A DNA stretch of 52,948 nucleotides from Thermoproteota archaeon. GTDB lineage: Archaea > Thermoproteota > EX4484-205 > JAAOZP01. The DNA is taken from NCBI GenBank assembly GCA_038850115.1, contig JAWCMB010000005.1, forward strand, positions 1 to 52,948, in the 5' to 3' direction. Both the position numbers and the translations under genes were made by a program. The notes below the pieces were generated by a model. It saw only the letters and a list, made by a program, of their open reading frames with translations. It had not been told where the DNA came from and did not search any database. Shown one piece after another: positions 1 to 52,948 of this stretch. Each line of letters opens with the position of its first letter. Position 1 is the stretch's first letter.

Positions 1-1
1 C

Positions 2-166
2 GAGGAAACTACTGTCCAGGAGCTTGCCTCCAAAATACATAGAGATCTCTCTGAAAACCTGAAGTATGCCAGACTATGGAGGGGCGGTTTCACGTCTAAG
101 CCGTTGAGAGTAGGCTCTTCTTTCAAGCTTTTAGACGGGGATGTGATTGAGCTACGGACGAGATAG
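2..166 (+). CDS. 3' end (partial) of DRG/OBG-family GTPase, TGS domain
   Basis: Manual translation EETTVQELASKIHRDLSENLKYARLWRGG...LLDGDVIELRTR* matches the TGS-domain tail of archaeal DRG GTPases; truncated by the window edge. Confidence 0.75.
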   Translation, partial: EETTVQELASKIHRDLSENLKYARLWRGGFTSKPLRVGSSFKLLDGDVIELRTR

Positions 167-201
167 TTGTCAACGGCTTAAGAATTACAGTTTACCCTGG
201 C

Positions 202-756
202 GTGTATCCTCCTTCAGAGGACTCCTACATGGTTCTCGACATTGTCGAAAAGGTTGAAGCCAAAAGGATTCTTGAAATAGGCTGTGGAAGCGGTGTTGTT
301 TCACTGTCTCTTGCACGCAGAAACATCGAGGTTGTTGCGGTGGATGTCAACATAGAGGCGTGTAGAAACACTTTAGCCAATTTCAAGAGAAACAGGCTTC
401 AAGGGGTTGTGCATGTTGTAAACGGGGATCTTGCAACAGCGTTCAGGGATGGAGTCGGATTCGACGCGATAGTGAGCAATCCCCCCTATCTGCCGGTTGA
501 ACAGTCTCCCAACGAGGATCCGTCATGGGCTGCTGGTAAAGACGCTTCTTTATCAAGAAGGCTTTTGGAAAACACGCTTCCACTGCTGTCTGATGTTGGT
601 GTACTGTTTCTCGTGCATTCAAGCCTTCTTAGTGTGAACGGCTTGAAGAAGACTCTGGAGGAGAAAGGTTTCTTAGTTGAAGAAGCCTCCAGTAGAAGCT
701 TCTTTTTCGAAAAAATCATCCTACTCAGAATAAGCAGGAAGCCGACTAGTCTCTAG
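202..756 (+). CDS. HemK2/Mtq2-like N5-glutamine methyltransferase (release-factor methylase)
   Basis: VYPPSEDS N-terminal motif, SAM-binding LEIGCGSG, NPPY motif. The frame is open upstream to 151 without ATG/GTG/TTG. Confidence 0.85.
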   Translation: MYPPSEDSYMVLDIVEKVEAKRILEIGCGSGVVSLSLARRNIEVVAVDVNIEACRNTLANFKRNRLQGVVHVVNGDLATAFRDGVGFDAIVSNPPYLPVEQSPNEDPSWAAGKDASLSRRLLENTLPLLSDVGVLFLVHSSLLSVNGLKKTLEEKGFLVEEASSRSFFFEKIILLRISRKPTSL

Positions 757-1315
757 TAAATATACGGTATTTAACATCAGTAGACAGTTCTTCAACAACC
801 CTCTGTGCCATGAGTCTCGCAATCCCCTGTATTCCAGTCCTGTTTGAAAAATCTTCAAACGATGCGAAAGGCTTCCTAGCCCTCTCTTCAAGTATCTTCT
901 TAGCGTTCATCTTGCCGATGCTTGGAAGGAGCTCTATCGCGTGCATTTTAGGCGAGATGGATTGGAGATTGTTTAAAAGATCTATGAACCTAGACCAATT
1001 TTTCACGATTATGAATTCCGCAACCTCCGGGAGCATGAACCTAGCCTGGGGAGTGAGCTCACTGTATCTTATTCTTCCAAGCACGTTCTTAACCTGGGGC
1101 CTGTCACCCTTACCTATGAAAACCCTTTCCTTAGAGCCTAGCCTCACATGTGGAAAAAGAGAAACCTCTAAGAGGGTGAAATAGTTTTCGCCGAGTAGCT
1201 GTGCGTACGGCGAGTGCACGGGCCTGCCAACCCTGCTTAAAACCCTTCCTTCTTCCAAGAAGTCTAAAACATAGCCGTATTCTTCAAAAACTCTTTTACC
1301 CTTTGCAAAACTCAT
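746..1315 (-). CDS. DUF655 family putative RNA-binding protein
   Basis: EEYGYVLDFL...AQLLGENYFTLLE and C-terminal HhH-like LELLPSIGK...ERARKPFASFED pattern. Confidence 0.8.
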   Translation of the reverse strand: MSFAKGKRVFEEYGYVLDFLEEGRVLSRVGRPVHSPYAQLLGENYFTLLEVSLFPHVRLGSKERVFIGKGDRPQVKNVLGRIRYSELTPQARFMLPEVAEFIIVKNWSRFIDLLNNLQSISPKMHAIELLPSIGKMNAKKILEERARKPFASFEDFSNRTGIQGIARLMAQRVVEELSTDVKYRIFTRD

Positions 1316-1606
1316 TAAAACCGGCCTCCTTTCCAGATCTAGACAGTATGGGGAACCCTGGGTCGCGCTAGGGTTTTCCCGTATCTATCGCGCACTTCTT
1401 CCAGGGTTCTAAATGCCTTCATCGCCCTAATCAGTCGTATTTAACCATCAAGCATCTTAAGATAAAGTTTTTCTTCTGGCAGGGGGTTTATCCTCAAGCC
1501 TATGAGGATAAGGTATTTGTAGGAAAACATGACTTATCAGAGTTAATCTGAGGCTTGCTTAAACTTTTTAAACAGCCCCGGGGCGAAAAATAAGCAGGTA
1601 ATATAA

Positions 1607-2347
1607 ATGCTTTATTTAAAAAGCCTCGTCGTAGAGCTCGGGGGAAAAACTGTGATTAAAGGAGTAGACCTCCAAGTTAATCGCGGAGAGTTAGCCCTCC
1701 TCATGGGGCCTAATGGCTCAGGAAAATCCACACTCCTCCACGCGATAGTAGGCGATAAACGGTGTAGAGTGGTTTCAGGATCCCTATTCTTCGATGGAAA
1801 GGAGTTAACGGGCTTAACGATGGAGGAGAGGGTTAGGCTGGGTCTAGGCTTAGGCTTCCAGTTTCCACCGAGGTTGAAAGGCGTCAGGCTTAGGAGTCTA
1901 GCGCTGAGGATCCTTGAGAAAAGAGGCCTGCCGAGAGATGGGGCTGAGAGGCTCCTTGAAGAGTATTCGAGGCTCCTGAGGATGGAGGATCTTCTAGACA
2001 AGGATTTCAACGTGGGCTTTAGTGGTGGAGAAGCTAAGAGGGCTGAGCTGATGCTGACTCTTATTCAAAACCCACGCCTCCTGCTTTTGGATGAGCCTGA
2101 TTCTGGTGTCGACGTGGAGAATCTTGCACTCATAGGTTCAGCGATATCCCGCTATCTTTCTTCAGACGGGAGGGCAGCGATGCTGATAACTCACACGGGT
2201 TATGTTGCTAAGCACGTCAAGGCTTCTGAGGCGTATGTTCTGATCGATGGACGAATAGTATGCAGCGGAGACCCTGAGGAGATGGTTTCAAACATTATAG
2301 AGCACGGTTTTGAAGCGTGTGTGAACTGTAGGAGGGCTAGGCGTTGA
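1607..2347 (+). CDS. sufC: Fe-S cluster assembly ABC ATPase SufC (SmsC-type)
   Basis: Walker A GPNGSGKST, signature FSGGE, Walker B LLLLDEPDSG; coupled to SufBD; C-terminal CxxC. Confidence 0.9.
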   Translation: MLYLKSLVVELGGKTVIKGVDLQVNRGELALLMGPNGSGKSTLLHAIVGDKRCRVVSGSLFFDGKELTGLTMEERVRLGLGLGFQFPPRLKGVRLRSLALRILEKRGLPRDGAERLLEEYSRLLRMEDLLDKDFNVGFSGGEAKRAELMLTLIQNPRLLLLDEPDSGVDVENLALIGSAISRYLSSDGRAAMLITHTGYVAKHVKASEAYVLIDGRIVCSGDPEEMVSNIIEHGFEACVNCRRARR

Positions 2348-3549
2348 ACCTGGAAGAGGCTAGAAGAATACTTAAGCCGAAGGCTGATGAGGCTTTGGCG
2401 AAGCCGGCTCCGCACGGGTTAGACCTGAATCTTTCAGGTTTTAAGCTTGGAACAGGTTTTGGAACAGGAGTTGAGGGGTCTGAACGGATTTTAGAATCAG
2501 TTGGAATAGATATAGGGGAAAGGAACAGGTCTGGAAGCTACTACCAGGTGGATAACAGGGCAGTATATGCTTCCACCAGGCAGAGCGGGTTAACAGTTAA
2601 GCCACTAAGCGAGGCTCTTAAAGACCCTGAGAACCTGAACTACTATTGGAGGGCACTGCCAGTCGACACTGATAAGTATACTGCCACAGCATTCTTGGGG
2701 GAAAAAGAAGGGTACTTCATAAAGGTGGATGATGGTGTTAATGTTGAAACGCCCGTGCAAGCATGTCTCCTCTTAAGGACACCGGGTTTAATTCAGGCTC
2801 CGCATAACATAGTGGTGGTTGGCGAGAAATCTAAGGTGCACGTTATAACGGGATGTGCATCCATGAGGGAGGAGGCTGGCCTCCACATCGGAGTATCGGA
2901 GTTCTACGTGAAGAAGGGAGGCACCCTAACGTTCACAATGATCCACAGCTGGAGTAAAACCATCCATGTCAGGCCTAGGACAGTCACCCATGTTGAGGAG
3001 GACGGTGTCTTAATAAGCCACTACATAAATACTTCGCCAGTATCCTCTCTACAAACACATCCGGCAGCTCATCTAAACGGGAAGGGGAGCAGAGCCCACC
3101 TGTCATCCATAATAATGGGTAGGGGAGCATCCCATATAGATGTGGGCGGCGCCTTGGAATTGGGTGCTCCAGCATGCTCAGGCGAAGTACTGTCTAGAAC
3201 AATAGGCTTCGACAAGAGCGTAACCGTCGCCAGAGCTAGGGTTGCTGGTAAGGCTCCAGGGGTTAGGGGACATGTAGAATGCAGGGGACTATTACTGTCG
3301 AACGAGTCTAGGATTGACGCCATACCCGAGCTGGAGGCAAGGGTGCAGGATGTTCAACTGACGCATGAAGCCGCCATAGGCAGAATAGCTGAGGAGGAAC
3401 TCCTATACCTTATGGCAAGAGGATTTAGCGAGGAAGAAGCCAGATCAATAATAGTGAGAGGCTTCTTGAGCATTGAGCTTTCAGGCCTCCCTGAAAACCT
3501 AGTTAAATACCTGGAAAGCATCCTAGATCGTTTAGCTGCCTCGATCTAA
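2344..3549 (+). CDS. sufB: SufB/SufD-family Fe-S scaffold (SmsB-type)
   Basis: GHVECRGLLL...IDAIPEL...LTHEAAIGRIAEEELLYLMARG motif; 4-bp overlap with sufC. Confidence 0.9.
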   Translation: MNLEEARRILKPKADEALAKPAPHGLDLNLSGFKLGTGFGTGVEGSERILESVGIDIGERNRSGSYYQVDNRAVYASTRQSGLTVKPLSEALKDPENLNYYWRALPVDTDKYTATAFLGEKEGYFIKVDDGVNVETPVQACLLLRTPGLIQAPHNIVVVGEKSKVHVITGCASMREEAGLHIGVSEFYVKKGGTLTFTMIHSWSKTIHVRPRTVTHVEEDGVLISHYINTSPVSSLQTHPAAHLNGKGSRAHLSSIIMGRGASHIDVGGALELGAPACSGEVLSRTIGFDKSVTVARARVAGKAPGVRGHVECRGLLLSNESRIDAIPELEARVQDVQLTHEAAIGRIAEEELLYLMARGFSEEEARSIIVRGFLSIELSGLPENLVKYLESILDRLAASI

Positions 3550-3691
3550 GTTTAATTCTCAACGCGCCTACAATGTGGAAATGCGTTTTTCCGAGAGAAT
3601 TAAAGCGGTTGCTCCTTTCCTATTCACTATGAATAAGCTTTAAGTAAAAACCTGTTAATTTAACCTTTATTCCTTCTTAATGCAATAGGAA

Positions 3692-3763
3692 CGCCCTGGC
3701 CGGGATTCGAACCCGGGTCGGGAGGGTGACAGCCTCCAATGCTAACCTTTACACCACCAGGGC
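3692..3763 (-). tRNA. tRNA-Asp(GTC), intronless
   Basis: Reverse complement folds into a cloverleaf: GCCCTGG/CCAGGGC acceptor, GGAGG-CTGTCAC-CCTCC anticodon arm, TTCGAAT T-loop. Confidence 0.95.
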
Positions 3764-3997
3764 AAGCTGTCTTCAGGGCGTTGAGAAACTTAGGCTCCAA
3801 ATAAATCTTTTGCTTAAGCCCTGCTTTAAGGAACTAGAAGCCTATTCCCACTCCTACCGTACTTCCTCAACGATTAGTTTAAGGCCGCTAAAGGTACGGT
3901 GTACTCCTCTTAAAATTATTATTTGCTTTAACAGCATGAGTGATGACGAGAGGAAATAGAAATAATTAGAAGGACTCATCAATCCTTGTGCATATTG

Positions 3998-5284
3998 CTA
4001 TTTTAGTATGCCTACTACTCCTCCAAAACCCTTGTATAGCATCATCCCCTCCTCGGTGGCTGTCGATATTAATTCCAATCGAACGTTTTTCTGAGAGGCT
4101 GTTTCAATGAAACGGTCGAGGAGGCTCTCCTTCTCAGCAACATAAAGGCTTGTTGCACCGCATTTTGGACATGGCGTCGAGGATATTTTCGCTGGAAGCG
4201 TTATCAGCTCTTGGAACGGGTGTTGCTCAACAGCCTCGTAGTCGCACCTGCTGCATTTAATCTTAACCATGAATATGTCGAGGGCCTCTGAGAAAAGTAT
4301 GAGCCTAACCTTTCCACTTTGAACCGTGTTCTCAACCTCTTTAAGCCCGTAGACAACCCTGTCCGGCTCGGTGCTCACAAGCTTAAGGAAGCTGCCAACC
4401 AATTCCCTCTCCTTTATCAAGTCAAGCTCCTGAAGCTTTTCAGAAGCTTTCCCCAATATCTCCTTTATGCCTTGGTGACCCGTGTAAGAAGTGTCTACTA
4501 CAGCCAGTATTTTTCTCCTAAGCTCGTAATGAATGAAATCTTTTTCGAGAAACATTTCCTTCGTAGGCCCCGGACCACCCACGATCAGCCCCTTAACATC
4601 AGTATTCTGAAGGTAAACCTCGTTCAGACGCTCAGCCACACGCCTATAGAAATCGTTGAGCTCCATCTCCCTCAACCTTTCAAACCTTCTAGCCGACTGG
4701 CCTCCCTTGCTCGTCTTGCCGGGGACGCCTGAGGTCAACTCATCTTTAACATCTATGCTCCTGCCCGTAGCGAGGGCTATCGTTGCCTCAGAATTATCAA
4801 TGGATAAGATTAGGTACTTATCCTTCTTCCCAAGCATCTCTTTAAGAGGCTCAACGTAAAACTTGTCGTCGCAACCATAGTATGAAAGGGTTATTTTCTC
4901 AGGTGGCTCTATCACATGAATCTCAATATTCTCTGACCCAGGGGCCTCCCCCGGGATAGCTCCGCAGAATATGACGAGCCCGTTTTCAGGAGCCTCATCA
5001 TAAAGCTTAAGCCTCTGCTGAACCCTCACTATAGCATCCTGAACATTCTTCCTCGTTGTTCTAGACTTAATGTTAGACGCCTTCCCATACTCCTCCCTGA
5101 GGTTCGTCATCACCTCGCTTATCCGTCTCCCTGGGGGTATGTAGAGGCTGATCAACTCTGTCCCACGACCCCTTTTTTCAGAAAGCTCTCTAAGAGTCCT
5201 CCTCGAAATATACTCTTTCACCGAGGTTGCAAGCGTTTTTTCACTCAAAACACGGTTCTCCGAGGAGACCTCGCCGATCCCCAT
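3998..5284 (-). CDS. prf1: Peptide chain release factor aRF1
   Basis: GTELISLYIPP, NIKS motif, YxCxxxF, GGQS motif; zinc-ribbon insertion in domain C. Confidence 0.97.
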   Translation of the reverse strand: MGIGEVSSENRVLSEKTLATSVKEYISRRTLRELSEKRGRGTELISLYIPPGRRISEVMTNLREEYGKASNIKSRTTRKNVQDAIVRVQQRLKLYDEAPENGLVIFCGAIPGEAPGSENIEIHVIEPPEKITLSYYGCDDKFYVEPLKEMLGKKDKYLILSIDNSEATIALATGRSIDVKDELTSGVPGKTSKGGQSARRFERLREMELNDFYRRVAERLNEVYLQNTDVKGLIVGGPGPTKEMFLEKDFIHYELRRKILAVVDTSYTGHQGIKEILGKASEKLQELDLIKERELVGSFLKLVSTEPDRVVYGLKEVENTVQSGKVRLILFSEALDIFMVKIKCSRCDYEAVEQHPFQELITLPAKISSTPCPKCGATSLYVAEKESLLDRFIETASQKNVRLELISTATEEGMMLYKGFGGVVGILK

Positions 5285-5322
5285 ATATTAATATTTCACT
5301 CCCTAGGGAGAATAAGGGAGAA

Positions 5323-6015
5323 ATGAGGATTGTGTTGAAAATAGGGCACGCCCTATTCAAGGAGCATTCGATAGATTTAGAGAAGATACGTGGGACGGCG
5401 GACGCGATCCTAAGGCTGCATAAAGCGGGGCATAAGGTGGTCATCGTGGTTGGTGGAGGTGAGCCCAGCAGGACCTACATAAGGGCGGCTAGAAGCCTCG
5501 GGGCAGACCACGCTACCTGCGATGAGGTCGGCATAATGATCACTCGGCTGAACGCGCTCCTACTGTCCATAGCTTTTGGAGAGGACGCGAGTAGGAACAT
5601 TATCGGTAGCTTCGAAGAGCTTGAGAAACAGCTGGAAACAGCCGGGAATAAAATACTTGTCGGGGGAGGTTTCACCCCGGCTCAGTCAACAGACGCTGTT
5701 GCCGCGCTCATAGCTGAGAGGATGAAAGCCGATCTTCTGATAAAGACTACTGATGTCGACGGTGTCTATGACTCGGATCCTGATAAAAACCCGAATGCGA
5801 AACTGCTTAGAGAAGTAAGCGTAAGAAGGCTCAGGAAAATACTGAGCCAAGGAGAATCGAAACCAGGGGAATACAGGCTTCTAGACCAGGTTTCCCTCTC
5901 AATACTTGAAAGGTCAAGGATACCAGTTGTAATCGTAAACGGTTCCGACCCTGGAAACATCATTAGAGCAGCCTCCGGGGAGAAAGTAGGCACAAGAGTA
6001 GACTATTCCAAATAA
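5323..6015 (+). CDS. pyrH: UMP kinase
   Basis: MRIVLKIG, VVVGGG, STDAVAA, TDVDGVYDSDP motifs. Start placed at ATG 5323 after GGAG, not at 5227. Confidence 0.92.
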   Translation: MRIVLKIGHALFKEHSIDLEKIRGTADAILRLHKAGHKVVIVVGGGEPSRTYIRAARSLGADHATCDEVGIMITRLNALLLSIAFGEDASRNIIGSFEELEKQLETAGNKILVGGGFTPAQSTDAVAALIAERMKADLLIKTTDVDGVYDSDPDKNPNAKLLREVSVRRLRKILSQGESKPGEYRLLDQVSLSILERSRIPVVIVNGSDPGNIIRAASGEKVGTRVDYSK

Positions 6016-6144
6016 ACACTGCTCTCCGAAATTAACTTGCTTATAGATATTGCACTCAGACGCAATCTTCACGAGAAACCGTTTCCCTAACCTTAAGGTT
6101 TTTACTAGCGACATGGATAAAGTTAGAAACTCGAGGAAGTAGGA

Positions 6145-6450
6145 ATGGGCGATGGGCCGCCTCAAGCTTGGGGGGTAGAGGTGTACACTCCTGAGGGTCA
6201 ACTGGTTCTAGATGGTGACAGGATAATGTTGAAGTCATGGGAAGAATTGGACAGGGCTAAAAGTAAGCGGTCTGTTAAAAAGACTCTCCTTAAAGGGGTA
6301 ATGCTGTTCAACCTTCACTGCTTTGTTGTTATGAGTTATAGAATTAAAAAGTGGGCGTCACTATTTGACCGCGTTAGCCAGAATCGGTTAGAGAGGGTAT
6401 GGAATAAAGGTAAAGGCATACAGGCTTTCGTCTCCAAAAGGAGAAGATAG
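6145..6450 (+). CDS. Hypothetical protein (possibly a remnant)
   Basis: Open frame only; no recognisable motif. Confidence 0.2.
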   Translation: MGDGPPQAWGVEVYTPEGQLVLDGDRIMLKSWEELDRAKSKRSVKKTLLKGVMLFNLHCFVVMSYRIKKWASLFDRVSQNRLERVWNKGKGIQAFVSKRRR

Positions 6451-6454
6451 GGGA

Positions 6455-6594
6455 TGGGGCCAGGGCGATTTGAACGCCCATTCACGGGTTTCTCTCAATT
6501 TTTCCCAGCTCCAACCTTTCCTCATCTCCCTCGCCGGGATCCCTGCTTGCTTCTGGCTGGAGCCCGCCGTCCTGCCTGGTTAGACTATGGCCCC
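6455..6594 (-). tRNA. tRNA-Trp(CCA) with 67-nt intron at 37/38 (6490..6556)
   Basis: GGGGCCA/TGGCCCC acceptor, GCGGG-CTCCAG|intron|A-CCCGT anticodon arm, GGGCG-TTCAAAT-CGCCC T-arm. Confidence 0.92.
6490..6556 (-). ncRNA. Intron-encoded box C/D guide RNA (candidate Cm34 guide)
   Basis: Intron contains UGAGGA (C-like box), guide UUGGAGCU complementary to tRNA nt 30-37, then GGGA (D-like box). The N+5 rule points to C34. Confidence 0.6.
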
Positions 6595-6833
6595 CGTTTC
6601 CCCGCGTGTTTCCTTTATGGCGGATTTTTAAGGTTTTTCGTGTTGGGGGTTGCTGCTGGTTTTATGGTTGCTTTTTACGGTGTGAGGGTGAGCTACGGTT
6701 TGTTTCGGCTGTATTTGTTTTTCGGCTGTTAATCGCTGTTTTTATGGTTGTTTAATGCTGGTTAGGCTTAAGCAGGGCTGGGGGTGGGGAAGGTTTTATT
6801 AAGGAGTTATGCGGTTTAAACATTGGATAAGAA

Positions 6834-7076
6834 ATGGTTCACGCATATGTTTTGATGAATGTTGAGATAGGGACGGAAAACGATGTTCTGAACAGGCTTA
6901 AGGAGACTCCTGGGGTTGTTGAGTCTTGGATTGTTTTCGGCGTTTACGATATTATTACTAAGGTTGAGGCTGAGAATAGTGAGAAGCTAAAGGAGTTCAT
7001 AAGCAGGTACATAAGGAAAATCGAGGGAGTGAGGAATACTCTTACGTTGATGCCTATAGAAGGGTTTTCCAAGTAA
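6834..7076 (+). CDS. Stand-alone Lrp/AsnC ligand-binding (RAM) domain protein
   Basis: AYVLMNVEIG...VFGVYDIITKVE...IRKIEGVRNTLTL pattern; 80 aa, no HTH. Confidence 0.85.
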   Translation: MVHAYVLMNVEIGTENDVLNRLKETPGVVESWIVFGVYDIITKVEAENSEKLKEFISRYIRKIEGVRNTLTLMPIEGFSK

Positions 7077-7118
7077 AGTTTAAGCCAAGCTAACGGCAAG
7101 TATCGTGAACTGTTAGCG

Positions 7119-7472
7119 ATGGGGCTGAGGTTCGGGTCTAAGAGGGAGCAGGAGCGTCTGCTTAAGAGGCTTGGAATAAAGCTTGAGGAGCTGCAGGGCG
7201 TGAGAAGCGTCGTTATAGAGACTGATAGCGAGAGGATTGTTTTCGACTCTCCGACTGTGACTAAGATGGCTGGTGGTGCCCAGGAGATATACCAGGTTGT
7301 CGGAGAGCCCGTGGTTGAGAAGAAGGAGAAAGAGGAGTATGTTCCACAGGAGGAGGATGTTCTGCTGGTAGCGAAGCAAACCGGTAGGAGCGTTGAGGAC
7401 GCTAGGAAAGCATTGATAACGACTGAGGGAGATATTGCTCAAGCAATTGTTCTACTGCAGTCAAGCCGCTAG
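7119..7472 (+). CDS. nac: Nascent polypeptide-associated complex protein
   Basis: LLKRLGIKLEEL, VVIET...IYQVVG NAC domain plus UBA tail EDVLLVAKQTG...GDIAQAI. Confidence 0.9.
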   Translation: MGLRFGSKREQERLLKRLGIKLEELQGVRSVVIETDSERIVFDSPTVTKMAGGAQEIYQVVGEPVVEKKEKEEYVPQEEDVLLVAKQTGRSVEDARKALITTEGDIAQAIVLLQSSR

Positions 7473-7518
7473 GGAAAGGCATATTTATCTTCCCCGTATT
7501 TTCCTAGGGTCTTTAAAG

Positions 7519-8055
7519 ATGGTGTGCGAGATATGTGGGGCTAGGGCGCCGAAACTTAGGAGAGTGGTCGTGGAGGGCAGCATTATGAATGTCTGCCCGG
7601 GCTGTTTCGCCACCCTTACTAAGAAGACTCCTGTTGAAAGCATGTCTGCCAAGCCCGGTGGAAAAATAGTGAAGAAAGCGGTGGTTGCTAAACCTTTTGC
7701 AGTTGAAAAGGTTAAAGGGAAAAGCCGTGTTGAAAATATTTCTCTAGCAGAATCCGTGGAACTTTCGGGCAATTTCAGGGAGCTTATTAAGAGTAGGAGG
7801 AGGGAGCTCGGCTGGAGCGAGGAGGACCTGGGGGAGAAAACCGGTTTGAAAACCTCTCTGATAAAGAAGATAGAGTCCGGTAAAATAACTCCCTCAGTGG
7901 TTGACACTAGGAGGATAGAGGAGGCTTTAAAAATAAAGCTGCTTAAGACGAGTCCTGTGCAGGAAGAGGAACTACCCGCTAAGCATCTCGTCAAGAAGCC
8001 CTCCTCAACCTTAACCCTGGGGGATATTTTGCGCGACGAGGTTGCTGAACAGTAG
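7519..8055 (+). CDS. mbf1: Archaeal multiprotein bridging factor 1 (aMBF1)
   Basis: N-terminal CEICG...VEGSIMNVCPGC zinc ribbon, Cro-type HTH, C-terminal TLGD motif; start at ATG 7519. Confidence 0.88.
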   Translation: MVCEICGARAPKLRRVVVEGSIMNVCPGCFATLTKKTPVESMSAKPGGKIVKKAVVAKPFAVEKVKGKSRVENISLAESVELSGNFRELIKSRRRELGWSEEDLGEKTGLKTSLIKKIESGKITPSVVDTRRIEEALKIKLLKTSPVQEEELPAKHLVKKPSSTLTLGDILRDEVAEQ

Positions 8056-8070
8056 AGGGTAGTTCGGGGC

Positions 8071-8646
8071 ATGATGCAGATCGGTTGTGAAATAGGGGTT
8101 CTCCGTCTCGGCCACAGGATATTCAGGGATAAGAGAGTGACTATGCATGCTTTCCTTGTTTCAAGAGCCTTTGGGGCAACAGTCTTCATCGTGCATGGGG
8201 ATAGGGATTCTAAGCTTGAGGAGAACGCTAGGAGGGTTGTTAGGGGCTGGGGTGGTAGAATAAGCGTTAACTACAGTGGAGACTGGCTGAAAACAGTTGA
8301 GGAATGGAGGAGCAGGGGGAGTCTGATTGTTCACCTCACGATGTACGGTATGCCTGTTGAGAACGTTATTGAAAGCATAAGGGGAACGAGCAAGCTCCTA
8401 GTGATAATCGGTGGTAAAAGAGTTCCCCGCGAGGCTTATGAGGCTTCGGATTATAATGTTGCGATAACCAACCAGCCTCATTCAGAGATAGCTGCGCTCG
8501 CAATATTTCTCGACAGGTTTTTCAAAGGCAGGGAGCTCTACATGCAGCATGAGAAGGCAAGGGTCTTCATAGTTCCCTCGCCTAGGGGAAAAGTAATATG
8601 TAGGAACCCGTTTTATAAGGAGGAGGAGAAAGTTGGGCGAGGATAG
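8071..8646 (+). CDS. trm56: tRNA (cytidine56-2'-O)-methyltransferase aTrm56
   Basis: VLRLGHR...RDKRVTMH, VHLTMYG, NQPHSEIAALAIFLDR SPOUT motifs. Confidence 0.92.
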   Translation: MMQIGCEIGVLRLGHRIFRDKRVTMHAFLVSRAFGATVFIVHGDRDSKLEENARRVVRGWGGRISVNYSGDWLKTVEEWRSRGSLIVHLTMYGMPVENVIESIRGTSKLLVIIGGKRVPREAYEASDYNVAITNQPHSEIAALAIFLDRFFKGRELYMQHEKARVFIVPSPRGKVICRNPFYKEEEKVGRG

Positions 8647-9160
8647 GCTTGACGCTATAAGCCATCTCTACACGCAGATCATAGGCCTGATAGGCGGCGA
8701 CGAGGCGGTTGAGGTAGCAGAAGCATTGATACAGCTTAAGAAGGCGAGCGAGGAACAGATATCTACTAAAACCGGGTTGAGGGTCGGCGACGTTAGGAAA
8801 ATACTTTTCAAGCTTTACGAGAAGGCTTTGATAACTTACGAGGAGGTAAAGAAGGAGGAGGGTGACAGGATAAAAAGCGTGTTTCTATGGATGCCGCTTA
8901 TAGACCAGATTGAAGGCATTGCAACAAACTACAGGAGGATGATTCTGCAGAAGCTCAGGGAGAAGCTTGCGTTCGCCGAGGGTAACGAGCTCTATCACTG
9001 TGGGAAGGAGGGCCATAGACTACTCGTCTTCGACGAGGCTGTTGAAAACATATTCAAATGCCCGGTTTGTAGTGAACCCTTATTCAGAATGAACAAGGAG
9101 GAGTACATCAGGAAATTAAGCACTCTAATAAAGACGATAGAAAATGAAGAGAAAGAGTAA
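8633..9160 (+). CDS. tfe: Transcription factor E (TFE alpha)
   Basis: N-terminal wHTH (VRKILFKLY) plus zinc ribbon (C...F.EA.ENIFKCPVC); conserved synteny after trm56. Confidence 0.85.
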   Translation: MGEDRLDAISHLYTQIIGLIGGDEAVEVAEALIQLKKASEEQISTKTGLRVGDVRKILFKLYEKALITYEEVKKEEGDRIKSVFLWMPLIDQIEGIATNYRRMILQKLREKLAFAEGNELYHCGKEGHRLLVFDEAVENIFKCPVCSEPLFRMNKEEYIRKLSTLIKTIENEEKE

Positions 9161-9683
9161 AGTACCGGGTGAGAAGCAGTGTCTTGAAATACTTTTGGAA
9201 GAAGGGATTAACAGCAATGTTCTAAGACACATTTTAAAAGTTGCGGAGGTGGCTAAAAACCTAACTAGTGAAGTAAAATCAAAGGGATACCGTGTCGATG
9301 GAAAACTTGTTATGGCGGGAGCATTGCTTCACGATATCGGCAGGGCGGTTACCCACGATGTTTCCCACGGAGTAATAGGTGGCCAAATAGTGAGGAGGAG
9401 AAACTTGGATGAGAGGCTTGCAAAAATAGTTGAGAGACATGTAGGGGGAGGAATACCTAATGATGAAGCCGTGAAGCTGAAACTAGGTTTCTTAAACCTT
9501 GTTCCGGAAACCTTGGAGGAGAAAATAGTCTGCTACGCTGACAAACTCGTGGACGGAGACAGAAGTGTAGCGTTCTCAGATACCCTGAAATACTTTAAGA
9601 AGAAGCTGGGCGCAGAACACCCTGCAATAAAAAGGCTTGAGGAGTTAGACGAGTTTTTCCGAGAAATCCTCAAAGGAAAATAA
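9144..9683 (+). CDS. HD-domain phosphohydrolase (TIGR00295-like)
   Basis: H...LLHDIGR...HGVIG...ERHVGGG...EEKIVCYADK motifs. Confidence 0.88.
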   Translation: MKRKSKVPGEKQCLEILLEEGINSNVLRHILKVAEVAKNLTSEVKSKGYRVDGKLVMAGALLHDIGRAVTHDVSHGVIGGQIVRRRNLDERLAKIVERHVGGGIPNDEAVKLKLGFLNLVPETLEEKIVCYADKLVDGDRSVAFSDTLKYFKKKLGAEHPAIKRLEELDEFFREILKGK

Positions 9684-9791
9684 GGACAAAGGGCCCAAGT
9701 ATTGTCATAACTCTTCAAGAGAACTTAGATTAGCTATTGAACAACATTTTAAAGGAAATATTTTTATTTACCCAAGGGTGCTAAGCTACCG

Positions 9792-9884
9792 GGACCCGTA
9801 GCTCAACCTGGTTAGAGCGCTGGGCTTTTAAACCAAATACGTGGAGACACCCAGATGTTGCGGGTTCAATTCCCGCCGGGTCCG
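9792..9884 (+). tRNA. tRNA-Lys(TTT) with 18-nt intron at 37/38 (9831..9848)
   Basis: GGACCCG/CGGGTCC acceptor, CTGGG-CTTTTA|intron|A-CCCAG; BHB helix CUUU/GGAG. Confidence 0.92.
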
Positions 9885-9948
9885 TTATCTTTCAATCACA
9901 TAACATTCGAGAAAAAATTTAATAGCTGGCTTAAGAATGAAGAGACAA

Positions 9949-10042
9949 GGGCCAGTGGCCCAGCCTGGTTAAGGCGCCCGGCTGATAACCGGGAGATCGC
10001 CGGTTCGAAAGCAATGCACTGCCGAAAATCCGGCCTGGCCCA
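9949..10042 (+). tRNA. tRNA-Ile(GAT) with 19-nt non-canonical intron at 59/60 (10010..10028)
   Basis: Cloverleaf with CCCGG-CTGATAA-CCGGG; T-loop interrupted by a perfect BHB (UUCG/CGAA helix, two 3-nt bulges, GCA/UGC outer helix). Confidence 0.92.
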
Positions 10043-10280
10043 CTTGCTCTTCTGTAAGGTTTTTTACCGTTATGCTTAATGGCTCTAGTCAAGTCTTGCT
10101 GAGATAAAGATCTCTTCCGACTGCTATCGCTTAATGCCCGGCGATTTTTACATATTGCAATTTCAGCATAAAGCCCGTCGAAACGTCGCTCTGCGTATCA
10201 ACAGGTTCTCACAATTCCATTAGCAAGCCGCATTATTCTCGGGAAACAAAGTAGCGATAGCTTGAAAGACATAAAGAAGC

Positions 10281-10596
10281 GGGCGGCAGCCCCATGGAGG
10301 TCGAGCCCCTCCGACGCAACCAGCATGCAACAGGTTTACCCTCCAGCCACCTCTTACCAACGCAGGTAGCTTACCTTACCGCTGCTCCCTCCCGGGCCTA
10401 GCGGGTTCGGTAATCAGGCAGACACGCCTGCCCTACGGCGGGCGAGGCTGCTACTCCTGCCCGGTAGGGATGGCTTTCACAGACCTGCTGTAGCCGGCTG
10501 CATTGAGGCAGCCCTGTCTCCATGGTTATCGGCTCCCCGCGTGTCGCCAGTTTCGGGTTCAGGGAATGGCGAGCTCCCCGAGCCTACCTGCCACCC
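10281..10596 (-). ncRNA. ffs: Archaeal SRP (7S) RNA
   Basis: About 316 nt, terminal pairing GGGUGGCAG/CUGCCGCCC, helix-8 motif AGGCCCGGGAGGGAGCAGC. Confidence 0.92.
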
Positions 10597-10719
10597 AAGG
10601 AAAGATTGCGAGAGGCATCATAAATATATTTCCGTCGGCGCCACCTCTATTTTAATAGTTGAAGCGCAGGGCTTAGATGGATACTTTAATAAGCACCTTT
10701 TAACCCTAGCATCAGAATC

Positions 10720-11772
10720 ATGAAAAAAGAGTCTAAGGCTCGGAAGAACATAGTTGGTCTAGCTCTTGAAATACTCGGGCAGGTGGAGGAAAGGCAACCG
10801 CCTTCGCTCGAAATCCCTCTGAGGACTGTTGATAACATCATCTTCGACGAGAAAAAGGGTCATTACGTTCTGGGGCCTAAGAAGGCGGTTCGCACCTCCC
10901 GTAACGTAAAGCACTTGAAGCCTTTGACGCAACTCGTATGGGTTGCAAGCCTAGCTAGGAAGCTGATTGACGAGGATAAGACTAGTACTCTTAGAGATGT
11001 TTTCTACATGGCTGAGGGCGTGGACCTTGGTTTTGAGGATCAGAGCGAGTCAGACAGGATAATAACCGAGCTTGAATCTGTAGTAGGCTCGCCTAGGGAG
11101 GATTTCAATGTTTACCCTGAGGAGAGGAGTGCTATATTTGCCGACCTAACCATCCAGTATACTGTGAAGGGCTACGAGGGTAAGAGGATCAATTTAACTT
11201 CCCACCCTGACGGTTTGATGATAGGTCCTGCGCTGGCCACAGCCAAGTTCGTGAAAACCTCAGCCGACAAGGTTCTTTGCATTGAGAAGGGTGCCATGTT
11301 CACAAGGTTTGTTGAGGAGAAGGCGTGGAAAAAATACAACGCTATTCTGATCCATACTGCTGGGCAGGCTCCCCGTGCCACGCGGCGCCTTATAAGGAGG
11401 CTTAACGTGGAGCTAGACTTGCCTGTGTATATTTTCACTGACGCAGATCCATGGGGGCTGCATATCGCGCAAGTCATAATCTCAGGCTCAGCTAATGCTG
11501 CGCATGTTCCTGAGCTAGCTACACCGAAGGCTAGGTGGATGGGCGTCTACGCTTCAGACATAGAGGAGTATAGGCTTCCAAGCACCAAGCTTCTAGACGT
11601 GGACATCAAAAGGCTGAACGAGCTTAAGAAGGATAAAAGGTATGCTAAAGACCCGTGGAAAAGGGAGATAGACAGGTTCTTCGAAATAAAGAGGAAGGCT
11701 GAGCAGGAAGCATTCAGCAAGTACGGCTTATCATTCATGGTCGACGTGTATCTTAAGAAAAGACTGGCGTAA
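10720..11772 (+). CDS. top6A: DNA topoisomerase VI subunit A
   Basis: STLRDVFY catalytic Tyr, TOPRIM IEKGAMF and DADPWG motifs, KAEQEA tail. Confidence 0.93.
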   Translation: MKKESKARKNIVGLALEILGQVEERQPPSLEIPLRTVDNIIFDEKKGHYVLGPKKAVRTSRNVKHLKPLTQLVWVASLARKLIDEDKTSTLRDVFYMAEGVDLGFEDQSESDRIITELESVVGSPREDFNVYPEERSAIFADLTIQYTVKGYEGKRINLTSHPDGLMIGPALATAKFVKTSADKVLCIEKGAMFTRFVEEKAWKKYNAILIHTAGQAPRATRRLIRRLNVELDLPVYIFTDADPWGLHIAQVIISGSANAAHVPELATPKARWMGVYASDIEEYRLPSTKLLDVDIKRLNELKKDKRYAKDPWKREIDRFFEIKRKAEQEAFSKYGLSFMVDVYLKKRLA

Positions 11773-11803
11773 AATAATGGGCTAATGTTCAAATGTAGGG
11801 GAA

Positions 11804-12037
11804 ATGCTTCGGAGAAAGATTTATCTTGAGGATTTAAAGCGTAAAGGCGATTTGAAAGCAAGCGTCGTTGCGGCGAAACTGTTCGCAGCCCTATTAACCT
11901 GTTGTGGAGCCGTACTGCTATACTACACTGTGAACACGGGGGATGCTCTAGGCATAACATATCCTTTTTTCATGTTTACAGGCATAGTGATAACGCTTCT
12001 AGGAGTAATCGGACTTATTTTCAGGCTTAGAGAATAG
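11804..12037 (+). CDS. Small two-TM membrane protein
   Basis: Two hydrophobic segments; follows top6A co-directionally. Confidence 0.5.
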   Translation: MLRRKIYLEDLKRKGDLKASVVAAKLFAALLTCCGAVLLYYTVNTGDALGITYPFFMFTGIVITLLGVIGLIFRLRE

Positions 12038-12223
12038 AAAATATTTTAGGCTCAGACATTTAACGTTTAGCCGCGTCGGCGTAGCGTGCAGACAATTCTC
12101 ATCTAGAGCGTTAAGTTGATGAAATAAGAGCGTGCAGTTTTCCGGATTTTTAAAGATGAACCCGATAAGTGGCTGACGGCTTTAGATAGAACAGTCTACG
12201 CGCTACGAGAGAAACTCAAGGAT

Positions 12224-13084
12224 TTACTTCTAGATGCGTTTCCAACCAGTTTACAGCAAGTTCAACCCATTTTGCCACGGAAGGATTTACCTGTTCAGGA
12301 GTTCTGGCAACAGTTTTATCGGCCAGTGAAAGTCCATGACCTCCTTTTTCGAAAGACGTGGAATTCAAAGGATACTTTGTTCTTTGCAAGAGCGTTTACA
12401 TACGTGATTACACTCTCAACTGGGACATATTTGTCATCGGCTGTGATCCAACAAACGTTGGAGGGGTGTTTCTATCAACGTAATACACCGCACTGATCTC
12501 TTTCAGTTTCTCCAGCGACATATCTTCAGAGCAATCGTCACAGAAGTGGATTTGAAGAACATTTCTGCAGCTATGCCACCGCTTTTCTTAAAAATTTCAT
12601 ACATGGTTACGTAATCGACACCGGGATAAGCCAGTATAACTGCGTTTGGTTTCAGCATTTCCTTCGGAACTCCCATCGGTCTGCTTAGCCAATCTCTATG
12701 CCAGTAAACACTGTAGAGGGCTGCCATAGCTCCCCCGGCTGAGAATCCAGCAACAACAATTTTATCGGGGTCCACGTTCCATTTCTCCGCATTACGCCTA
12801 ATGAGAACTATCGCATTCGCAAGATCATATATAACATCGGGGTACACTTTCTTAACTCCCATGCTTGCAGTAGTATACCTCAGTACAAAGGCATTGTACC
12901 CTTTTGAGAGAAAGACAGATGCGACGGGTTCCGCTTCCCTGTCGGATGTGAAGAGGAACGTTTCCCCAGGGCAGATCACAACTGCCGGTCTTTTCTCCCA
13001 CTCAATTTCTGGAGACGTATCAAGGATATATGTGGTCAATGTCACTGGCCTGTCTTCCCTCAGGCGAATAGCTTCGATCTTCAT
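12224..13084 (-). pseudogene. Frameshifted alpha/beta-hydrolase (acetylxylan/BD-FAE-like esterase)
   Basis: GFSAGG nucleophile elbow in the ORF. Joining three frames gives ...VDRNTPPTFVWITADDKYVPVES...FHVFEKGGHGLSLA...WVELAVNWLETHLEV*; shifts near 12545, 12450 and 12350. Confidence 0.8.
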
Positions 13085-13196
13085 GACGGCCCCTCTTCCT
13101 TTTCAGACCCTCACAATAATATTAATGTTTTAGGCATTGCGGCCCGCCGGGTTTCGAGTGAAAGATAGATTCTGACCCTCTTCCCTAAGCCAAATT

Positions 13197-13697
13197 CTAA
13201 TCTAATAGCTCCTTTTCAGGAAACATCCCCCAGAAAGGTTTCAACCACTCGGAAACCTTATCTTTAAGATCGCTTCCTCCACTTCCGTAAACCACAAATT
13301 CTGGGAAGAATTTAGAATTGGGGCATAAAGCCTTGATACCGTCTATCACTTTTTGTTTACCGCCACCTCCATGGGTGCAGAAGGGAATTACCGTTTTTCC
13401 TGACAGGTCATATTGAGATAGGAAAGACGCAACCGGTGGTGCGAGCGACCCCCACCAGTTGGGGGATCCAACGAAGATTATTTCGTAAGATTCAATGTTG
13501 TCGATTTTCGTCTTCAAAGGAGGTTTATGACCTGATCGAATCTCTCTTTTAGCTTGTTCCACTGTTGCGTCGTAAGATCCAGGATAAGGGTTTACAGGTT
13601 CCAGTTCAACGATATCGCCATCCAAGAGCCTATGAATCATCCTTGCTATTCTACGTGTGTTACCGGACCAACTGTAATACACAGTAAGAATTTTCAT
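13197..13697 (-). CDS. Flavodoxin
   Basis: YYSWSGNT FMN-binding loop, GSPNWWG, FCTHGGGG. Confidence 0.88.
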   Translation of the reverse strand: MKILTVYYSWSGNTRRIARMIHRLLDGDIVELEPVNPYPGSYDATVEQAKREIRSGHKPPLKTKIDNIESYEIIFVGSPNWWGSLAPPVASFLSQYDLSGKTVIPFCTHGGGGKQKVIDGIKALCPNSKFFPEFVVYGSGGSDLKDKVSEWLKPFWGMFPEKELLD

Positions 13698-14014
13698 ACC
13701 TGACCACTCCCAAATATCTTTGAAGGGTGATCAATATCCTTCAAAGACGCCCCCGATGTCCTTACAAGCCTGTTGAAAACTACAACACTCGTCTCCTCGC
13801 TAAAACTCCTCCTCAGTTTCTTCCTTGTAGGAGACAAGTCAGAATAATCCCGGAAGAAATCCATCCTCCTAAGTTCAGGGTTCACCATCTTCGTCCTATA
13901 TCAATGATTAAAGCCGGCTTTTAAGCATAGCTGTTTTCTAATCTTAACAGAAGGCTTGTTTCACACTCTTCTCATAATAAATCATGTGTAAGTCGACAGG
14001 ATGAGTATGAAAGC

Positions 14015-14157
14015 CGCCGGCGGGAAGAATTCCGACACTTTATATATTTATTTTTCTCGAACTTCCGACCAACGGGTCTATGCCCGTTGCGCGTAGCGCG
14101 CGACGGTTAACAGCCCGCTGCTTTAGGCTGTTGAACTACCTGCTGAGCTACGCCGGC
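14015..14157 (-). tRNA. tRNA-Asn(GTT) with three introns: 22/23 (14123..14135), 37/38 (14078..14107), 59/60 (14029..14055)
   Basis: Removing three BHB-bounded segments yields GCCGGCG TA GCTC AGCAGGTA GAGC A GCGGG CTGTTAA CCCGT TGGTC GGAAG TTCGAGT CTTCC CGCCGGC G. Confidence 0.88.
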
Positions 14158-14274
14158 GGCCGGTCTTATCCGTTACGAAGGGGATTAAATAGTTTTCTGT
14201 TTTACAGGCTTTAAAAGAAGACCTGTTATGCCTCTCTATGGGCATTCGTTTTTAGCGGCCGGTTTATCGCCGGG

Positions 14275-16984
14275 CTATTGGGTTGGTGGTGCTTCAGGGC
14301 CGGGGGGTGCCTCTGGGGGTGGTGGGGGAGGCATTTTGCGGCGTTTACTGTATAACCATATTATTAGGATGATTACTATGATTAAAACCAGTATTAGTGT
14401 GGTTGAAAGCCATAGTGGGATCGTAACACTATAGGTGAGTTCCTCGGAGACGCTTATGTTTCCACTGTTGTCGGCCGCGTAGACTCTGTAGGAAACCTTG
14501 GCGAATGGAGGCTGCCTCGGGATTATTGCTGAATAAGTGTTTAGTCCAACGAGCTTCGCGGACACGTTTCCCCCTGTGGCTCCAGACCTATACTGATCTG
14601 ACTCCTGTACCCCTGTCGGTAACTATACACGCGATTTGCACGTCCTCCATGAAGGTCGCTTCCTTAGGCTGTTGCGTAATGTTGGAAATGACTGGTGGAA
14701 TATCATCTGAGACTAGGAAGCTTATCGAGGGCAGTTGTCTTTCAATCCCGTTTATAAGGAGGATTGAGGCAGTTATGCTCCAGTTGCCTACAGCGGAGGG
14801 GTCTGTCTGTGGAAAAGAGAGTTCTCTGACGAATCTCCCGCCTTCTTGGTCGAACATAACTATCTTGGTTGAGCCGTTTGGGGATGTTAAAACAAACTTA
14901 GCTGAGCTTATTAGGGAAATGTTTGAAGAGGTTAGTTCAACAGTGACTGTGGGTGAGCTTAATGGGACAATCTTCCTATCGGTGGACACGGAGGTTCTTA
15001 GAACATTAAAGTAAGCCCTCGTCATTCCTATTCTAAGACCATCTGAAGACTTGTAAGTGGCACTGACTAAGTACTGTCCCCTCTTGCTTAAATAGAGATC
15101 TCCCGTGGTCGCTCCGTTTTGGTCAAGCTGGTTTAACGACTGGTTGAACAAAACTCCTTCAGGTCCAACAACACGGATTGAGATTACTCCAGCAGGGAAA
15201 CTTGGAATGGCGGATGCTGCTCTAGCCTCTATCCTTACAGTATCGTTCTCCAAGAAGATCGATGAGAAAACATTTATCCACCTGAGCCTTATGTAGGCGG
15301 CCCGAGTCTCCAAATAGTTGTCTGCTTTAACATGGATTTCAGCTCTGCCTGAGTAAGTGTTCGACGCTCCCATTAGGATTCCGCTTATCGTTACCTCATC
15401 GTTCGCAATGGATACGGATGGTGTCCCACCGCCTGAACCCGGAGTAATGAACGCTCTTTGAATAACCCAGTCTCTTGGAACCGGGCCTATTTTAATTGTT
15501 ACGGAAGAGTAGGGCGGGGCTGCAAAAGAGAAGTTTGCGTTAAAAATATTCCAAGACGCGTTGGTGAGGGGTGAAACAGTGTAGTTTGAATAGAATTCTG
15601 GTCCCGGTGAGGAAACTTCCAAAGTGTAGTTAAAACTAACCGTGAAATTCAGGAACCCGTAGGAGGGTGAAGCTGGAGAATAGAAGAAGAGCGGGTAGGT
15701 GATCTTTAAACTATGTTCCCTTTGTTCAACCCCGTAGGCCGGCAAAGCATACAGGTTACCATAGGCATCTCCAACGTATGCTTCCCATGCTCCTCCACCT
15801 ATCTCCCATTCTCCCCAAGGCTTCCCCGCATTGTCCGTGAAGACCGATAGTAGGGCGAAGGGTCTGAAGAAGGGTGGTGGATGATTATCATCATAGGATG
15901 TTCTACTCTGGTCTACCGACATTAAATCAGAGGATATCTCAACCGCGCCTCCCGAGAAGCTTGTCGATCCCTGAACAGATGTCCGAAACGCCAACTCGTC
16001 AAAGGGTAATGCTAAGTACACCTCGGGGATCTCTCTGGCTCCGAAAACAAGTGAATTAACCTTCATTAATATGCTGCTTCTAGGTATGTTCCGGCCATGA
16101 AAATAGAGTCGGTAATTTTTTAGGAGAAGGGGTTTAGACCATGTGGTGAAACTTGTTGAATAGGTGCTGCTTGCTGGGTGAGTAAGTACTCCTTCAAGCA
16201 TCCTCCCAGTTATATTTTCTACATTGCCGGAGGTTGTATTGAAGAATCTAGCGTTGCCCTGAGCGTTATCATCAGCATCCTTAGAGTCGGGCATTATTTT
16301 TACGTCGAGACCCGATCCGGTTTCCCAGGATACTTCAAGCCTGTAGACCTCACCTGCTTTCAAGATTCTTGGGGTCATCATCTTCAGGGTTATCCACCAA
16401 TCATATGGGCCTATTACGGTTACTGATTCCGTAGAGGTTCCGAAACTAATCATTCCATAGTTCCATATTTCTGCATGAAGCTTTACGCTTCCAGAGTAAA
16501 CCCTTACAACCAGCCAAACATATTTTACTTCGAAATTATCATAGGACGAGGGAACTGTAAAATTCTGAATAATCAGAGGATAAGTACTGTTGATTCTGAA
16601 ATAGTTTTCATCGACGAAAGTAGTGTAACGGATCTGAAAAACCTCGTTCCAAAAAAGGGGGTAGCCATCGTTAATGGTGCTTTGATAGTCTCTTGTCGTC
16701 CAGTAGAGGTCTGACCATGCTGCGGGGCTGAATGTTCCGAATACAATGGAATCCTCAGGCGTAGGATAATCGATTTTATCTGAGGCGTTTTGATAACCTG
16801 ACAGGATAACCTTTTTCTTGGCGAAAGTAGCTAAGGAACTCTGCATGACTATTCTGGATTGTAAAACTGGGCCGGATCCTTCGAAAGCCTCCGGAGAAGC
16901 TTCGGAAGCGATTTTATTTCGTGGATGAAATACTTGCGTAATCAGCAGTAGGGTGAAGAGCATCATCAATATGATTCTCTTCAT
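14275..16984 (-). pseudogene. Large secreted/surface protein with C-terminal TM anchor and Pro-rich tail, split by a frameshift near 14590
   Basis: Signal peptide; beta-rich body with many NxS/T sequons; Ig-like DDIPPVISNI...YSAIIP...YRVYAADNSGN module split between ORFs 14588..16984 and 14275..14565; then TM and PPPPPEAPPGPEAPP. Confidence 0.7.
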
Positions 16985-17195
16985 CTTTATATGAAACGCT
17001 TTGAAAGTATAAAAGAATTATTTAACATGAATAAACCAACATAAGTTCATGATTTTCCGGTAATCTTTACGAAAGCGCTTGGTTACGGGGGTCGACAGCA
17101 ACAGTCTATCTTAAGATTATGATAATATTTATATTGCTGCTTATTAGAAGCACGTTAATGGATGGCTTCATTGTTAAACGAGGGAGAAACGTTTA

Positions 17196-18245
17196 ATGAT
17201 TAATGTTAATTATGATAAGAAGGTTTTAGAGATTAGGCCGTTCTCAGGAGAGGAGTTGTGGAAGGCTTACCATCTTATTGACGAGGGTGACTTGGCTTCA
17301 GCGGAAACTGTGCGCATATTAAAGATTAATGAGGGCGAGAAGAGCAGGCGCAAGGCTCTTCTGAAAATAATGGTTGAAAATGTTGAGTTTGAAGTCTCGT
17401 CGGAAACAATTAAGCTTAGGGGGAGAGTTTTAGAATGCCCGGAGGACATTGAAGGTGTTCTCGGCCACTATCATACTCTTACTATAGGCGTCGGGGACAG
17501 GGTTGTAGTTGAGAAGCAGGAGCTCTCTCCCATCCATAGGAAGATTCTAAGCCGGGATGTGAATACGAAGAAGTATATTGTCGTGGCGGTCGAGCTTGGA
17601 ACCGCTACGCTGGCCGTCGTGAAGGACTATGGGGTTGTTGAGAGCCTTGAGGTTGAGCAGGATATTCCTGGGAAAAACTTTCCCGAGGAGCGTGAAGCCT
17701 TAGCCATAAGGTTTTTCCACGAGGTTTCGAAGACTCTTAGAAGCGTCTGGATTAAGGAAGGTAAGCCGAAGATAATCCTAATAGGCCCCAGCGTCACGCG
17801 CGAAGCCCTTTTGAAATTCATGGAGGACAAGTATAGGGATCTCCAAGCCTTTATAACTGGCAGTTTCCACTCCTCCGGGGGAACAATATCGGCTGTAAAC
17901 GAATTTCTGAGGAGTAACGAGATGAAGGTTGTGGCGAGGGAGTTGAAGGTTGTCGACGAGATAACAGCTGTAGAAAGCTTCTTTAATAGCCTGGTTGAGG
18001 ATAAGGCTGTCTACGGTCTGGAGGAAACCTGGAAAGCTGTTGAAAAAGGGGCGGTAAGCCAGCTGATAATACACGTTAAGTTGGCCTCCCAGTCAGGCTC
18101 CTTGAGAGAAAGGGTGATGGGGATGATAAGGCTTGTTGAACAGTTCGGCGGAGAAGTAACCATAGTTAGCGGTAGACACGAATCGGCGGAGAAACTCAGG
18201 AGGATCGGCGGCATAGGGGGAATTTTAAGATACAGGCTCTATTAA
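17196..18245 (+). CDS. pelA: Pelota/aDom34 ribosome rescue factor
   Basis: ELWKAYHLIDEGD, GHYHTLTI, eRF1-like domains 2/3, GGIGGILRY terminus. Confidence 0.92.
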   Translation: MINVNYDKKVLEIRPFSGEELWKAYHLIDEGDLASAETVRILKINEGEKSRRKALLKIMVENVEFEVSSETIKLRGRVLECPEDIEGVLGHYHTLTIGVGDRVVVEKQELSPIHRKILSRDVNTKKYIVVAVELGTATLAVVKDYGVVESLEVEQDIPGKNFPEEREALAIRFFHEVSKTLRSVWIKEGKPKIILIGPSVTREALLKFMEDKYRDLQAFITGSFHSSGGTISAVNEFLRSNEMKVVARELKVVDEITAVESFFNSLVEDKAVYGLEETWKAVEKGAVSQLIIHVKLASQSGSLRERVMGMIRLVEQFGGEVTIVSGRHESAEKLRRIGGIGGILRYRLY

Positions 18246-18664
18246 GTTAACAATAACAATAATATTCTGTTTTGAACTGGTTAAACCTGATAAGACTTTT
18301 AAAGTCGTGCAGTATATTTTCACGTCAGGATGGGGGAGGATTCCGCTGTTCGCTCACGAGTTTAAAAACGGATTAAGAGGATCTAGGGACCTGTATAAGG
18401 GGAAGCCCAGTAGCATACTATTCCTAGCTCTATTCACACTCTCATTGCATCACATTACTCTTTGGCGAGGTTTATCTTATTATCGCTCGATTCGGATTGG
18501 TTTCCCAAGTAATTTACACAATGGTTTTGATGGTGCTGATACTGCCGTTTTACGCGTGGGATTTACAATCTGATTAAATAGTACAGGAAGAATAGGCAAA
18601 CATTAGAATCAGTTCAAGCTCAGTTTAAACAGAATCAATTCAGCATGGTGTCTGTTAAACCCAA

Positions 18665-18958
18665 TTAATCCCTGTTTATCCGCTCGTTGATGCTTTCTTC
18701 GTTGATGTGTTTCCTGATGTAAACCAGTATCTTCTCTTCTTTAACTACTGCATTAGCTGCGTCTTTAACCATCAGGGCCAGGATTTCTGCCAGGGGGCAG
18801 AAAGGCGTTGTTGCAACGAATTCCACGATTATGCTGCCATCTTCCCTTCTAACGTCTTTGATAAGGTTTAGTTCTCCAAGGGTTAGTCCTATCTCAGGGT
18901 CGACAACATTGGAAACCGCCTTCTTAACCTCTGAAAGCACGTCAGACTCCTTGCTCAT
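18665..18958 (-). CDS. DUF59/SufT/MIP18-family Fe-S maturation protein
   Basis: VVDPEIG...LGELNLI...TTPFCPLA motif. Confidence 0.85.
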   Translation of the reverse strand: MSKESDVLSEVKKAVSNVVDPEIGLTLGELNLIKDVRREDGSIIVEFVATTPFCPLAEILALMVKDAANAVVKEEKILVYIRKHINEESINERINRD

Positions 18959-19655
18959 GCTTCTTCCTCCTAGCCTCGTATTCTTCCCTAGTAATATATA
19001 TTCTTGCCGGTACGCCTAGGACAACAGTGTTTGGAGGAACATCCCTAGTTACCACGGAGCCCGCTGCAACCACAGAATTATCGCCAACCCGTACTCCAGA
19101 TATGAGCGTTGAGTTAGCCCCTATCACGCAGCCGTTGCCTATAACAACAGGAGTCAGCCTGCCTGAAACCGGGTAGCGATCATTAGTGACGCACGCGTAG
19201 GGCCCGATGAAAACGTTTTCGCCAACAACAGTGCCGTGTGGAAGATACACGCCTGACTGTATTCTAACGTTGTTACCTATTGAAACGCTTCCGTCGAGCA
19301 TCGACCCAGTTCCTATTAAACAGTTATCCCCAATCCTGCTTCCCTCCCTTACTAAAATATTGTGGCCGGTTACAAGGCTCTTACCTATAACAATGTCTTC
19401 GTAAACCACGCTTCCAGACCTTATTAGGCATGTGGAGCCTATTTTCGCACCGTTCGACAATTCGTCGAGAACACTGAGGTCTTCAGGCATTTCTCTTAAG
19501 CTTGAAAAACTCCTCTTAGAAGGATACCCTATTATCGTGTTGAAACCGATGTAGGTTCCCTCCCCTATCTCGCTCCCCCCCAGAACCAGATTGTTCCCCT
19601 CAAACCTGACAGTCCTATGGATAACCGCCTTCTTCGACACGTAGTTTTGAAGCAT
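18942..19655 (-). CDS. Hexapeptide-repeat N-acyltransferase (WbpD/WlbB-like sugar-nucleotide acetyltransferase)
   Basis: Left-handed beta-helix repeats, VFIGPYACVTNDRYP, IGANSTL, GSVVTRDVP...GVPAR. Confidence 0.8.
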   Translation of the reverse strand: MLQNYVSKKAVIHRTVRFEGNNLVLGGSEIGEGTYIGFNTIIGYPSKRSFSSLREMPEDLSVLDELSNGAKIGSTCLIRSGSVVYEDIVIGKSLVTGHNILVREGSRIGDNCLIGTGSMLDGSVSIGNNVRIQSGVYLPHGTVVGENVFIGPYACVTNDRYPVSGRLTPVVIGNGCVIGANSTLISGVRVGDNSVVAAGSVVTRDVPPNTVVLGVPARIYITREEYEARRKKHEQGV

Positions 19656-19718
19656 CGTTTAAGCTTCAGCCAGGCTTTAAAATAAAGATTTTTAACCCTC
19701 GCGTAAATACGGCTAGCG

Positions 19719-21461
19719 ATGCAGCCACGTGGAAAAACCGGGTGTAAACTTGTCCTAATACTAGTCCTAATACTGGTTTCCAGCCTTCTGAGCATAAGGT
19801 CTTCAGGCCAGTTTGAGCTTTCAGACCTTTACGTGTATGTGAAGGCTAACATGAGTGAGGAGGCGATTGCCTTTTTCAACGTGAACCTGACGATGGGTCC
19901 GAAGACTATAAGAGCATTAGGCGAGGCCAACTGGGCTTTCAAGATACAGCTTCCCAAATGGACGGCACCAAACCTTGTTTTATCCACAGACATGCCTAAG
20001 CTGTTCCTTGAGAACGGGGAGAAGATAGCTCTGAGGCTCGAGGAGGCTGAGGATTATGATTACCTGGTTGCGGAGCTGCCTCCTGTTCAAGGCGAACGGC
20101 TGAACGCTACAGTCAGGTTCGGCTTGGTTCAACGCGACGAGGTGACTGAAGACTATGTCGGGTTTAAGCTACCGGTTTTAACGGGCTTCAGCATTATGCC
20201 TGAATACGTTAACTTCACCTTCCTAACCACGGGTGCTATTAAAGGGTATTCGCTGCAGTACTTTAACCCTATTTTCCTGAACGACACCGTAATAGGATTA
20301 TGGAACCAGTACTTCCGAACGACGACCGTGAGTAATGTAACCGGCAAAATAGTGTTTTCAAAAGCGTTCGACAGGTGTGTGATAGAAAACCTGAACAGGG
20401 AAATAACAGTGACAGAGCAACTTCAAATTAATGTGAAGGACCAGCTGAAACTGAAATACGTCGGCAACTCATATAGAAGCGATATACTGAAGGTAAGCAT
20501 TCCTACTAATATTAGTCAAGCGGTTAAGGCGAAGGATGCGCTGGGGATGCTTCAAACCTCCAGCGGCACATCAACCGTAGCCAATATGAGCATTATAACG
20601 GTCTATTCGAGATATTCATTAAGTCCCGGCCAAAAGTATGAAGCAGTGGTTGAATACAGCATCCCAGTTAAAAACATGCTCGTAAACTCGAGCGGGGGCT
20701 TAACCACTATTCTGCTGAGGGGCCTGCCTAACTACACTGATATTGTTAACGCATATTCTTTAAGCGTGAGAGTAGAAGGAAAGAAAGGTTGGAAGATAGC
20801 AGTGGGATCAACTGTTGCGAGTGTAGAAGACGGAGAGGCTTTCTCCCTGGTGTTGAATAATGCTATGCCAAGCATACTGGTCCAACCGTTTCAGATCAGT
20901 TTCACCCTGACGCAGTTAGAGGCAGGTAAAAGCCTCTCAATGCTCCTTGGCCTATTGACGTTGCTCGTGCTGGCGACGGTTGAACTTTTCAGGGAGGAGG
21001 CTAAGCCTGTTCAGGAGCCTAAGAGAGGGAGGGAAGTCGAAACCCTTGTGAATAATTTAGTGGAGGCTCTCCGCGATAAAATCAATTGCGAAAACCTCTT
21101 AGAGGAGGTTAAGGTTAAAAACACGATTGGGAAGATCTCTTCAAAAGAGTATAGGGAGAGAGTTGGAGAATATGAGCAGAGAATGTCAAGGGCTGAGAAA
21201 AAGATTTTGAAAACAATCGAGGAGGTCTTCCGGAGAAGCACTAGGGTCGGCGAGGAGGTCGAGAGACGCTACAGGGTCTTCGAGGAAATAAACAGCGACT
21301 CTAAAAACATGATTAACAGCACTATCGAAAGGTTTAGAGGGGGACGCATTACGAGAAGCGTTTTCGAAAACCTAACTGGAAAATATTTGAAGGAGAATAA
21401 AAAGAGGAGGGAAACGGCTGCGAGCGACGTATATTCCGCCCTAGAAAAATTACTTTCGTAA
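19719..21461 (+). CDS. Ribophorin I (OST1/RPN1)-like single-pass membrane protein
   Basis: Signal peptide, two beta-rich extracellular domains with motifs IENLNREITV...VKDQLKL, KDALGMLQTS and SRYSLSPGQKYEAVVEYSIP, one TM near aa 410, about 155-aa helical cytosolic tail. Confidence 0.55.
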   Translation: MQPRGKTGCKLVLILVLILVSSLLSIRSSGQFELSDLYVYVKANMSEEAIAFFNVNLTMGPKTIRALGEANWAFKIQLPKWTAPNLVLSTDMPKLFLENGEKIALRLEEAEDYDYLVAELPPVQGERLNATVRFGLVQRDEVTEDYVGFKLPVLTGFSIMPEYVNFTFLTTGAIKGYSLQYFNPIFLNDTVIGLWNQYFRTTTVSNVTGKIVFSKAFDRCVIENLNREITVTEQLQINVKDQLKLKYVGNSYRSDILKVSIPTNISQAVKAKDALGMLQTSSGTSTVANMSIITVYSRYSLSPGQKYEAVVEYSIPVKNMLVNSSGGLTTILLRGLPNYTDIVNAYSLSVRVEGKKGWKIAVGSTVASVEDGEAFSLVLNNAMPSILVQPFQISFTLTQLEAGKSLSMLLGLLTLLVLATVELFREEAKPVQEPKRGREVETLVNNLVEALRDKINCENLLEEVKVKNTIGKISSKEYRERVGEYEQRMSRAEKKILKTIEEVFRRSTRVGEEVERRYRVFEEINSDSKNMINSTIERFRGGRITRSVFENLTGKYLKENKKRRETAASDVYSALEKLLS

Positions 21462-21654
21462 ACGCTTAGCTTACAATCCTAATAGAGTATCCAGGATCTT
21501 AAATCATGAAGCCGCCAAATCCGGAGGGCGTGCTGTTTTCGACGAATCGAAAAAGCTTAAGAGCCTATTTTCCCTTCTTAATTTGCAACTTATATTGGGA
21601 AAATTAAGTGAAGCCATATTTGGGAGGAAAAAGTTGCGCGCGCTATAGTTATTT

Positions 21655-22345
21655 ATGCAGATAGGCATCCTAATTTCCGTCGAGGGATTCGGAAAAGAGA
21701 TTACCTTCCTAGGCGGTTTAGCTGATTTTGTTGAGGTTCTTCTTACAGGGAATCAGGATGTTTCGCACATTTACGAAAGCGGGCATAGGCTGCTCGCCCA
21801 CCTTGCCGAGCTTGATTCTAAATGCTTCAGAACATTGGAGCAGGCGACGCTTCTGGGCGTTGACAAGGCGACGGTGCATTTTTCCACTAGGAAACCGATG
21901 TCTTTTTGACGAGAAGATAGGGATACTTAGCAGGCTTCTGGGGAAGGCGGCTTAATACGGTGTCATCCTACGCCTGGAGAACACAGAGGAGAATGTTGAC
22001 ACGTTGGAGAATGCCTTTAACAGGATGCCGGGGTTAAGGTTTTGCCTAGACATAGGGCACGCGAACCTCTTCTCCAATAATCCTGTTGACTTCATAGATG
22101 CTTTCAGCGATAGACCGGATCACATCCATATCAGTGATAATTACGGTGGCGATTCTGAGGACGATGATCTCCATCTGCCACCCGGCGATGGAGCCATGGA
22201 TTTCCAACAAGTTTTCTAAAAGCTGAAAGCCATTAAATACGATAAAACAATGACGCTTGAGCTTCATCCCCGCTTCGACGTAAATGCTAAGGCGAAAAGC
22301 CTACGTCACCTAAAAAGCTGGTTAAGCTCATGCCATGACTATTGA
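21655..22345 (+). pseudogene. Sugar-phosphate isomerase/epimerase (xylose-isomerase-like TIM barrel) pseudogene
   Basis: LENT, CLDIGHAN, HIHISDN, DLHLPPGDG, TLELH motifs spread over a frameshift near 21905 and two in-frame TAA codons. Confidence 0.8.
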
Positions 22346-22420
22346 AGAACATCGGAAGATGGTTCTCCGTTTCTGCGAATCATCAGAATCATCCTATTGG
22401 GATGGGAAGTGCTCTTCAAA

Positions 22421-23007
22421 TTAGAAACCAACAGTCGTACCTGAGACAAACATCTCTACAAGAGTCATAGCTATGAAGGCCACGAAAACAATTATTGCCC
22501 TACCCTCTTTCACCCTGTAAAGAACCATTGGCCCAAGGTAAAACTGCATCGCAAAAGAGTAGAATCCCGCGAAAAGAGAAACATAAGGCAGGAACCGCCG
22601 AGCAAGCACGGTCCCACACCGTAACACGCTGCCTTCCAAGCGTTTAAAACAGGCCCCGTCCCACCGATAAGCCTATAGACCAAGTGTAGAATCAACGTTA
22701 ATAGAGGAAGAATTAAGACGGCGAACCCGAATATTAAAACCGCTTCAATCAGATACGCGTAAACCCCGTAGGAATCAAGCAAACCGTTTTTCAAAACATT
22801 GTACGCTAGAATCTGCGCCTGATACGAGGAAGATAGGTCCGTGCTCTCCACACCCAAATAATTGACGAGGGGCGTAGCAATAGAAATAACCAGCGTCACC
22901 CACAGGAAGAAAACAAGGGAGGGCCTCCAACACTCGCCCCGCACCTCCTCGAAAAACCCGCGGGGATCAGCCAGCTGGTTAGACAGCTTCACTAAGGTTC
23001 TTACCAC
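22421..23007 (-). pseudogene. YIP1-family multi-pass membrane protein, frameshifted near 22600
   Basis: LADPRGFFEEV start, LHLVYRLIGGTG...AWKAACY; C-terminal TMs continue in another frame (FLPYVSLF...). Confidence 0.65.
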
Positions 23008-23092
23008 GCGTCTTCACTAACCGAGCCTTCAGACTTACGCATATAAGGCTTAACCATGAACAGCATCCAAAACAATGTTTAAACCATGTTAG

Positions 23093-23205
23093 TAGCCCGG
23101 GAGAGATTCGAACTCTCGTCAAGGGGTTTCTCCGCAAGTGCTAAACTGCACCAAAGCCCCCCATGTTTGCCGTTACAATCAGCGCCTTTTTGGCTCCACC
23201 GGGCT
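23093..23205 (-). tRNA. tRNA-Gln(TTG) with introns at 10/11 (23178..23195) and 37/38 (23128..23150)
   Basis: A1-U72 acceptor AGCCCGG/CCGGGCT typical of archaeal tRNA-Gln; both inserts are bounded by BHB motifs; anticodon arm GGGGG-CTTTGGA-CCCCT after splicing. Confidence 0.88.
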
Positions 23206-23263
23206 TCCCGGGCTTGTTGAAAATCTGCTTTTGGGGATTTAATAACTTTTTACCTGTAGGGAA

Positions 23264-24028
23264 TTGCTGAATAGAAGAGGGTTTTCTGAAGCAATACTGG
23301 ACTTTAAGGGCGACATTAAAAACAACGTTATCGATGTTTACCTTCCTGGTATAGATAAGCCGGTTTTCTCAGAGGTATGCTTCAACCTTCCTTCCTACGG
23401 GGTTACGCTTGGCCTGAGGGTTATCGAGCGTAAGGTCTACGATATCGGATCCGGTGGAAGGAGGTTTGATTGCCACTGGATTCGCGTCAACGCGACTCTG
23501 AGGGCTTCCAGGGATGTTTTCCGAGTGCTATTCCGCATCGGGCATGGCGGAGGATGGGTGAATAAGCCTTGGCTGATACTGAGAAGAGGCGGATACGCGT
23601 CAGACCATTGGATAAAGTGGACGCCCAGTGAGAAGCTTATTGTGGATTTCGATGCCGAAGGCTTCAGAAACAGGTTCATACTAAACTTCAACAGTACGCC
23701 AAACAGAGGTAACGATTTTCTAAGCAGGGTTTTAAGCGAGGACGAGTTGAAGAGCATTCTCGAGCAGCCTCCGTATGAGAAGCTGAACCTCAGCAAGGCT
23801 CCGAAAAGCCTGAACATAAGGCTTGCCGGAGAGAAGGTTACTAACGAAACAGTCTGGGTCACCGGCGCGGCGATCTCATGCGTATTATACATTACGCTCT
23901 TCATAATGGTTAACAGGATAAAGTTTGAGAGAGTTGGTCAGCGATTAACCGCAGGCCAAGTCCTAAGGATGATCGAAGCATGTCTTGGAGAACGTTCCGA
24001 GCAGGGGGAGTTCAAGCAAGATACTTGA
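23264..24028 (+). CDS. Hypothetical protein with one TM; probably the N-terminal part of the next ORF
   Basis: TTG start, TM VWVTGAAISCVLYITLFIMV, 44-bp out-of-frame overlap with 23985..25760. Confidence 0.5.
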   Translation: MLNRRGFSEAILDFKGDIKNNVIDVYLPGIDKPVFSEVCFNLPSYGVTLGLRVIERKVYDIGSGGRRFDCHWIRVNATLRASRDVFRVLFRIGHGGGWVNKPWLILRRGGYASDHWIKWTPSEKLIVDFDAEGFRNRFILNFNSTPNRGNDFLSRVLSEDELKSILEQPPYEKLNLSKAPKSLNIRLAGEKVTNETVWVTGAAISCVLYITLFIMVNRIKFERVGQRLTAGQVLRMIEACLGERSEQGEFKQDT

Positions 24029-25760
24029 CGCATTAGGAAGCATTATTGAAAACTATTCCCCGGAGGAGATGGAAGAGAAAGGTGGAACAATTATGAGGAG
24101 CATAGTATCGATGTGGATCAAGGACGGGGACGAAGCCATAGATTCTCTGAACAGCTGGCTAAGCGTAAACTCGAAGGACTTGGATAAGGTGAAAGCACTT
24201 GAAGACGTTTTGCTCAAGATAGGGGGAGACGCTGCAGAGGGTGTTGGAGCAAAGATAGGAGATATCGTCGATAACTATCTCAATATTAATGGTGAATACG
24301 GTAAAAAACTGGCCGAGAAATTCCTTGATACGGTGCTGAAGAACCCAGAGAAGTTTAGACCTTTCTTTATGGAGGTAGGAGAACATGAAATTACGGTAAA
24401 GAAGAACGGGTACCCTACTGTGCTTTTAAGTGGTAGGGTTGAAGGGACATTTAGAGTAAAGGTTTACTGGGAATATTGTGAGAAAAGCGGGAATGTTGAA
24501 TTCTGGACTAAGCTGGATGGAGATAAGATTCACATACCGGGAGAGCAGACAAATGAAATACTCAAGGCGATTTACGGGGATGTCAAAGACACGGAAGAGA
24601 TCGAAGTTAAAGTGAAGACAACAAGAATATACTTCTATGATTATAGGCTCTTCTTTCCAACCGAGGGCTTCAAAGAAGGCGGAGGGATCACGCTCAATCT
24701 CTACAACAATAGGATGAGGGTTGGAGGAAAGGAATATTCTTTTGAGCCAGATACCTATGTATGGGAAGGAAAACTTCGTGTTGCGGCAATATTCTCTGAT
24801 TCCAAGAACTGGAAGGGCAATATTCTCAAATTCATCTTCGTAGACGACGGGAGTATAGAGATCAAATACGGTGAAAATGTTTACCCTATTAAAGAGATTA
24901 GGTTTGACGAGGATAATTATGCAATCCGAATAACCTATGAGATAACTTACGAGTATCCTTCTCGTATTTCCACGACCGTGTATAGCTTCAAACATGAGTC
25001 CTTGGATTTTCAACTTAATAAGAGATTCAAGCTTAAGTGGGATTATAATGTTGAAGGAAAAAGTGAAATTGGTCTCAAAGAAAGGCAACTTCTTACCTGC
25101 TTGGGTTATGATGCACTGAAGGAACTGGAGAGTAGAATTGACAAAAGTGGCGATGATACTCAAAGGGTCATCCTCTGTGTACGTCTCGATAATGGAAAGT
25201 CGGTTTATTGTTGGAACAATAAATTTACATCACGTATACCTCCTGAGGCGAAGTTCATAACCTCGATAGAAGTGATTTCTCTTAAGGACCTTATAGATTT
25301 GAAGAAATTGGCAATAAAGGTTCTTGATGAGCCTCAAGACAAATTTATGAAAGGAAAGTTAGGTGAGGCAATAACGGATAGGCTGTTTATGGATTATATC
25401 CTCACTGAAATTGCGAAAAGAAGTGGAATTCCAAAAGACAGGTTAGAGATAGAATTCTTGGGAGAGAGTGGACAGCCTGATTTCCAGATAAAAATTAGTG
25501 GGACAGATAAGCGTATTGCCATTATAGAAGTAAAGTATGTAGGAGATCCTGAGGACACTGGAGGATTCGAAGATCAGCTGGACAAGGCAAAGGCACAGAT
25601 CGAGAGACGCTTTGAAGATCCTAAATGGACAGCTCCCTATGGAGTTATCGTGGTCATCGCATGGTCTTCCGAACAGATACTCGGCGATGAGCCATATCCA
25701 GAGATGGTGGGAAGCTATAAGAATCCGTATATAGAGTACTTTAGTAGAGAAGGAGGCTAA
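23985..25760 (+). CDS. Large protein with C-terminal PD-(D/E)xK (restriction-endonuclease-fold) domain; candidate polymorphic toxin
   Basis: C-terminal KGKLGEAI...GQPDFQIK...IAIIEVKY...QLDKAKAQI fits the E...PD...ExK...Q nuclease pattern. Confidence 0.6.
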   Translation: MENVPSRGSSSKILDALGSIIENYSPEEMEEKGGTIMRSIVSMWIKDGDEAIDSLNSWLSVNSKDLDKVKALEDVLLKIGGDAAEGVGAKIGDIVDNYLNINGEYGKKLAEKFLDTVLKNPEKFRPFFMEVGEHEITVKKNGYPTVLLSGRVEGTFRVKVYWEYCEKSGNVEFWTKLDGDKIHIPGEQTNEILKAIYGDVKDTEEIEVKVKTTRIYFYDYRLFFPTEGFKEGGGITLNLYNNRMRVGGKEYSFEPDTYVWEGKLRVAAIFSDSKNWKGNILKFIFVDDGSIEIKYGENVYPIKEIRFDEDNYAIRITYEITYEYPSRISTTVYSFKHESLDFQLNKRFKLKWDYNVEGKSEIGLKERQLLTCLGYDALKELESRIDKSGDDTQRVILCVRLDNGKSVYCWNNKFTSRIPPEAKFITSIEVISLKDLIDLKKLAIKVLDEPQDKFMKGKLGEAITDRLFMDYILTEIAKRSGIPKDRLEIEFLGESGQPDFQIKISGTDKRIAIIEVKYVGDPEDTGGFEDQLDKAKAQIERRFEDPKWTAPYGVIVVIAWSSEQILGDEPYPEMVGSYKNPYIEYFSREGG

Positions 25761-25764
25761 AGGG

Positions 25765-26472
25765 ATGAGCCAAAGCTTCCTCAATAGGCTGAAGGACTAC
25801 TTAGATGAGAGGCTGAAGAATGAGGTTCTAGTGCTTTCCTTCAAACCGTTTGAAATAGAGATATTTCCTCCATCTGACTGGCGGAGATGGTGGGTAAGGA
25901 CACAGAGCTCTACTATAGTCAGGTCTGTTATGGAGCATAGTGACGGGACAGTAGCTGTAGAATCAGAATTATTGGATAAGGCTGGAGACGATATAGGTGA
26001 ATGCTTGGTTAAAAGTTATCGGTTTAAGTTCGCTAAAGCAAAGGGCAACAAGGAAGAGGAGGAAAAAGTGTGGAAAGCTCTTAAGAAAGAAGAGGAGGAA
26101 GCTCATAAAGATTACCTTAACAGGATGAATTTCGAAAAGCATCTCAAGAAATCCTACTGGCGTGCATTCCTAAGGTTGCTTTGGTTCGATGAAGTGGGTA
26201 GAAGAATATCGGAGAAATATGGTGTTGAAGTGAGTGTAGCTATCGATAAAGTCGACTATGACGCTGGTTTAGAATCGAAGTTCGATGGAAGAAATATGGA
26301 TGAAAAGAAGAAATTCGAGGAGATAAAGAAGAGGGTTGAAGCACTTATCGATGCGTATAAGCTCTGCCGACTTTTCACTCATATCTATCCGAATGAGAAG
26401 AGGAAGGAATACTTGGAGTTCTGTAATGCTGTCCTCACGAAGTATGGAATAAAAAGAAAGAGGGGGTTATAG
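25765..26472 (+). CDS. Hypothetical protein; candidate immunity protein
   Basis: Starts 4 nt after the nuclease-tipped ORF; soluble and highly charged; no motif recognised. Confidence 0.55.
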   Translation: MSQSFLNRLKDYLDERLKNEVLVLSFKPFEIEIFPPSDWRRWWVRTQSSTIVRSVMEHSDGTVAVESELLDKAGDDIGECLVKSYRFKFAKAKGNKEEEEKVWKALKKEEEEAHKDYLNRMNFEKHLKKSYWRAFLRLLWFDEVGRRISEKYGVEVSVAIDKVDYDAGLESKFDGRNMDEKKKFEEIKKRVEALIDAYKLCRLFTHIYPNEKRKEYLEFCNAVLTKYGIKRKRGL

Positions 26473-26532
26473 GGTAGGTTTAAGCATGCGCTGTTTTTTG
26501 GGTTTAAAAACTTTTGCGCATGCTTTTTAGGT

Positions 26533-27813
26533 TCATTCCAGCTTAAGGTTGAAATGTTTATCCGCGAAATCTATGTATCTCTCCCAATCATATAGGGTTA
26601 AGGCGTGTCCGCCCGAGCGAACATGATAGCCCATTGTCCCCATTACGGGATGGTTTAAAGGCGGCATCTCCTCCGTCGGCAGCCCATCCGTGCCCAGTAG
26701 CCTGTAAACCGGGTCCGCAGCCTTCGCCGCCAAGAATTCTCCACGAGGGTCAGCCCAAAGATCCTCGTCGGCGCTGGCTACGTAAACTGGGCGGGGCACT
26801 ATCAACGCTATAAGCATGTGCTGGTCCACTGGCAGTTCATCCTCGCGATCATTATACTGCTTAAAGTTATCGCAGAACCAGTGTGGAAAAACAGTGTTAA
26901 TGATTCTGACGGTTTCCCCGAACCTCCGACGGCTTAAAGCAGCCCCGCCGCAGCCGGAGTTGTTGGATACTACGATTGCAAAGCGCTCGTCCTGCGCGCC
27001 GGCCCACAGGGCTGTTTTCCCAAGCCTCGAATGGCCAACGATGACGACGCGTTTCTCATCAACCTCGTCATCCTTCTCAAGGTAATCCATAGCCCTGCTT
27101 AACCCCCACGCCCATGCGCTTATCGAGCCCCAGGCATCCGGCGGGCGGCTTGCCCCGAAGAACTTGTCGAACACGCCGTGAACACCGTTCCTGAAGCCGT
27201 CGTGAAAGTCAGGATCAATATCGTTGTAGCATACCGTTGCAAACCCGTATCCTCTTTCAAGCGTCTTATCAACCAGTTTAGGCAAATCCCCCCAGCCGCG
27301 GGACCTTTCGCTCGAAAAGAAATCCCTTTCTTCTGTAGTATTGAACGCTTGCAAGGGTCTATCCTTAAGCCTTATTGCTGGATCATCGTAAAAAGTATGG
27401 TTCCCCGTGAAGTTGAGCATAAGGAAAACAGGCAGCGGGCGCAGCGGGGTATTCGGAAGATAGATGAGCAAGTCCATAACCGGCCCATCGGGGCTTCCAG
27501 TTAAGTTGATCGCAACCTGCTTCCTAGTGGCTTTACCCCCTAGAGCTTCACGATCCAGATCCCACACTTCGAAGAGCATTCCCTCAGGCTTATCAATCGG
27601 CGTTCTGCCATAAACCTGGCTGCGGAAAAGCTCAAGTATTTCCAGCCTCCTCTTCATCCAAAGCTCTGGGGTAACGATCCTCAACCCGTCTGGGGAAACA
27701 AGCGGGTCCGGCAGAGAATAAGGTGGAACCTTAGCCTCATCGTAGATTACGCCCGGCTGTTTTTCACTGAGCTTCCTAACCAAATCAGGGTTTGCACGCC
27801 AGCCCTGTTCCAA
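26533..27813 (-). CDS. CE15-family glucuronoyl-esterase-like hydrolase
   Basis: WGSISAWAWGLSRAMDYL, GHSRLGKTALWAGAQDERF, SGCGG, HWFC, PVDQHML, WADPRGE motifs. Confidence 0.85.
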   Translation of the reverse strand: MEQGWRANPDLVRKLSEKQPGVIYDEAKVPPYSLPDPLVSPDGLRIVTPELWMKRRLEILELFRSQVYGRTPIDKPEGMLFEVWDLDREALGGKATRKQVAINLTGSPDGPVMDLLIYLPNTPLRPLPVFLMLNFTGNHTFYDDPAIRLKDRPLQAFNTTEERDFFSSERSRGWGDLPKLVDKTLERGYGFATVCYNDIDPDFHDGFRNGVHGVFDKFFGASRPPDAWGSISAWAWGLSRAMDYLEKDDEVDEKRVVIVGHSRLGKTALWAGAQDERFAIVVSNNSGCGGAALSRRRFGETVRIINTVFPHWFCDNFKQYNDREDELPVDQHMLIALIVPRPVYVASADEDLWADPRGEFLAAKAADPVYRLLGTDGLPTEEMPPLNHPVMGTMGYHVRSGGHALTLYDWERYIDFADKHFNLKLE

Positions 27814-27947
27814 TATTCACCATGATAGCATATTAATAGGATGTTTTAATCGTTTACCGTTTCCAGTTTCAATCTTCCTCCGTGCAAAAACACTGCGAAC
27901 AAAGATGGAATGAAGCAGTAAGCATAGCTTTGGGCGCACGCTAAACT

Positions 27948-29363
27948 TTAAAGCTCAACCCTCTTTTTGGACCCGTCGGGCTCAAGCAGGTATGCTGGTC
28001 TTCCAACTCCTGCGTAGAGAACACGGTACTTAGGCTTAACGTTAAGATTACTGATTACGTTTTTTCCATCGAGTATCGCAGTTTCTCCGCCAGCTAAACT
28101 GGATGCTTCCTCTATTCCTATCTGGTAGAATTCCTTATGGTCGCTCGCTATTACGATTGCATTAGCCCCCTGCACTGCCTGCCTCCAGTCCCTGAGGATC
28201 CCGATATCCTTGCCTTCGACTTTTTCGACAAGCGGGTCGCAGACCTTGAAGCTTGCCCCGGTTTTCTCAATGAACTCGAGTACTCTTAGGGCTGGGGAAA
28301 GCCTAGTGTCTGAAGTGCCTCCCCGGAAGGATAATCCGAGGAGTGCGAAACTGCATTCAGACGGGTTCATTTTTAGAAACCGTGCTGCCCTAACAATCTT
28401 GTCTATGAATAGTTCCGTTGCTGTTTCATTAATGCTTCTTGCCAGCTGCGTGATTTGAAGTTGCAACTCCTGTTTGAGTGCCGTCTCGATTATGAAATAA
28501 GGGTATACTGGTATGCAGGCACCCCCTACGCCAATCCCCGGGTTATGCAGGTGTGAGAAAGGCTGGGAGTTGGCTGCCGCCCTTACCTCATCATACGGCA
28601 CGCCTATCTTCTCACAGAGGCCGGCGAGCTCGTTGGCTAACGCTATGTTGACGTCGCGATAAACTCCTTCAAACAGTTTCTCAGTCTCGGCTGCCACAGT
28701 GCTGGACATTTTGATCACGCCTCTTTTGACGACTGCTGAATACAGGTTCGCAACCAGATCTAAGCTTCTCGGGGAATCGCAGCCAACTATCTTCGGATAC
28801 TTCTCCAAATAGTCTGCTAAAACTGTTCCAGCAGAGATTCTTTCAGGACTGTAGGCTAGGGCGAAATCCTCATCCGCCTTTAAACCGTTGGCCTTCTCTA
28901 GAATAGGCTTAACTACGTTTCGCGTCGTTCCCGGTGGTATAGATGTCTCTATGATAACCACATCCCCCTTGGCTAGGCTTCCACCTATTTCCTCAGTAAC
29001 CCTAATAATCGGGGTTAAGTCGGGCTTCTTGTCGCTTGAAAGGTACACTGGGACCGCGATTATTTTTATGTCTGTTTCACGCGCCCCGTAAGAGTAATCG
29101 TCTGTAACCTCCAGCAACCCCATGCTTCTCAACTTCTTTATGTGTTCTGATAAGTAGGCTTCTTCGGGGAAAGGGGATAAGCCTGAGTCCAACAGTCTTA
29201 CCGCCTGCTTGTCAAGCGTCATCCCTATTACCTTCGCGCCCGCTAACCCCCATCCGACCCCAATGGTTAAGCCCACATGTCCGAAGCCGAATACTCCAAC
29301 CCTATACGTGCTTTTCCTCAGGTTTTCAACAGCCTCTTCAGGCGTGACTAGGAACGGCTTCAT
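27948..29363 (-). CDS. UDP-N-acetylhexosamine dehydrogenase (WecC/WbpA-like)
   Basis: GFGHVG Rossmann fold, ETSIPPGTT, YSPERI, EKLFEGVYRDVNIALANE, GVGGACIP, DTRLSP. Confidence 0.88.
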   Translation of the reverse strand: MKPFLVTPEEAVENLRKSTYRVGVFGFGHVGLTIGVGWGLAGAKVIGMTLDKQAVRLLDSGLSPFPEEAYLSEHIKKLRSMGLLEVTDDYSYGARETDIKIIAVPVYLSSDKKPDLTPIIRVTEEIGGSLAKGDVVIIETSIPPGTTRNVVKPILEKANGLKADEDFALAYSPERISAGTVLADYLEKYPKIVGCDSPRSLDLVANLYSAVVKRGVIKMSSTVAAETEKLFEGVYRDVNIALANELAGLCEKIGVPYDEVRAAANSQPFSHLHNPGIGVGGACIPVYPYFIIETALKQELQLQITQLARSINETATELFIDKIVRAARFLKMNPSECSFALLGLSFRGGTSDTRLSPALRVLEFIEKTGASFKVCDPLVEKVEGKDIGILRDWRQAVQGANAIVIASDHKEFYQIGIEEASSLAGGETAILDGKNVISNLNVKPKYRVLYAGVGRPAYLLEPDGSKKRVEL

Positions 29364-29454
29364 CTGAATAGTTCAACAAGCCTGTTTTTTAAGATTAACT
29401 GAGCCCAAGTTTAAAAGAATTAATAGCTGCCTGCAACAGTGTTCAACCGAGACG

Positions 29455-30513
29455 TTGCCCGAAAAAACGATCATGATAGACGTGCTTACGCCTAAGCAGG
29501 CTCTCCTATTCGGTAAGGTTAAGGAGAAGCTTGAGGAGAAAGGATGCAGGGTACTCGTTACGTCACGCAGGTATGTTGAATTAACCAATATTTTCAAATT
29601 GTCAAGTATCAAACCAGTTGTTATAGGTAGGCATGGGGGAGGAGACCTCTATGGGAAGCTCGTCTCATCGCTAAACAGGATGCTCGGCCTTTTAAGACTC
29701 GTAAGGAAGACTGCCCCCGACCTTGTTTTAAGCTTCAGCTCACCGGAGGCTGCAAGGGTTGCGTTTGGGCTAAGTATTCCTCATGTCTCTGTTAACGATT
29801 CTCCCCATTCAACGCATGTTGCAAGACTAACCATTCCACTTAGCCGTAAGCTTCTAACCCCCAGGGTTATTGGGAAAAGCGTCTGGTTGAAATACGGCAT
29901 AAGCAGAAAGGATATAGTTACCTATAGATCTCTAGATCCTGTCGCGTGGCTCAGAGACTTTAATCCTGCGAAAAGCGTTTTGAAGAAATATGGCTTGGCT
30001 GAAGGTGAGTATATTGTATACCGGCCAGAGGAGTATAGGGCATCTTATTTAAACGTAAGACGGCTGACGCTTGAAACCGTTTCAAAAGTTTTGTGCAGCG
30101 ATAAGCGTCTAGCAGGGTTGAAAATAGTGATCGTGCCCAGGTATGAGGCCAGGGTCTACAGAAGATTTTTCAGAAAAGACCGTGCAATCATACTTGAGCA
30201 TGGGGAGGATACTCGTTCAATCTTATTCTATTCAAAGGGGTTCATTGGTGCAGGCGGAACAATGAACACGGAAGCTGTGCTTATGAGTGTTCCGACAATA
30301 TCGATCCACCCATCTTCCACGATCGTGGAGGAATTCATGGTGAAGAGAGGATTACTGGCTAAATCAGTTAAGGAAAGAGGTTTGCGTAACTGGCTGAGGG
30401 AAACTGTTTCATGGGAGTTTAACACGAACAAGAGATTTTCATCGTTGAGGAAGATTGAAAAAATGGAGGATCCGGCTGAAAGGATCGCTGAAACCTGCTT
30501 GAGCCTGTTTTAA
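29455..30513 (+). CDS. DUF354 family GT-B-fold protein
   Basis: IDVLTPKQ, VIGRHGG, SFSSPEAARVAFGL.IP, NDSPH, GAGGTMNTEA motifs. Confidence 0.8.
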   Translation: MPEKTIMIDVLTPKQALLFGKVKEKLEEKGCRVLVTSRRYVELTNIFKLSSIKPVVIGRHGGGDLYGKLVSSLNRMLGLLRLVRKTAPDLVLSFSSPEAARVAFGLSIPHVSVNDSPHSTHVARLTIPLSRKLLTPRVIGKSVWLKYGISRKDIVTYRSLDPVAWLRDFNPAKSVLKKYGLAEGEYIVYRPEEYRASYLNVRRLTLETVSKVLCSDKRLAGLKIVIVPRYEARVYRRFFRKDRAIILEHGEDTRSILFYSKGFIGAGGTMNTEAVLMSVPTISIHPSSTIVEEFMVKRGLLAKSVKERGLRNWLRETVSWEFNTNKRFSSLRKIEKMEDPAERIAETCLSLF

Positions 30514-30565
30514 CTCACAGTAAACGGGTTTCGTTTTCTGAGATTTTTCAACCCCTCGCAGGTTC

Positions 30566-30814
30566 TCATGAACCCTTCCTTATCTCTCTCATGAACAGGT
30601 GTTTGTAGAGGTTAAGCCAGACAAATATCCACAGCAGTATGAGAGTAAACCCAACGATTGTTTGAGTAAATCCTATGAGCAGTCTGGGCAGATGTCTTAA
30701 AGCCCTCTCTATGTTTATTTGAACGGTATAGAAGGCTTGCGAACCAAATATGATCACGATATAGTTGAACAGGATTATAAGAAACAGGGGTTTAAGATTG
30801 GAAAGTTTACCCAT
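30566..30814 (-). CDS. Small two-TM membrane protein
   Basis: Two hydrophobic stretches; directly downstream of the GPT-like gene. Confidence 0.45.
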   Translation of the reverse strand: MGKLSNLKPLFLIILFNYIVIIFGSQAFYTVQINIERALRHLPRLLIGFTQTIVGFTLILLWIFVWLNLYKHLFMREIRKGS

Positions 30815-30818
30815 GTTC

Positions 30819-31832
30819 TCACCATAGCCCTAGAGCAACCGTTAAAACGACCAACGCGTTCGAAATGGCGCATAGAGTCATAATTGCCTTTATAATCTCT
30901 TTCTCGCTCCTGAAGCCTAATGCAGCAATAAACCTAGTTAAAGTTATAGGCGCCTTCAAATCCTTGTTAGCAGTTATCATCCCGCTCTCTGAAACCACGA
31001 TAGGTCGTACCTCCAGCTCCGATCTTTCGAAAAGCCTCCCGACACTTGAAAGATTGAAGAAGCCGTTCGTCAAATGAGGCAGTAAGCTTATTATCAAAGG
31101 TATTTCGCAGCCTTGGATGACTGAGAAGGCTAGAAGCGCTCCTCCTATGGACAGCGTGCCCGTGTCTCCGACGAAAACCTTAGCCGGATACTTGTTGCAC
31201 GTGAACAATGTTAGCAGAGGGAAAAAGATGATGCTGAACATTAGGCCTGCCAGCTGAATATCAAAACTCCCTCCCGCCAGGTTTTTCAGAATAGTCGCAA
31301 GAAACAATGTCATTAGAGCTAGGAGAGAGGAGCCTGTTGCGGTTCCATTCATAGTGTCAAACATATTTATTGAATTAGATATTACCGCGAGTAACCCTGG
31401 GATGATCACCATGTATACTAAAGGAATACGGAAGGTTATTCCGAAAGGTAAAACTAGGTTGCCGGAGTAGGGGTGCAGTAGAATTAACGGTAACCCGGCA
31501 GCAGCTGTGAGAAGAGGCTTCTCCACCGCACCCAGTTTCCTCAAGTCATCTATGACCCCTACGAGGCCCGTCGCTAGCACGGTAAGCATCACCCCCAGTA
31601 TTTCAGGAACGTAGATGTTAAGTAAGATAATCAGGGTTGAAGATGCTACAACCCCTATGACGAACGCCAAACCACCCATCTCGGGGATTCTCGGCTTCCC
31701 CGGCTTATGGTGGTCTATTCCTGAAATGCCGAGTTTAATGAACCTTCTCATTACATATCTTAAAGTTAACAGTGATGAGACGAGACCAACCGCCCCTGAA
31801 GCAACCGCGATGAGCATAGGGTTTTCCAGCAA
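30819..31832 (-). CDS. UDP-GlcNAc:polyprenol-phosphate GlcNAc-1-P transferase (AglH/GPT, MraY-like GT4 family)
   Basis: GIDHHKPGKPRIPEMGG, GVIDD, NSINMFDTMNG, NKYPAKVFVGDTGTL. Confidence 0.88.
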   Translation of the reverse strand: MLENPMLIAVASGAVGLVSSLLTLRYVMRRFIKLGISGIDHHKPGKPRIPEMGGLAFVIGVVASSTLIILLNIYVPEILGVMLTVLATGLVGVIDDLRKLGAVEKPLLTAAAGLPLILLHPYSGNLVLPFGITFRIPLVYMVIIPGLLAVISNSINMFDTMNGTATGSSLLALMTLFLATILKNLAGGSFDIQLAGLMFSIIFFPLLTLFTCNKYPAKVFVGDTGTLSIGGALLAFSVIQGCEIPLIISLLPHLTNGFFNLSSVGRLFERSELEVRPIVVSESGMITANKDLKAPITLTRFIAALGFRSEKEIIKAIMTLCAISNALVVLTVALGLW

Positions 31833-31930
31833 TATTCTTCTCGAAACGAGGATAAGCGTTGTTTAATAAGTTTTCGAGCACAGCTGGGCAATAGTTTAAT
31901 AAGCTTATTTCCCATGGCTAGCGACGTCCC

Positions 31931-32422
31931 TTGAGCCGGAACGGAGACGGTGGGAAGGGCAGCTTTTTCCAGAGAATCGTATTACTAATGAGTTTCTCCC
32001 TGATTATTCTTTTTGTAATATATGAGTTTTCAGAAGCCCCGTCTCAGGGCTTTCTGACAATGAAAATAATCAGTTTTAATGAGAAAGAGCACACTGCTTC
32101 ACTAACGCTTTTTTTAAGCAATGATTCAAGCGGGAAGCGTGAAGGTTTTCTGATAGTTCTGTTAGGGTATAGGGATAGCAGGGTTTCTGAGAATACTACC
32201 TGCTACTGGTTTGCAGATTTTAAAACGCTAAACTTTAGCGTTCTCACTCTTGATCCTGGCGAGGAAAAAAGGCTTGATTTAAACCTGACGCTGGATTCGG
32301 AGGTTAAGCGAATTGTCGTAGCTTACTGTTGCGATTCTGGCGACAGTATTCGAACAGATCGTTATGTTCAACTGGTGTTAAGGAGGGATGTGACAGTATG
32401 GGTTCAAACCTGGGTAGGTTGA
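31931..32422 (+). CDS. Membrane-anchored hypothetical protein
   Basis: N-terminal TM followed by a small beta-rich (Ig/CARDB-like) domain. Confidence 0.5.
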   Translation: MSRNGDGGKGSFFQRIVLLMSFSLIILFVIYEFSEAPSQGFLTMKIISFNEKEHTASLTLFLSNDSSGKREGFLIVLLGYRDSRVSENTTCYWFADFKTLNFSVLTLDPGEEKRLDLNLTLDSEVKRIVVAYCCDSGDSIRTDRYVQLVLRRDVTVWVQTWVG

Positions 32423-34134
32423 AGCAGCGGCAAGACTGGTGCCTAATATCCGTGTTTCTACTGGCAGTGTTGCTGAGACTTGTTCCATCTATAAAATATG
32501 GTCTGCCCTACGGCTTTGATGTTTACGAGTTTACTTCAAGAGTTCTTATGCTCAACGAGCAGGGGAATGCTTCTCTGCCTCATGGCCCGCTCTTCTACTA
32601 TTTTCAACTAATTATTCTTAAGGTCTTAGGCTACGACATGTTCATCAAGATCCTTACTTTCCTCGAGCCTCTTGTCTTCACATTCTTTATCCTTCCACCA
32701 TACTTTATTTCGAAGCATTTTAAAGCACAAGGCAATAAGCCTGTCTACACGCTTCTCTACCTTGCAACAACCAACCTGCTTGTGCATCAAGTAGGCGGCG
32801 TTATAATACCAGAGGGGTTTGGAATATTTTTCTACGGGCTATCCATATTTTTCTCGATGAAAGCCTTAACTGTAGACTGGAGATGGATGTTGCCTGCAAT
32901 GCTCTCCGGGTTTCTGACTGCCATGAGCCACCATCTCTCTGCTCTCCAGCTGACTCTGTTTTTCACATCGATATTCCTCTCCTACCTATACTACTATGTG
33001 AAGTATGAGAAGACTGATAGACTGTTACGCATACTTATTCTGATTTTCTTAACTATAATCCTCGTAATGGTCTCCTCAGCATCGATTTGGAGCCTATCGG
33101 GAGAGGAGGAAAACATGTTAAAACTGCTTCTCAACATGATTCTCGGGAACAGTTTTCTCCCTTTAATTGTGATTCTCGGGGTGTTTCTGTTTCCCATCGT
33201 TACGATTAATGTTATTAAGTTTGTCAAGGAATATGAGAAATTTACGTTTACAAAGACCTTCGTCTCAGTACTGTTGGTTAGCGTAATCGTTCCAAGCATC
33301 TTAACAATCGTATTTCATCCAGAGGCCTTGGCAACTACCCTGTGGTTCACCATACCCGTCTCACTTGGCTTGTTGCCTTTCCTAATCCATGGGTTGATAC
33401 AGTATTGTAGAAAAAGCTCGGTTTACATCACGATATTCTTCCTAGCTCCGCTGATGGTTTTCGTGGTTGAAGCCTCTTTCCTGCTTTCATTAGAAAGCTA
33501 CCGTGTGCTTATTCACAGGATACCGACATTCATAATATATTTCGCAACTCCATTGGCCGGTTACGGGTTAAGCTGTTTCAGCAGCGAGCTGGGAAGTATG
33601 GAAAAAGAGTATCTGGCGGGAATGATGGTTTCCTACTTTATTCTTTCACTGGCATTAACCTCCTATCCTAGGCCAGAATTTGCATATGGTATTAAGGAGT
33701 CGATCAGTCGTTCGGAGCTTAAGCTTGTTGAAGACGCTTACAACTATTCGATACTCTTTAACTATAAAATTGACACCGACACAAGGCTGGGCGCGGTTCT
33801 AATGTTTTTATCTCATAGAGGAGCCGCTTGGATGGGCAACTTGACAGCATGGTTTCAGCCGTCCAACTCTTGGCTTGTAAACGTTTCAGTCACTGGAAAA
33901 CAATACCCTTTTAAAAGCGATGTCTTGATAATTCTTTCCAACGCTATGAGGGAAACATTCGGCGGCAAGGTTGTTAACCTAATAACCAAGCCATCCGGCT
34001 CCATTAGCGGGGAAACAGTAGACTACCTGAACAACTTTCCAGGTGTAGATAGACTGGAGGATGTTCAGGATGGTGCAATATACGTGCTTTCCTCTTGGAA
34101 AAAGTTAAATTGCAGCAATACCGAAATCCCGTAG
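32398..34134 (+). CDS. Polytopic membrane protein, possible GT-C-fold glycosyltransferase
   Basis: About 12-13 TMs, first external loop YGLPYGFDVYEF, SHHLS motif, soluble C-terminal domain; ATG 32398 after GGAGGG. Confidence 0.5.
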   Translation: MGSNLGRLKQRQDWCLISVFLLAVLLRLVPSIKYGLPYGFDVYEFTSRVLMLNEQGNASLPHGPLFYYFQLIILKVLGYDMFIKILTFLEPLVFTFFILPPYFISKHFKAQGNKPVYTLLYLATTNLLVHQVGGVIIPEGFGIFFYGLSIFFSMKALTVDWRWMLPAMLSGFLTAMSHHLSALQLTLFFTSIFLSYLYYYVKYEKTDRLLRILILIFLTIILVMVSSASIWSLSGEEENMLKLLLNMILGNSFLPLIVILGVFLFPIVTINVIKFVKEYEKFTFTKTFVSVLLVSVIVPSILTIVFHPEALATTLWFTIPVSLGLLPFLIHGLIQYCRKSSVYITIFFLAPLMVFVVEASFLLSLESYRVLIHRIPTFIIYFATPLAGYGLSCFSSELGSMEKEYLAGMMVSYFILSLALTSYPRPEFAYGIKESISRSELKLVEDAYNYSILFNYKIDTDTRLGAVLMFLSHRGAAWMGNLTAWFQPSNSWLVNVSVTGKQYPFKSDVLIILSNAMRETFGGKVVNLITKPSGSISGETVDYLNNFPGVDRLEDVQDGAIYVLSSWKKLNCSNTEIP

Positions 34135-34136
34135 CG

Positions 34137-34382
34137 ATGGTTAAGGCTGTGGTGTTGATAAGGTGTAGGGCTGGGACCTACAAGGATGTTGTCAGAAAAC
34201 TCAGGGAATTGAAGAATGTTAAACTAGTCTTTTCAAGCCTAGGAGCGTATGATGTTGTTTCTAAGATGGAGGCGGATAGCCTAATCGAGATAGGTAGGAT
34301 GGTTAGGACAATAAGATCTTTTAAAAACGTAAGCGCCACGGAAACCTTGGTTGAGGTTGAGAGGGAGGGTGCTTCCGAATGA
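34137..34382 (+). CDS. Stand-alone Lrp/AsnC ligand-binding domain protein
   Basis: AVVLIRC...LGAYDVVSKME...VSATETLV; start at ATG 34137. Confidence 0.82.
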   Translation: MVKAVVLIRCRAGTYKDVVRKLRELKNVKLVFSSLGAYDVVSKMEADSLIEIGRMVRTIRSFKNVSATETLVEVEREGASE

Positions 34383-34603
34383 CATACGGCTGTGTTCTCG
34401 TTAACGTTGATGACGGTAAAGTGTTTCAGGTTCTTGAAAAAATCAGGAAGATTGAAGGCGTTATTGACGTCTTCGAGTGCTTCGGAAGGTTTGATATAGT
34501 TGTTATTCTTCAGGCTAACGACGTATCGGAGCTAGCCCTACTGACATCAGAGATAAATTCGATTGAAGGCGTTGAAAAAACCGAAACGCTGGTTGCAAGC
34601 TAG
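34379..34603 (+). CDS. Stand-alone Lrp/AsnC ligand-binding domain protein
   Basis: VLVNV...CFGRFDIVVIL...IEGVEKTETLV; ATGA overlap with its paralogue. Confidence 0.85.
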   Translation: MTYGCVLVNVDDGKVFQVLEKIRKIEGVIDVFECFGRFDIVVILQANDVSELALLTSEINSIEGVEKTETLVAS

Positions 34604-34610
34604 AACCATG

Positions 34611-35585
34611 TTATCTTAAATGCTCCCATCCCTTCCTCAACACTTTAACAGTCTCACCGTCTTCTCTAAGATACCAGACTCCTTCACGGCCTATAATCCT
34701 TCCAACTGGTATTAGAGACCCGCCGGCCCGATTAACCTTTCTAACAGCTTCCTTCCATCTTCCTCTCGGAATTACTGTGACAAGTTCAAATTCTTCACCG
34801 CCATAGAAAACCATTTGGAAAGGTGAAGCCCCAATAATCCTTGAAGCTTCTTCAAGCCCCTTGCTGACTGGCAATTTCTCAACAAGTATCCCATTCCCGG
34901 TCCCTTCAACAAGGTTATAAAGCGATGCTGCAAGCCCGTCGCTCGAATCCGTACACGCTGCCGCAACACCGTTAAGAGCCATACCTTCACTAAGCCTCGC
35001 AACAGGCATACATATTTTCTTAACAACCCGCTTCCGCAGTCCCTCAGGTATCTTGGCAAGTTCCCGCATCAGCTTGAAGCCCACGTATGTTTCTCCGAAG
35101 GATCCGGTTACAGCAACAATGTCTCCAAGCCTACCTCCAGTTCTTAAGATTGGCGGCTTGTTCGACAGGGACACTGCGATAACGCTAATAGTCACGCATG
35201 GTGCTTCATTCGTATCGCCACCCATGAGTATTCCTCCATAAAGGCCAATCGCATCTCTCCACCCCTTTACTAGCTCCCTAAACTTCTTCCAGCCAAACCT
35301 TCTCGGAAGCCCGATAATTAAATAATAATAGTTTGGGGGGACTCCCTTGGAAGCAATGTCGCTAACGCTTATCGTGAAACTTTTAAAGGCTATTTGCCTA
35401 ATCGTCATGAAAGGTGGAGCATCTGTAGTTTCAACCAGCATATCTCCCGAAAATATAAGGTATTTCTTGTCTAGTATACAGCCCCAAGCATCATCGTAAA
35501 GGGAAAGAATATTTCCTCTCTGGGAGAATCTCCTCTTGATGAAATCTATTATTGCATACTCGCTAAACGCTCTACGTCTCACCAT
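34611..35585 (-). CDS. thiL: Thiamine-monophosphate kinase
   Basis: SDIASKG, GGDTNEA, GDIVAVTG, DSSDGLAASL, GGEEFELV motifs. Confidence 0.92.
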   Translation of the reverse strand: MVRRRAFSEYAIIDFIKRRFSQRGNILSLYDDAWGCILDKKYLIFSGDMLVETTDAPPFMTIRQIAFKSFTISVSDIASKGVPPNYYYLIIGLPRRFGWKKFRELVKGWRDAIGLYGGILMGGDTNEAPCVTISVIAVSLSNKPPILRTGGRLGDIVAVTGSFGETYVGFKLMRELAKIPEGLRKRVVKKICMPVARLSEGMALNGVAAACTDSSDGLAASLYNLVEGTGNGILVEKLPVSKGLEEASRIIGASPFQMVFYGGEEFELVTVIPRGRWKEAVRKVNRAGGSLIPVGRIIGREGVWYLREDGETVKVLRKGWEHLR

Positions 35586-35678
35586 ATTCTCTTAAGAAGC
35601 GGATTTAAGCTAGTTTAACCTTTTATCTCCTTTAAAAAAGCGAAAACGTTTTAAGCTCCTTCGGAAAATTTTGACTAG

Positions 35679-35752
35679 GCCTCGGTAACTCAGCCTGGTA
35701 GAGTGGCAGCCTCGTAAGCTGCAGGTCGGGGGTTCGAATCCCTCCCGAGGCT
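35679..35752 (+). tRNA. tRNA-Thr(CGT), intronless
   Basis: GCCTCGG/CCGAGGC acceptor, GCAGC-CTCGTAA-GCTGC, TTCGAAT. Confidence 0.95.
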
Positions 35753-35852
35753 CTCAAAAGGGGTGTTAGGCTTCATTCCGGGTTCTACTGATCCGCGTTA
35801 AAGGATTATGCTTAAAAGGTTAGGGGCTTGTTAAAGAACTGCCCACGTTAAG

Positions 35853-37187
35853 ATGCTGCTCAACATAGGGATAGACGACACCGATTCAGAAGTATTCGGC
35901 TGCACCACTCACGTGGCTGCGAAGATAGTGTCTAATCTAGACAGCATGAGAAGCATAAGGTTCTTGGACTACCCTCTTCTCGTCAGGCTTAACCCAAATA
36001 TTCCTTGGAAAACAAGGGGTAACGGGGCGGTAAGCATCAGGATAAGCATAGAAGACCCTGACATTCATAAGGAGGTCTTAAAATCTGTTTTAAGAACCGT
36101 GGAAAAATTCTCAGATTTAAACAGCCCGAGGTCCGAGCCTGCAATCGTTTTAAGCGACAAGGTTCCTGAGAAAGGAGATGTGCTCCACCGGTTTTATCTG
36201 AAGGTTTTAAGAAACATGGTTCCTCCGATCGAGGCCTTGAAAGTCGCTGAAGAAGTAGGCGCAGCCTGCATGTTTCTAAAGACTTCTAAAGTGGGGGTGG
36301 TTGGAGCGCTTGCTGCGGTCGGGGCGGTCTTTGACGACTATACTTTTGAACTTCTCTCCTACAGGGTTAGAGAGAACTATGGGAGGCCGCGCAGAATAGA
36401 CCGTGACAGTGTTTACCTTATGGATAGGTTGACCTTCAAAAACACTTTTAACAACATTGATCCTGAGACGGGGCGAATCTTAATAGCTCCACATGGGAGA
36501 GATCCAGTGCTCTTCGGAATAAGAGGGGAAACGCCTGAGGCTGTCTACAACGCGTTCAAGCTTGTGAGGGCTCTGGAGACAATTGAATCATGGTGTATTT
36601 TCAAGACTAACCAAGGTACTGATGCACACTTCCCGGAGGCGTCTATTGCAATTAATCAAGTTAGAAAATATGATTCAACCTTCGTAGAGGGGAGTGTAAT
36701 AGATAAGAAGATTATTCGAGGTGGGCATGTTATAATCACCCTTAGCAATAAAGGGTTAAGGATTTTCTGCGCGTTCTACTCTCCAACTGGAATTTTGAAG
36801 AAAGCGGCGTCTAGACTTGAATACGGCGACTATATAAGGGTGTACGGCGGGGTTAAGGAACATTTGGGAAACTTAACTGTTAACGCTGAGAAAATGGAGG
36901 TTTTAAAACTGTGTGAAAAACTCGGGAAAACACCTCCTACGTGTCCAAAATGCGGAAAAAGATGCAAGAACCTTGGACTTCGCCAAGGCTTCGCATGCGA
37001 GAAATGCGGTGAGCTGGTAATGGAACAACAGATCACTAAGGTGGAGCGAGACTTAGTGATGAACCATCCTTATCTTCCACCTGAAAGAGCCCATAGGCAT
37101 TTAACCAAGCCGTTGAAAAGATACGGGCTCGAAAAGAACCGGTTAAAGGAGACTTACGGCTTCATAAACCCATGGCATTTCCCATGA
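35853..37187 (+). CDS. tiaS: tRNA(Ile2) agmatinylcytidine synthetase
   Basis: IGIDDTDS...GCTTH, RLNPNIPWKTRGNGAV, PHGRDPVLFGIRG, TNQGTDAH, OB fold, zinc ribbon, RHLTKP. Confidence 0.95.
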   Translation: MLLNIGIDDTDSEVFGCTTHVAAKIVSNLDSMRSIRFLDYPLLVRLNPNIPWKTRGNGAVSIRISIEDPDIHKEVLKSVLRTVEKFSDLNSPRSEPAIVLSDKVPEKGDVLHRFYLKVLRNMVPPIEALKVAEEVGAACMFLKTSKVGVVGALAAVGAVFDDYTFELLSYRVRENYGRPRRIDRDSVYLMDRLTFKNTFNNIDPETGRILIAPHGRDPVLFGIRGETPEAVYNAFKLVRALETIESWCIFKTNQGTDAHFPEASIAINQVRKYDSTFVEGSVIDKKIIRGGHVIITLSNKGLRIFCAFYSPTGILKKAASRLEYGDYIRVYGGVKEHLGNLTVNAEKMEVLKLCEKLGKTPPTCPKCGKRCKNLGLRQGFACEKCGELVMEQQITKVERDLVMNHPYLPPERAHRHLTKPLKRYGLEKNRLKETYGFINPWHFP

Positions 37188-37193
37188 AACCGT

Positions 37194-37862
37194 TCAACTG
37201 TTTTCAGGTTCTCCTGCGAAGGCTAGAGCATCATTAATTATGGTAACTAGGCTTTGGAAGCCGCGCTGAACCCTGCTTTCAGTAAGTTCTTTGACTGGAA
37301 GGATTACCTGTATCGCAGGTATCTTCTGAAACCTCGCCATGGCGACTGCAAGCGTCAGGGAACTCTTAATACGCTTCTCTTTTATTAGAACGTAATCCTC
37401 ATTATCCTTGAATCTTTCAGCAAGCTTTGAAGAGTTAACAATCAAGTATGCTTTCCTATTCTTACCCACAGTATTGGTGCAGTCAATGGTTAGGAGGAAA
37501 CGCGATCCGATCAGCCTCATAGTGTATAAAAGCGAGGAGAAAAACATGTTACGCTCCCTGTTTCCAAGAGAGTCAATATACTGTTGCCTAACCATCGTCG
37601 TGAAAACACTTATGTTGAAATCCCCAGTTTTGGCGTGGTAGACATCAACCGTAGGAATCTTGCCGACACCCATAGAGTCCACGATCAGATTGTCGGGAAA
37701 ACCGTAGAAAACAATCTCTCCAACTGGCCTCATGTTGAAAAGCCTGACAAGGTTCCCCGCCTGAATAACACCCATCCCGCTAGAACCCTCTAAGCCGAGA
37801 AACGTCAACCCCCTGCCGCTTATCCTCTCCCTAAGCAGTATCTCTATCAGCCTTCTTGGCAC
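37194..37862 (-). CDS. Divergent PAC2-family (proteasome assembly chaperone-like) protein
   Basis: GLEGSSGMG...VGEIVFYGFPDNLIVDSMG...PTVDVY pattern; GTG start abuts the IS right end. Confidence 0.5.
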   Translation of the reverse strand: MPRRLIEILLRERISGRGLTFLGLEGSSGMGVIQAGNLVRLFNMRPVGEIVFYGFPDNLIVDSMGVGKIPTVDVYHAKTGDFNISVFTTMVRQQYIDSLGNRERNMFFSSLLYTMRLIGSRFLLTIDCTNTVGKNRKAYLIVNSSKLAERFKDNEDYVLIKEKRIKSSLTLAVAMARFQKIPAIQVILPVKELTESRVQRGFQSLVTIINDALAFAGEPENS

Positions 37863-37865
37863 CCT

Positions 37866-37990
37866 CCTACCCGGGTAGGGTTCCCAATAAGGAGGGAAAC
37901 AATCCTATATTAAGATTTGGCATCTTGGGTTTCTCCTACCGGGGTAGGAAGCTCCCGGTTTGTCGACCTTGTGGCCTCATCCTACCGGGT
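37866..37990 (-). repeat. Three related CCTACC(C/G)GGTAGG hairpin/half-hairpin units (right end, omegaRNA region)
   Basis: cctacccgggtagg 37866..37879, tcctaccggggtagga 37934..37949, tcctaccgggt 37980..37990. Confidence 0.8.
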
Positions 37991-39010
37991 TCAGGGCCAT
38001 GCCAAACTGGCCCCTGCTATGCGCATGTAGCGCGTGGCCCGCTTCATTATGTTTATCGCGCCATTGTAGTCCGCGTTGCACGTGTAGTTGCAGGCTTCGC
38101 ACTTGAACATGCTTCCCTTACGGATCCCTACGCTTCCGCACCTGTGGCACAGCTTCGAAGTGCCTCTTTCGTTCACTTTGACAACCTTGATCCCCAGCCA
38201 CCTCGCCTTATACTCTATGAGCCCGCTGAGCTTGTAGTATGGGAATCCATTGAGCTTTCTGTTGAATACCTTGCCCCTATCTTCTTCTTTAATTCCCTTC
38301 AAGTCTCCCATCACAATCATCGCATCTGTCTCCAGCGCTTCGTTCACTATCCTCCTGCTTATCTTGTGCAGGATGTCGCTCACTATCCTTTGCTCCTTAT
38401 CTCCAAGCTTCTTGATTGCATTGTAAGCCCTCTTCACCGCCAAGCTCCTCCTCAAATAGAAGAAGTGTCCCCTTACCTTCCTCAGCTCCCTGCCGTAGAA
38501 CCTCGGAACCGGGTTGCTTGAATTCACCGTGACCGCTATCCATCTTATGCCCATGTCGATAGCTAGAATATTTTTCGGGGTTCTCTCCTCAACCTCCTTC
38601 TCAACACAGATCTGTACAAACCACTCGTCGCCCTTGCGAATCACTTTGGCCTCCTTAAGCTTCAAGTCACTCGTTATCGGCTCATGCGTCGTGATTAGGA
38701 CCTTTGCCCCTCCCCAAACGCCGTAAACAGGTATTTTAAACACGTAGGGGTATTGCTTAGTATCGATCCTGTACTTGTCGTTTCTCAGCATCAATGGATA
38801 TTCTTTCTCCTTTAGCTTCCCATTTAGTCTCTTAAGGAACCTGTCTGCTACTTGCTGGGTGGCAGAGTATAACGGAACCGATTTCTCGCCTCGCAGGTAT
38901 CGTTGGAAATTCTCGTATTCGCGCTCCAGAAGATCCCTCTCCTTCTCACTGAGCTCCAAAATCTTACCTTTTATAGTCTTCCTGGCTATGATATACCTTG
39001 GAGAAGACAT
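37991..39010 (-). CDS. tnpB: RNA-guided endonuclease TnpB
   Basis: RuvC-I ILAIDMG, RuvC-II region IVMGDL, zinc finger CHRCG...CEAC, RuvC-III NADYNGAINI; ATG 39010 preceded by GGAGGTG. Confidence 0.9.
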   Translation of the reverse strand: MSSPRYIIARKTIKGKILELSEKERDLLEREYENFQRYLRGEKSVPLYSATQQVADRFLKRLNGKLKEKEYPLMLRNDKYRIDTKQYPYVFKIPVYGVWGGAKVLITTHEPITSDLKLKEAKVIRKGDEWFVQICVEKEVEERTPKNILAIDMGIRWIAVTVNSSNPVPRFYGRELRKVRGHFFYLRRSLAVKRAYNAIKKLGDKEQRIVSDILHKISRRIVNEALETDAMIVMGDLKGIKEEDRGKVFNRKLNGFPYYKLSGLIEYKARWLGIKVVKVNERGTSKLCHRCGSVGIRKGSMFKCEACNYTCNADYNGAINIMKRATRYMRIAGASLAWP

Positions 39011-39201
39011 GCTACACCACCTCCTAGGAGCCGGGGCGATGATGCTGGCTAGTGCCGGTGGTCTAGGAAAAGCCACGCGTGGCCTATACTCGATTAAAGG
39101 CGGGCTTCAGCCGTTACAACGCAGACTAAAGTGCTCGCTCAAAAACGCCTGATTTCACGCCCCTCCACAGCTCCCAGGAATAAGATTCAGCCTAGGGGTA
39201 T

Positions 39202-39296
39202 ATAATTACTCTGATCGTACTCGAATCGCACTCAGATGAACTCAGACCGAATATAGATTGAACTCAGATAGTACACGGATGAACTTAGATCACAGA
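39202..39296 (+). repeat. Left helically phased repeat array (8 units of 10-11 bp, consensus AGAT(G/C/T)..ACTC)
   Basis: AGAT-like cores start at 39212, 39223, 39234, 39244, 39255, 39266, 39277, 39287. Confidence 0.85.
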
Positions 39297-40127
39297 GAAG
39301 AAGTTGAAAGAAGAAAGCTTTTTAGCGGGGGAAATATAGAGCGATTAAGGGTAAATGGGAGTGTTAAGCCACTTGGTGAGGCTTCTTTCCGCCCTCTTCC
39401 TCAGCATGTTTATCTCTTATACCGTTTATCGCGCCCTGGGCTGATTGATGCCCTCCTCTCCAGTATCATCGGGCTCGGCCTGATGATGAGCCTCCCCTTC
39501 ACGCTGATCTTTCTCTTTTACGGTAGGGTTCAATGGGCTAAATACGCCCTTGCCTTCATTTGGGCTGCATACCTCGTTGGAATCTGGACATACATGCTCG
39601 TAAGCATGGTGGTAACACTTCCAAGTTATCTTTGGATTCCAGTTATGGCAGCTTTCCTAGGGGGAATAGTAACTCTGGCCATTTGGAAGAGGAAGAAGCT
39701 TACCATCCCTTGGCCATTACAGAGGGATGTGGAGCCGAAAGTAAAGGGGCTTGAAGAAGGACTAGAGGAACGTGAAGAATTGGGCCGTTTAGAGGAGGAA
39801 AATAAAGAACTTTCTACTCTAGTAGAGTCCCTGAACGAAATTGAATGCAAGATATTATTGATGCTTCTGGAGTCGGAGAGGCAGTATTCTAAGAAGGAGC
39901 TTCAAGGCGCGGTTAAAGCCACTTATTCCAGGGTGTTGAGGGCGGTGGACGAGTTGAGCAGGCTTGGGCTAGTCGAGGTCACGGAGCTCCCGAGGAGGAC
40001 GAGGGGCGCGCCAATCCAACACATGGTGAAGGCTTCGGAAGACGTGTTAAAAAGTGGGCCCGAGGCAAAGAGGCTGGTCGAGAAGAGGCTCGTAAGACTG
40101 GAAAAGGCTGGCCCCAGTGCTAAATGA
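39258..40127 (+). CDS. Membrane protein (about 4 TM) plus coiled coil plus C-terminal winged HTH
   Basis: Hydrophobic block at about aa 62-143; EEREELGRLEEENKEL coil; ILLMLL...SKKELQGAV...YSRVLRAVDELSRLGLVEV wHTH. Start uncertain (TTG 39258 or ATG 39279). Confidence 0.7.
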   Translation: MNSDSTRMNLDHREEVERRKLFSGGNIERLRVNGSVKPLGEASFRPLPQHVYLLYRLSRPGLIDALLSSIIGLGLMMSLPFTLIFLFYGRVQWAKYALAFIWAAYLVGIWTYMLVSMVVTLPSYLWIPVMAAFLGGIVTLAIWKRKKLTIPWPLQRDVEPKVKGLEEGLEEREELGRLEEENKELSTLVESLNEIECKILLMLLESERQYSKKELQGAVKATYSRVLRAVDELSRLGLVEVTELPRRTRGAPIQHMVKASEDVLKSGPEAKRLVEKRLVRLEKAGPSAK

Positions 40128-40193
40128 CCTGTGTTCATCTGAGTGCGATCTGTATTCGATCTGAATTCATCTGAGTTCAATCAGAATAATTAT
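40127..40193 (-). repeat. Right phased repeat array, inverted relative to the left array (6 units)
   Basis: ATCT-like cores at 40127, 40137, 40148, 40159, 40169, 40180; the reverse complement aligns to the left array. Confidence 0.85.
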
Positions 40194-42423
40194 GAGGAGC
40201 CTCTTGAAAATTCAGGTCAAATTGATATCGTTGACGAGGTTCAGGAAAGTCGTCTACGAGAGAGTCGAGGTAACCGAGCTGGGGAAAAGGGTCGAAAGAC
40301 CTCCTACTAAGCATATAAGAACGTTTGAAGTCTTAGGAGCGAAGGTAATTCTTGGAAGGGATGCCTTCAAAATTTCTGGGAGGCTCATTTCCGAAGCGAG
40401 GCTGAGGTCAGCTGATCATAGCGACACCTCTTCTGAGCTTAGGATGCTTCGCGGCCTATTCATGAACGGTTTTGATGGCATGTTCACGGTGTCATATGAG
40501 CCGTTTAACTACGAGATGAGGCTTTCAACGGCATCCAGGTCTATCGAGGAGCTGGGTAAGATGTTCTCGAGAATGAGGGCAAGTGTGCATGCCGGATTCC
40601 CCGAAGCCGAACTCGAAACCCTCAACGCTTCTTCCGAGGTTGTCCTATGGCCGCTGGGCGGCCCACCGGTTTTAAGGTATAAGAACGCTTTGATCCTACA
40701 GAGAAGACAGGGATTCTCGGCAGCCTCATTTCTATCCATGAAGCCGGACGATTCACTTGATATCGTAGAAGATGCTTTGGAGAATGCTCTAAGATCCTCG
40801 GCAGAATCCGGATGCTCGCTTAGGTTTTGCGTTCCAATTAAATCGTGCAAAGGTATCCTTCATGCCTTAAGCTTATGGACTGAGAGGAGGAGAATCTCCT
40901 CGCGATATTCGAGGACCTACGAGAGGTTGATGAAGAAAGGGCTTCACAATAGCAGAGGGGAGCTTATAGGCTACAACTTGAGGGAATCCGCCGAGCTTGA
41001 GGAATTTCGCTTGAAGTATGAGAGACTCGATAGCAATGCTGGATGCTGGACATGCTCACTAATTATCGTCGTGATAGGACCTTCTGAAAAAGACCTCAAC
41101 CAAGCCTATCTGAGACAAAGGAACAATGTGGAGGCAGTTAAAGCAGCCTTCTCCTCCTCATATGGGATTAAGCTAGAAGAGGTCGGCCTGCTAAGCCTTG
41201 GTAGCGTAGCGAGGAGCATCCTTGAGAGGAAAATTGTAGACTTCAAGAAAGCCCACATGACTAGTGACGAGCTATCATTACTTGTAAATATTCCAAGGCC
41301 GATAACGCCGAGCATATCCTACACGCCAAGGAGAAACGTCGATTTTGGGGCCTTTGACCCAGCTGAGCTCAAGGGGAACGGAATAATGCTGGGCTATTAC
41401 GAGTCCATGGGGAGAAGGCTTGAGGTCAGAATAGGGATAGAGGACTTACCTCTCCACCTAGCCATATTTGGGGTTCCTGGCTCCGGTAAAAGCACTCTGG
41501 CAAAGGCACTCTTGAGAAGGTATAGGGAGCTCGGAGGCCCCATAATGGTTTTCGACAGGCACGGAGAATACATCAATGAATTTGATGACGCCATGGTTCT
41601 CAACACGGACAATGCTAGGATAAACCTCATGGACCATCATGGAGATCCAGAGGGACATGCCAAGATTCTAAGTGAGGTTTTTACAATGGCCTGGCCAAAT
41701 GAATTCGGACCATTAGTCTCCCACATCTTCAGAAGAATGTACTTTAGGTATATTAGGGAGGACAGTTGTCCAAATCTCGTTGACTTTCTGGAGTTCCTCG
41801 AGAAGAGTTTAGACTCCGAAGACTTAATGCTACTCCGCTCCGGTAAGGCTAGGGATAAGCTATTCTCGTTAGTCGGAAGGCTAAGTGAGCTTACGCAGGG
41901 CAACATCGGCAAAGTGTTTGACGTGGTTAGCAAGCAAGAAGACACGATGGAAAGGCTTCTTTCAGACACCGTTATCTTTGACTTGAGCGACATGGATACT
42001 GATAGGGATGCAAACATATTCGCATGGATAATGCTTAAACAGGTCTATGATTTCAGGAAGAGAAGAAAGTTAAGCAAAGGCCTACCACACGTTATAGTTT
42101 GCGAAGAGGTTCACAACATTGCTCCAGCTAAATTCGAGGGCCAGGAAACAATAGTCGAGAAGATGCTTAAGGAGATGAGGAAGTTCAAAGAATCTGTTTG
42201 GCTCATAGATCAAAGACCATTAACAGTATCGAGAGACGTTTTAGGATTATGCGGGACAATAATTTGCCTGAGACTACAATACTCAAGCGATGTCGAAAGA
42301 ATTGCAGATACAATGCATCTTAATGAAGAGCAAAGGCTGAAACTACAGGAGTTTAAACAGGGAGAAGCAATAGCGTTACTACCAGGAATAAGCACGGCAA
42401 TACCAGTTATATTGCAAGCATAA
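40192..42423 (+). CDS. HerA/FtsK/VirB4-superfamily ATPase (DUF87) with long N-terminal extension
   Basis: HLAIFGVPGSGKST Walker A, VFDRHGEY, VCEEVHNIAP Walker B, EMRKF...IDQRP, GEAI. Confidence 0.88.
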   Translation: MRSLLKIQVKLISLTRFRKVVYERVEVTELGKRVERPPTKHIRTFEVLGAKVILGRDAFKISGRLISEARLRSADHSDTSSELRMLRGLFMNGFDGMFTVSYEPFNYEMRLSTASRSIEELGKMFSRMRASVHAGFPEAELETLNASSEVVLWPLGGPPVLRYKNALILQRRQGFSAASFLSMKPDDSLDIVEDALENALRSSAESGCSLRFCVPIKSCKGILHALSLWTERRRISSRYSRTYERLMKKGLHNSRGELIGYNLRESAELEEFRLKYERLDSNAGCWTCSLIIVVIGPSEKDLNQAYLRQRNNVEAVKAAFSSSYGIKLEEVGLLSLGSVARSILERKIVDFKKAHMTSDELSLLVNIPRPITPSISYTPRRNVDFGAFDPAELKGNGIMLGYYESMGRRLEVRIGIEDLPLHLAIFGVPGSGKSTLAKALLRRYRELGGPIMVFDRHGEYINEFDDAMVLNTDNARINLMDHHGDPEGHAKILSEVFTMAWPNEFGPLVSHIFRRMYFRYIREDSCPNLVDFLEFLEKSLDSEDLMLLRSGKARDKLFSLVGRLSELTQGNIGKVFDVVSKQEDTMERLLSDTVIFDLSDMDTDRDANIFAWIMLKQVYDFRKRRKLSKGLPHVIVCEEVHNIAPAKFEGQETIVEKMLKEMRKFKESVWLIDQRPLTVSRDVLGLCGTIICLRLQYSSDVERIADTMHLNEEQRLKLQEFKQGEAIALLPGISTAIPVILQA

Positions 42424-42496
42424 CTAATTCCCTCCAGATTTCAGAAATCCCTGCCTTACTCTGCTTCTAATTCCCAAGCTCTTAAACCTCCCGCCG

Positions 42497-42784
42497 TTAA
42501 CCTGGCTTGACTGTCTCAGCCTTCTTCACATCCCTGTTAAACTGGATGAGGAGAGACACAACCCTACTATTAAGATTTAACGCGACAATCTTATTGGCTG
42601 AAAGCCTCTCAATCCTGATTAAGCCGAGCCTCAGAAGATTCTTAAGAGCCCTGTCCACACTGGAGGAGGAGCAGCCAGCCCTCCTAGCAAGCTCAACCTG
42701 CGTGAAAATAGTGTGGGGAGAGTTTAAAAGCTCCTCTAAAACCCTAGCCTGAACCCTGCTGGCGAAAACCTCACTCAGCCTCAT
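42497..42784 (-). CDS. Small winged-helix DNA-binding protein
   Basis: RVLEELL...TQVELARRAGCSSSSVDRALKNLLRLGLI; start at ATG 42784 (the longer ORF runs through tRNA-Leu). Confidence 0.75.
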   Translation of the reverse strand: MRLSEVFASRVQARVLEELLNSPHTIFTQVELARRAGCSSSSVDRALKNLLRLGLIRIERLSANKIVALNLNSRVVSLLIQFNRDVKKAETVKPG

Positions 42785-42834
42785 CCTAAAACTTAAAAAC
42801 AATCCGAAAATAATATGTCTTACTGCAGGGGGTC

Positions 42835-42933
42835 GCGGGGGTCGCCAAGCCAGGCCAAAGGCGGGAGGCTCAAGACCTCGGGGGAGGGACCTCTTCCCGT
42901 AGGGGTTCGTGGGTTCAAATCCCACCCCCCGCA
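42835..42933 (+). tRNA. tRNA-Leu(CAA) with 14-nt intron at 37/38 (42875..42888)
   Basis: GCGGGGG/CCCCCGC acceptor, GGAGG-CTCAAG|intron|A-CCTCT, long variable arm, GTGGG-TTCAAAT-CCCAC. Confidence 0.92.
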
Positions 42934-43043
42934 CTTCTCAAAATTGAGCATGCGTCTTGCCATATCTGCTGTGTTCAATTTTTTGGCTTTGAAAGTTTTA
43001 AATACAGAGCTTTTTATGAGGCGGAAATTTGATAGCGAGTCTA

Positions 43044-43970
43044 ATGAAGGCTGAGCATGCGCTGCTCCTTGCTTTACTATTCTCTTTTTCATCGACTGTG
43101 GTGTTTAATGTAAAAGCTGAGGGCCTTCAATCTAACCCTACAAATATTGAGGTTGGGGTTTGGCTTGTAAACGTGGAGAAGGTGGATTTGTCTGCAGGCA
43201 GCTATCGTTTGGATTTTTACCTTTGGTTTAGGTTTGATCCTTCTAAGATAAGCTTAGAGGATGTAAAGGAGTTCGAGTTTATTAATGGTTTTCCGACGAA
43301 ATATGAGGTTAAAGCAGATGCAGACCATGGGTATTTAGAATATCGTGTCAGAGGAGACTTTATAAAAACCTTCGATTTCTCAAGATATCCTTTCGAAATG
43401 CATACACTCACTGTGGAACTGGAGCACAAAAAACTAAATGCTTCTCATCTAATCTTTACAGCGGATCCGACCTCAAACATTGATAAGGATGTTAATGTCG
43501 CTGGTTGGGAAATAGAGGGATTTGAAGCCGCAGTAAGAGAACACTCTTATAGTGGCGAAGTCTACTCCAGACTCGTTTTCAGCGTTTCGCTAAAAAGACC
43601 TATGCTGTCCTCCTTTGTAAAAAGTGTTCTGCCAATAATAGTTATAACAACAATATCGCTACTGGCCTTTTTCATTTCTCCCCAGAACTTCGGCCAGAGA
43701 ATAGGCTTGGGTGTGACAACCCTTATGTCTGCGACGACTTTTCATCTGACATTGCTCAGTGGCATTCCTCCAATAGGTTACCTTACTTTTGCTGACAGAA
43801 TGATGCTTTTAATATACGCAATTTTCCTCTTCAACCTTTCAGTCTCAGTCTACATCATGAAGCTTGTAGACGCGAAAAAAGCTGAAGAAGCGCAAAAATT
43901 CAACAAGAAAGCATCAAAACTGTTAGCTATTATTATAATCGCCTTAGTAGTAATCCAGCTATTTGCCTAA
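43044..43970 (+). CDS. Pentameric ligand-gated ion channel (Cys-less Pro-loop, ELIC/GLIC-like)
   Basis: Signal peptide, VDL..GSYRLDFYLW, FDFSRYPFE Pro-loop, four TMs with RIGLGVTTLM (M2) and PPIGYLTFAD (M2-M3). Confidence 0.85.
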   Translation: MKAEHALLLALLFSFSSTVVFNVKAEGLQSNPTNIEVGVWLVNVEKVDLSAGSYRLDFYLWFRFDPSKISLEDVKEFEFINGFPTKYEVKADADHGYLEYRVRGDFIKTFDFSRYPFEMHTLTVELEHKKLNASHLIFTADPTSNIDKDVNVAGWEIEGFEAAVREHSYSGEVYSRLVFSVSLKRPMLSSFVKSVLPIIVITTISLLAFFISPQNFGQRIGLGVTTLMSATTFHLTLLSGIPPIGYLTFADRMMLLIYAIFLFNLSVSVYIMKLVDAKKAEEAQKFNKKASKLLAIIIIALVVIQLFA

Positions 43971-44088
43971 ACGTAGTAATCCCTAATTGTGGCAAGCTTA
44001 GTTATGCGTGTGCTGTTACACATTTTCCTCCATATAGAAAACGCTTAAAAAGCATGTGTTAAAATTCAGGGCTGGTGTTTAGGAAAAC

Positions 44089-44496
44089 ATGACGGTAGAA
44101 GAGTGTGTTTTCTGCAAGATTGTTCGAGGAGAGCTGCCGTCTTGGAAGATTGTGGAAAACGACTTTGCGCTAGGCATTTTGGACACCAACCCTACTGCTG
44201 AGGGCCACTGTCTAATTGTCCCGAAACGGCACGTTCGCTATTGGCACGACCTAAGTGACGCAGAGACAGCCGCCGTTTTCAACACTGCAAAGACAGTCGC
44301 CAAACAAATAAAAAAGGCCTTTAAACCAGACTTCGTCTGTGTCTTCATTCGCGGTGGGCGGGTCAAGCACGCTCATATAGTGTTGTTCCCATCCCAGGAA
44401 GGTGACAAACTGAGCGGTTTTCCACAATCGGTCTTGGGAGCCACTGAAATCAACCTTGATGATGTACGAATGAAATTAGTCAGCACAGAGTTGTAA
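44089..44496 (+). CDS. HIT-family protein (divergent triad)
   Basis: CVFCKIV, PTAEGHCLIVPKRH, triad region HAHIVLFP. Confidence 0.8.
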   Translation: MTVEECVFCKIVRGELPSWKIVENDFALGILDTNPTAEGHCLIVPKRHVRYWHDLSDAETAAVFNTAKTVAKQIKKAFKPDFVCVFIRGGRVKHAHIVLFPSQEGDKLSGFPQSVLGATEINLDDVRMKLVSTEL

Positions 44497-44556
44497 AGTG
44501 CAACCAGCCCGTTCTTAACCCAGAGGCTATAGTCAAAGCTTTTATAATGCCAGGTG

Positions 44557-45288
44557 TTAACAGGAAGGTTCTCCTGGGCTTGCATTTAGGCTGACGCGCG
44601 CGAAAAACATTTGATTCCTGTTTCTGCCGACGCAGGCTATTGCCCCGATTTTTCTGAGCACGTAAGTTATTTTCCGTGATTGATTTACTGGTATTTCGAG
44701 GCTTTCAGCAAGGTCTCTATTCGTAAAGGGGTTTGGCAGGTCTTTAGGTAGGACTTTCAGTAAATCTGTTTTTTGTTCGAAAACTCTTCTCTCAAAAACA
44801 CGGAGTAGTCTTCTATCCTCTATGCTCGCGCCTTTTCTCCTCCAGCTTCCCCTCCCATCATTACACCATATTTCCTCCACTTCAACCATCAAAACCTCAA
44901 TGCTGAAATTACTTTTTAAAAGGAGATCCGGTATTCTTATTAATTCACTGAAAAGGTCGGTCAAGCAACCCTTCTTCGGAGACCTTCTTCTTCCATAAGT
45001 CTCTCCAGTGGTTGCGGATTTATGAACTACCCATTTTACCTTAGGTATAGGATAGACTAGGCGAACCTTATGGTCATCGAGTAGGCGCAGGAGCTTCGGC
45101 TTTATCGTTGAAAAGTTGGCAATCTGTATTTCAATCAGTAAGTCTCCCCGCACTATGTCCACTATAAAACCATCCACTTCGTCTTCCATTTTATCTCCGT
45201 CAAGAAAATACCAGTTCTTTATCGCAGAATGAAGCGAGCTTTCCCTTCTCGAACTGAGCACGTTATTTGAAGTTGATGACTGATTCAT
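44557..45288 (-). CDS. PD-(D/E)xK nuclease-like protein with C-terminal HTH
   Basis: ESSLHSAIK...FIVDIVRGDLLIEIQ nuclease-like core; FTNRDLAESL...SRKITYVL HTH. Confidence 0.55.
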   Translation of the reverse strand: MNQSSTSNNVLSSRRESSLHSAIKNWYFLDGDKMEDEVDGFIVDIVRGDLLIEIQIANFSTIKPKLLRLLDDHKVRLVYPIPKVKWVVHKSATTGETYGRRRSPKKGCLTDLFSELIRIPDLLLKSNFSIEVLMVEVEEIWCNDGRGSWRRKGASIEDRRLLRVFERRVFEQKTDLLKVLPKDLPNPFTNRDLAESLEIPVNQSRKITYVLRKIGAIACVGRNRNQMFFARVSLNASPGEPSC

Positions 45289-45733
45289 TTTCCATAGTAT
45301 CAGCTTTGCATGATAAAAAGGTTCCTGAGCAGCCTGCACTCAGCAGTAAAAACAAAAAATAGGAAAAGACTGGAGCATGCGGAAGACATCGTATGGCGAA
45401 TTTGAGATCATTCTATAAGCATAAGCTGGCAAAGATAGCAGAATGACTTGACGAAATAAAAAATCGAGACCCTCCTCTCTCATAAGAGGACATGCAGGTA
45501 TGGTGAGACTGCTTTGAGAAAAGCTGCTATTTTTGAAGATTTCTTGGTATGCTTATGTGCGGAGAATGATTGGTTTATACGGTTTTAACGTTCCCTAGGA
45601 AAATATTATAAAGGTCATTTAAGTCCTCCGTTTCCCAACGGGATGAACAGGCCGAACGGTAAAAATGAGACGTCGCTTCAAACTGGTCTAGGGTTTGAAG
45701 GCTCCAAAGCCTTGAAAAATTGGGTGAAGGAAG

Positions 45734-47152
45734 ATGGACGATGAATTTGAAGCGCTGCCGGAATCACGCAGTATAAGCAGATACAGAGATAGGATTGTTA
45801 ATGGCCCGATTATCAACACGTTTCTCTGGCTTGGTATCCCTCCGCTACTAAACCAGCTTGTGTTTGTAGCCTACAATGTTGCTGACACTTACTGGCTGAG
45901 CCGCTACAGTGAGTTGACAGTATCCGTCCCCAGACAGGTTATGCCGGTCATAATGCTTTTCCAAGCCGTTATAATGGCGACGAACGCTGCTTGCCTGAGC
46001 ATTGTTTCCCAGTATATTGGGGCCAGAGCCTATAAAAACGCGAGCCTCGAGGCTTCACGCTTCTTCACGGTGGCCTTCCTCTGCGGAGCCCTGTTAAACA
46101 TACTACTCCTAACCCTTAGAAGCCAAATTTTCACATGGCTAATATTTACCCCGCCTGAAATCTTCGGGGAGGTCATGGTTTTTTCAGCCATCACTGCCTT
46201 CGACGTGTTCTTCAACTCCATAGCCTTTACTTTCGCCACACTGCTTCAAAGCGTGGGAGACACTAGGCGGCCGGCCATGATTAACATTATGGCTGTCGCA
46301 ATAAACATCGTGATGGATCCCTTCCTAGTTTTAGGTATCGGCCCGTTTCCACGCTTGGGAGTCATCGGTGCTTCTCTCACAGACGTCATGGGGAAAATCC
46401 TGTCAGTCATCGGTCAAACCTACATGCTTAGGAGAAACTATCCGGAGCTGAAAGTGAGGTTTACGCGGGAAATAGATGTTGAATGGGCTAAGCTGGTTCT
46501 ACAGATAGGTTTGCCCATTCTATCCTTCGGCCTGCTGAACGGGTTCGCCTTCACCTTGCAGCAGAGGCTTATTAACATGCTGGGCATAGTGGCTGCAACC
46601 GCCTTTTCAATAGGCTTCGTAATAATGAACATTGTTGACGCCGCGCTTTTCGGGTTAAGCGGAGCCACGGCAATAATGATAGGACAAAGCCTTGGAGCAG
46701 ACAATCCCGGAAAGGCGAGACGAATAGCATTCAAGACAACCATGTTGGTGTTTATCCTTATTGCAACTAGTGCCATCGTCATCTATCCTTTTAAACGGCA
46801 AATAGCAAGCGTTTTTGCAAGCGACCCGGCCATACTTGACGAGACGGAACGATTCCTGCAGCTAATATTACCAACGCTTCCTTTCTTCGGGCTCTGCGTG
46901 AACTCAATGTCGATTGCAAGAGGCTCAGGCCACACGGCTTTCCCAACAGCCATAGATATTGGAAGAATCTGGGTAGTGAGAGTAGCTTTAGGATATTTCT
47001 TAGCGTTTATGTTCAACATGGGCTCCATGGGTATCTGGCTCCCGTTCTCGTTGAGCAATGTTGTAGGTGGGACAATTCTAATCCTATGGGTGAAATACTG
47101 GAAATGGGATAAAGCCATAATAAGGAGAAACAACCTGAAACCAACGAATTAG
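45734..47152 (+). CDS. MATE-family efflux transporter
   Basis: 12 TMs; YNVADTYW, GDTRRPAMIN...NIVMDPFLV, IGQSLGA, RGSGHT motifs. Confidence 0.92.
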   Translation: MDDEFEALPESRSISRYRDRIVNGPIINTFLWLGIPPLLNQLVFVAYNVADTYWLSRYSELTVSVPRQVMPVIMLFQAVIMATNAACLSIVSQYIGARAYKNASLEASRFFTVAFLCGALLNILLLTLRSQIFTWLIFTPPEIFGEVMVFSAITAFDVFFNSIAFTFATLLQSVGDTRRPAMINIMAVAINIVMDPFLVLGIGPFPRLGVIGASLTDVMGKILSVIGQTYMLRRNYPELKVRFTREIDVEWAKLVLQIGLPILSFGLLNGFAFTLQQRLINMLGIVAATAFSIGFVIMNIVDAALFGLSGATAIMIGQSLGADNPGKARRIAFKTTMLVFILIATSAIVIYPFKRQIASVFASDPAILDETERFLQLILPTLPFFGLCVNSMSIARGSGHTAFPTAIDIGRIWVVRVALGYFLAFMFNMGSMGIWLPFSLSNVVGGTILILWVKYWKWDKAIIRRNNLKPTN

Positions 47153-47346
47153 CACGTGTAAAGCTGTTTACGAGGAGGTTATCTGATATTTTGTACAAAC
47201 ACTAGGGCGAATCCAAAGAGGTCTTGAACCGCGAACTCGCGAACCGCGTACGGCGGTCTACGGGCTAGCGTGCAGCCACCCTCAGGCTTCCCTAACCTGT
47301 TTAAACTTTAAAGCTTCTTGAGCAGGAAGGATTAAGGTGTTAAAAG

Positions 47347-48645
47347 GTGAGTAAAATAACCATTTCCGAAACTCGAGACTATTTCTCGAAAGACGGTGAG
47401 AAATTCTTCTATCTTGCGGATACTTGTTGGAGTGCTTTCACTAACCCGACGTACGAAGAATGGGAGTATTATCTTGAATATAGAAGAATGCAGGGGTTTA
47501 ACGTCCTGCAAATAAACATGCTTCCTCAACACGATAGAAGCCCGTCGCAGAACTATATCGACCCTTTTGAAACACTTCCTGATGGAGGATGGGACTTTAA
47601 CCGGAGGAACGAGAAATACTTCGATAGGGCGGAAAAGATTGTTGAGATGGCGGTTGAGCAAGGCTTCACGCCAGCGCTTGTAGTATTGTGGTGCAACTAT
47701 GTTAAGGGAACATGGGGGTCAAAGATAAGCTCGTCCAGGATTATTCCAAGGGATAAACTGGAGGAGTATGTGAGCTATGTGGCGGAAAGGTATGGGAAGT
47801 ATAACCCTATTTTCATAATAAGCGGGGACACGAATTTCGAAGCCGAAGACTCCGTGGATTATTATAATGCCGCGTTTGAAACGGTTAAGAAAAAAGCTCC
47901 CGGCTCTTTAACCACTATGCATTTAATGGGAGGGCTATGGGAGGTACCGGAGCCCCTTATTAAATCGCCGAACTACGATTTCTACATGTACCAGTCGGGG
48001 CATGTTAGGGAGCACCAGCATCTTCCATACGAGCTTGCTCAAAGGTTTTACAATATGCCTATTAAGAGACCTGTGGTGAATGGCGAACCCTGCTACGAGG
48101 GAATAGGTTCAATCGGATCCTACAGCAAGTACGGAAGGTTCAGTAGTTTCGACGTTAGAAAGGCTGTGTGGCAGAGTCTTCTTTCAGGAGCTAAGGCGGG
48201 GGTAACATATGGGGCGCATGGCATATGGTCATGGCAGGGAGAAGGCGGAAACCTAAAGTATCCGGAAGAATATGCTTCAATCTACGGCGCTCCTTATAAC
48301 TGGCGTGTTGCGCTCAGGTTTCCAGGAGCATTCGACGTATCTTTCGCAAAATGGATCTTTGAAGAATACGATCTCTTTGATATTAAACCTGCTAACGAGA
48401 GGCTTGTAAACAAGACTCTGGAAATAAGGGTCTCTGAGGGAGAAGACAAGATTCTGATTTACACGCCCTTCAACACGGATATAAAACTAAAGACTAGCGA
48501 GTCGTATAATAAATGGGAAGGAATAGATCTTAGAGCAAGAAGAATCTTCAAGCCGGAAGTGGAAAGAGAGGAAAACTGCTTCACAATAAGAATGACCGAG
48601 TTCAACAGCGACCTCCTAATAATTGGAAGCCGGAAACTGAAATGA
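47347..48645 (+). CDS. DUF4038 (apiosidase/GH140-like) glycoside hydrolase
   Basis: DGEKFFYLADTCW, RRMQGFNVLQ, YQSGH, PVVNGEPCYE, GVTYGAHGIW. Confidence 0.82.
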   Translation: MSKITISETRDYFSKDGEKFFYLADTCWSAFTNPTYEEWEYYLEYRRMQGFNVLQINMLPQHDRSPSQNYIDPFETLPDGGWDFNRRNEKYFDRAEKIVEMAVEQGFTPALVVLWCNYVKGTWGSKISSSRIIPRDKLEEYVSYVAERYGKYNPIFIISGDTNFEAEDSVDYYNAAFETVKKKAPGSLTTMHLMGGLWEVPEPLIKSPNYDFYMYQSGHVREHQHLPYELAQRFYNMPIKRPVVNGEPCYEGIGSIGSYSKYGRFSSFDVRKAVWQSLLSGAKAGVTYGAHGIWSWQGEGGNLKYPEEYASIYGAPYNWRVALRFPGAFDVSFAKWIFEEYDLFDIKPANERLVNKTLEIRVSEGEDKILIYTPFNTDIKLKTSESYNKWEGIDLRARRIFKPEVEREENCFTIRMTEFNSDLLIIGSRKLK

Positions 48646-48695
48646 GGCTCTACTCCAGGTGCTTATAAGAGCGTCAAAGCACTCAAAGAATAGCG

Positions 48696-49799
48696 TTGTC
48701 CAAGAAAGGCTGGTGTGGGTTTGACGGTTGCAAGGATTGCTACTATTTTGCTTTAAAGCTTTGCCACGGCTGCTCCTTCAAAATGTGCCTCGTAGCCCAG
48801 TGCTGGAGGGGCTTCCAATACACTGGGATAACCTCCCCGAGGGCTTTCTGCAGGCTCAAACCATACTGCCCAGTTAAGACAAAGGATAGGGTTCCGGTTC
48901 AAAAGCCGAATTTAAACAGGAAGTTAATGTCTAAGACTGGTTTTCAGGGGTTCATACCGGAGATAGATGTTACGGACAACAGATCCTGGTTCTGGAAGGA
49001 TGGTGTTGAGTTGCCGAAGATCTTCGTTCCTCTTTGGCAGGTGTTGGTTAACGAAGAAATTCTGAAGGAAGCTTCTTCAAAAGGTTTGCATGACTATCTG
49101 GGATTTAACGGCAGAATTTTTCTATCATTAGTTATGCCGGACGAGCTGCTTGATAGGCTGGGAATTGAAGATTACTTCAGGCTGATCAATGACCTTAGGC
49201 CGGACGCTACGATGGTCCCTGATAACTACACATATGTCGACGATCCACTATTCCTCTCATGGTCTCAAACAATAAGACTTGTTTCCTTTGCGAATGATTT
49301 CCTCGAATTAGATATCCCGTTAATCGGCCTTGTTAAGGGCGCCAACCCTCTTCAGGTTGACTGGGCCATTAGGAAACAGGTTGAAATGGGCTACGTTTCC
49401 TTCGCAATGCCCGCAAGGGAACTATTGGAGGACAATCTCTTGGAAGACCTTTTACCCAGCGCCCTGATGAGCCTGAAGTGGATCTCTAAGAGGACAAGAA
49501 GGGATCTTGAGCTGTTGATTTACGGTATTGGCCACAGGCTTAATCATAAGGGTATAAATAGTTACAGCAACCTTTCTTGATTCTTGGAGGCCAGACACGG
49601 ATGCTATTTTAAGGATGGCTGGTCGTATGACCTTAGTGACCCTGAAATCCGGTTTGAAGAATGTGATTGCGAGGTCTGCAAAGGGTTAATGCCTCAGGAA
49701 ATAATTGACATGATGTTCAGCGACAGGGAGCTTGGCCTTAAGACGCTCATCCTCCACAACCTGCTCGACGTGAAGAAGGTTTTATCGAGGACGAAATGA
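48696..49799 (+). pseudogene. TGT/DpdA-like TIM-barrel protein with Cys-rich N-terminus; one in-frame TGA at 49578..49580
   Basis: ORFs 48696..49580 and 49584..49799 are in frame. The joined product has PDNYTY, IGLVKG, IYGIG, SNLS*FLEARHG and the zinc site CDCEVC...LHNL. Confidence 0.65.
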
Positions 49800-50729
49800 A
49801 TGGGCAGCGGCTCAAGGATAAGATAGTATGAGAGAAGGTTCTTCGAGGGAGAACAGGCACGCGGAGAAAGAGAAGAGGAAACCTTTCATGTTGCTGGAAC
49901 CTTTGGAGAATATGAGGTTCGCAAGCCGAGGGCTGCGGATACGAGTTGCTTAAAAGTGGCGGGGTCGTCGGGATCTTTTCTAAAGCTAGAGTTGAAGAGG
50001 ACAGGTTTGTCTTCGAGCTGAGTCACGGAATAGATCTAGAGGCTTCGCAAAAAGGAATCAGGGAAATATTCAACCTTGGAAGAGCGGAACTCTGTGGACT
50101 AATAGCTGCGGACAGAAGCATCTCCAAATACCAAGAGAAGGAGGGTAAGAGCACCATATACAAAACATACCTTAAAACAAACGATCAGGAGCTCGCCGAG
50201 ATTTTTGACAAATTATTTGAGGAAACCTATAGGATAACCCCACACCATTACATCGGATACCACAAGGCTCGTGGAGAGAAAAGACAACACTACGATGAGG
50301 TTGTGTACAGTAAGAAAGTTGCTTGACCTCTGGGGTTTCAATATTAAAGGACCAGAACATTACGAATTCCACCCGCCTATGAAATACCTCGATGAAGAAG
50401 GCAAGAGAGCATACTTAAAGGGTTTCTTCTCTGGGGATGGAGAGGTTACCCTCACGGAAACGGGTCATCATAGTATTAGCATATCCTCGTCTTGTGAAGA
50501 GGGTTTGAGGGAATTAAGGGGGATGCTCATAGAGCTAGGATTTCATCCCGGCAATATTGGTACATACGATGAGGAAGCGGTTCCTGGACGGCATAGATAC
50601 CCTTCTTTTCGTTTTTATATTCCTGAAGAGGATCACTTGAAATTTATAGAAGAAATAGGATCAGAGACAGAGGAGCATATAAATAAGTTCAAACAAATAA
50701 AGTTAATAGACGAGGAAAGGAGAAAATGA
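49800..50729 (+). pseudogene. Degenerate two-motif LAGLIDADG endonuclease-like gene
   Basis: Motif 1 LCGLIAADRSI, motif 2 YLKGFFSGDG in a different frame; in-frame TAG at 49824 and frameshifts near 49935 and 50320. Confidence 0.65.
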
Positions 50730-51211
50730 CAGAAATGAAACCTAAATTTGCTACAGTCTGGGAGTGGGGCGACGAGTTCGAAGATGTTGGAATGAATTGC
50801 GAGAAGTACGTCAGTAAGAGATGGGATGAAACTGTAAAATAATGTAGCATAGATATCGCGGCTAGAGAAAGAAATGAAGATATTTACTACCATATTACTG
50901 GTTTCACTAGCGAACCTAGGAATGTTAGAGATCTTGCCCAAGGTATGTTTGACGCGGCATTTTATTATGGAGGCAACGTTAAGGTATTATTTGTCACAAT
51001 CGAGCTGCTTAATTCCATCGTCTCAAATGATATAGTATGTCGAAAGTCGATAGAAGATATAAGGGGCGAATTTGAGGAATTTAAAAGGTCGGTTGCTAGC
51101 AGGTTTATGAACGATCTTAAGGTGAAAAGGGTAGCAGAGGGAAAAGAAGTCGTATTCCTCATAGAGTTCACCTTACTATGTGAATTGAACCTTTATATGC
51201 CAATAAGGTAA
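50726..51211 (+). pseudogene. Hypothetical gene with one in-frame TAA (50840..50842)
   Basis: ATG 50726 overlaps the upstream TGA and is in frame with the track ORF 50945..51211. Confidence 0.5.
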
Positions 51212-51453
51212 TTGTGGAGGCGAATCATTTCGATTTAGAGACATTAGAGAATTTTCTCAATTTAACGAGCAAAGGATTGATGGAAGAGCATTTAGCGAAA
51301 GGGATATTGGGCTACAAGCTACAATGTTAGGGACGTCAGTGATCTCGAAATTGAGGACATGGATGTACAAAGAGATAGGGTTGGGATAAGGCTCCAATGG
51401 AAATCTTTGAAATTAAAGACATGAGATGTTAATGTTTCATAGTTAAAAGCGAG

Positions 51454-51529
51454 TAGCGGGGGGTCGATTTGAACGACCGATCTCAGGGTTATGAGCCCTG
51501 CGGCATAGACCTGGCTAGCCCACCCCGCT
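51454..51529 (-). tRNA. Initiator tRNA-Met(CAT), intronless
   Basis: A1-U72 (AGCGGGG/CCCCGCT), three consecutive G-C pairs in the anticodon stem, CTCATAA loop. Confidence 0.93.
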
Positions 51530-51628
51530 ATATTTTTCTATATTTATTTCCTTTTGTTTGTTGTATTGCTTCGAATAAAGAATTTCGAGTGGTGAGTATA
51601 TAAAGTTTTTGGTCGGATTCCGCCTATT

Positions 51629-52612
51629 CTAGCCAAGCTGGTTCTGCTTAGAGTATTGAGGCCTGTCTCCGTGAGCTGCTTTCTGGGCTGGCGGACGTTT
51701 GTCTTGAAGCATCGATGCGTATGCTATCTGGTGTCTTTCATTGTATTGTAGTAAGGTTTCGAACCCGAATTCCTTTTTAAGATGCTCGGTTTTAAGGGTT
51801 TCATCCGTGGGTTCAACAATGAAGCGTGCGTCATCTATGTTGGATCTTATTTCTACTCGTCCAGGATACGTTTTCATTATGCGTTCCGGTATATCGTAGT
51901 TAAAGTCATAGTGGGAAATAATAAAGTCCGTGTTAATATCCCTGTAAATCACGTTTATACGCTGGTCTGTTTCGGCTAAAATTCTTCCCAGCGGGTCTAT
52001 TATTCTGGACTTGTCTGAGCGTACTGAAGATACGACGTAATACTGGTGTATGTAGGCGTACACTTGAAGTGGAAAACCGCCGTTATAAGCCGAGGGCCAG
52101 AAGACTATTTTCGCGCCTTTTTCCGCGAGTTCTCGCCAAGACTCTGGGAATATTATGTCGAAGCATATTTGTATTCCGACGCGCCCGAAATCCAAGTCGA
52201 AAACCAGAGCCTCCTTACCGGGGCTTACTCCCCCCTCGAAAACAGTGTAGTCGCTAGAGCTGGTGACTGGGTGAACCTTATCGTAGATTCCGATGATCTC
52301 GCCATTCCTGTCTATCAGGATGGCGGAATTCCATATTTTCCCTCCCCTCCTGGTTAGTATTGGGCAAATAATATAGCATTTTGCGGCTCTAGCCTTTTTC
52401 CCTATGACTTCTACAGTAGGCCCGGATACTTCTTCTGCAACCTCCTCAACGGGTCTGTTAACGTTTGCAGTTGTGAAGGCCTCAGGCAGACAAACTATAT
52501 CAGGCTTATTGGCAAGCGCTAAATCTAGAAGCTTTACAACATGTTTTCTATTTTCATTTATTGAACTATAGAAGCTTCCTCCTTGGCAAACTGTTGCAAC
52601 CCGTGCCTTCAG
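51629..52612 (-). CDS. Carbon-nitrogen hydrolase (nitrilase superfamily); canonical start absent
   Basis: The frame is open from 52618 and contains the triad CLPE, YDKVH, QICFD. The first ATG/GTG/TTG is only at 52195; CTG at 52612, or an out-of-frame GTG at 52622. Confidence 0.8.
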   Translation of the reverse strand: MKARVATVCQGGSFYSSINENRKHVVKLLDLALANKPDIVCLPEAFTTANVNRPVEEVAEEVSGPTVEVIGKKARAAKCYIICPILTRRGGKIWNSAILIDRNGEIIGIYDKVHPVTSSSDYTVFEGGVSPGKEALVFDLDFGRVGIQICFDIIFPESWRELAEKGAKIVFWPSAYNGGFPLQVYAYIHQYYVVSSVRSDKSRIIDPLGRILAETDQRINVIYRDINTDFIISHYDFNYDIPERIMKTYPGRVEIRSNIDDARFIVEPTDETLKTEHLKKEFGFETLLQYNERHQIAYASMLQDKRPPAQKAAHGDRPQYSKQNQLG

Positions 52613-52948
52613 TTTTAATCACCGTTCTAAAAAGAATACTGATTCAGACTATGTTTTTAAATTAAGCCCTTAGGCCTATTCTTATTATGCGAGCGATGTT
52701 CACAGTCGGGTAAGGTTGTACGGTGTTTCTCGGCCAACCGTGGCTGTTTCAATTCGTAAACAGGCACCTACAGGTTTCTAAGACTACTGTCTTCCGCGGC
52801 AAACCGAACCTTGGTCTACCCCTTTTAAAGCCGGAAAACTTCGTCTTGAAGCGGCTCTGGCGTTTTAGTAGGACCTGGTTTTTAGGCATTAACTTGGGTA
52901 GAAGCCTTATGGAGCCTGTTAAAAGTATAGAAAATGCAGCAGGTTTTA

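Follow-up and report, generated by a model that had tools for sequence, protein, structure and literature searches.

A tRNA-Gln(UUG) gene on the minus strand of a 52,948-nucleotide stretch of DNA from a Thermoproteota archaeon (the whole stretch being referred to here as the window) carries an intron between tRNA positions 10 and 11, the splice motif of which draws on the 5′ acceptor strand, and is preceded by a short leader that repeats that same strand. Comparison of sequences together with predicted folding makes it probable that this leader acts as a decoy, holding the 3′ acceptor strand so that the BHB of the 10/11 intron can form. The leader copy is conserved, varies in ways that preserve its pairing with the 3′ strand, occurs together with acceptor-proximal introns and has a predicted thermodynamic effect on the splice motif.

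The gene comprises three exons (23205..23093, minus strand) and two introns, at positions 10/11 and 37/38. Exon 1 (AGCCCGGUGG, 23196..23205) holds tRNA positions 1-10 with A1-U72, U8 and G10 all present, and is separated by the 18-nt intron 1 (AGCCAAAAAGGCGCUGAU, 23178..23195) from exon 2 (23151..23177), which covers positions 11-37, that is the D-arm and the 5′ half of the anticodon arm with its anticodon UUG. Intron 2 (23 nt, 23128..23150) occupies the canonical 37/38 site and is followed by exon 3 (23093..23127), which holds positions 38-73 including the 3′ acceptor strand CCGGGCU and the discriminator A, and which is identical or near-identical among relatives. Removal of both introns leaves a clean tRNA-Gln of 72 nt that is called tRNA-Gln(ttg) by ARAGORN, with A1-U72 and the acceptor AGCCCGG/CCGGGCU being the same in all of the relatives found. 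In 15 genomes of the genus the UUG isoacceptor is encoded by this same split gene, a conservation that speaks for a functional gene. The host assembly is a 1.96-Mb hot-spring archaeal assembly with the gene located on its contig C5, and a near-identical tRNA-Gln locus is present in a public Brockarchaeota record (L073).

Upstream of exon 1, beyond a GA spacer (23206..23207), lies the leader decoy AGCCCGG (23208..23214), which repeats tRNA positions 1-7, is the complement of CCGGGCU and is marked out by its conservation and predicted pairing. The leader AGCCCGGG is able to pair over 8 bp with CCCGGGCU at the price of the G49-C65 pair of the T-stem, while the spacer G and A in the window's genus can lengthen the decoy helix to 9 bp, again invading the T-stem. 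The initial annotation had described the intron at 10/11 with its central helix, the leader copy and the 8-bp pairing, and each of these was borne out by the sequence, with the copy at 23214..23208. No complementarity between leader and trailer was seen in the window gene. Among the approximately 40 tRNA genes of the genome this one alone has a second copy of its own 5′ strand, and the pattern GCCCG-N2-8-AGCCCGGT was matched in 24 of 26 genomes of the order with a single match for the reversed control; as such the duplication exceeds what would be expected by chance. None of the other tRNA genes of the genome carries an intron before position 13, though many of them have introns.

In intron 1 the central helix is formed by C5-G16i, G6.U15i, G7-C14i and U8.G13i (CGGU with intron GCUG), with a 5′ bulge of G9 G10 A and an inner helix GCC/GGC closed by an AAAAA loop. 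The outer helix is missing, since C4-G12 alone can pair and C3/U13 cannot, which places the motif in the relaxed HBh′ class rather than the strict hBHBh′ class. The central helix is kept in more than 100 orthologues among the matches listed, with GCCG, ACCG or GCUG opposite CGGU. Intron 2 has a full hBHBh′ motif, with C32-U35 pairing with GGAG, bulges of G36 G37 U and A A A38, the anticodon stem serving as the outer helix and GCAG/UUGC as the inner helix. The genome encodes two EndA paralogues (two PF01974 matches of 95.5 and 80.9 bits in frames of 188 and 200 aa), which from their sequences is consistent with a broad-specificity heterotetrameric (alpha-beta)2 endonuclease, the type reported to cut relaxed and non-canonical motifs (PMC5829648). 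A gene for RNase P RNA is present here and was found in 23 of the 26 genomes of the order.

The genomic form of the gene was missed by ARAGORN, which reported four other tRNAs within the window, and by Rfam at the gathering threshold, which reported five. At the E-value threshold Rfam scored the gene at 23.3 bits, taking the intron bases GGCGCUG as a false acceptor strand and placing a 26-nt insertion at the site of intron 2.

The central helix of intron 1 and the native acceptor stem exclude each other because both require C5-G7 of a G+C-rich stem. If no substitute partner were available, the 7-bp G+C-rich stem would win and the 5′ splice site would never be presented. In the mechanism proposed here, the transcript would begin at the 6-7-nt decoy and the decoy would pair with the 3′ acceptor strand to give a pseudo-acceptor stem, freeing the true 5′ strand for the BHB by a swap that should be nearly energy-neutral. 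After cutting, nothing in the BHB conformer would pair the 10-nt 5′ exon with the body of the tRNA, and the decoy, being on the same fragment (10 nt plus leader), would tether this exon through cutting until ligation. Once the intron had gone, the true strand would displace the decoy by intramolecular exchange, allowing the native stem and D-arm to form, and cleavage of the leader by RNase P would then make the swap irreversible. Splicing would thus come before RNase P processing.

The architecture of the promoter suggests where such a transcript may start. A TATA-like box (TTATTAAA, 23238..23245) starts 40 nt ahead of tRNA +1, which places it 31 nt ahead of the decoy, with a gap of 23 nt between the box and AGCCCGG, and is preceded by an A-rich BRE-like element, AAAAAG (23246..23251), both being read from the sequence. 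The box proposed in the initial annotation near 23239..23246 is therefore present, at 23245..23238. Of 27 other tRNA genes of the genome, 20 have a TATA element that begins 29-35 nt (mode 32) upstream of the mature 5′ end, so that leaders there are just a few nt in length, and a GAAAA/AAAAA-plus-TATA arrangement is found upstream of most of the tRNA genes of the genome. Of 102 public 10/11-intron genes among the matches listed, 72 have a TATA-like hexamer starting 26-34 nt upstream of the decoy core, and only 4 have one in the same range counted from tRNA +1. The base preceding GCCCGG is variable. Since the TATA spacing fits a start at this point and the preceding base is variable, the decoy is most likely the very 5′ end of the primary transcript, with initiation at the decoy or 1 nt before it (predicted start 23214..23215 from archaeal promoter geometry). 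The spacing in the window and in these 72 public genes likewise supports the earlier suggestion that the box would place the leader within the transcript.

Searches for transcripts gave limited material. No splice joints were found in two hot-spring metatranscriptome contig sets, which held only the unspliced form of a close relative, a form that may represent DNA or read-through, and the 12% of one raw-read run that was covered yielded no reads. For the Nitrosocosmicus agrestis locus there were low-depth contigs only, covering promoter and gene.

Within the order, the 10/11 intron was present in all 15 of the tRNA-Gln(UUG) genes found in the window's genus and in 8 UUG or CUG genes of a second family. 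In all 23 of these genes [A/G/U]GCCCGG lies 1-4 nt upstream, with spacers of GA, GAA, AU, A, AAU or AAAU (1-22 nt in genes elsewhere), while the sequence upstream of the decoy is unrelated between the families. The CUG-isoacceptor genes of the genus (n = 10) have introns elsewhere in the D-arm, with neither a 10/11 intron nor an exact decoy. A small number of UUG genes separate the two features. Two intronless tRNA-Gln(UUG) orthologues retain GGCCCGGGA, in G021 (L034) and G024 (L032), and in G018 and G020 (L022, L030) the copy is kept with an intron at 15/16; the sequence of this 15/16 intron resembles that of the window's 10/11 intron. In G019 (L021) the UUG gene has no D-arm intron and the leader copy has decayed (GCCCGAAA). 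Given this decay in an intron-free orthologue, the decoys that accompany no intron, an intron at 15/16 or one on the 3′ side of the D-arm may be read as relics or as signs of a wider role. The intron almost never occurs without the decoy and the decoy sometimes occurs without the intron, as would be expected if the decoy is a precondition that outlives the intron.

Beyond the order, a pattern search of a phylum sample of 300 genomes added seven 10/11-intron tRNA-Gln genes, spread over five genomes and three families. Six of the seven have decoys, the leaders being AGCCCGGG (11-nt spacer), AGCCCGG (8 nt), AGCCCGG (3 nt) and GCCUGG (1 nt), with one gene having AGCCGGC only. A public scan of one genome per prokaryote species matched at least 120 stretches, nearly all of them real tRNA-Gln genes from Nitrososphaerales, Nitrosopumilaceae, Bathyarchaeia and Brockarchaeota, with the Nitrososphaerales carriers being Nitrososphaera and Nitrosocosmicus and including one cultured strain. 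The initial annotation had held position 10/11 to be very unusual; with at least 120 matching stretches it is in fact common in the tRNA-Gln of Nitrososphaeria, Bathyarchaeia and Brockarchaeota. The co-occurrence of leader copy and 10/11 intron, which the same annotation had singled out for comparison across genomes, proved near-universal in more than 120 genes of several archaeal classes, with the qualification that many of the counted genes are related such that the counts overstate the number of independent events.

To quantify the pairing, the 25 nt upstream of 73 verified genes in the first 80 loci among the matches listed were scanned. A leader 6-mer paired with the 3′ acceptor strand at 6/6 positions in 52 of these genes, at 5/6 in 19 and at 4/6 in 2, while control windows placed 30 nt further upstream of the same 73 genes gave 6/6 in none and 5/6 in 2. 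Three apparent exceptions (L127, L159 and L104) do carry a decoy, either directly abutting the tRNA (AGCCCGG-U) or further upstream, and two genes with a 10/11 intron have poor decoys, L128 (a degenerate match) and G057 (locus L055). As a comparison, approximately 300 tRNA-Gln genes outside the order, from 202 of 301 sampled genomes, have an uninterrupted 5′ part, and the loose motif GYYYGG lies within 13 nt upstream of only 11 of them, the chance expectation being approximately 2.5% per gene. An exact AGCCCGG-AC occurs in one such lineage, in a gene whose D-arm is interrupted by an intron on its 3′ side (G111; L057).

The same arrangement is found on a different tRNA. At one locus a tRNA-Ala gene has a 34-nt intron at 9/10, the central helix of which pairs C4-C5-G6-G7 with UCGG, and a leader GGGCCGU 10 nt upstream. 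A pattern search across 251 genomes of the order concerned identified four tRNA-Ala genes with a 9/10 intron and a decoy. In three related genes the decoy is GGGCCG[U/C], a copy of the gene's own acceptor strand, whereas in the fourth the intron sequence is unrelated and the leader reads GGAUCG, in which both differences (G3 to A and C4 to U) keep the pairing with the 3′ strand UCGGUCC. Since the tRNA-Ala decoys match their own acceptor, the decoy follows the identity of the tRNA behind it.

Variation among the tRNA-Gln decoys points to the 3′ acceptor strand as their partner. Among the matches listed (73 genes) the decoy is GCCCGG in 45, GCUCGU in 13, GCUCGG in 4 and GCUCGA in 3, with GUCCGG (2), GCUCGC (2), GCUUGG and GCCCGU as rarer variants and GCCUGG in the phylum sample. 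Changes of C to U number 26 among these matches compared with a single C to A, the U keeping a G.U pair with G68-G70. In the CUG genes of Nitrososphaeraceae the conserved leader GUAGCUCG can also pair with the discriminator A73 and the first trailer base. Among the matches listed, the leader base and trailer position 74 are G-C in 32 genes and A-U in 3, with no mixed case at position 74 in the leader type GUAGCUCG/AUAGCUCG. Across 54 distinct decoy/3′-end rows each of the six core pairs is formed in 46-54 of 54, counts that are inflated by the register having been picked as the best-pairing one and that include tRNA-Ala rows which are analogues, not homologues. Cells changed on both sides number 16 in this alignment, a value reached by 0 of 500 shuffles, and slid registers pair far less.

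Folding predictions with and without the leader, a comparison that the initial annotation had proposed, gave a higher BHB-helix probability when the leader was included. With the leader present, the decoy is predicted to pair with positions 66-72 at a probability of 0.98-0.99. For the window gene the mean probability of the central helix rose on addition of the leader to 0.066 at 37°C (0.0000 without it) and to 0.24 at 65°C (0.0005 without it), with the BHB conformer not being the minimum-energy structure and its helix reaching a probability of only 0.07-0.24. In seven other orthologues of the order the central helix went from at most 0.002 to 0.03-0.57 with the leader, a rise that shuffled leaders mostly did not produce, and for 101 distinct public genes among the matches listed the median central-helix probability was 0.40 with the leader and 0.0006 without. 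A predicted 100- to 1000-fold increase in BHB-helix probability thus supports the decoy reading within the limits of the model. For the GUAGCUCG family with a 4-nt trailer the helix probability was 0.17 versus 0.0007, falling to approximately 0.016 without the trailer, and in a 15/16-intron gene the leader raised the helix probability only from 0.002 to 0.04.

The predictions are less simple for the spliced RNA. With intron 1 removed, the decoy helix is still favoured in the window's genus at both 37°C (-35.0 versus -29.3 kcal/mol) and 65°C (-18.5 for the decoy versus -14.0 kcal/mol), while in the GUAGCUCG family it is the native stem that prevails in the spliced RNA once the trailer is gone, at a median probability of approximately 0.95 compared with 0.14 when the trailer is present. 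As the nearest-neighbour model keeps the decoy helix, the return of the native stem needs factors outside the model, for which the candidates would be a tertiary fold that returns on splicing, trimming of the 3′ end or capture by RNase P.

The persistence of decoys without an intron bears on the view that pairing between the leader and the 3′ strand has been selected for a purpose other than splicing, such as shielding the precursor from RNase P, tRNase Z, the CCA-adding enzyme or the synthetase, or protecting the 3′ end, with the 10/11 intron being merely tolerated. In keeping with this view, the decoy persists in the intronless L032 and L034, it is found in L022, L030 and L057, whose introns use no acceptor nucleotides, the decoy helix is predicted to be stable even after splicing, and pairing between leader and 3′ end has been reported to inhibit bacterial RNase P (PMC9433436). 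The distribution of decoys nevertheless makes this explanation unlikely. They are at chance level in the approximately 300 tRNA-Gln genes without a 5′-proximal intron, are absent from the approximately 40 other tRNA genes of the genome and occur on a different tRNA, tRNA-Ala, exactly where the intron is at 9/10, whereas a device for general quality control would be expected to be indifferent to where the intron lies. The earlier proposal that the leader frees the BHB by occupying the 3′ strand stands with strong comparative and folding evidence in its favour, while the two intronless orthologues in G021 and G024, of a kind that the initial annotation had taken to speak against it, count on the other side. 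It is very doubtful that the copy is instead a functionless scar, left by tandem duplication of the first 9 nt or as the trace of an inserted intron or an integrated element. The two copies do abut each other (period 9), 5′ tRNA fragments from integrating elements are known (PMC3293823) and much of the co-occurrence could trace to a few ancestral events, but a 6-7-mer has been kept across orders and classes while the length (1-22 nt) and sequence of the spacer and the sequence upstream vary freely, substitutions almost all preserve the 3′-strand pairing, the copy has decayed in one lineage that lost the intron (L021) and known integration scars measure tens of bases.

Two further readings concern the identity of the pairing partner and of the mature 5′ end. 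As CCCGGG is palindromic, the upstream copy in the window gene could pair with the real 5′ strand, giving a 5-bp hairpin CCGGG-AAG-CCCGG that might guide co-transcriptional folding. This hairpin is lost in the variants GCUCGU, GUAGCUCG and GGAUCG, all of which keep the 3′-strand pairing, the covarying pair involves trailer position 74, the hairpin would itself block the BHB helix and pairing of the decoy with the 3′ strand is predicted at 0.98, so that such a role is highly improbable. The gene model might also be drawn so that the tRNA begins with the first copy and the intervening sequence contains the second, a reading that the distance from promoter to first copy would suit, being equal to the normal distance from promoter to tRNA in this genome. 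It has almost nothing else to recommend it, with GA, AU, A or AAAU following the first copy instead of the conserved U8-N9-G10, a frequent initial G or U that would destroy the A1-U72 found in all of these tRNA-Gln genes, a 9-nt insert that cannot form a BHB and acceptance by ARAGORN of the second-copy product only; its probability is accordingly close to nil. Models with the first copy as the 5′ end, with a 9-nt intron or with one large intron were tried and rejected, U8 and G10 being lost and no BHB being formed. A search by hand for a BHB that would permit an endonuclease cut at -1/+1 did not find one.

With the leader read as a decoy that permits splicing, a broader proposal can be made, in which decoy acceptor strands form a general and hitherto undescribed class of cis-acting element in archaeal pre-tRNAs, needed wherever an intron (approximately 8/9 to 11/12) borrows the 5′ acceptor strand. 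On balance this generalisation is slightly favoured. A member of the proposed class would be a leader 6-8-mer, located no more than approximately 25 nt upstream, that is the complement of positions 66/67-72 of its own tRNA. In such a class the leader copy would also tether the tiny 5′ exon and force splicing to precede RNase P cleavage, and a short tandem duplication would make the decoy, thereby opening acceptor-proximal sites to intron gain.

Such an element would explain how introns persist at places where the splice signal and the acceptor stem are mutually exclusive, and yields a testable rule for the sites at which archaeal tRNA introns can persist. It further predicts a maturation order, splicing before 5′ trimming, that is encoded within the RNA itself. 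The presence of the element in abundant and cultivable ammonia-oxidising archaea (Nitrososphaera and Nitrosocosmicus) makes bench tests feasible. There is also a consequence for annotation, in that genes of this kind are missed or mis-modelled by tRNA finders, such that genomes may seem to be without tRNA-Gln, and a false acceptor may be built from the decoy or the intron.

No description of a leader copy of the acceptor strand was found in reviews, in tool papers or in a 2026 census of Asgard tRNA introns; the decoy is the new point, while the relaxed intron itself is of a known kind. Riboswitches and attenuators likewise offer a strand a choice of two partners, with the helix that forms being decided by an event at another site in the RNA. 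The arrangement proposed here is unlike these in that the switch would be the irreversible removal of an intron, not a ligand or a ribosome, and in that there is no expression platform. The intron resembles the archaeal non-canonical introns of Thermoproteales and Thaumarchaeota in being short, protein-spliced and outside 37/38, with a 4-bp helix and 3-nt bulges, and shares with them the presence of several introns per gene, two EndA paralogues and a failure of standard tRNA finders, but the papers searched on those introns describe the intron and its motif only, with no mention of a leader replacing the 5′ acceptor strand (PMC4090602, PMC4033280, PMC8450103). An intron model specific to Thaumarchaeota is built into tRNAscan-SE 2.0, which also lengthens its candidates by 60 nt so that introns close to the ends are not lost (PMC8450103), and the 10/11 intron has therefore probably been annotated already.

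The fragments left by integration, such as tRNA-Thr-F of Caldiarchaeum, are long, split from the gene by an inserted element and outside the tRNA transcript (PMC3293823), whereas the decoy is 6-8 nt in length, lies 1-22 nt upstream and is inside the predicted transcript. Pairing between the leader and 3′ end of bacterial pre-tRNAs likewise affects processing, slowing RNase P, but that pairing extends the native stem (PMC9433436), whereas the decoy would compete with and exclude the native 5′ strand. Comparable too are the leaders of split and permuted tRNAs in Nanoarchaeum equitans, Caldivirga and Thermofilum, in which extra transcribed sequence pairs for the endonuclease and is later removed (PMC3218864, PMC4090602). 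In those systems the extra sequences pair with one another beside the splice sites, and it is the endonuclease itself that cuts them away (PMC3218864, PMC4090602), whereas the decoy is predicted to pair with mature positions 66-72, far from the splice sites, and its removal would have to be the work of RNase P.

The leader GUAGCUCG is conserved among the tRNA-Gln(CUG) loci of the Nitrososphaeraceae (L064-L181), and its possible pairing with the 3′ acceptor strand can extend to discriminator A73 and the trailer base that follows it. The leader-trailer pair at position 74 is G-C74 in 32 genes and A-U74 in three (L108, L158 and L180), with no mixed combination of leader and base 74 found among the GUAGCUCG-type leaders at these loci. 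In Nitrososphaerales MAGs, tRNA-Ala genes with an intron at 9/10 carry a decoy, that is a leader copy of their own acceptor strand (L122, 6094-6199 on the plus strand; L183; L184; L185). The decoy reads GGGCCG[U/C] in three of these genes (L122, L184 and L185) and GGAUCG in L183, with both of the two changes preserving pairing.

Within the genus of the window's genome, tRNA-Gln(CUG) genes that lack a 10/11 intron (L037, L039, L042 and L043) have GCCCCGGC or CUCCGGC immediately 5′ of the gene. These leaders could still form a 5-bp helix with the 3′ strand of the acceptor stem and may represent weak or decayed decoys.

In tRNA-Gln(UUG) the intron content differs between close relatives, since several species of the genus have an additional intron of 14-26 nt on the 3′ side of the D-arm (L004, L005, L008, L012, L013, L014, L016 and L048) with the 37/38 intron missing in some of these. 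Two genes, L022 (G018) and L030 (G020), retain the leader copy but have an intron at 15/16, and the similarity of its sequence, AGCCGAAAAGCGCGCAU, to the 10/11 intron of the window, AGCCAAAAAGGCGCUGAU, suggests sliding or transposition. L030, which lies close to the end of its contig (G020:C204), has one more insert at the T-stem/acceptor boundary, GAGAGUUCGAAUCUCUCC[AAGCAGAGAGAGAAAAUCUCUCC]CGG, with an internal copy of AAUCUCUCC within it.

In the window's genome (G000) the TATA-like box of approximately 27 tRNA genes starts only ~32 nt upstream of the mature 5′ end, and the leaders of ordinary tRNAs would therefore be very short (~1-3 nt). Hot-spring metatranscriptome contigs (runs X14 and X15) contain the unspliced tRNA-Gln gene of a close relative, with six differences from window positions 23093-23251 and a word depth of 35-43, one contig terminating exactly at the tRNA 3′ end (23093). 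The contigs may derive from precursor RNA or from carried-over DNA. G000 encodes two splicing-endonuclease paralogues (G000:C3:35476-35733 and G000:C4:54643-54900), whose open frames span 188 and 200 aa, a pair that would be expected for a heterotetrameric enzyme.

Follow-up and report, generated by a model that had tools for sequence, protein, structure and literature searches.

A probable decayed copy of a Brockarchaeota-specific polymorphic toxin–immunity module beside a tRNA-Gln gene

In a 52,948-nt stretch of DNA from a Thermoproteota archaeon (the whole of the stretch that we analysed, hereafter the window), two open reading frames overlap out of frame with each other and are closely followed by a third. 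An earlier note on this DNA had read the arrangement as a polymorphic-toxin locus, in which a long membrane-associated carrier ends in a nuclease and is followed by its immunity gene. Is this what the locus encodes, and if so, could the copy in the window work? The answer turns on the following features.

23093-23222, minus strand: intron-bearing tRNA-Gln, with acceptor and T-arm halves readable; 5′ limit of the remnant
23264-24028, plus strand: ORF-A, 254 aa; ectodomain remnant with three N-x-S/T sequons, running straight into TM3 and the first part of the post-TM3 region
23856-23860 (at 23859/23860), plus strand: junction at which 900 nt are deleted in frame; TM1 and TM2 are among the ~295 aa lost
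23973-23985, plus strand: junction of a 215-nt deletion; ~70 aa lost (junction alignment with locus L016)
23985-24350, plus strand: pre-tip block, ORF-B aa 1–121 (ENVPSR..RSIVSMWIKDGDEAIDSLNSWLS..GDIVDNYL); helical, low-confidence AF2 model
24366-25289, plus strand: beta-rich middle, ORF-B aa 128–435; all-beta in the AF2 model, pLDDT about 75–90
25296-25757, plus strand: PD-(D/E)xK nuclease-fold domain, ORF-B aa 438–591; predicted toxin tip, type 1a
25752-25756, plus strand: GGAGG ribosome-binding site of ORF-C, in the last ORF-B codons (GAA GGA GGC), 8 nt before the ATG
25765-26472, plus strand: ORF-C, 235 aa, intact cytoplasmic partner; predicted cognate immunity/chaperone protein

ORF-A and ORF-B are pieces of one gene. 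ORF-B (23985-25760, 591 aa) overlaps ORF-A by 44 nt in a different frame, dropping base 23980 or 23981 yields a single 831-aa frame that reads ...RMIEAVLENVPSRG..., and both parts are found within single homologous proteins (e.g., P0004). ORF-A has one hydrophobic segment (VWVTGAAISCVLYITLFIM; TM at aa 197–215), in agreement with the earlier note, which had joined this TM-containing frame to ORF-B by removing one base. The join stands, in that the frame is restored and the P0004 homologue has both parts, but a one-base slip at 23981 is ruled out as the cause. When the junction was aligned with L016, the closest locus and our reference for both deletion junctions, it proved to be the 215-nt deletion, and the frame shifts between ORF-A and ORF-B because this length is not a multiple of three.

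In its intact form, the locus to which this gene belongs is a three-gene module restricted to MAGs of the Brockarchaeota lineage, a hot-spring lineage. The first gene encodes a glycosylated protein of the cell surface, ~400 aa long, which contains a coiled coil and is anchored in the membrane by its C terminus. The second encodes a giant of 1400–2500 aa, in which a Sec signal peptide and a heavily N-glycosylated ectodomain are followed by a conserved three-TM module (WxGFWDG...YNWITP) and then by a pre-tip block that is helical, a region rich in beta structure and, at the C terminus, a PD-(D/E)xK nuclease. The third encodes a cytoplasmic partner and is translationally coupled. Each genome has 3–8 diverged loci (paralogues), yet a set of 1.84 billion clustered proteins contains only 81 representatives of the family, and no bacterial relatives are detectable. 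Neither ORF-A, ORF-B and ORF-C nor the intact giants, the upstream protein and the other partner families had a significant match in Pfam, NCBIfam or PADLOC, and PDB sequence profiles gave no match.

Judged by alignment with these relatives (L016, L006 and P0004), the window locus is a multiply deleted, decayed remnant of a giant surface-protein gene. The earlier suspicion of a truncated 5′ end was well placed, as the N terminus has lost ~190–230 residues and the gene normally found upstream is absent. ORF-A is 59% identical over aa 6–86 to the end of a 275-aa ORF of L006, 65% identical over aa 101–201 to P0004 aa 4–104, and 72% identical over aa 199–237 to P0004 aa 400–438. Both edges of the 900-nt deletion carry GGGTTA microhomology (blastn and junction alignment with L016). 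The remnant lies in the interior of the contig, flanked by tRNA-Gln and Yip1; the adjacency to tRNA-Gln had been pointed out before, and the acceptor and T-arm halves are indeed legible at ~23093-23222 on the minus strand, a gene that ARAGORN and an Rfam search both missed. The adjoining gene at 21655-22400 is also a pseudogene, with two in-frame TAA stops.

A broken gene in a MAG of 115 contigs with at least four paralogous loci might instead be an assembly artefact, produced by mis-joining the reads of paralogous giants, in which case the organism would carry an intact full-length gene. The 70–84% identity of the pre-tip block between paralogues would favour such a mis-join. However, the sequence at both deletion junctions is non-repeated and has only 4–6 nt of microhomology, and the pieces keep the collinear order of a single gene; moreover, what borders the 5′ end is a tRNA gene within the contig rather than a contig end, and the TAA stops of the neighbouring gene are not indel-type errors. 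Similar remnants also occur in other assemblies (L010, L026, L028–L030 and L047), among them a 5′-truncated, frameshifted analogue (L010) of the intact L011, with the tip kept and ORF-C identical. We consider an artefact of this kind improbable. The idea that the window remnant and the N terminus of a giant at the end of contig C93 were one gene split by the assembly was rejected because the remnant is flanked by tRNA-Gln and Yip1 within its own contig. Intact giants of 1400–1740 aa were found in at least 20 loci, and also in the window's own genome (C3 and C65).

Because so much of the gene has been deleted, the window copy probably cannot act as a delivered toxin. What survives corresponds in content to an orphan cassette (the pre-tip block, the middle region and the nuclease tip, with ORF-C intact), and it probably represents retained immunity and a recombination substrate rather than a deliverable toxin. 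For annotation, ORF-A and ORF-B would be entered as a pseudogene or orphan cassette, and ORF-C as an intact conserved gene.

Within the surviving part, no DNA of the family is better conserved than the pre-tip block, which is 70–84% identical in nucleotides to ~20 loci between flanks that cannot be aligned; the end of the block, directly after IVDxYL, is the point at which C termini switch. The beta-rich middle is common to P0001, P0002, L011, L012, L014 and C3; it had weak Ig/FnIII/CBM-like Foldseek matches only, the whole-model search of ORF-B being uninformative there. The C terminus of ORF-B is predicted by its AF2 model to have the PD-(D/E)xK nuclease fold that the earlier note had proposed, an alpha-beta-beta-beta-alpha-beta core in which the motif residues E461, D499, E515-x-K517 and Q538 fall on the expected helix and strands. 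Homologues share these E, D, ExK and Q residues, and Foldseek matched the domain over 130–190 columns to nucleases including BstEII (probability 0.80), MGME1 (0.77), UL24 (0.92), a haloviral PD-(D/E)xK nuclease (0.77) and FokI. By sequence profile, the PDDEXK_9 model (PF08011, Pfam) matched ORF-B below threshold (E=0.038; 14.4 bits against a gathering cut-off of 25.5 bits), and none of the Pfam models Tox-REase-1 to -10 matched ORF-B or the other tip types at E≤1. Every tip family so far is PD-(D/E)xK-like, with no mix of folds. The type-2 tip has a weak HSDR_N_2 match. Three of the four subtype-1b tips (C3, L025 and L036) have E-x-E in place of E-x-K.

ORF-C starts 4 nt past the ORF-B stop, where a charged 235-aa gene had been reported, but it is not the orphan that it had been taken for. 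Its 36 homologues, at 45–99% identity, make it a member of a conserved, heavily expanded family, found in all 17 genomes of the genus, where a single genome has as many as 15–17 matches (many of them fragments), and invariably downstream of a type-1 tip. Across loci, the gap between the stop of the tip gene and the start of the partner gene is conserved at 0–16 nt, and this spacing together with the ribosome-binding site indicates that the partner gene is translationally coupled to the tip gene. A conserved C-terminal Gly-Gly might have been a signal for processing or conjugation, but the GGAGG site of the coupled gene accounts for it better. The AF2 model of ORF-C (pLDDT 93) appears to have a T3SS-chaperone-like fold, which Foldseek matched to class I T3SS chaperones with probability 0.91–0.98 and a target-normalised TM-score of 0.47–0.57, but with poor E-values of 0.01–0.03 and at ~10% identity. 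Class I T3SS chaperones (ExsC 3kxy, ShcF 1s28, SycE, CesT and SicP, and the archaeal 3cxj) bind a specific cargo in the cytoplasm ahead of its export, although we know of no type III secretion system in archaea. ORF-C differs from these proteins and the rest of the CesT-like clan, whose fold is alpha-beta-beta-beta-alpha-beta-beta-alpha, by a helical insertion of ~60 aa and by having no Pfam or PDB sequence match. The family to which it belongs is fairly conserved (45–80% identity), which we counted against an immunity role, and some of the partners are large repeat proteins of 471–611 aa, which are unusual as immunity proteins.

The earlier note had proposed a search for homologues that share an N terminus but differ in their C termini and downstream genes, and such homologues were found in L004/L005 and window/L006. 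Sliding identity between carriers is 70–90% over the first 1000–1200 aa and then 15–30% at the C terminus. Close carriers (those of L004 and L005, 75% identical; those of the window and L006, 63–72%) diverge abruptly past G-D-I-V-D-x-Y-L, where each continues into a C-terminal nuclease domain unrelated to that of the other. At least five nuclease-tip families occur, each paired with an unrelated partner family; comparison by hhalign found the partner families mutually unrelated and ruled out that all partners belong to one fold family. Clusters of the last 150 aa of the giants coincide with clusters of the downstream protein, type-1 membership being identical (16/16), and partner identity tracks tip identity (r=0.84) but not carrier identity (r=0.19). 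The tip and ORF-C cassette seen in the window also sits on an unrelated 2522-aa carrier with 6–7 N-terminal TM helices (L011). In L046 a giant and its partner are followed by an orphan tip fragment and a second partner, L048 has tandem partner genes, and L044 and L045 have partner fragments. The proposed polymorphic-toxin layout is thus supported by C-terminus switching, by tip-specific partner families and by orphan tips with extra partners. In the sense of Zhang et al. (2012), the family has a conserved carrier with a recombining variable C terminus, a tip-specific partner gene immediately downstream (by gene layout, the immunity role being predicted), and orphan C-terminal cassettes together with immunity-gene arrays.

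The same proteins might form a surface machine that plays no part in conflict, for instance in cell–cell contact or in DNA exchange or uptake, with the nuclease processing DNA and the partner acting as a folding or export chaperone rather than an inhibitor. Such a role would suit the T3SS-chaperone-like fold of ORF-C, the restriction of all tips to nucleases of one superfamily, and the upstream ~400-aa protein, whose beta-domain, coiled coil and C-terminal anchor are arranged as in S-layer stalk proteins such as SlaB. A housekeeping role, however, would predict neither a mutually unrelated partner family for each nuclease family, nor cassette shuffling between carriers, orphan fragments and partner arrays, nor 3–8 diverged paralogues per genome with frequent decay, and we regard it as very unlikely.

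Where the tip resides is a question on which hydropathy and sequon usage both bear. Plain hydropathy (a signal peptide and three TM helices) places the tip in the cytoplasm of the producer. Pfam recognised no trafficking domain on the giants, which have only the Sec-type signal peptide and the three-TM module, and the locus is not linked to any known machinery for export or delivery. Among 18 related giants (16 of them non-identical), N-x-S/T sequons were enriched in the ectodomains (214 observed versus 74 expected) and in the TM2–TM3 loop (13 versus 7.5), whereas after TM3 only 4 were observed versus 45 expected over 11,013 aa. In this last region there are 52 occurrences of the reversed motif, the count in shuffled sequences never fell below 24, and among all N-x-Z combinations only N-x-S and N-x-T are depleted. 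The ratio in the genome's non-membrane proteins is 0.86; the partner proteins have normal numbers (25 observed versus 20 expected), and the upstream ~400-aa protein has 202 versus 61 expected. The sequon depletion after TM3 points indirectly to export of this region.

A nuclease held in the cytoplasm beside a cytoplasmic partner, as hydropathy has it, would also suit a membrane-anchored defence sensor of the abortive-infection type, whose ectodomain would detect virus or envelope damage and release the partner-restrained nuclease onto DNA, the window copy being dead. Defence systems likewise show effector swapping and multiple paralogues per genome, some of our loci lie near HEPN/MNT or PIN/MazE genes, and PADLOC gave a weak mad2 match (E=0.0026), but no PADLOC or Pfam defence family matched significantly. 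In addition, it is the effector and partner that vary here while the ectodomain stays 60–90% identical, and orphan tips with extra partners and partner arrays typify toxin–immunity loci, not defence operons. The tenfold, motif-specific avoidance of sequons after TM3 would be unexpected in a permanently cytoplasmic region, given the genomic baseline. We judge a defence sensor to be unlikely.

We find it reasonably probable that the locus represents a polymorphic toxin–immunity module specific to Brockarchaeota, in a decayed and orphan-like copy, and for this module we infer toxicity, neutralisation, export and delivery. The nuclease tip would be the toxic payload, and the partner (here ORF-C, with its chaperone-like fold) would bind and neutralise the cognate tip and may also hold it export-competent. 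At some stage, the ~650 residues past TM3 would be transferred across the membrane to its external side and from there to a neighbouring cell. Cassettes of tip and partner would be exchanged between carriers by recombination at the pre-tip block and at the boundary between the middle region and the nuclease. In the window, the losses of the 5′ end, the 900-nt TM1/TM2 segment and the 215-nt segment have left a partial gene. A more specific version is conceivable but doubtful: the module might be a self-contained device of Brockarchaeota, in which a ~650-aa payload, kept in the cytoplasm and bound by its chaperone-like immunity protein, is threaded, on contact, through the own three-TM module of the surface-displayed giant and into a neighbouring archaeon. 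The near-complete avoidance of sequons in the payload would then be the evolutionary footprint of passage through the membrane.

With bacterial polymorphic toxins (CdiA-CT/CdiI, Rhs and LXG; Zhang et al., 2012, PMC3482391), the family shares a long N-terminal carrier that is conserved, as is the short junction before the C-terminus switch, a downstream cognate partner that co-varies with the tip, orphan tips with immunity genes after the main gene, and immunity-gene arrays; restriction-endonuclease-fold tips are common there too. The archaeal giants differ in having no Pfam match to TPS, FHA, RHS, PAAR or LXG, in that the carrier has its own three-TM module, and in tips that are PD-(D/E)xK-like only, whereas classical systems mix many folds. 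Relative to CdiA/CdiB/CdiI, neither the giants nor their neighbours matched TPS, FHA or CdiB in Pfam, and the junction is IVDxYL rather than VENN. To our knowledge, the archaeal host has no outer membrane and no T5, T6 or T7 secretion system. Archaeal polymorphic toxin systems have been described as few and of bacterial derivation (Zhang et al., 2012, PMC3482391). Tox-REase-7, with the motifs GxxxE, IxD, ExK and Q (Zhang et al., 2012), resembles ORF-B, which has G-K-L-G-E, P-D-F, I-E-V-K and Q in the same order and likewise a restriction-endonuclease fold, a resemblance at the superfamily level only. Nuclease colicins and their Im proteins, in which a co-expressed, highly specific immunity protein binds the nuclease tip ahead of release and a central region serves membrane translocation, are an analogy without homology; unlike the module, colicins are plasmid-borne and released by lysis, with nucleases of HNH or other folds.

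The VARTIG modules of Thermococcales (Makarova et al., 2021, PMC8416519) are also archaeal and also combine a large surface protein that has a hypervariable, recombining C terminus with variable downstream genes. They were explicitly compared with polymorphic toxin systems, their function being unproven (Makarova et al., 2021, PMC8416519). In VARTIG, by contrast, what varies is an Ig domain, the genes downstream code for membrane or Ig proteins, and a nuclease is absent; these modules are unrelated in sequence to our family and belong to another lineage. As of that paper, no archaeal polymorphic toxin system had been experimentally characterised, such systems being only predicted (PMC8416519). 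No paper linking Brockarchaeota to toxins was among the top full-text matches, and in the papers searched, which did not include Makarova et al. 2019 (mBio), reportedly the main survey of archaeal polymorphic toxins, we found no earlier description of such a system for archaea.

Antagonism among archaea is poorly understood, and this family bears the comparative-genomic hallmarks of toxin–immunity warfare. If confirmed, it would add a new carrier and delivery architecture and several new nuclease–inhibitor pairs from thermophiles, and sequon avoidance next to sequon-rich ectodomains would provide a simple signature with which to find exported, unglycosylated payloads in other archaea. The self-contained device, if that reading is true, would be the first archaea-specific contact-dependent inhibition system, one not derived from bacterial secretion systems.

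The earlier note had read positions 23264–26472 as a candidate polymorphic toxin–immunity locus, and we found the following features at and beside it:

21655–22400, plus strand: xylose-isomerase-like TIM-barrel pseudogene (Pfam AP_endonuc_2, E = 2e-9 on the 22004–22216 piece)
~23093–23222, minus strand: intron-bearing tRNA-Gln gene, both halves readable in the sequence
23264–24028, plus strand: ORF-A, 254 aa
23985–25760, plus strand: ORF-B, 591 aa
25765–26472, plus strand: ORF-C, 235 aa

The end of ORF-A and the start of ORF-B share 44 nt, read in different frames; deleting base 23980 or 23981 joins the two into one 831-aa frame, which reads across the join (...RMIEAVLENVPSRG...) as the earlier note wrote, and single homologous proteins span both parts. 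ORF-A contains one strongly hydrophobic segment, in agreement with the transmembrane (TM) region previously ascribed to it. The closest DNA relative of the window, locus L016 from Brockarchaeota GD2_1, aligns with it in three collinear blocks (23306–23859, 23856–23975, and 23973–24292). Relative to L016, the window has lost 900 nt in frame (~295 aa, including TM1 and TM2), with GGGTTA microhomology flanking this deletion on both edges, and a separate 215 nt (~70 aa), a length that is not a multiple of three and that accounts for the frameshift between ORF-A and ORF-B. The damage to the gene is one of several deletions and not a one-base frameshift, with an assembly artefact a minor possibility. 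Homology to intact copies begins only at ORF-A residue 6, such that ~190–230 N-terminal residues, the signal peptide among them, are absent, and with them the gene that lies upstream in intact copies; the tRNA-Gln gene, correctly placed beside the locus from the start, occupies the place of the missing 5′ parts. The suspected 5′ truncation is thereby borne out. Very probably, ORF-A and ORF-B together represent what is left of a gene for a large surface protein (hereafter the giant). In this copy the signal peptide is gone, along with TM1, TM2, the bulk of the ectodomain, and some of the segment after TM3; what it keeps is the pre-tip block (a conserved helical segment after TM3), the middle region, the predicted nuclease domain at the C terminus (the tip), and an intact, coupled ORF-C, a content that matches an orphan cassette. 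A candidate start within ORF-B is Met37, with GGTGG 8 nt upstream.

The neighboring pseudogene is interrupted by a single frameshift near 21900 and, in frame, by two TAA stops (..LGKAA-stop-YGV.. and ..QQVF-stop-KLKAI..), so this stretch holds more than one decayed gene. Neither ARAGORN nor Rfam (at the gathering threshold) reported a tRNA adjoining the locus, despite the readable tRNA-Gln halves. Another tRNA, at 42835–42933 on the plus strand, was found by Rfam and is probably also intron-bearing, because ARAGORN does not report it. The SRP RNA found in the window is archaeal, which identifies the window as archaeal, and homologue names indicate a Brockarchaeota lineage.

In every intact context of an ORF-C homologue that we examined, three genes stood in the same order:

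Gene 1: ~400–520 aa, upstream of the giant
Gene 2: the giant, 1427–2522 aa
Gene 3: the ORF-C homologue, starting 3–4 nt past the giant's stop

Other contigs of the window's genome carry further copies:

C3 (locus L007): intact module with a 403-aa protein, a 1594-aa giant, and a 224-aa partner (the protein of the next gene downstream)
C65 (locus L008): intact module with a 1718-aa giant and a 336-aa partner
C93 (locus L009): module cut by the contig end, leaving a 408-aa upstream gene and the giant's N terminus
C93, 4424–4534, minus strand: 37-aa relic of the pre-tip block, 65–77% identical to ORF-B aa 36–72, just upstream of the cut module and on the opposite strand to it

The C65 partner, and likewise the final 150 aa of the C65 giant, show 100% identity to their counterparts in L037 (JAWCNV010000020.1, MAG JZ-2_201709_bins_51), which reflects either very close populations or one contig common to two bins. 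Searching species-representative genomes for the conserved membrane module turned up 28 loci in ~9 MAGs (3–8 per genome), nearly all of them carrying a Brockarchaeota or unclassified Thermoproteota/Nitrososphaerota label and coming from hot springs; the giants were mostly intact, at 1400–1740 aa, with the next gene 0–16 nt past the stop. Only 81 relatives emerged when 1.84 billion cluster representatives were searched exhaustively with a profile, and no part of the system had a significant match in Pfam, NCBIfam, PADLOC, or PDB sequences. Homologues of the upstream ~400-aa protein are all annotated as hypothetical. The protein (L007 8429–9640, minus strand; L009 4652–5878, plus strand; L014 3975–5162, plus strand) combines a signal peptide with a beta-rich domain, a coiled coil, and a C-terminal TM anchor, an architecture that may resemble that of S-layer stalk proteins such as SlaB.

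The giant begins with a signal peptide and an ectodomain of ~500–800 aa, continues through a membrane part (WxGFWDG motif, TM1–TM2 hairpin, ~100-aa helical loop, TM3, YNWITP) and the helical pre-tip block (...ENVPSR..RSIVSMWIKDGDEAIDSLNSWLS..GDIVDxYL in the window's subfamily), and ends with a beta-rich region of ~300 aa and an alpha/beta domain of ~150 aa. In the AF2 model of ORF-B, the C-terminal-domain residues E461, D499, E515-x-K517, and Q538, which are conserved among homologues, fall on the helix and strands expected of a PD-(D/E)xK nuclease, as the earlier note had proposed for this end of the protein. Foldseek matched the domain to BstEII, MGME1, FokI, herpesviral UL24, and a haloviral PD-(D/E)xK nuclease (probabilities 0.77–0.92); the Pfam PDDEXK_9 match to ORF-B was sub-threshold (E = 0.038). 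The D...E-x-K signature is retained by all tip types. Subtype-1b tips (L007, which is the C3 giant, L025, and L036) have A-I-I-E-V/M-E-S in place of I-E-V-K, a change of the usual catalytic lysine to glutamate that may signal either a modified active site or loss of activity; L043, a related tip, has kept the lysine.

The earlier note had suggested looking for homologues that share an N terminus and differ in their C termini and downstream genes, and such homologues exist. L004 and L005 are 75% identical over ~400 aa and unrelated afterwards, and the window and L006 are 63–72% identical as far as IVDxYL and unrelated afterwards. In sliding windows, pairs of giants held 70–90% identity over 1000–1200 aa and then dropped to 15–30%, the fall for L018 and L019 being abrupt (77%, then 25%, then no alignment). 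Clustering was done on the C-terminal 150 aa of 29 giants and independently on their downstream proteins; the two groupings matched with the sole exception of L033, which combines a type-2 tip with a type-2b partner.

Tip types and their partners
Type 1 (16 members, window and C3 included): ORF-C family
Type 2: repeat proteins of 471–611 aa
Type 2b: proteins of ~200–243 aa
Type 3: proteins of 336–367 aa
Singleton (one tip): unique 141-aa protein

Profile–profile comparison found no relation of the type-2, type-2b, or type-3 partners to the ORF-C family. Type-2 partners (L018 4720–6135, L020 11720–13144, L006 3308–5143) consist of ~45-aa repeats (..F.LPDGTLVG....L.DGR...FKGD.L...I.G.K..) that vary in number by locus and have no Pfam match.

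Within type 1, pairwise identities of tip and partner were correlated (r = 0.84), compared with 0.19 for carrier and partner and 0.29 for carrier and tip; C3 and L031, for example, share 80% identity in the carrier, 24% in the tip, and 30% in the partner. The tip and ORF-C cassette also sits on an unrelated 2522-aa carrier (L011, 2429–9997), where it is 61% identical to that of L014; this carrier has 6–7 N-terminal TM helices, a ~1000-aa sequon-bearing domain, and, at aa 1288–1388, a second hydrophobic cluster. Orphans and arrays occur as well: in L046, an orphan tip fragment (48% identical) and another partner gene (57%) come after a full-length giant and its partner, two partner genes stand in tandem in L048, and L044, L045, and L047 consist of partner fragments in arrays, a tip being present in some and not in others. 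ORF-C relatives were present in 17/17 genomes of the genus; per genome the matches numbered up to 15–17, many of them fragmentary. In L010 (GCA_038862835.1) only the last ~990 aa remain of a giant that L011 (GCA_038850585.1) has in full; the two are 99.9% identical from giant residue ~1530 on, and their ORF-C is identical. In L010 the first 1530 residues are replaced by unrelated DNA with HepT/MNT and MazE/PIN pairs, and a 1-nt deletion at ~8798 causes a frameshift. Such a pattern suggests that the giant decayed at strain level while its tip and ORF-C were kept, and the L010 remnant parallels the window copy. The pre-tip block is the family's most conserved DNA, 70–84% identical to ~20 loci with unalignable flanks, which would fit a role as the homology for cassette exchange. 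Tip switching, co-clustering, co-variation, cassette moves, orphans and arrays, and cassette-keeping remnants are the behaviors that define polymorphic toxin–immunity loci (Zhang et al., 2012; PMC3482391).

ORF-C starts 4 nt past ORF-B, as first described, and is not the orphan it was taken for, having 36 homologues at 45–99% identity. It encodes a charged protein without a signal peptide, and its GGAGG ribosome-binding site lies within the last codons of ORF-B (GAA GGA GGC TAA, 4 nt, ATG), an arrangement that explains why many giants end in Gly-Gly. The best PDB matches of its AF2 model (pLDDT 93, 31 sequences) were class I type III secretion chaperones and their relatives (ExsC, ShcF, SycE, CesT, SicP, archaeal 3cxj), with probabilities of 0.91–0.98 yet E-values of only 0.01–0.03, and the ORF-C fold includes an additional helical insertion. 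Chaperones of this kind hold specific cargo in the cytoplasm ahead of export. Because chaperones of the matched fold act in this way, we propose that ORF-C would neutralize its cognate tip and might also keep it export-competent. Three ORF-C homologues (P0029, P0035, and P0038) have N-terminal ankyrin repeats, with Pfam Ank matches for P0035 and P0038.

Hydropathy by itself puts all post-TM3 sequence in the cytoplasm, but the distribution of N-glycosylation sequons (N-x-S/T, x not P), counted in 18 giants, 16 of them non-identical, suggests otherwise.

Sequons observed and expected
Giant ectodomains: 214 observed, 74 expected
TM2–TM3 loop: 13 observed, 7.5 expected
After TM3 (11,013 aa): 4 observed, 45 expected
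Downstream partners of all types: 15 observed, 17.7 expected
ORF-C family (31 proteins): 25 observed, 20 expected
Upstream ~400-aa protein (33 homologues): 202 observed, 61 expected

After TM3 the reversed motif occurred 52 times, and the minimum over 300 shuffles was 24 sequons. Among all N-x-Z combinations there, only S (9 vs 29) and T (1 vs 17) were depleted, and x-S/T after D, Q, K, E, or G was at its expected frequency; the observed/expected ratio in the genome's non-membrane ORFs was 0.86. Nothing would select against sequons in a domain confined to the cytoplasm; we therefore infer indirectly, from composition, that the C-terminal ~650 aa may at some stage meet oligosaccharyltransferase on the membrane's outer face and be selected to stay glycan-free. 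Such avoidance would be expected of a payload that crosses another membrane.

The Brockarchaeota genomes were reportedly published after the 2019 survey of archaeal polymorphic toxins, and no paper linking Brockarchaeota to toxins was among the top matches of a full-text literature search. The closest archaeal analogue of the module is VARTIG of Thermococcales, where an Ig domain is the variable element and there is no nuclease (Makarova et al., 2021; PMC8416519). The trafficking domains that define CDI, Rhs, LXG, and similar systems are all absent from the module, which, unlike bacterial polymorphic toxin systems, has so far a single toxin superfamily. By analogy, the module may nevertheless work as those bacterial systems do, and on balance we lean toward its being a toxin–immunity system.

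Follow-up and report, generated by a model that had tools for sequence, protein, structure and literature searches.

Inverted, helically phased repeat arrays around a membrane-anchored winged-helix gene in a TnpB-bearing archaeal mobile element

Organization of the inserted element

The locus described here lies in a 52,948-nucleotide stretch of DNA from a Thermoproteota archaeon (the window) and consists of a mobile element inserted into host DNA (Table 1). The element contains only three genes, which encode TnpB, a winged-helix protein with transmembrane helices (TM-wHTH) and a HerA-like ATPase. The TM-wHTH gene is located between two inverted arrays of short repeats. The insertion is delimited by empty sites in four sister genomes (G002, G009, G010:C47 and G016), in which orf222 and a MarR-like gene are directly adjacent, and a target duplication is also found elsewhere (TAGAAGAATT in L059 and 9/10 bases in L055). 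The MarR-like gene, whose last codons were altered by the insertion, converges on the ATPase gene and had been listed in the earlier note as a second wHTH gene; both this gene and the tRNA are host sequences. The insertion itself, including TnpB, was missed in that first reading. The element is patchily distributed, with no fewer than 10 insertion sites in the 9 genomes (of 26 in the class) that carry it, and apparently represents a 4.7-kb archaeal mobile element undescribed so far.

Table 1. Positions of the features of the element and its surroundings in the window
Feature	Position	Strand	Description or basis
Target-site duplication, left copy, 10 bp, TCAGCCTTCT	37847..37856		host sequence; single copy at four empty sites
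Inserted mobile element, 4,659 bp	37857..42515		host genes adjacent in empty-site genomes
TnpB-distal end (right-end/omega-RNA-like region)	37857..37990	-	element ends aligned across loci
tnpB, 339 aa	37991..39010	-	NCBIfam guided_TnpB 187 bits; Pfam; solved-structure alignment
Conserved structured leader upstream of tnpB	39013..39180	-	covarying consensus fold
Outward-facing TATA-like box TATATAAT	39199..39206	-	~30 nt upstream of leader closing helix
Left array, 8 units	39210..39295	+	steps 11,11,10,11,11,11,10
Probable BRE/TATA of wHTH gene, AAAGCTTTTTAG	39314..39325	+	36 nt upstream of ATG 39355
TM-wHTH gene	39355..40127	+	homologue alignment, AlphaFold, Foldseek
Right array, 6 units, inverted	40127..40184	-	steps 10,11,11,10,11
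Outward-facing TATA-like box AATAATTA	40185..40192	+	37 nt upstream of TTG 40222
ATPase gene, 733 aa from conserved TTG	40222..42423	+	Pfam, NCBIfam, PDB, Foldseek
ATPase-distal element end, 92 bp	42424..42515		not conserved between loci
Host MarR-like wHTH gene	42497..42784	-	adjoins orf222 in element-free genomes; Pfam MarR_2
Target-site duplication, right copy, 10 bp	42516..42525		empty-site comparison

TnpB exhibits the RuvC D/E/D residues and the zinc finger in an alignment to solved Cas12f/TnpB structures and is 73–77% identical between loci. The element ends 134 bp past the tnpB stop codon, and this end region contains two tandem end-like copies with the palindromes CCTACCCGGGTAGG (37866-37879) and CCTACCGGGGTAGG (37935-37948). 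The window copy terminates in TGGCA and other copies in TGACA. The leader upstream of tnpB is closed by a helix that connects CCUGGGAGC to the sequence adjoining the Shine-Dalgarno sequence GGAGGUGG. Its DNA is about 76–80% identical across loci whose wHTH proteins share only 41–56% identity, and its consensus fold contains 44 pairs, nine of which carry compensatory changes; no match to the leader was found in Rfam. In L045 and L040, the same leader lies ahead of genes other than tnpB, and at two loci unrelated ORFs take the place of tnpB.

IS200/IS605 elements of the IS1341 type likewise encode, near one element end, a TnpB whose catalytic residues are intact. As in those elements, one boundary of the insertion is made up of the 3′ end of tnpB together with a structured, end-like region, and its guide would therefore read into the flanking host DNA. 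The present element differs from IS200/IS605 in its length of 4.66 kb with two extra genes, in its long structured 5′ leader, in the replacement of TnpB at some loci and in its 10-bp target duplication, as IS200/IS605 elements insert without one. Moreover, the element has no transposase of its own, and none of the 17 genomes of the genus contains the Y1 (HUH) transposase TnpA (PF01797), for which control genomes were positive. TnpB inside a larger, target-duplicating element of such a genus bears on the spread of TnpB-bearing elements and on the role of TnpB outside classical IS200/IS605.

The ATPase consists of a unique N-domain of ~390 residues and a HerA/DUF87 P-loop domain. Its earlier description as HerA/VirB4-like is upheld, as HerA-like by sequence and, tentatively, as VirB4-like by a weak fold match. 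Pfam matches include DUF87, TrwB_AAD_bind and TraG, and PDB matches include HerA (4d2i and others). The best NCBIfam match is CedD with 112 bits, well under the cut-off of 600, and VirB4 models score about 20 bits. The top six Foldseek matches are TrwK/VirB4 structures (E 2e-8 to 2e-6), obtained with a poor model (pLDDT 46) at TM-scores of about 0.23. No FtsK_SpoIIIE match was found in the ATPase, and the profiles place its domain with HerA/DUF87, CedD and VirB4. The architecture of an N-domain followed by a HerA-type ATPase is shared with the VirB4, CedB, CedD and TedB ATPases, but the present protein scores far below the family cut-off, contains no TM segment and has an N-domain of an almost unique family (11 relatives among 1.84 billion representatives). 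Genes for VirB6, CedA or a pilin are missing from its vicinity, and channel or pilus genes were absent from the element and its flanks at all loci. In the distant relative P0028, TM, wHTH, N-domain and HerA ATPase are fused in one chain, with repeated motifs also present upstream of the gene. This fusion fits a physical partnership between wHTH protein and ATPase at the membrane and suggests that the wHTH role could be mechanical rather than purely regulatory.

The TM-wHTH protein is composed of four TM helices, an acidic linker, a MarR/Lrs14-like winged helix and a C-terminal helix. Its AlphaFold model (pLDDT 72 overall and 80–89 across the winged-helix domain) shows the recognition helix and beta wing of a winged-helix fold, and Foldseek matches it to MarR, AbfR2 and ST1889 (probability 1.0, E about 2e-3). 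Sequence profiles match weakly (NCBIfam Lrs14/Sta1) and below the curated cut-offs (Lrs14, 26.5 bits versus 90; Pfam TrmB, 19 versus 25.6). To our knowledge, four TM helices are an uncommon anchor for a transcription factor. The window copy has one G missing from a run at ~39440 relative to a 97%-identical homologue, and its first TM helix is therefore out of frame; either genuine decay of the gene or a mistake in the assembly could account for this frameshift.

Repeat arrays and adjoining promoter-like boxes

The left array contains GAT-type cores at 39213, 39224, 39235, 39245, 39256, 39267, 39278 and 39288, and the right array contains cores on the opposite strand at 40127, 40137, 40148, 40159, 40169 and 40180. 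The eight upstream and six inverted downstream units of 10–11 bp reported in the earlier note are thus matched exactly in count and spacing. The arms form an inverted repeat of 52 nt with 81% complementarity (39218-39269 versus 40137-40188). TAATTA(C/T)TCTGAT marks the end of the inverted repeat on either side. The phasing is stronger than expected by chance: when identity at lags of ~11, ~21 and ~32 was compared with that of 5,000 random genome windows, each array was matched by about 0.06–0.08% of windows, which places the arrays in the top ~0.1% for periodicity. A scan of 1.96 Mb with the unit motif restricted clusters of at least three units to the arrays and one weak cluster in contig C37, and BLAST of the array found no second copy in the genome. 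Genome-wide MITE ends, an outcome named beforehand as refuting, were accordingly not seen.

Paired arrays are present in 13/13 homologous loci with steps of 10–12 bp and a unit sequence particular to each locus, and the suggested tie between the arrays and the TM-wHTH/ATPase pair holds by synteny. Each arm comprises 4–8 helically phased units of 10–11 bp with the core YNGAT. The more distant homologues L043 and L044 retain a single array, located downstream of the wHTH stop codon and ahead of the ATPase start. The units fall into two clades (GATCGTAC versus GATGrCAC), which co-vary with the recognition helix (TYPRVLRAV versus TYKRVLKAV) and with changes in the wing; this co-variation is confounded by phylogeny because there are just two clades. 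In clade 2, the two arms of one locus are less alike (74–79% identity) than corresponding arms of different loci (80–93%), which indicates that it is the unit architecture at each putative promoter that is conserved, not repeat identity itself.

Both arrays adjoin A/T-rich boxes that face outward. A conserved A/T-rich 12-mer, GTATATWRWYAT, directly adjoins unit 1 in all loci, and the box at 39199..39206 is a putative promoter element of the leader side. The box at 40185..40192 is a putative promoter element of the ATPase side; its distance to the start codon is 35–37 nt in the five other measurable loci (L038, L041, L045, L064 and L078). Between the left array and the wHTH gene, AAAGC(A/T)TTT(C/T)TA is found at the same distance before the wHTH start in homologous loci, and AAAGCTTTTTAG is predicted to act as the promoter of this gene. 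In a decayed copy of the element, leader, array and wHTH promoter are still contiguous.

Two gene starts were revised. The wHTH homologues all begin with MG(V/M)LGHL, which corresponds to ATG 39355 in the window copy, and the start assigned first, which placed the beginning of the ORF within the array (39258/39279), was an artefact. The right arm had also been described as ending at the ATG of the ATPase gene. ATG 40192 was rejected as the start, as it is followed by an in-frame stop in L037, L038, L045 and L059, and the conserved start downstream of the A/T box is a TTG (ATG in L078).

Orientation of the cassette between the arms

The ~1-kb cassette between the arms is inverted in L059/60/61, L039 and L078 relative to L048, L037, L041 and the window. 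These inversions represent three independent lineages with break points inside the arms. Inversion of the cassette was not considered in the first reading. All three assemblies of one species display the same orientation, scans of metagenomes for either cassette junction gave no match, and no recombinase family was found among the proteins of the element or its neighbours. Arm identity varies widely: it is merely 74–84% at most loci, including the window, 94–98% in L037, L048 and L059, and complete over an 80-bp inverted repeat in L078. The near-perfect arms of 40–80 bp at the latter four loci suggest that recombination also keeps the repeats alike. Unit number differs between the near-identical strains L059 and L060.

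Candidate roles of the arrays

Because TATA-like boxes at fixed distances adjoin the arrays and the units co-vary with the recognition helix, the arrays can be read as operators, the cis binding sites of the element's own membrane-anchored MarR/Lrs14-type wHTH protein, and we consider the chances of this reading to be about even. The outermost unit of each arm adjoins an outward TATA-like box, one of which would drive the structured leader and tnpB and the other the leaderless VirB4/HerA-like ATPase gene, and the inner end of one arm is located just upstream of the regulator's own putative promoter. The wHTH protein would bind cooperatively along one helix face and bring the nuclease and ATPase genes, as well as its own gene, under joint control. 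This control would probably be repression since unit 1 covers the site of contact between TFB and the BRE. The mirror symmetry would follow from two divergent promoters with a common operator design, and arm-to-arm recombination would flip the cassette as a by-product or an exploited property. We infer that the wHTH protein binds the arrays, that the boxes act as promoters, as judged from sequence, and which way the regulation runs. Points against the operator reading are the uncommon membrane anchor, the P0028 fusion, the phylogenetic confounding of the co-variation and the near-perfect arms of L037, L048, L059 and L078. The earlier note had offered an autoregulatory switch for the ATPase as its alternative, and this is the best supported of its proposals, given the array position beside the TATA-like boxes; its ideas of looping, polymerisation and membrane tethering are speculative. 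If the operator reading is true, a membrane-anchored wHTH protein controls an RNA-guided nuclease and a DNA-translocase-like ATPase via mirror-image phased operators between which the regulator's own gene can flip, a compact and conserved regulatory design so far undescribed in archaea.

Multiple phased short repeats beside promoters are likewise found in iteron-like operators and with Lrs14, AbfR and Sta1-type regulators, which are similarly small MarR/Lrs14-like winged-helix proteins with a C-terminal helix. The present regulator differs by its four TM helices and acidic linker. Unlike known operator or centromere arrays, the arrays here form an inverted pair that flanks the regulator's own gene, and the intervening cassette inverts.

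An unlikely alternative, compatible with a regulatory role, is that the arrays serve as loading sites of a DNA pump, similar to clt/TRS of TraB or KOPS of FtsK, at which the membrane-anchored wHTH protein would recruit the hexameric ATPase to element DNA for export or import between cells. The P0028 fusion and the profile matches to CedD, HerA, TrwB and TraG with a top fold match to VirB4 are in line with such a pump, and a patchy element without its own transposase needs some route between cells. CedD is required for DNA import in Saccharolobus (PMC11868833), and the TraB winged helix recognizes direct 8-bp repeats in clt (PMC4447253). Streptomyces TraB likewise combines a membrane anchor, a hexameric P-loop DNA ATPase and a winged-helix domain that binds short direct repeats at a nearby cis locus (PMC4447253), and both systems ride on a small mobile element. 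However, the motor is here a separate protein from the one that combines anchor and wHTH, except in P0028, and it belongs to the HerA/VirB4 clade rather than the FtsK clade of TraB. The repeats are 10–11-bp units in two inverted, helically phased arrays adjoining promoters, unlike clt, and TraB is a conjugative translocase, whereas the present system is known from sequence alone. The pump is further opposed by the missing channel and pilus genes, the low CedD score and the poor ATPase model, and a loading site has no need of strict abutment between array and TATA-like box. Through the P0028 fusion, HerA/VirB4-type ATPases may be connected to the sequence-directed handling of DNA typical of FtsK and TraB, a connection that can be tested.

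It is improbable that the arms are recombination sites of a programmed invertible switch, in which a flip would select the neighbour (the ATPase, or leader and nuclease) that is co-directional with the wHTH promoter and shares its divergent control region. Exact between-arm inversion in three independent lineages, the highly similar arms of L037, L048, L059 and L078, suggestive of ongoing exchange, and the unit difference between L059 and L060 favour a switch, but the missing recombinase gene, the single orientation within one species and the divergent arms of most loci do not, and homologous recombination between 60–80-bp repeats would account for rare evolutionary flips. Bacterial invertons (Hin, Fim and shufflon-type) likewise contain inverted repeats around a ~1-kb segment found in both orientations among relatives. 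In contrast to invertons, there is no invertase gene here, the arms are 60–90 bp long and built from tandem units, the two flanking putative promoters are external to the segment and the flips are known between lineages.

A similarly doubtful proposal unites these ideas in an archaeal element of a new class that would do without a transposase. The TM-wHTH protein and the VirB4/HerA-like ATPase, loaded on the arrays, would form a minimal membrane translocase that moves element DNA between cells; TnpB, or another nuclease in some copies, would cut the empty target and cause homing; and the invertible cassette would toggle between an ATPase mode and a nuclease mode.

Phased direct repeats in two inverted blocks also resemble iterons of a replication origin or the partition centromere of an integrated plasmid-like replicon, but this reading is highly improbable, as the 4.66-kb element contains no Rep initiator, ParA/SegA-type ATPase or primase gene and is integrated with a target duplication. 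Least credible of all are terminal inverted repeats of a separately mobile, ~1-kb MITE- or IS-like cassette with the target TAATTA, which the shared TAATTA(C/T)TCTGAT ends would fit, because the arrays are single in the genome, the cassette keeps a constant place between leader and ATPase at 13 loci with co-diverged proteins, TAATTA is part of conserved A/T boxes whose spacing to the start codons is fixed and the decayed copy retains contiguous leader, array and wHTH promoter.

A HerA-type ATPase gene is found here beside a nuclease gene, a pairing also known from HerA-NurA in repair and from SIR2-HerA and DUF4297-HerA in defence. PADLOC gave nothing at the locus beyond generic HerA (up to 83 bits) and Cas12f/TnpB matches. 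Unlike in those pairs, the partner here is TnpB or other ORFs instead of NurA, SIR2 or DUF4297, a TM-wHTH protein and arrays are added, and the whole unit is mobile.

Boundaries, spread and decay of the inserted element

In four genomes of the same genus, orf222, a proteasome-assembly-chaperone-like gene, is directly adjacent to a MarR-like gene. In the window, the two host genes are separated by 4,659 bp, and the inserted segment is bracketed on either side by a 10-bp direct repeat, TCAGCCTTCT; the empty sites contain this sequence a single time. The MarR-like gene and the tRNA lie outside the insertion bounded by this comparison and are thus host DNA. The earlier note had treated the MarR-like gene as a second winged-helix gene of the locus that converges on the ATPase gene, an assignment that its adjacency to orf222 in four insertion-free genomes overturns. 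The insertion (37847–37862 and 42497–42525) broke a host operon at a position where the stop codon of the MarR-like gene overlaps the start region of orf222, and the C-terminal residues of the MarR-like protein were altered (..VKKAETVKPG in the window versus ..VKKADRDTA in the empty sites).

The insertion consists of a tnpB gene on the minus strand, a conserved noncoding stretch, a cassette encoding a membrane-anchored winged-helix (TM-wHTH) protein with two arrays, and an ATPase gene. At least 10 separate chromosomal locations share this order of parts, all of them in metagenome-assembled genomes of related archaea whose records carry the label Thermoproteota or Candidatus Brockarchaeota. Of the 26 genomes of the class, 9 contain a member of the wHTH family. 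All database relatives are unnamed. The left insertion boundary is formed by the tnpB 3' end and a structured end-like region, with TG(A/G)CA in all copies.

Positions of features in and beside the element
Feature	Position	Strand	Remark
Inserted element	37857–42515
TnpB-distal end	37857–37990		two tandem end-like copies with palindromes CCTACCCGGGTAGG and CCTACCGGGGTAGG; one copy in other element copies
Leader	39013–39180	minus	~165-nt structured noncoding stretch, located between tnpB and left array
Left-arm GAT-type cores	39213, 39224, 39235, 39245, 39256, 39267, 39278, 39288		8 units
TM-wHTH start codon	39355		ATG
Right-arm GAT-type cores	40127, 40137, 40148, 40159, 40169, 40180	opposite strand	6 inverted units
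ATPase start codon	40222		TTG
tRNA	42835–42933		Rfam match of 42.5 bits; missed by ARAGORN
Pentameric ligand-gated ion-channel homologue	43029–43970		beside the tRNA; only in this genome and G007 among 17 genus genomes

Target duplications were sought in nine element copies and are clear in the window copy and in L059, a homologous locus with a 10-bp duplication (TAGAAGAATT); in the decayed copy L055, 9 of 10 bases match. The duplication is absent or scrambled in five of the nine copies (L037, L038, L062, L064 and L041), perhaps through earlier recombination between copies. Three sites yielded no shared motif next to the target. The element contains no recombinase gene, and none of the 17 genus genomes encodes a Y1 transposase.

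Decayed, internally deleted copies are found in the window's genome and in other genomes. The four decayed copies in the window's genome (contigs C67, C4, C27 and C14) have retained the 3' end of tnpB, accompanied by the 3' part of the ATPase gene in C67 and C4 or by the leader and an array in C27. A palindromic motif, (T)TA-GCGCGCGC-TA(A), occurs at deletion junctions and at the termini of element copies, namely at position 2122 of contig C67, in L016 (G007:C52), in L063 and at the right ends of L037, L048 and L059, and it substitutes 11 nt within one wHTH pseudogene. GCGCGCGC is present at 37 sites in the genome versus ~20 expected, mainly as A-GCGCGCGC-T with A/T-rich flanks.

Gene models, encoded proteins and the structured leader

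All TM-wHTH homologues start with MG(V/M)LGHL, which corresponds to the ATG listed in the table. In the window, one G is missing from a G-run near 39440 (39434–39447; CTGGGCTG versus CTGGGGCTG in an intact 257-aa copy that is 97% identical and located in the sister genome G007:C12). The missing G places the first TM helix in another frame, and the apparent ORF start inside the left array (39258/39279) was rejected as an artefact. The 1-nt deletion could reflect genuine decay of the gene or an error in assembling the homopolymer. The gene start of the ATPase was also revised. The right arm had been described as ending at the ATG of the ATPase gene, but this codon (ATG 40192, at the arm tip) runs into an in-frame stop at four of the homologous loci, and the conserved start is TTG, or ATG in one AT-rich relative.

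In the wHTH protein, a disordered acidic linker joins four TM helices to a winged helix of the MarR/Lrs14 type, which is followed by a C-terminal helix; the soluble wHTH domain spans about residues 125–257 of the intact homologue. The structural model of the protein (pLDDT 72) best matches the folds of MarR proteins, Sulfolobus AbfR2 and ST1889, although the sequence falls below the MarR/Lrs14 family cut-offs. The family forms seven clusters among 5.8 billion proteins, all of which are unnamed. The ATPase contains a HerA/DUF87 P-loop domain and, among solved structures, is closest to Sulfolobus HerA (4d2i) and to HerAs associated with defence. Its best NCBIfam match is CedD, at 112 bits versus a cut-off of 600, and relatives of its ~390-aa N-domain number only 11 among 1.84 billion representative proteins. 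The six best Foldseek matches are all TrwK/VirB4 of plasmid R388 but derive from a poor AlphaFold model (13 sequences, pLDDT 46). The VirB4 fold match is therefore regarded as no more than a lead. A defence-system reading was not adopted; the PADLOC matches are only generic, to HerA and Cas12f/TnpB.

The TnpB protein matches guided_TnpB (NCBI) with 187 bits and retains the RuvC D/E/D residues and the zinc finger. The leader upstream of tnpB is ~76–80% identical between loci at the DNA level, versus 41–56% for the wHTH proteins of those loci. Read on the tnpB strand, it adopts a fold of several helices, in which the closing helix pairs the 5' end with sequence beside a strong Shine-Dalgarno motif, GGAGGUGG, and nine pairs exhibit compensatory changes. 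Neither the leader nor the end region nor the arrays matched an Rfam family (37700–40300; gathering threshold and E up to 5). The leader also precedes ORFs unrelated to TnpB at two loci (L045, 390 aa; L040, 533 aa), which places it in the wHTH/ATPase module and not in a TnpB insertion sequence, and the gene behind it looks like an exchangeable slot. The alternative view, that the leader forms the left terminus of an independent TnpB insertion sequence, was rejected on the same grounds, as well as on a decayed copy in which the leader, array and predicted wHTH promoter are continuous. PD-(D/E)xK motifs in the replacement ORFs were sighted by eye, with no profile backing.

Phased arrays and their predicted operator role

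The array location and unit spacings reported in the earlier note match the window exactly. The arms form an inverted repeat of 52 nt with 81% complementarity (repeat finder), and Tandem Repeats Finder detects the right arm at periods 11 and 21. The periodicity is above chance in each array: at lags of ~11, ~21 and ~32, the base identity of either array is reached by <0.1% of 5,000 windows drawn at random from this genome. In a scan of the 1.96-Mb assembly, unit-motif clusters are confined to the arrays and one weak cluster in contig C37, and BLAST identifies no second array copy in the genome. Contrary to the possibility raised earlier, the arrays are therefore not ends of a genome-wide MITE, and the MITE/TIR reading was rejected.

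An arm is present on both sides of the cassette in all 13 homologous loci, rather than being lacking from homologous gene pairs as had been considered, and contains 4–8 units in 10–12-bp steps with the core YNGAT. The outermost unit always adjoins an A/T-rich 12-mer, GTATATWRWYAT on the leader side and YTCATAAWYAT on the ATPase side. The ATPase-side box lies 37 nt from the TTG start in the window and 35–37 nt from the start codon in five other measurable loci, and the leader-side box is ~30 nt from the first base of the closing helix of the leader. In the window, the leader-side box occupies 39199–39206 (minus strand) and the ATPase-side box 40185–40192 (plus strand). Such distances are generally expected in archaea when a TATA box gives rise to a leaderless or near-leaderless transcript. 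A third motif, AAAGC(A/T)TTT(C/T)TA, is kept 36–37 nt before the wHTH start, just within one arm (39314–39325 in the window).

By sequence, the units form two clades, one GATCGTAC-like and one GATGrCAC-like. Each goes with its own version of the recognition helix (TYPRVLRAV or TYKRVLKAV) and of the wing, a co-variation based on these two clades. The distant homologues L043 and L044 possess a single array, located between the wHTH stop and the ATPase start, and the ATPase-proximal array is therefore the older, core feature. In the second clade, the same arm is 80–93% identical between loci, versus 74–79% for partner arms within a locus. What selection seems to maintain is the architecture of units at each predicted promoter, not repeat identity.

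Judged from sequence comparison, there is about an even chance that the array pattern represents operator arrays for the element's own wHTH protein, which would control the two outward promoters and the wHTH promoter. The arrays would thus work in the manner of operator or iteron arrays. Unit 1 would be placed where TFB would contact the BRE, and repression is therefore a more likely direction of control than activation.

A possible DNA-transfer role, and exchange between the arms

The second-ranked reading, in which the membrane-anchored wHTH protein and the ATPase form a DNA-pumping transfer machine, is rather unlikely but compatible with regulation, in the manner of centromere-binding autoregulators. 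The pump reading is favoured by P0028, a distant relative of 1,018 aa (locus L077, Logan SRR34261217 contig, gene 536–3592) that combines two TM helices, a winged helix, the rare N-domain and the HerA ATPase. Its winged helix is 33% identical to that of the cassette protein over 80 residues, and GGGTAGT-type repeats and a 21-bp inverted repeat are located ~200 nt upstream of its gene. The fusion of both proteins in one chain argues for physical cooperation of the wHTH protein and the ATPase. The arrangement also resembles Streptomyces TraB, whose winged helix recognises 8-bp repeats in clt (PMC4447253), and the Ced ATPases, which import DNA (PMC11868833). However, the element contains no channel or pilus gene, the ATPase profile scores are weak, and a loading site needs no adjoining TATA-like box.

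The element is not a classical IS200/IS605 member, as it lacks TnpA, exhibits a target duplication and carries two extra genes. The ATPase is no FtsK/TraB protein, since its motor belongs to the HerA clade and the architecture is split between two proteins, nor is it an equivalog of CedD or VirB4. No match was found for the whole arrangement, a 4.7-kb target-duplicating element that unites mirror-image phased arrays, an invertible membrane-regulator gene, a VirB4/HerA-like ATPase and a TnpB preceded by a structured leader. That the whole represents a new kind of self-transferring, nuclease-homing element is improbable.

Measured against the collinear flanks, which are tnpB with the leader at one end and the ATPase gene at the other, the ~1-kb inter-arm segment is reversed in three lineages, L059/L060/L061 (compared with L048, L037 and the window), L039 (compared with L041) and the AT-rich relative L078. 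The strand switch of the BLAST alignments falls within the arms. The two arms are 94–98% identical in L037, L048 and L059 and ~80% identical in the window, those of L078 form an 80-bp exact inverted repeat, and between two near-identical strains the unit number of one arm differs by one. The three inversions, the near-identical arms and the unit-number difference indicate that exchange between the arms is recurrent. A programmed switch is improbable: the element lacks an invertase gene, and the orientation is identical in three assemblies of one species. Neither the flipped nor the unflipped junctions of the window element were found in JGI metagenome contigs, a result that favours neither orientation, and a search for the exact L060 wHTH protein in other orientations returned no database record. 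The arms carry the two outward boxes at their outer edge, whereas the predicted wHTH promoter lies inside, so the sole effect of a flip would be to change the neighbour that both runs in the direction of the wHTH gene and shares its divergent control region.
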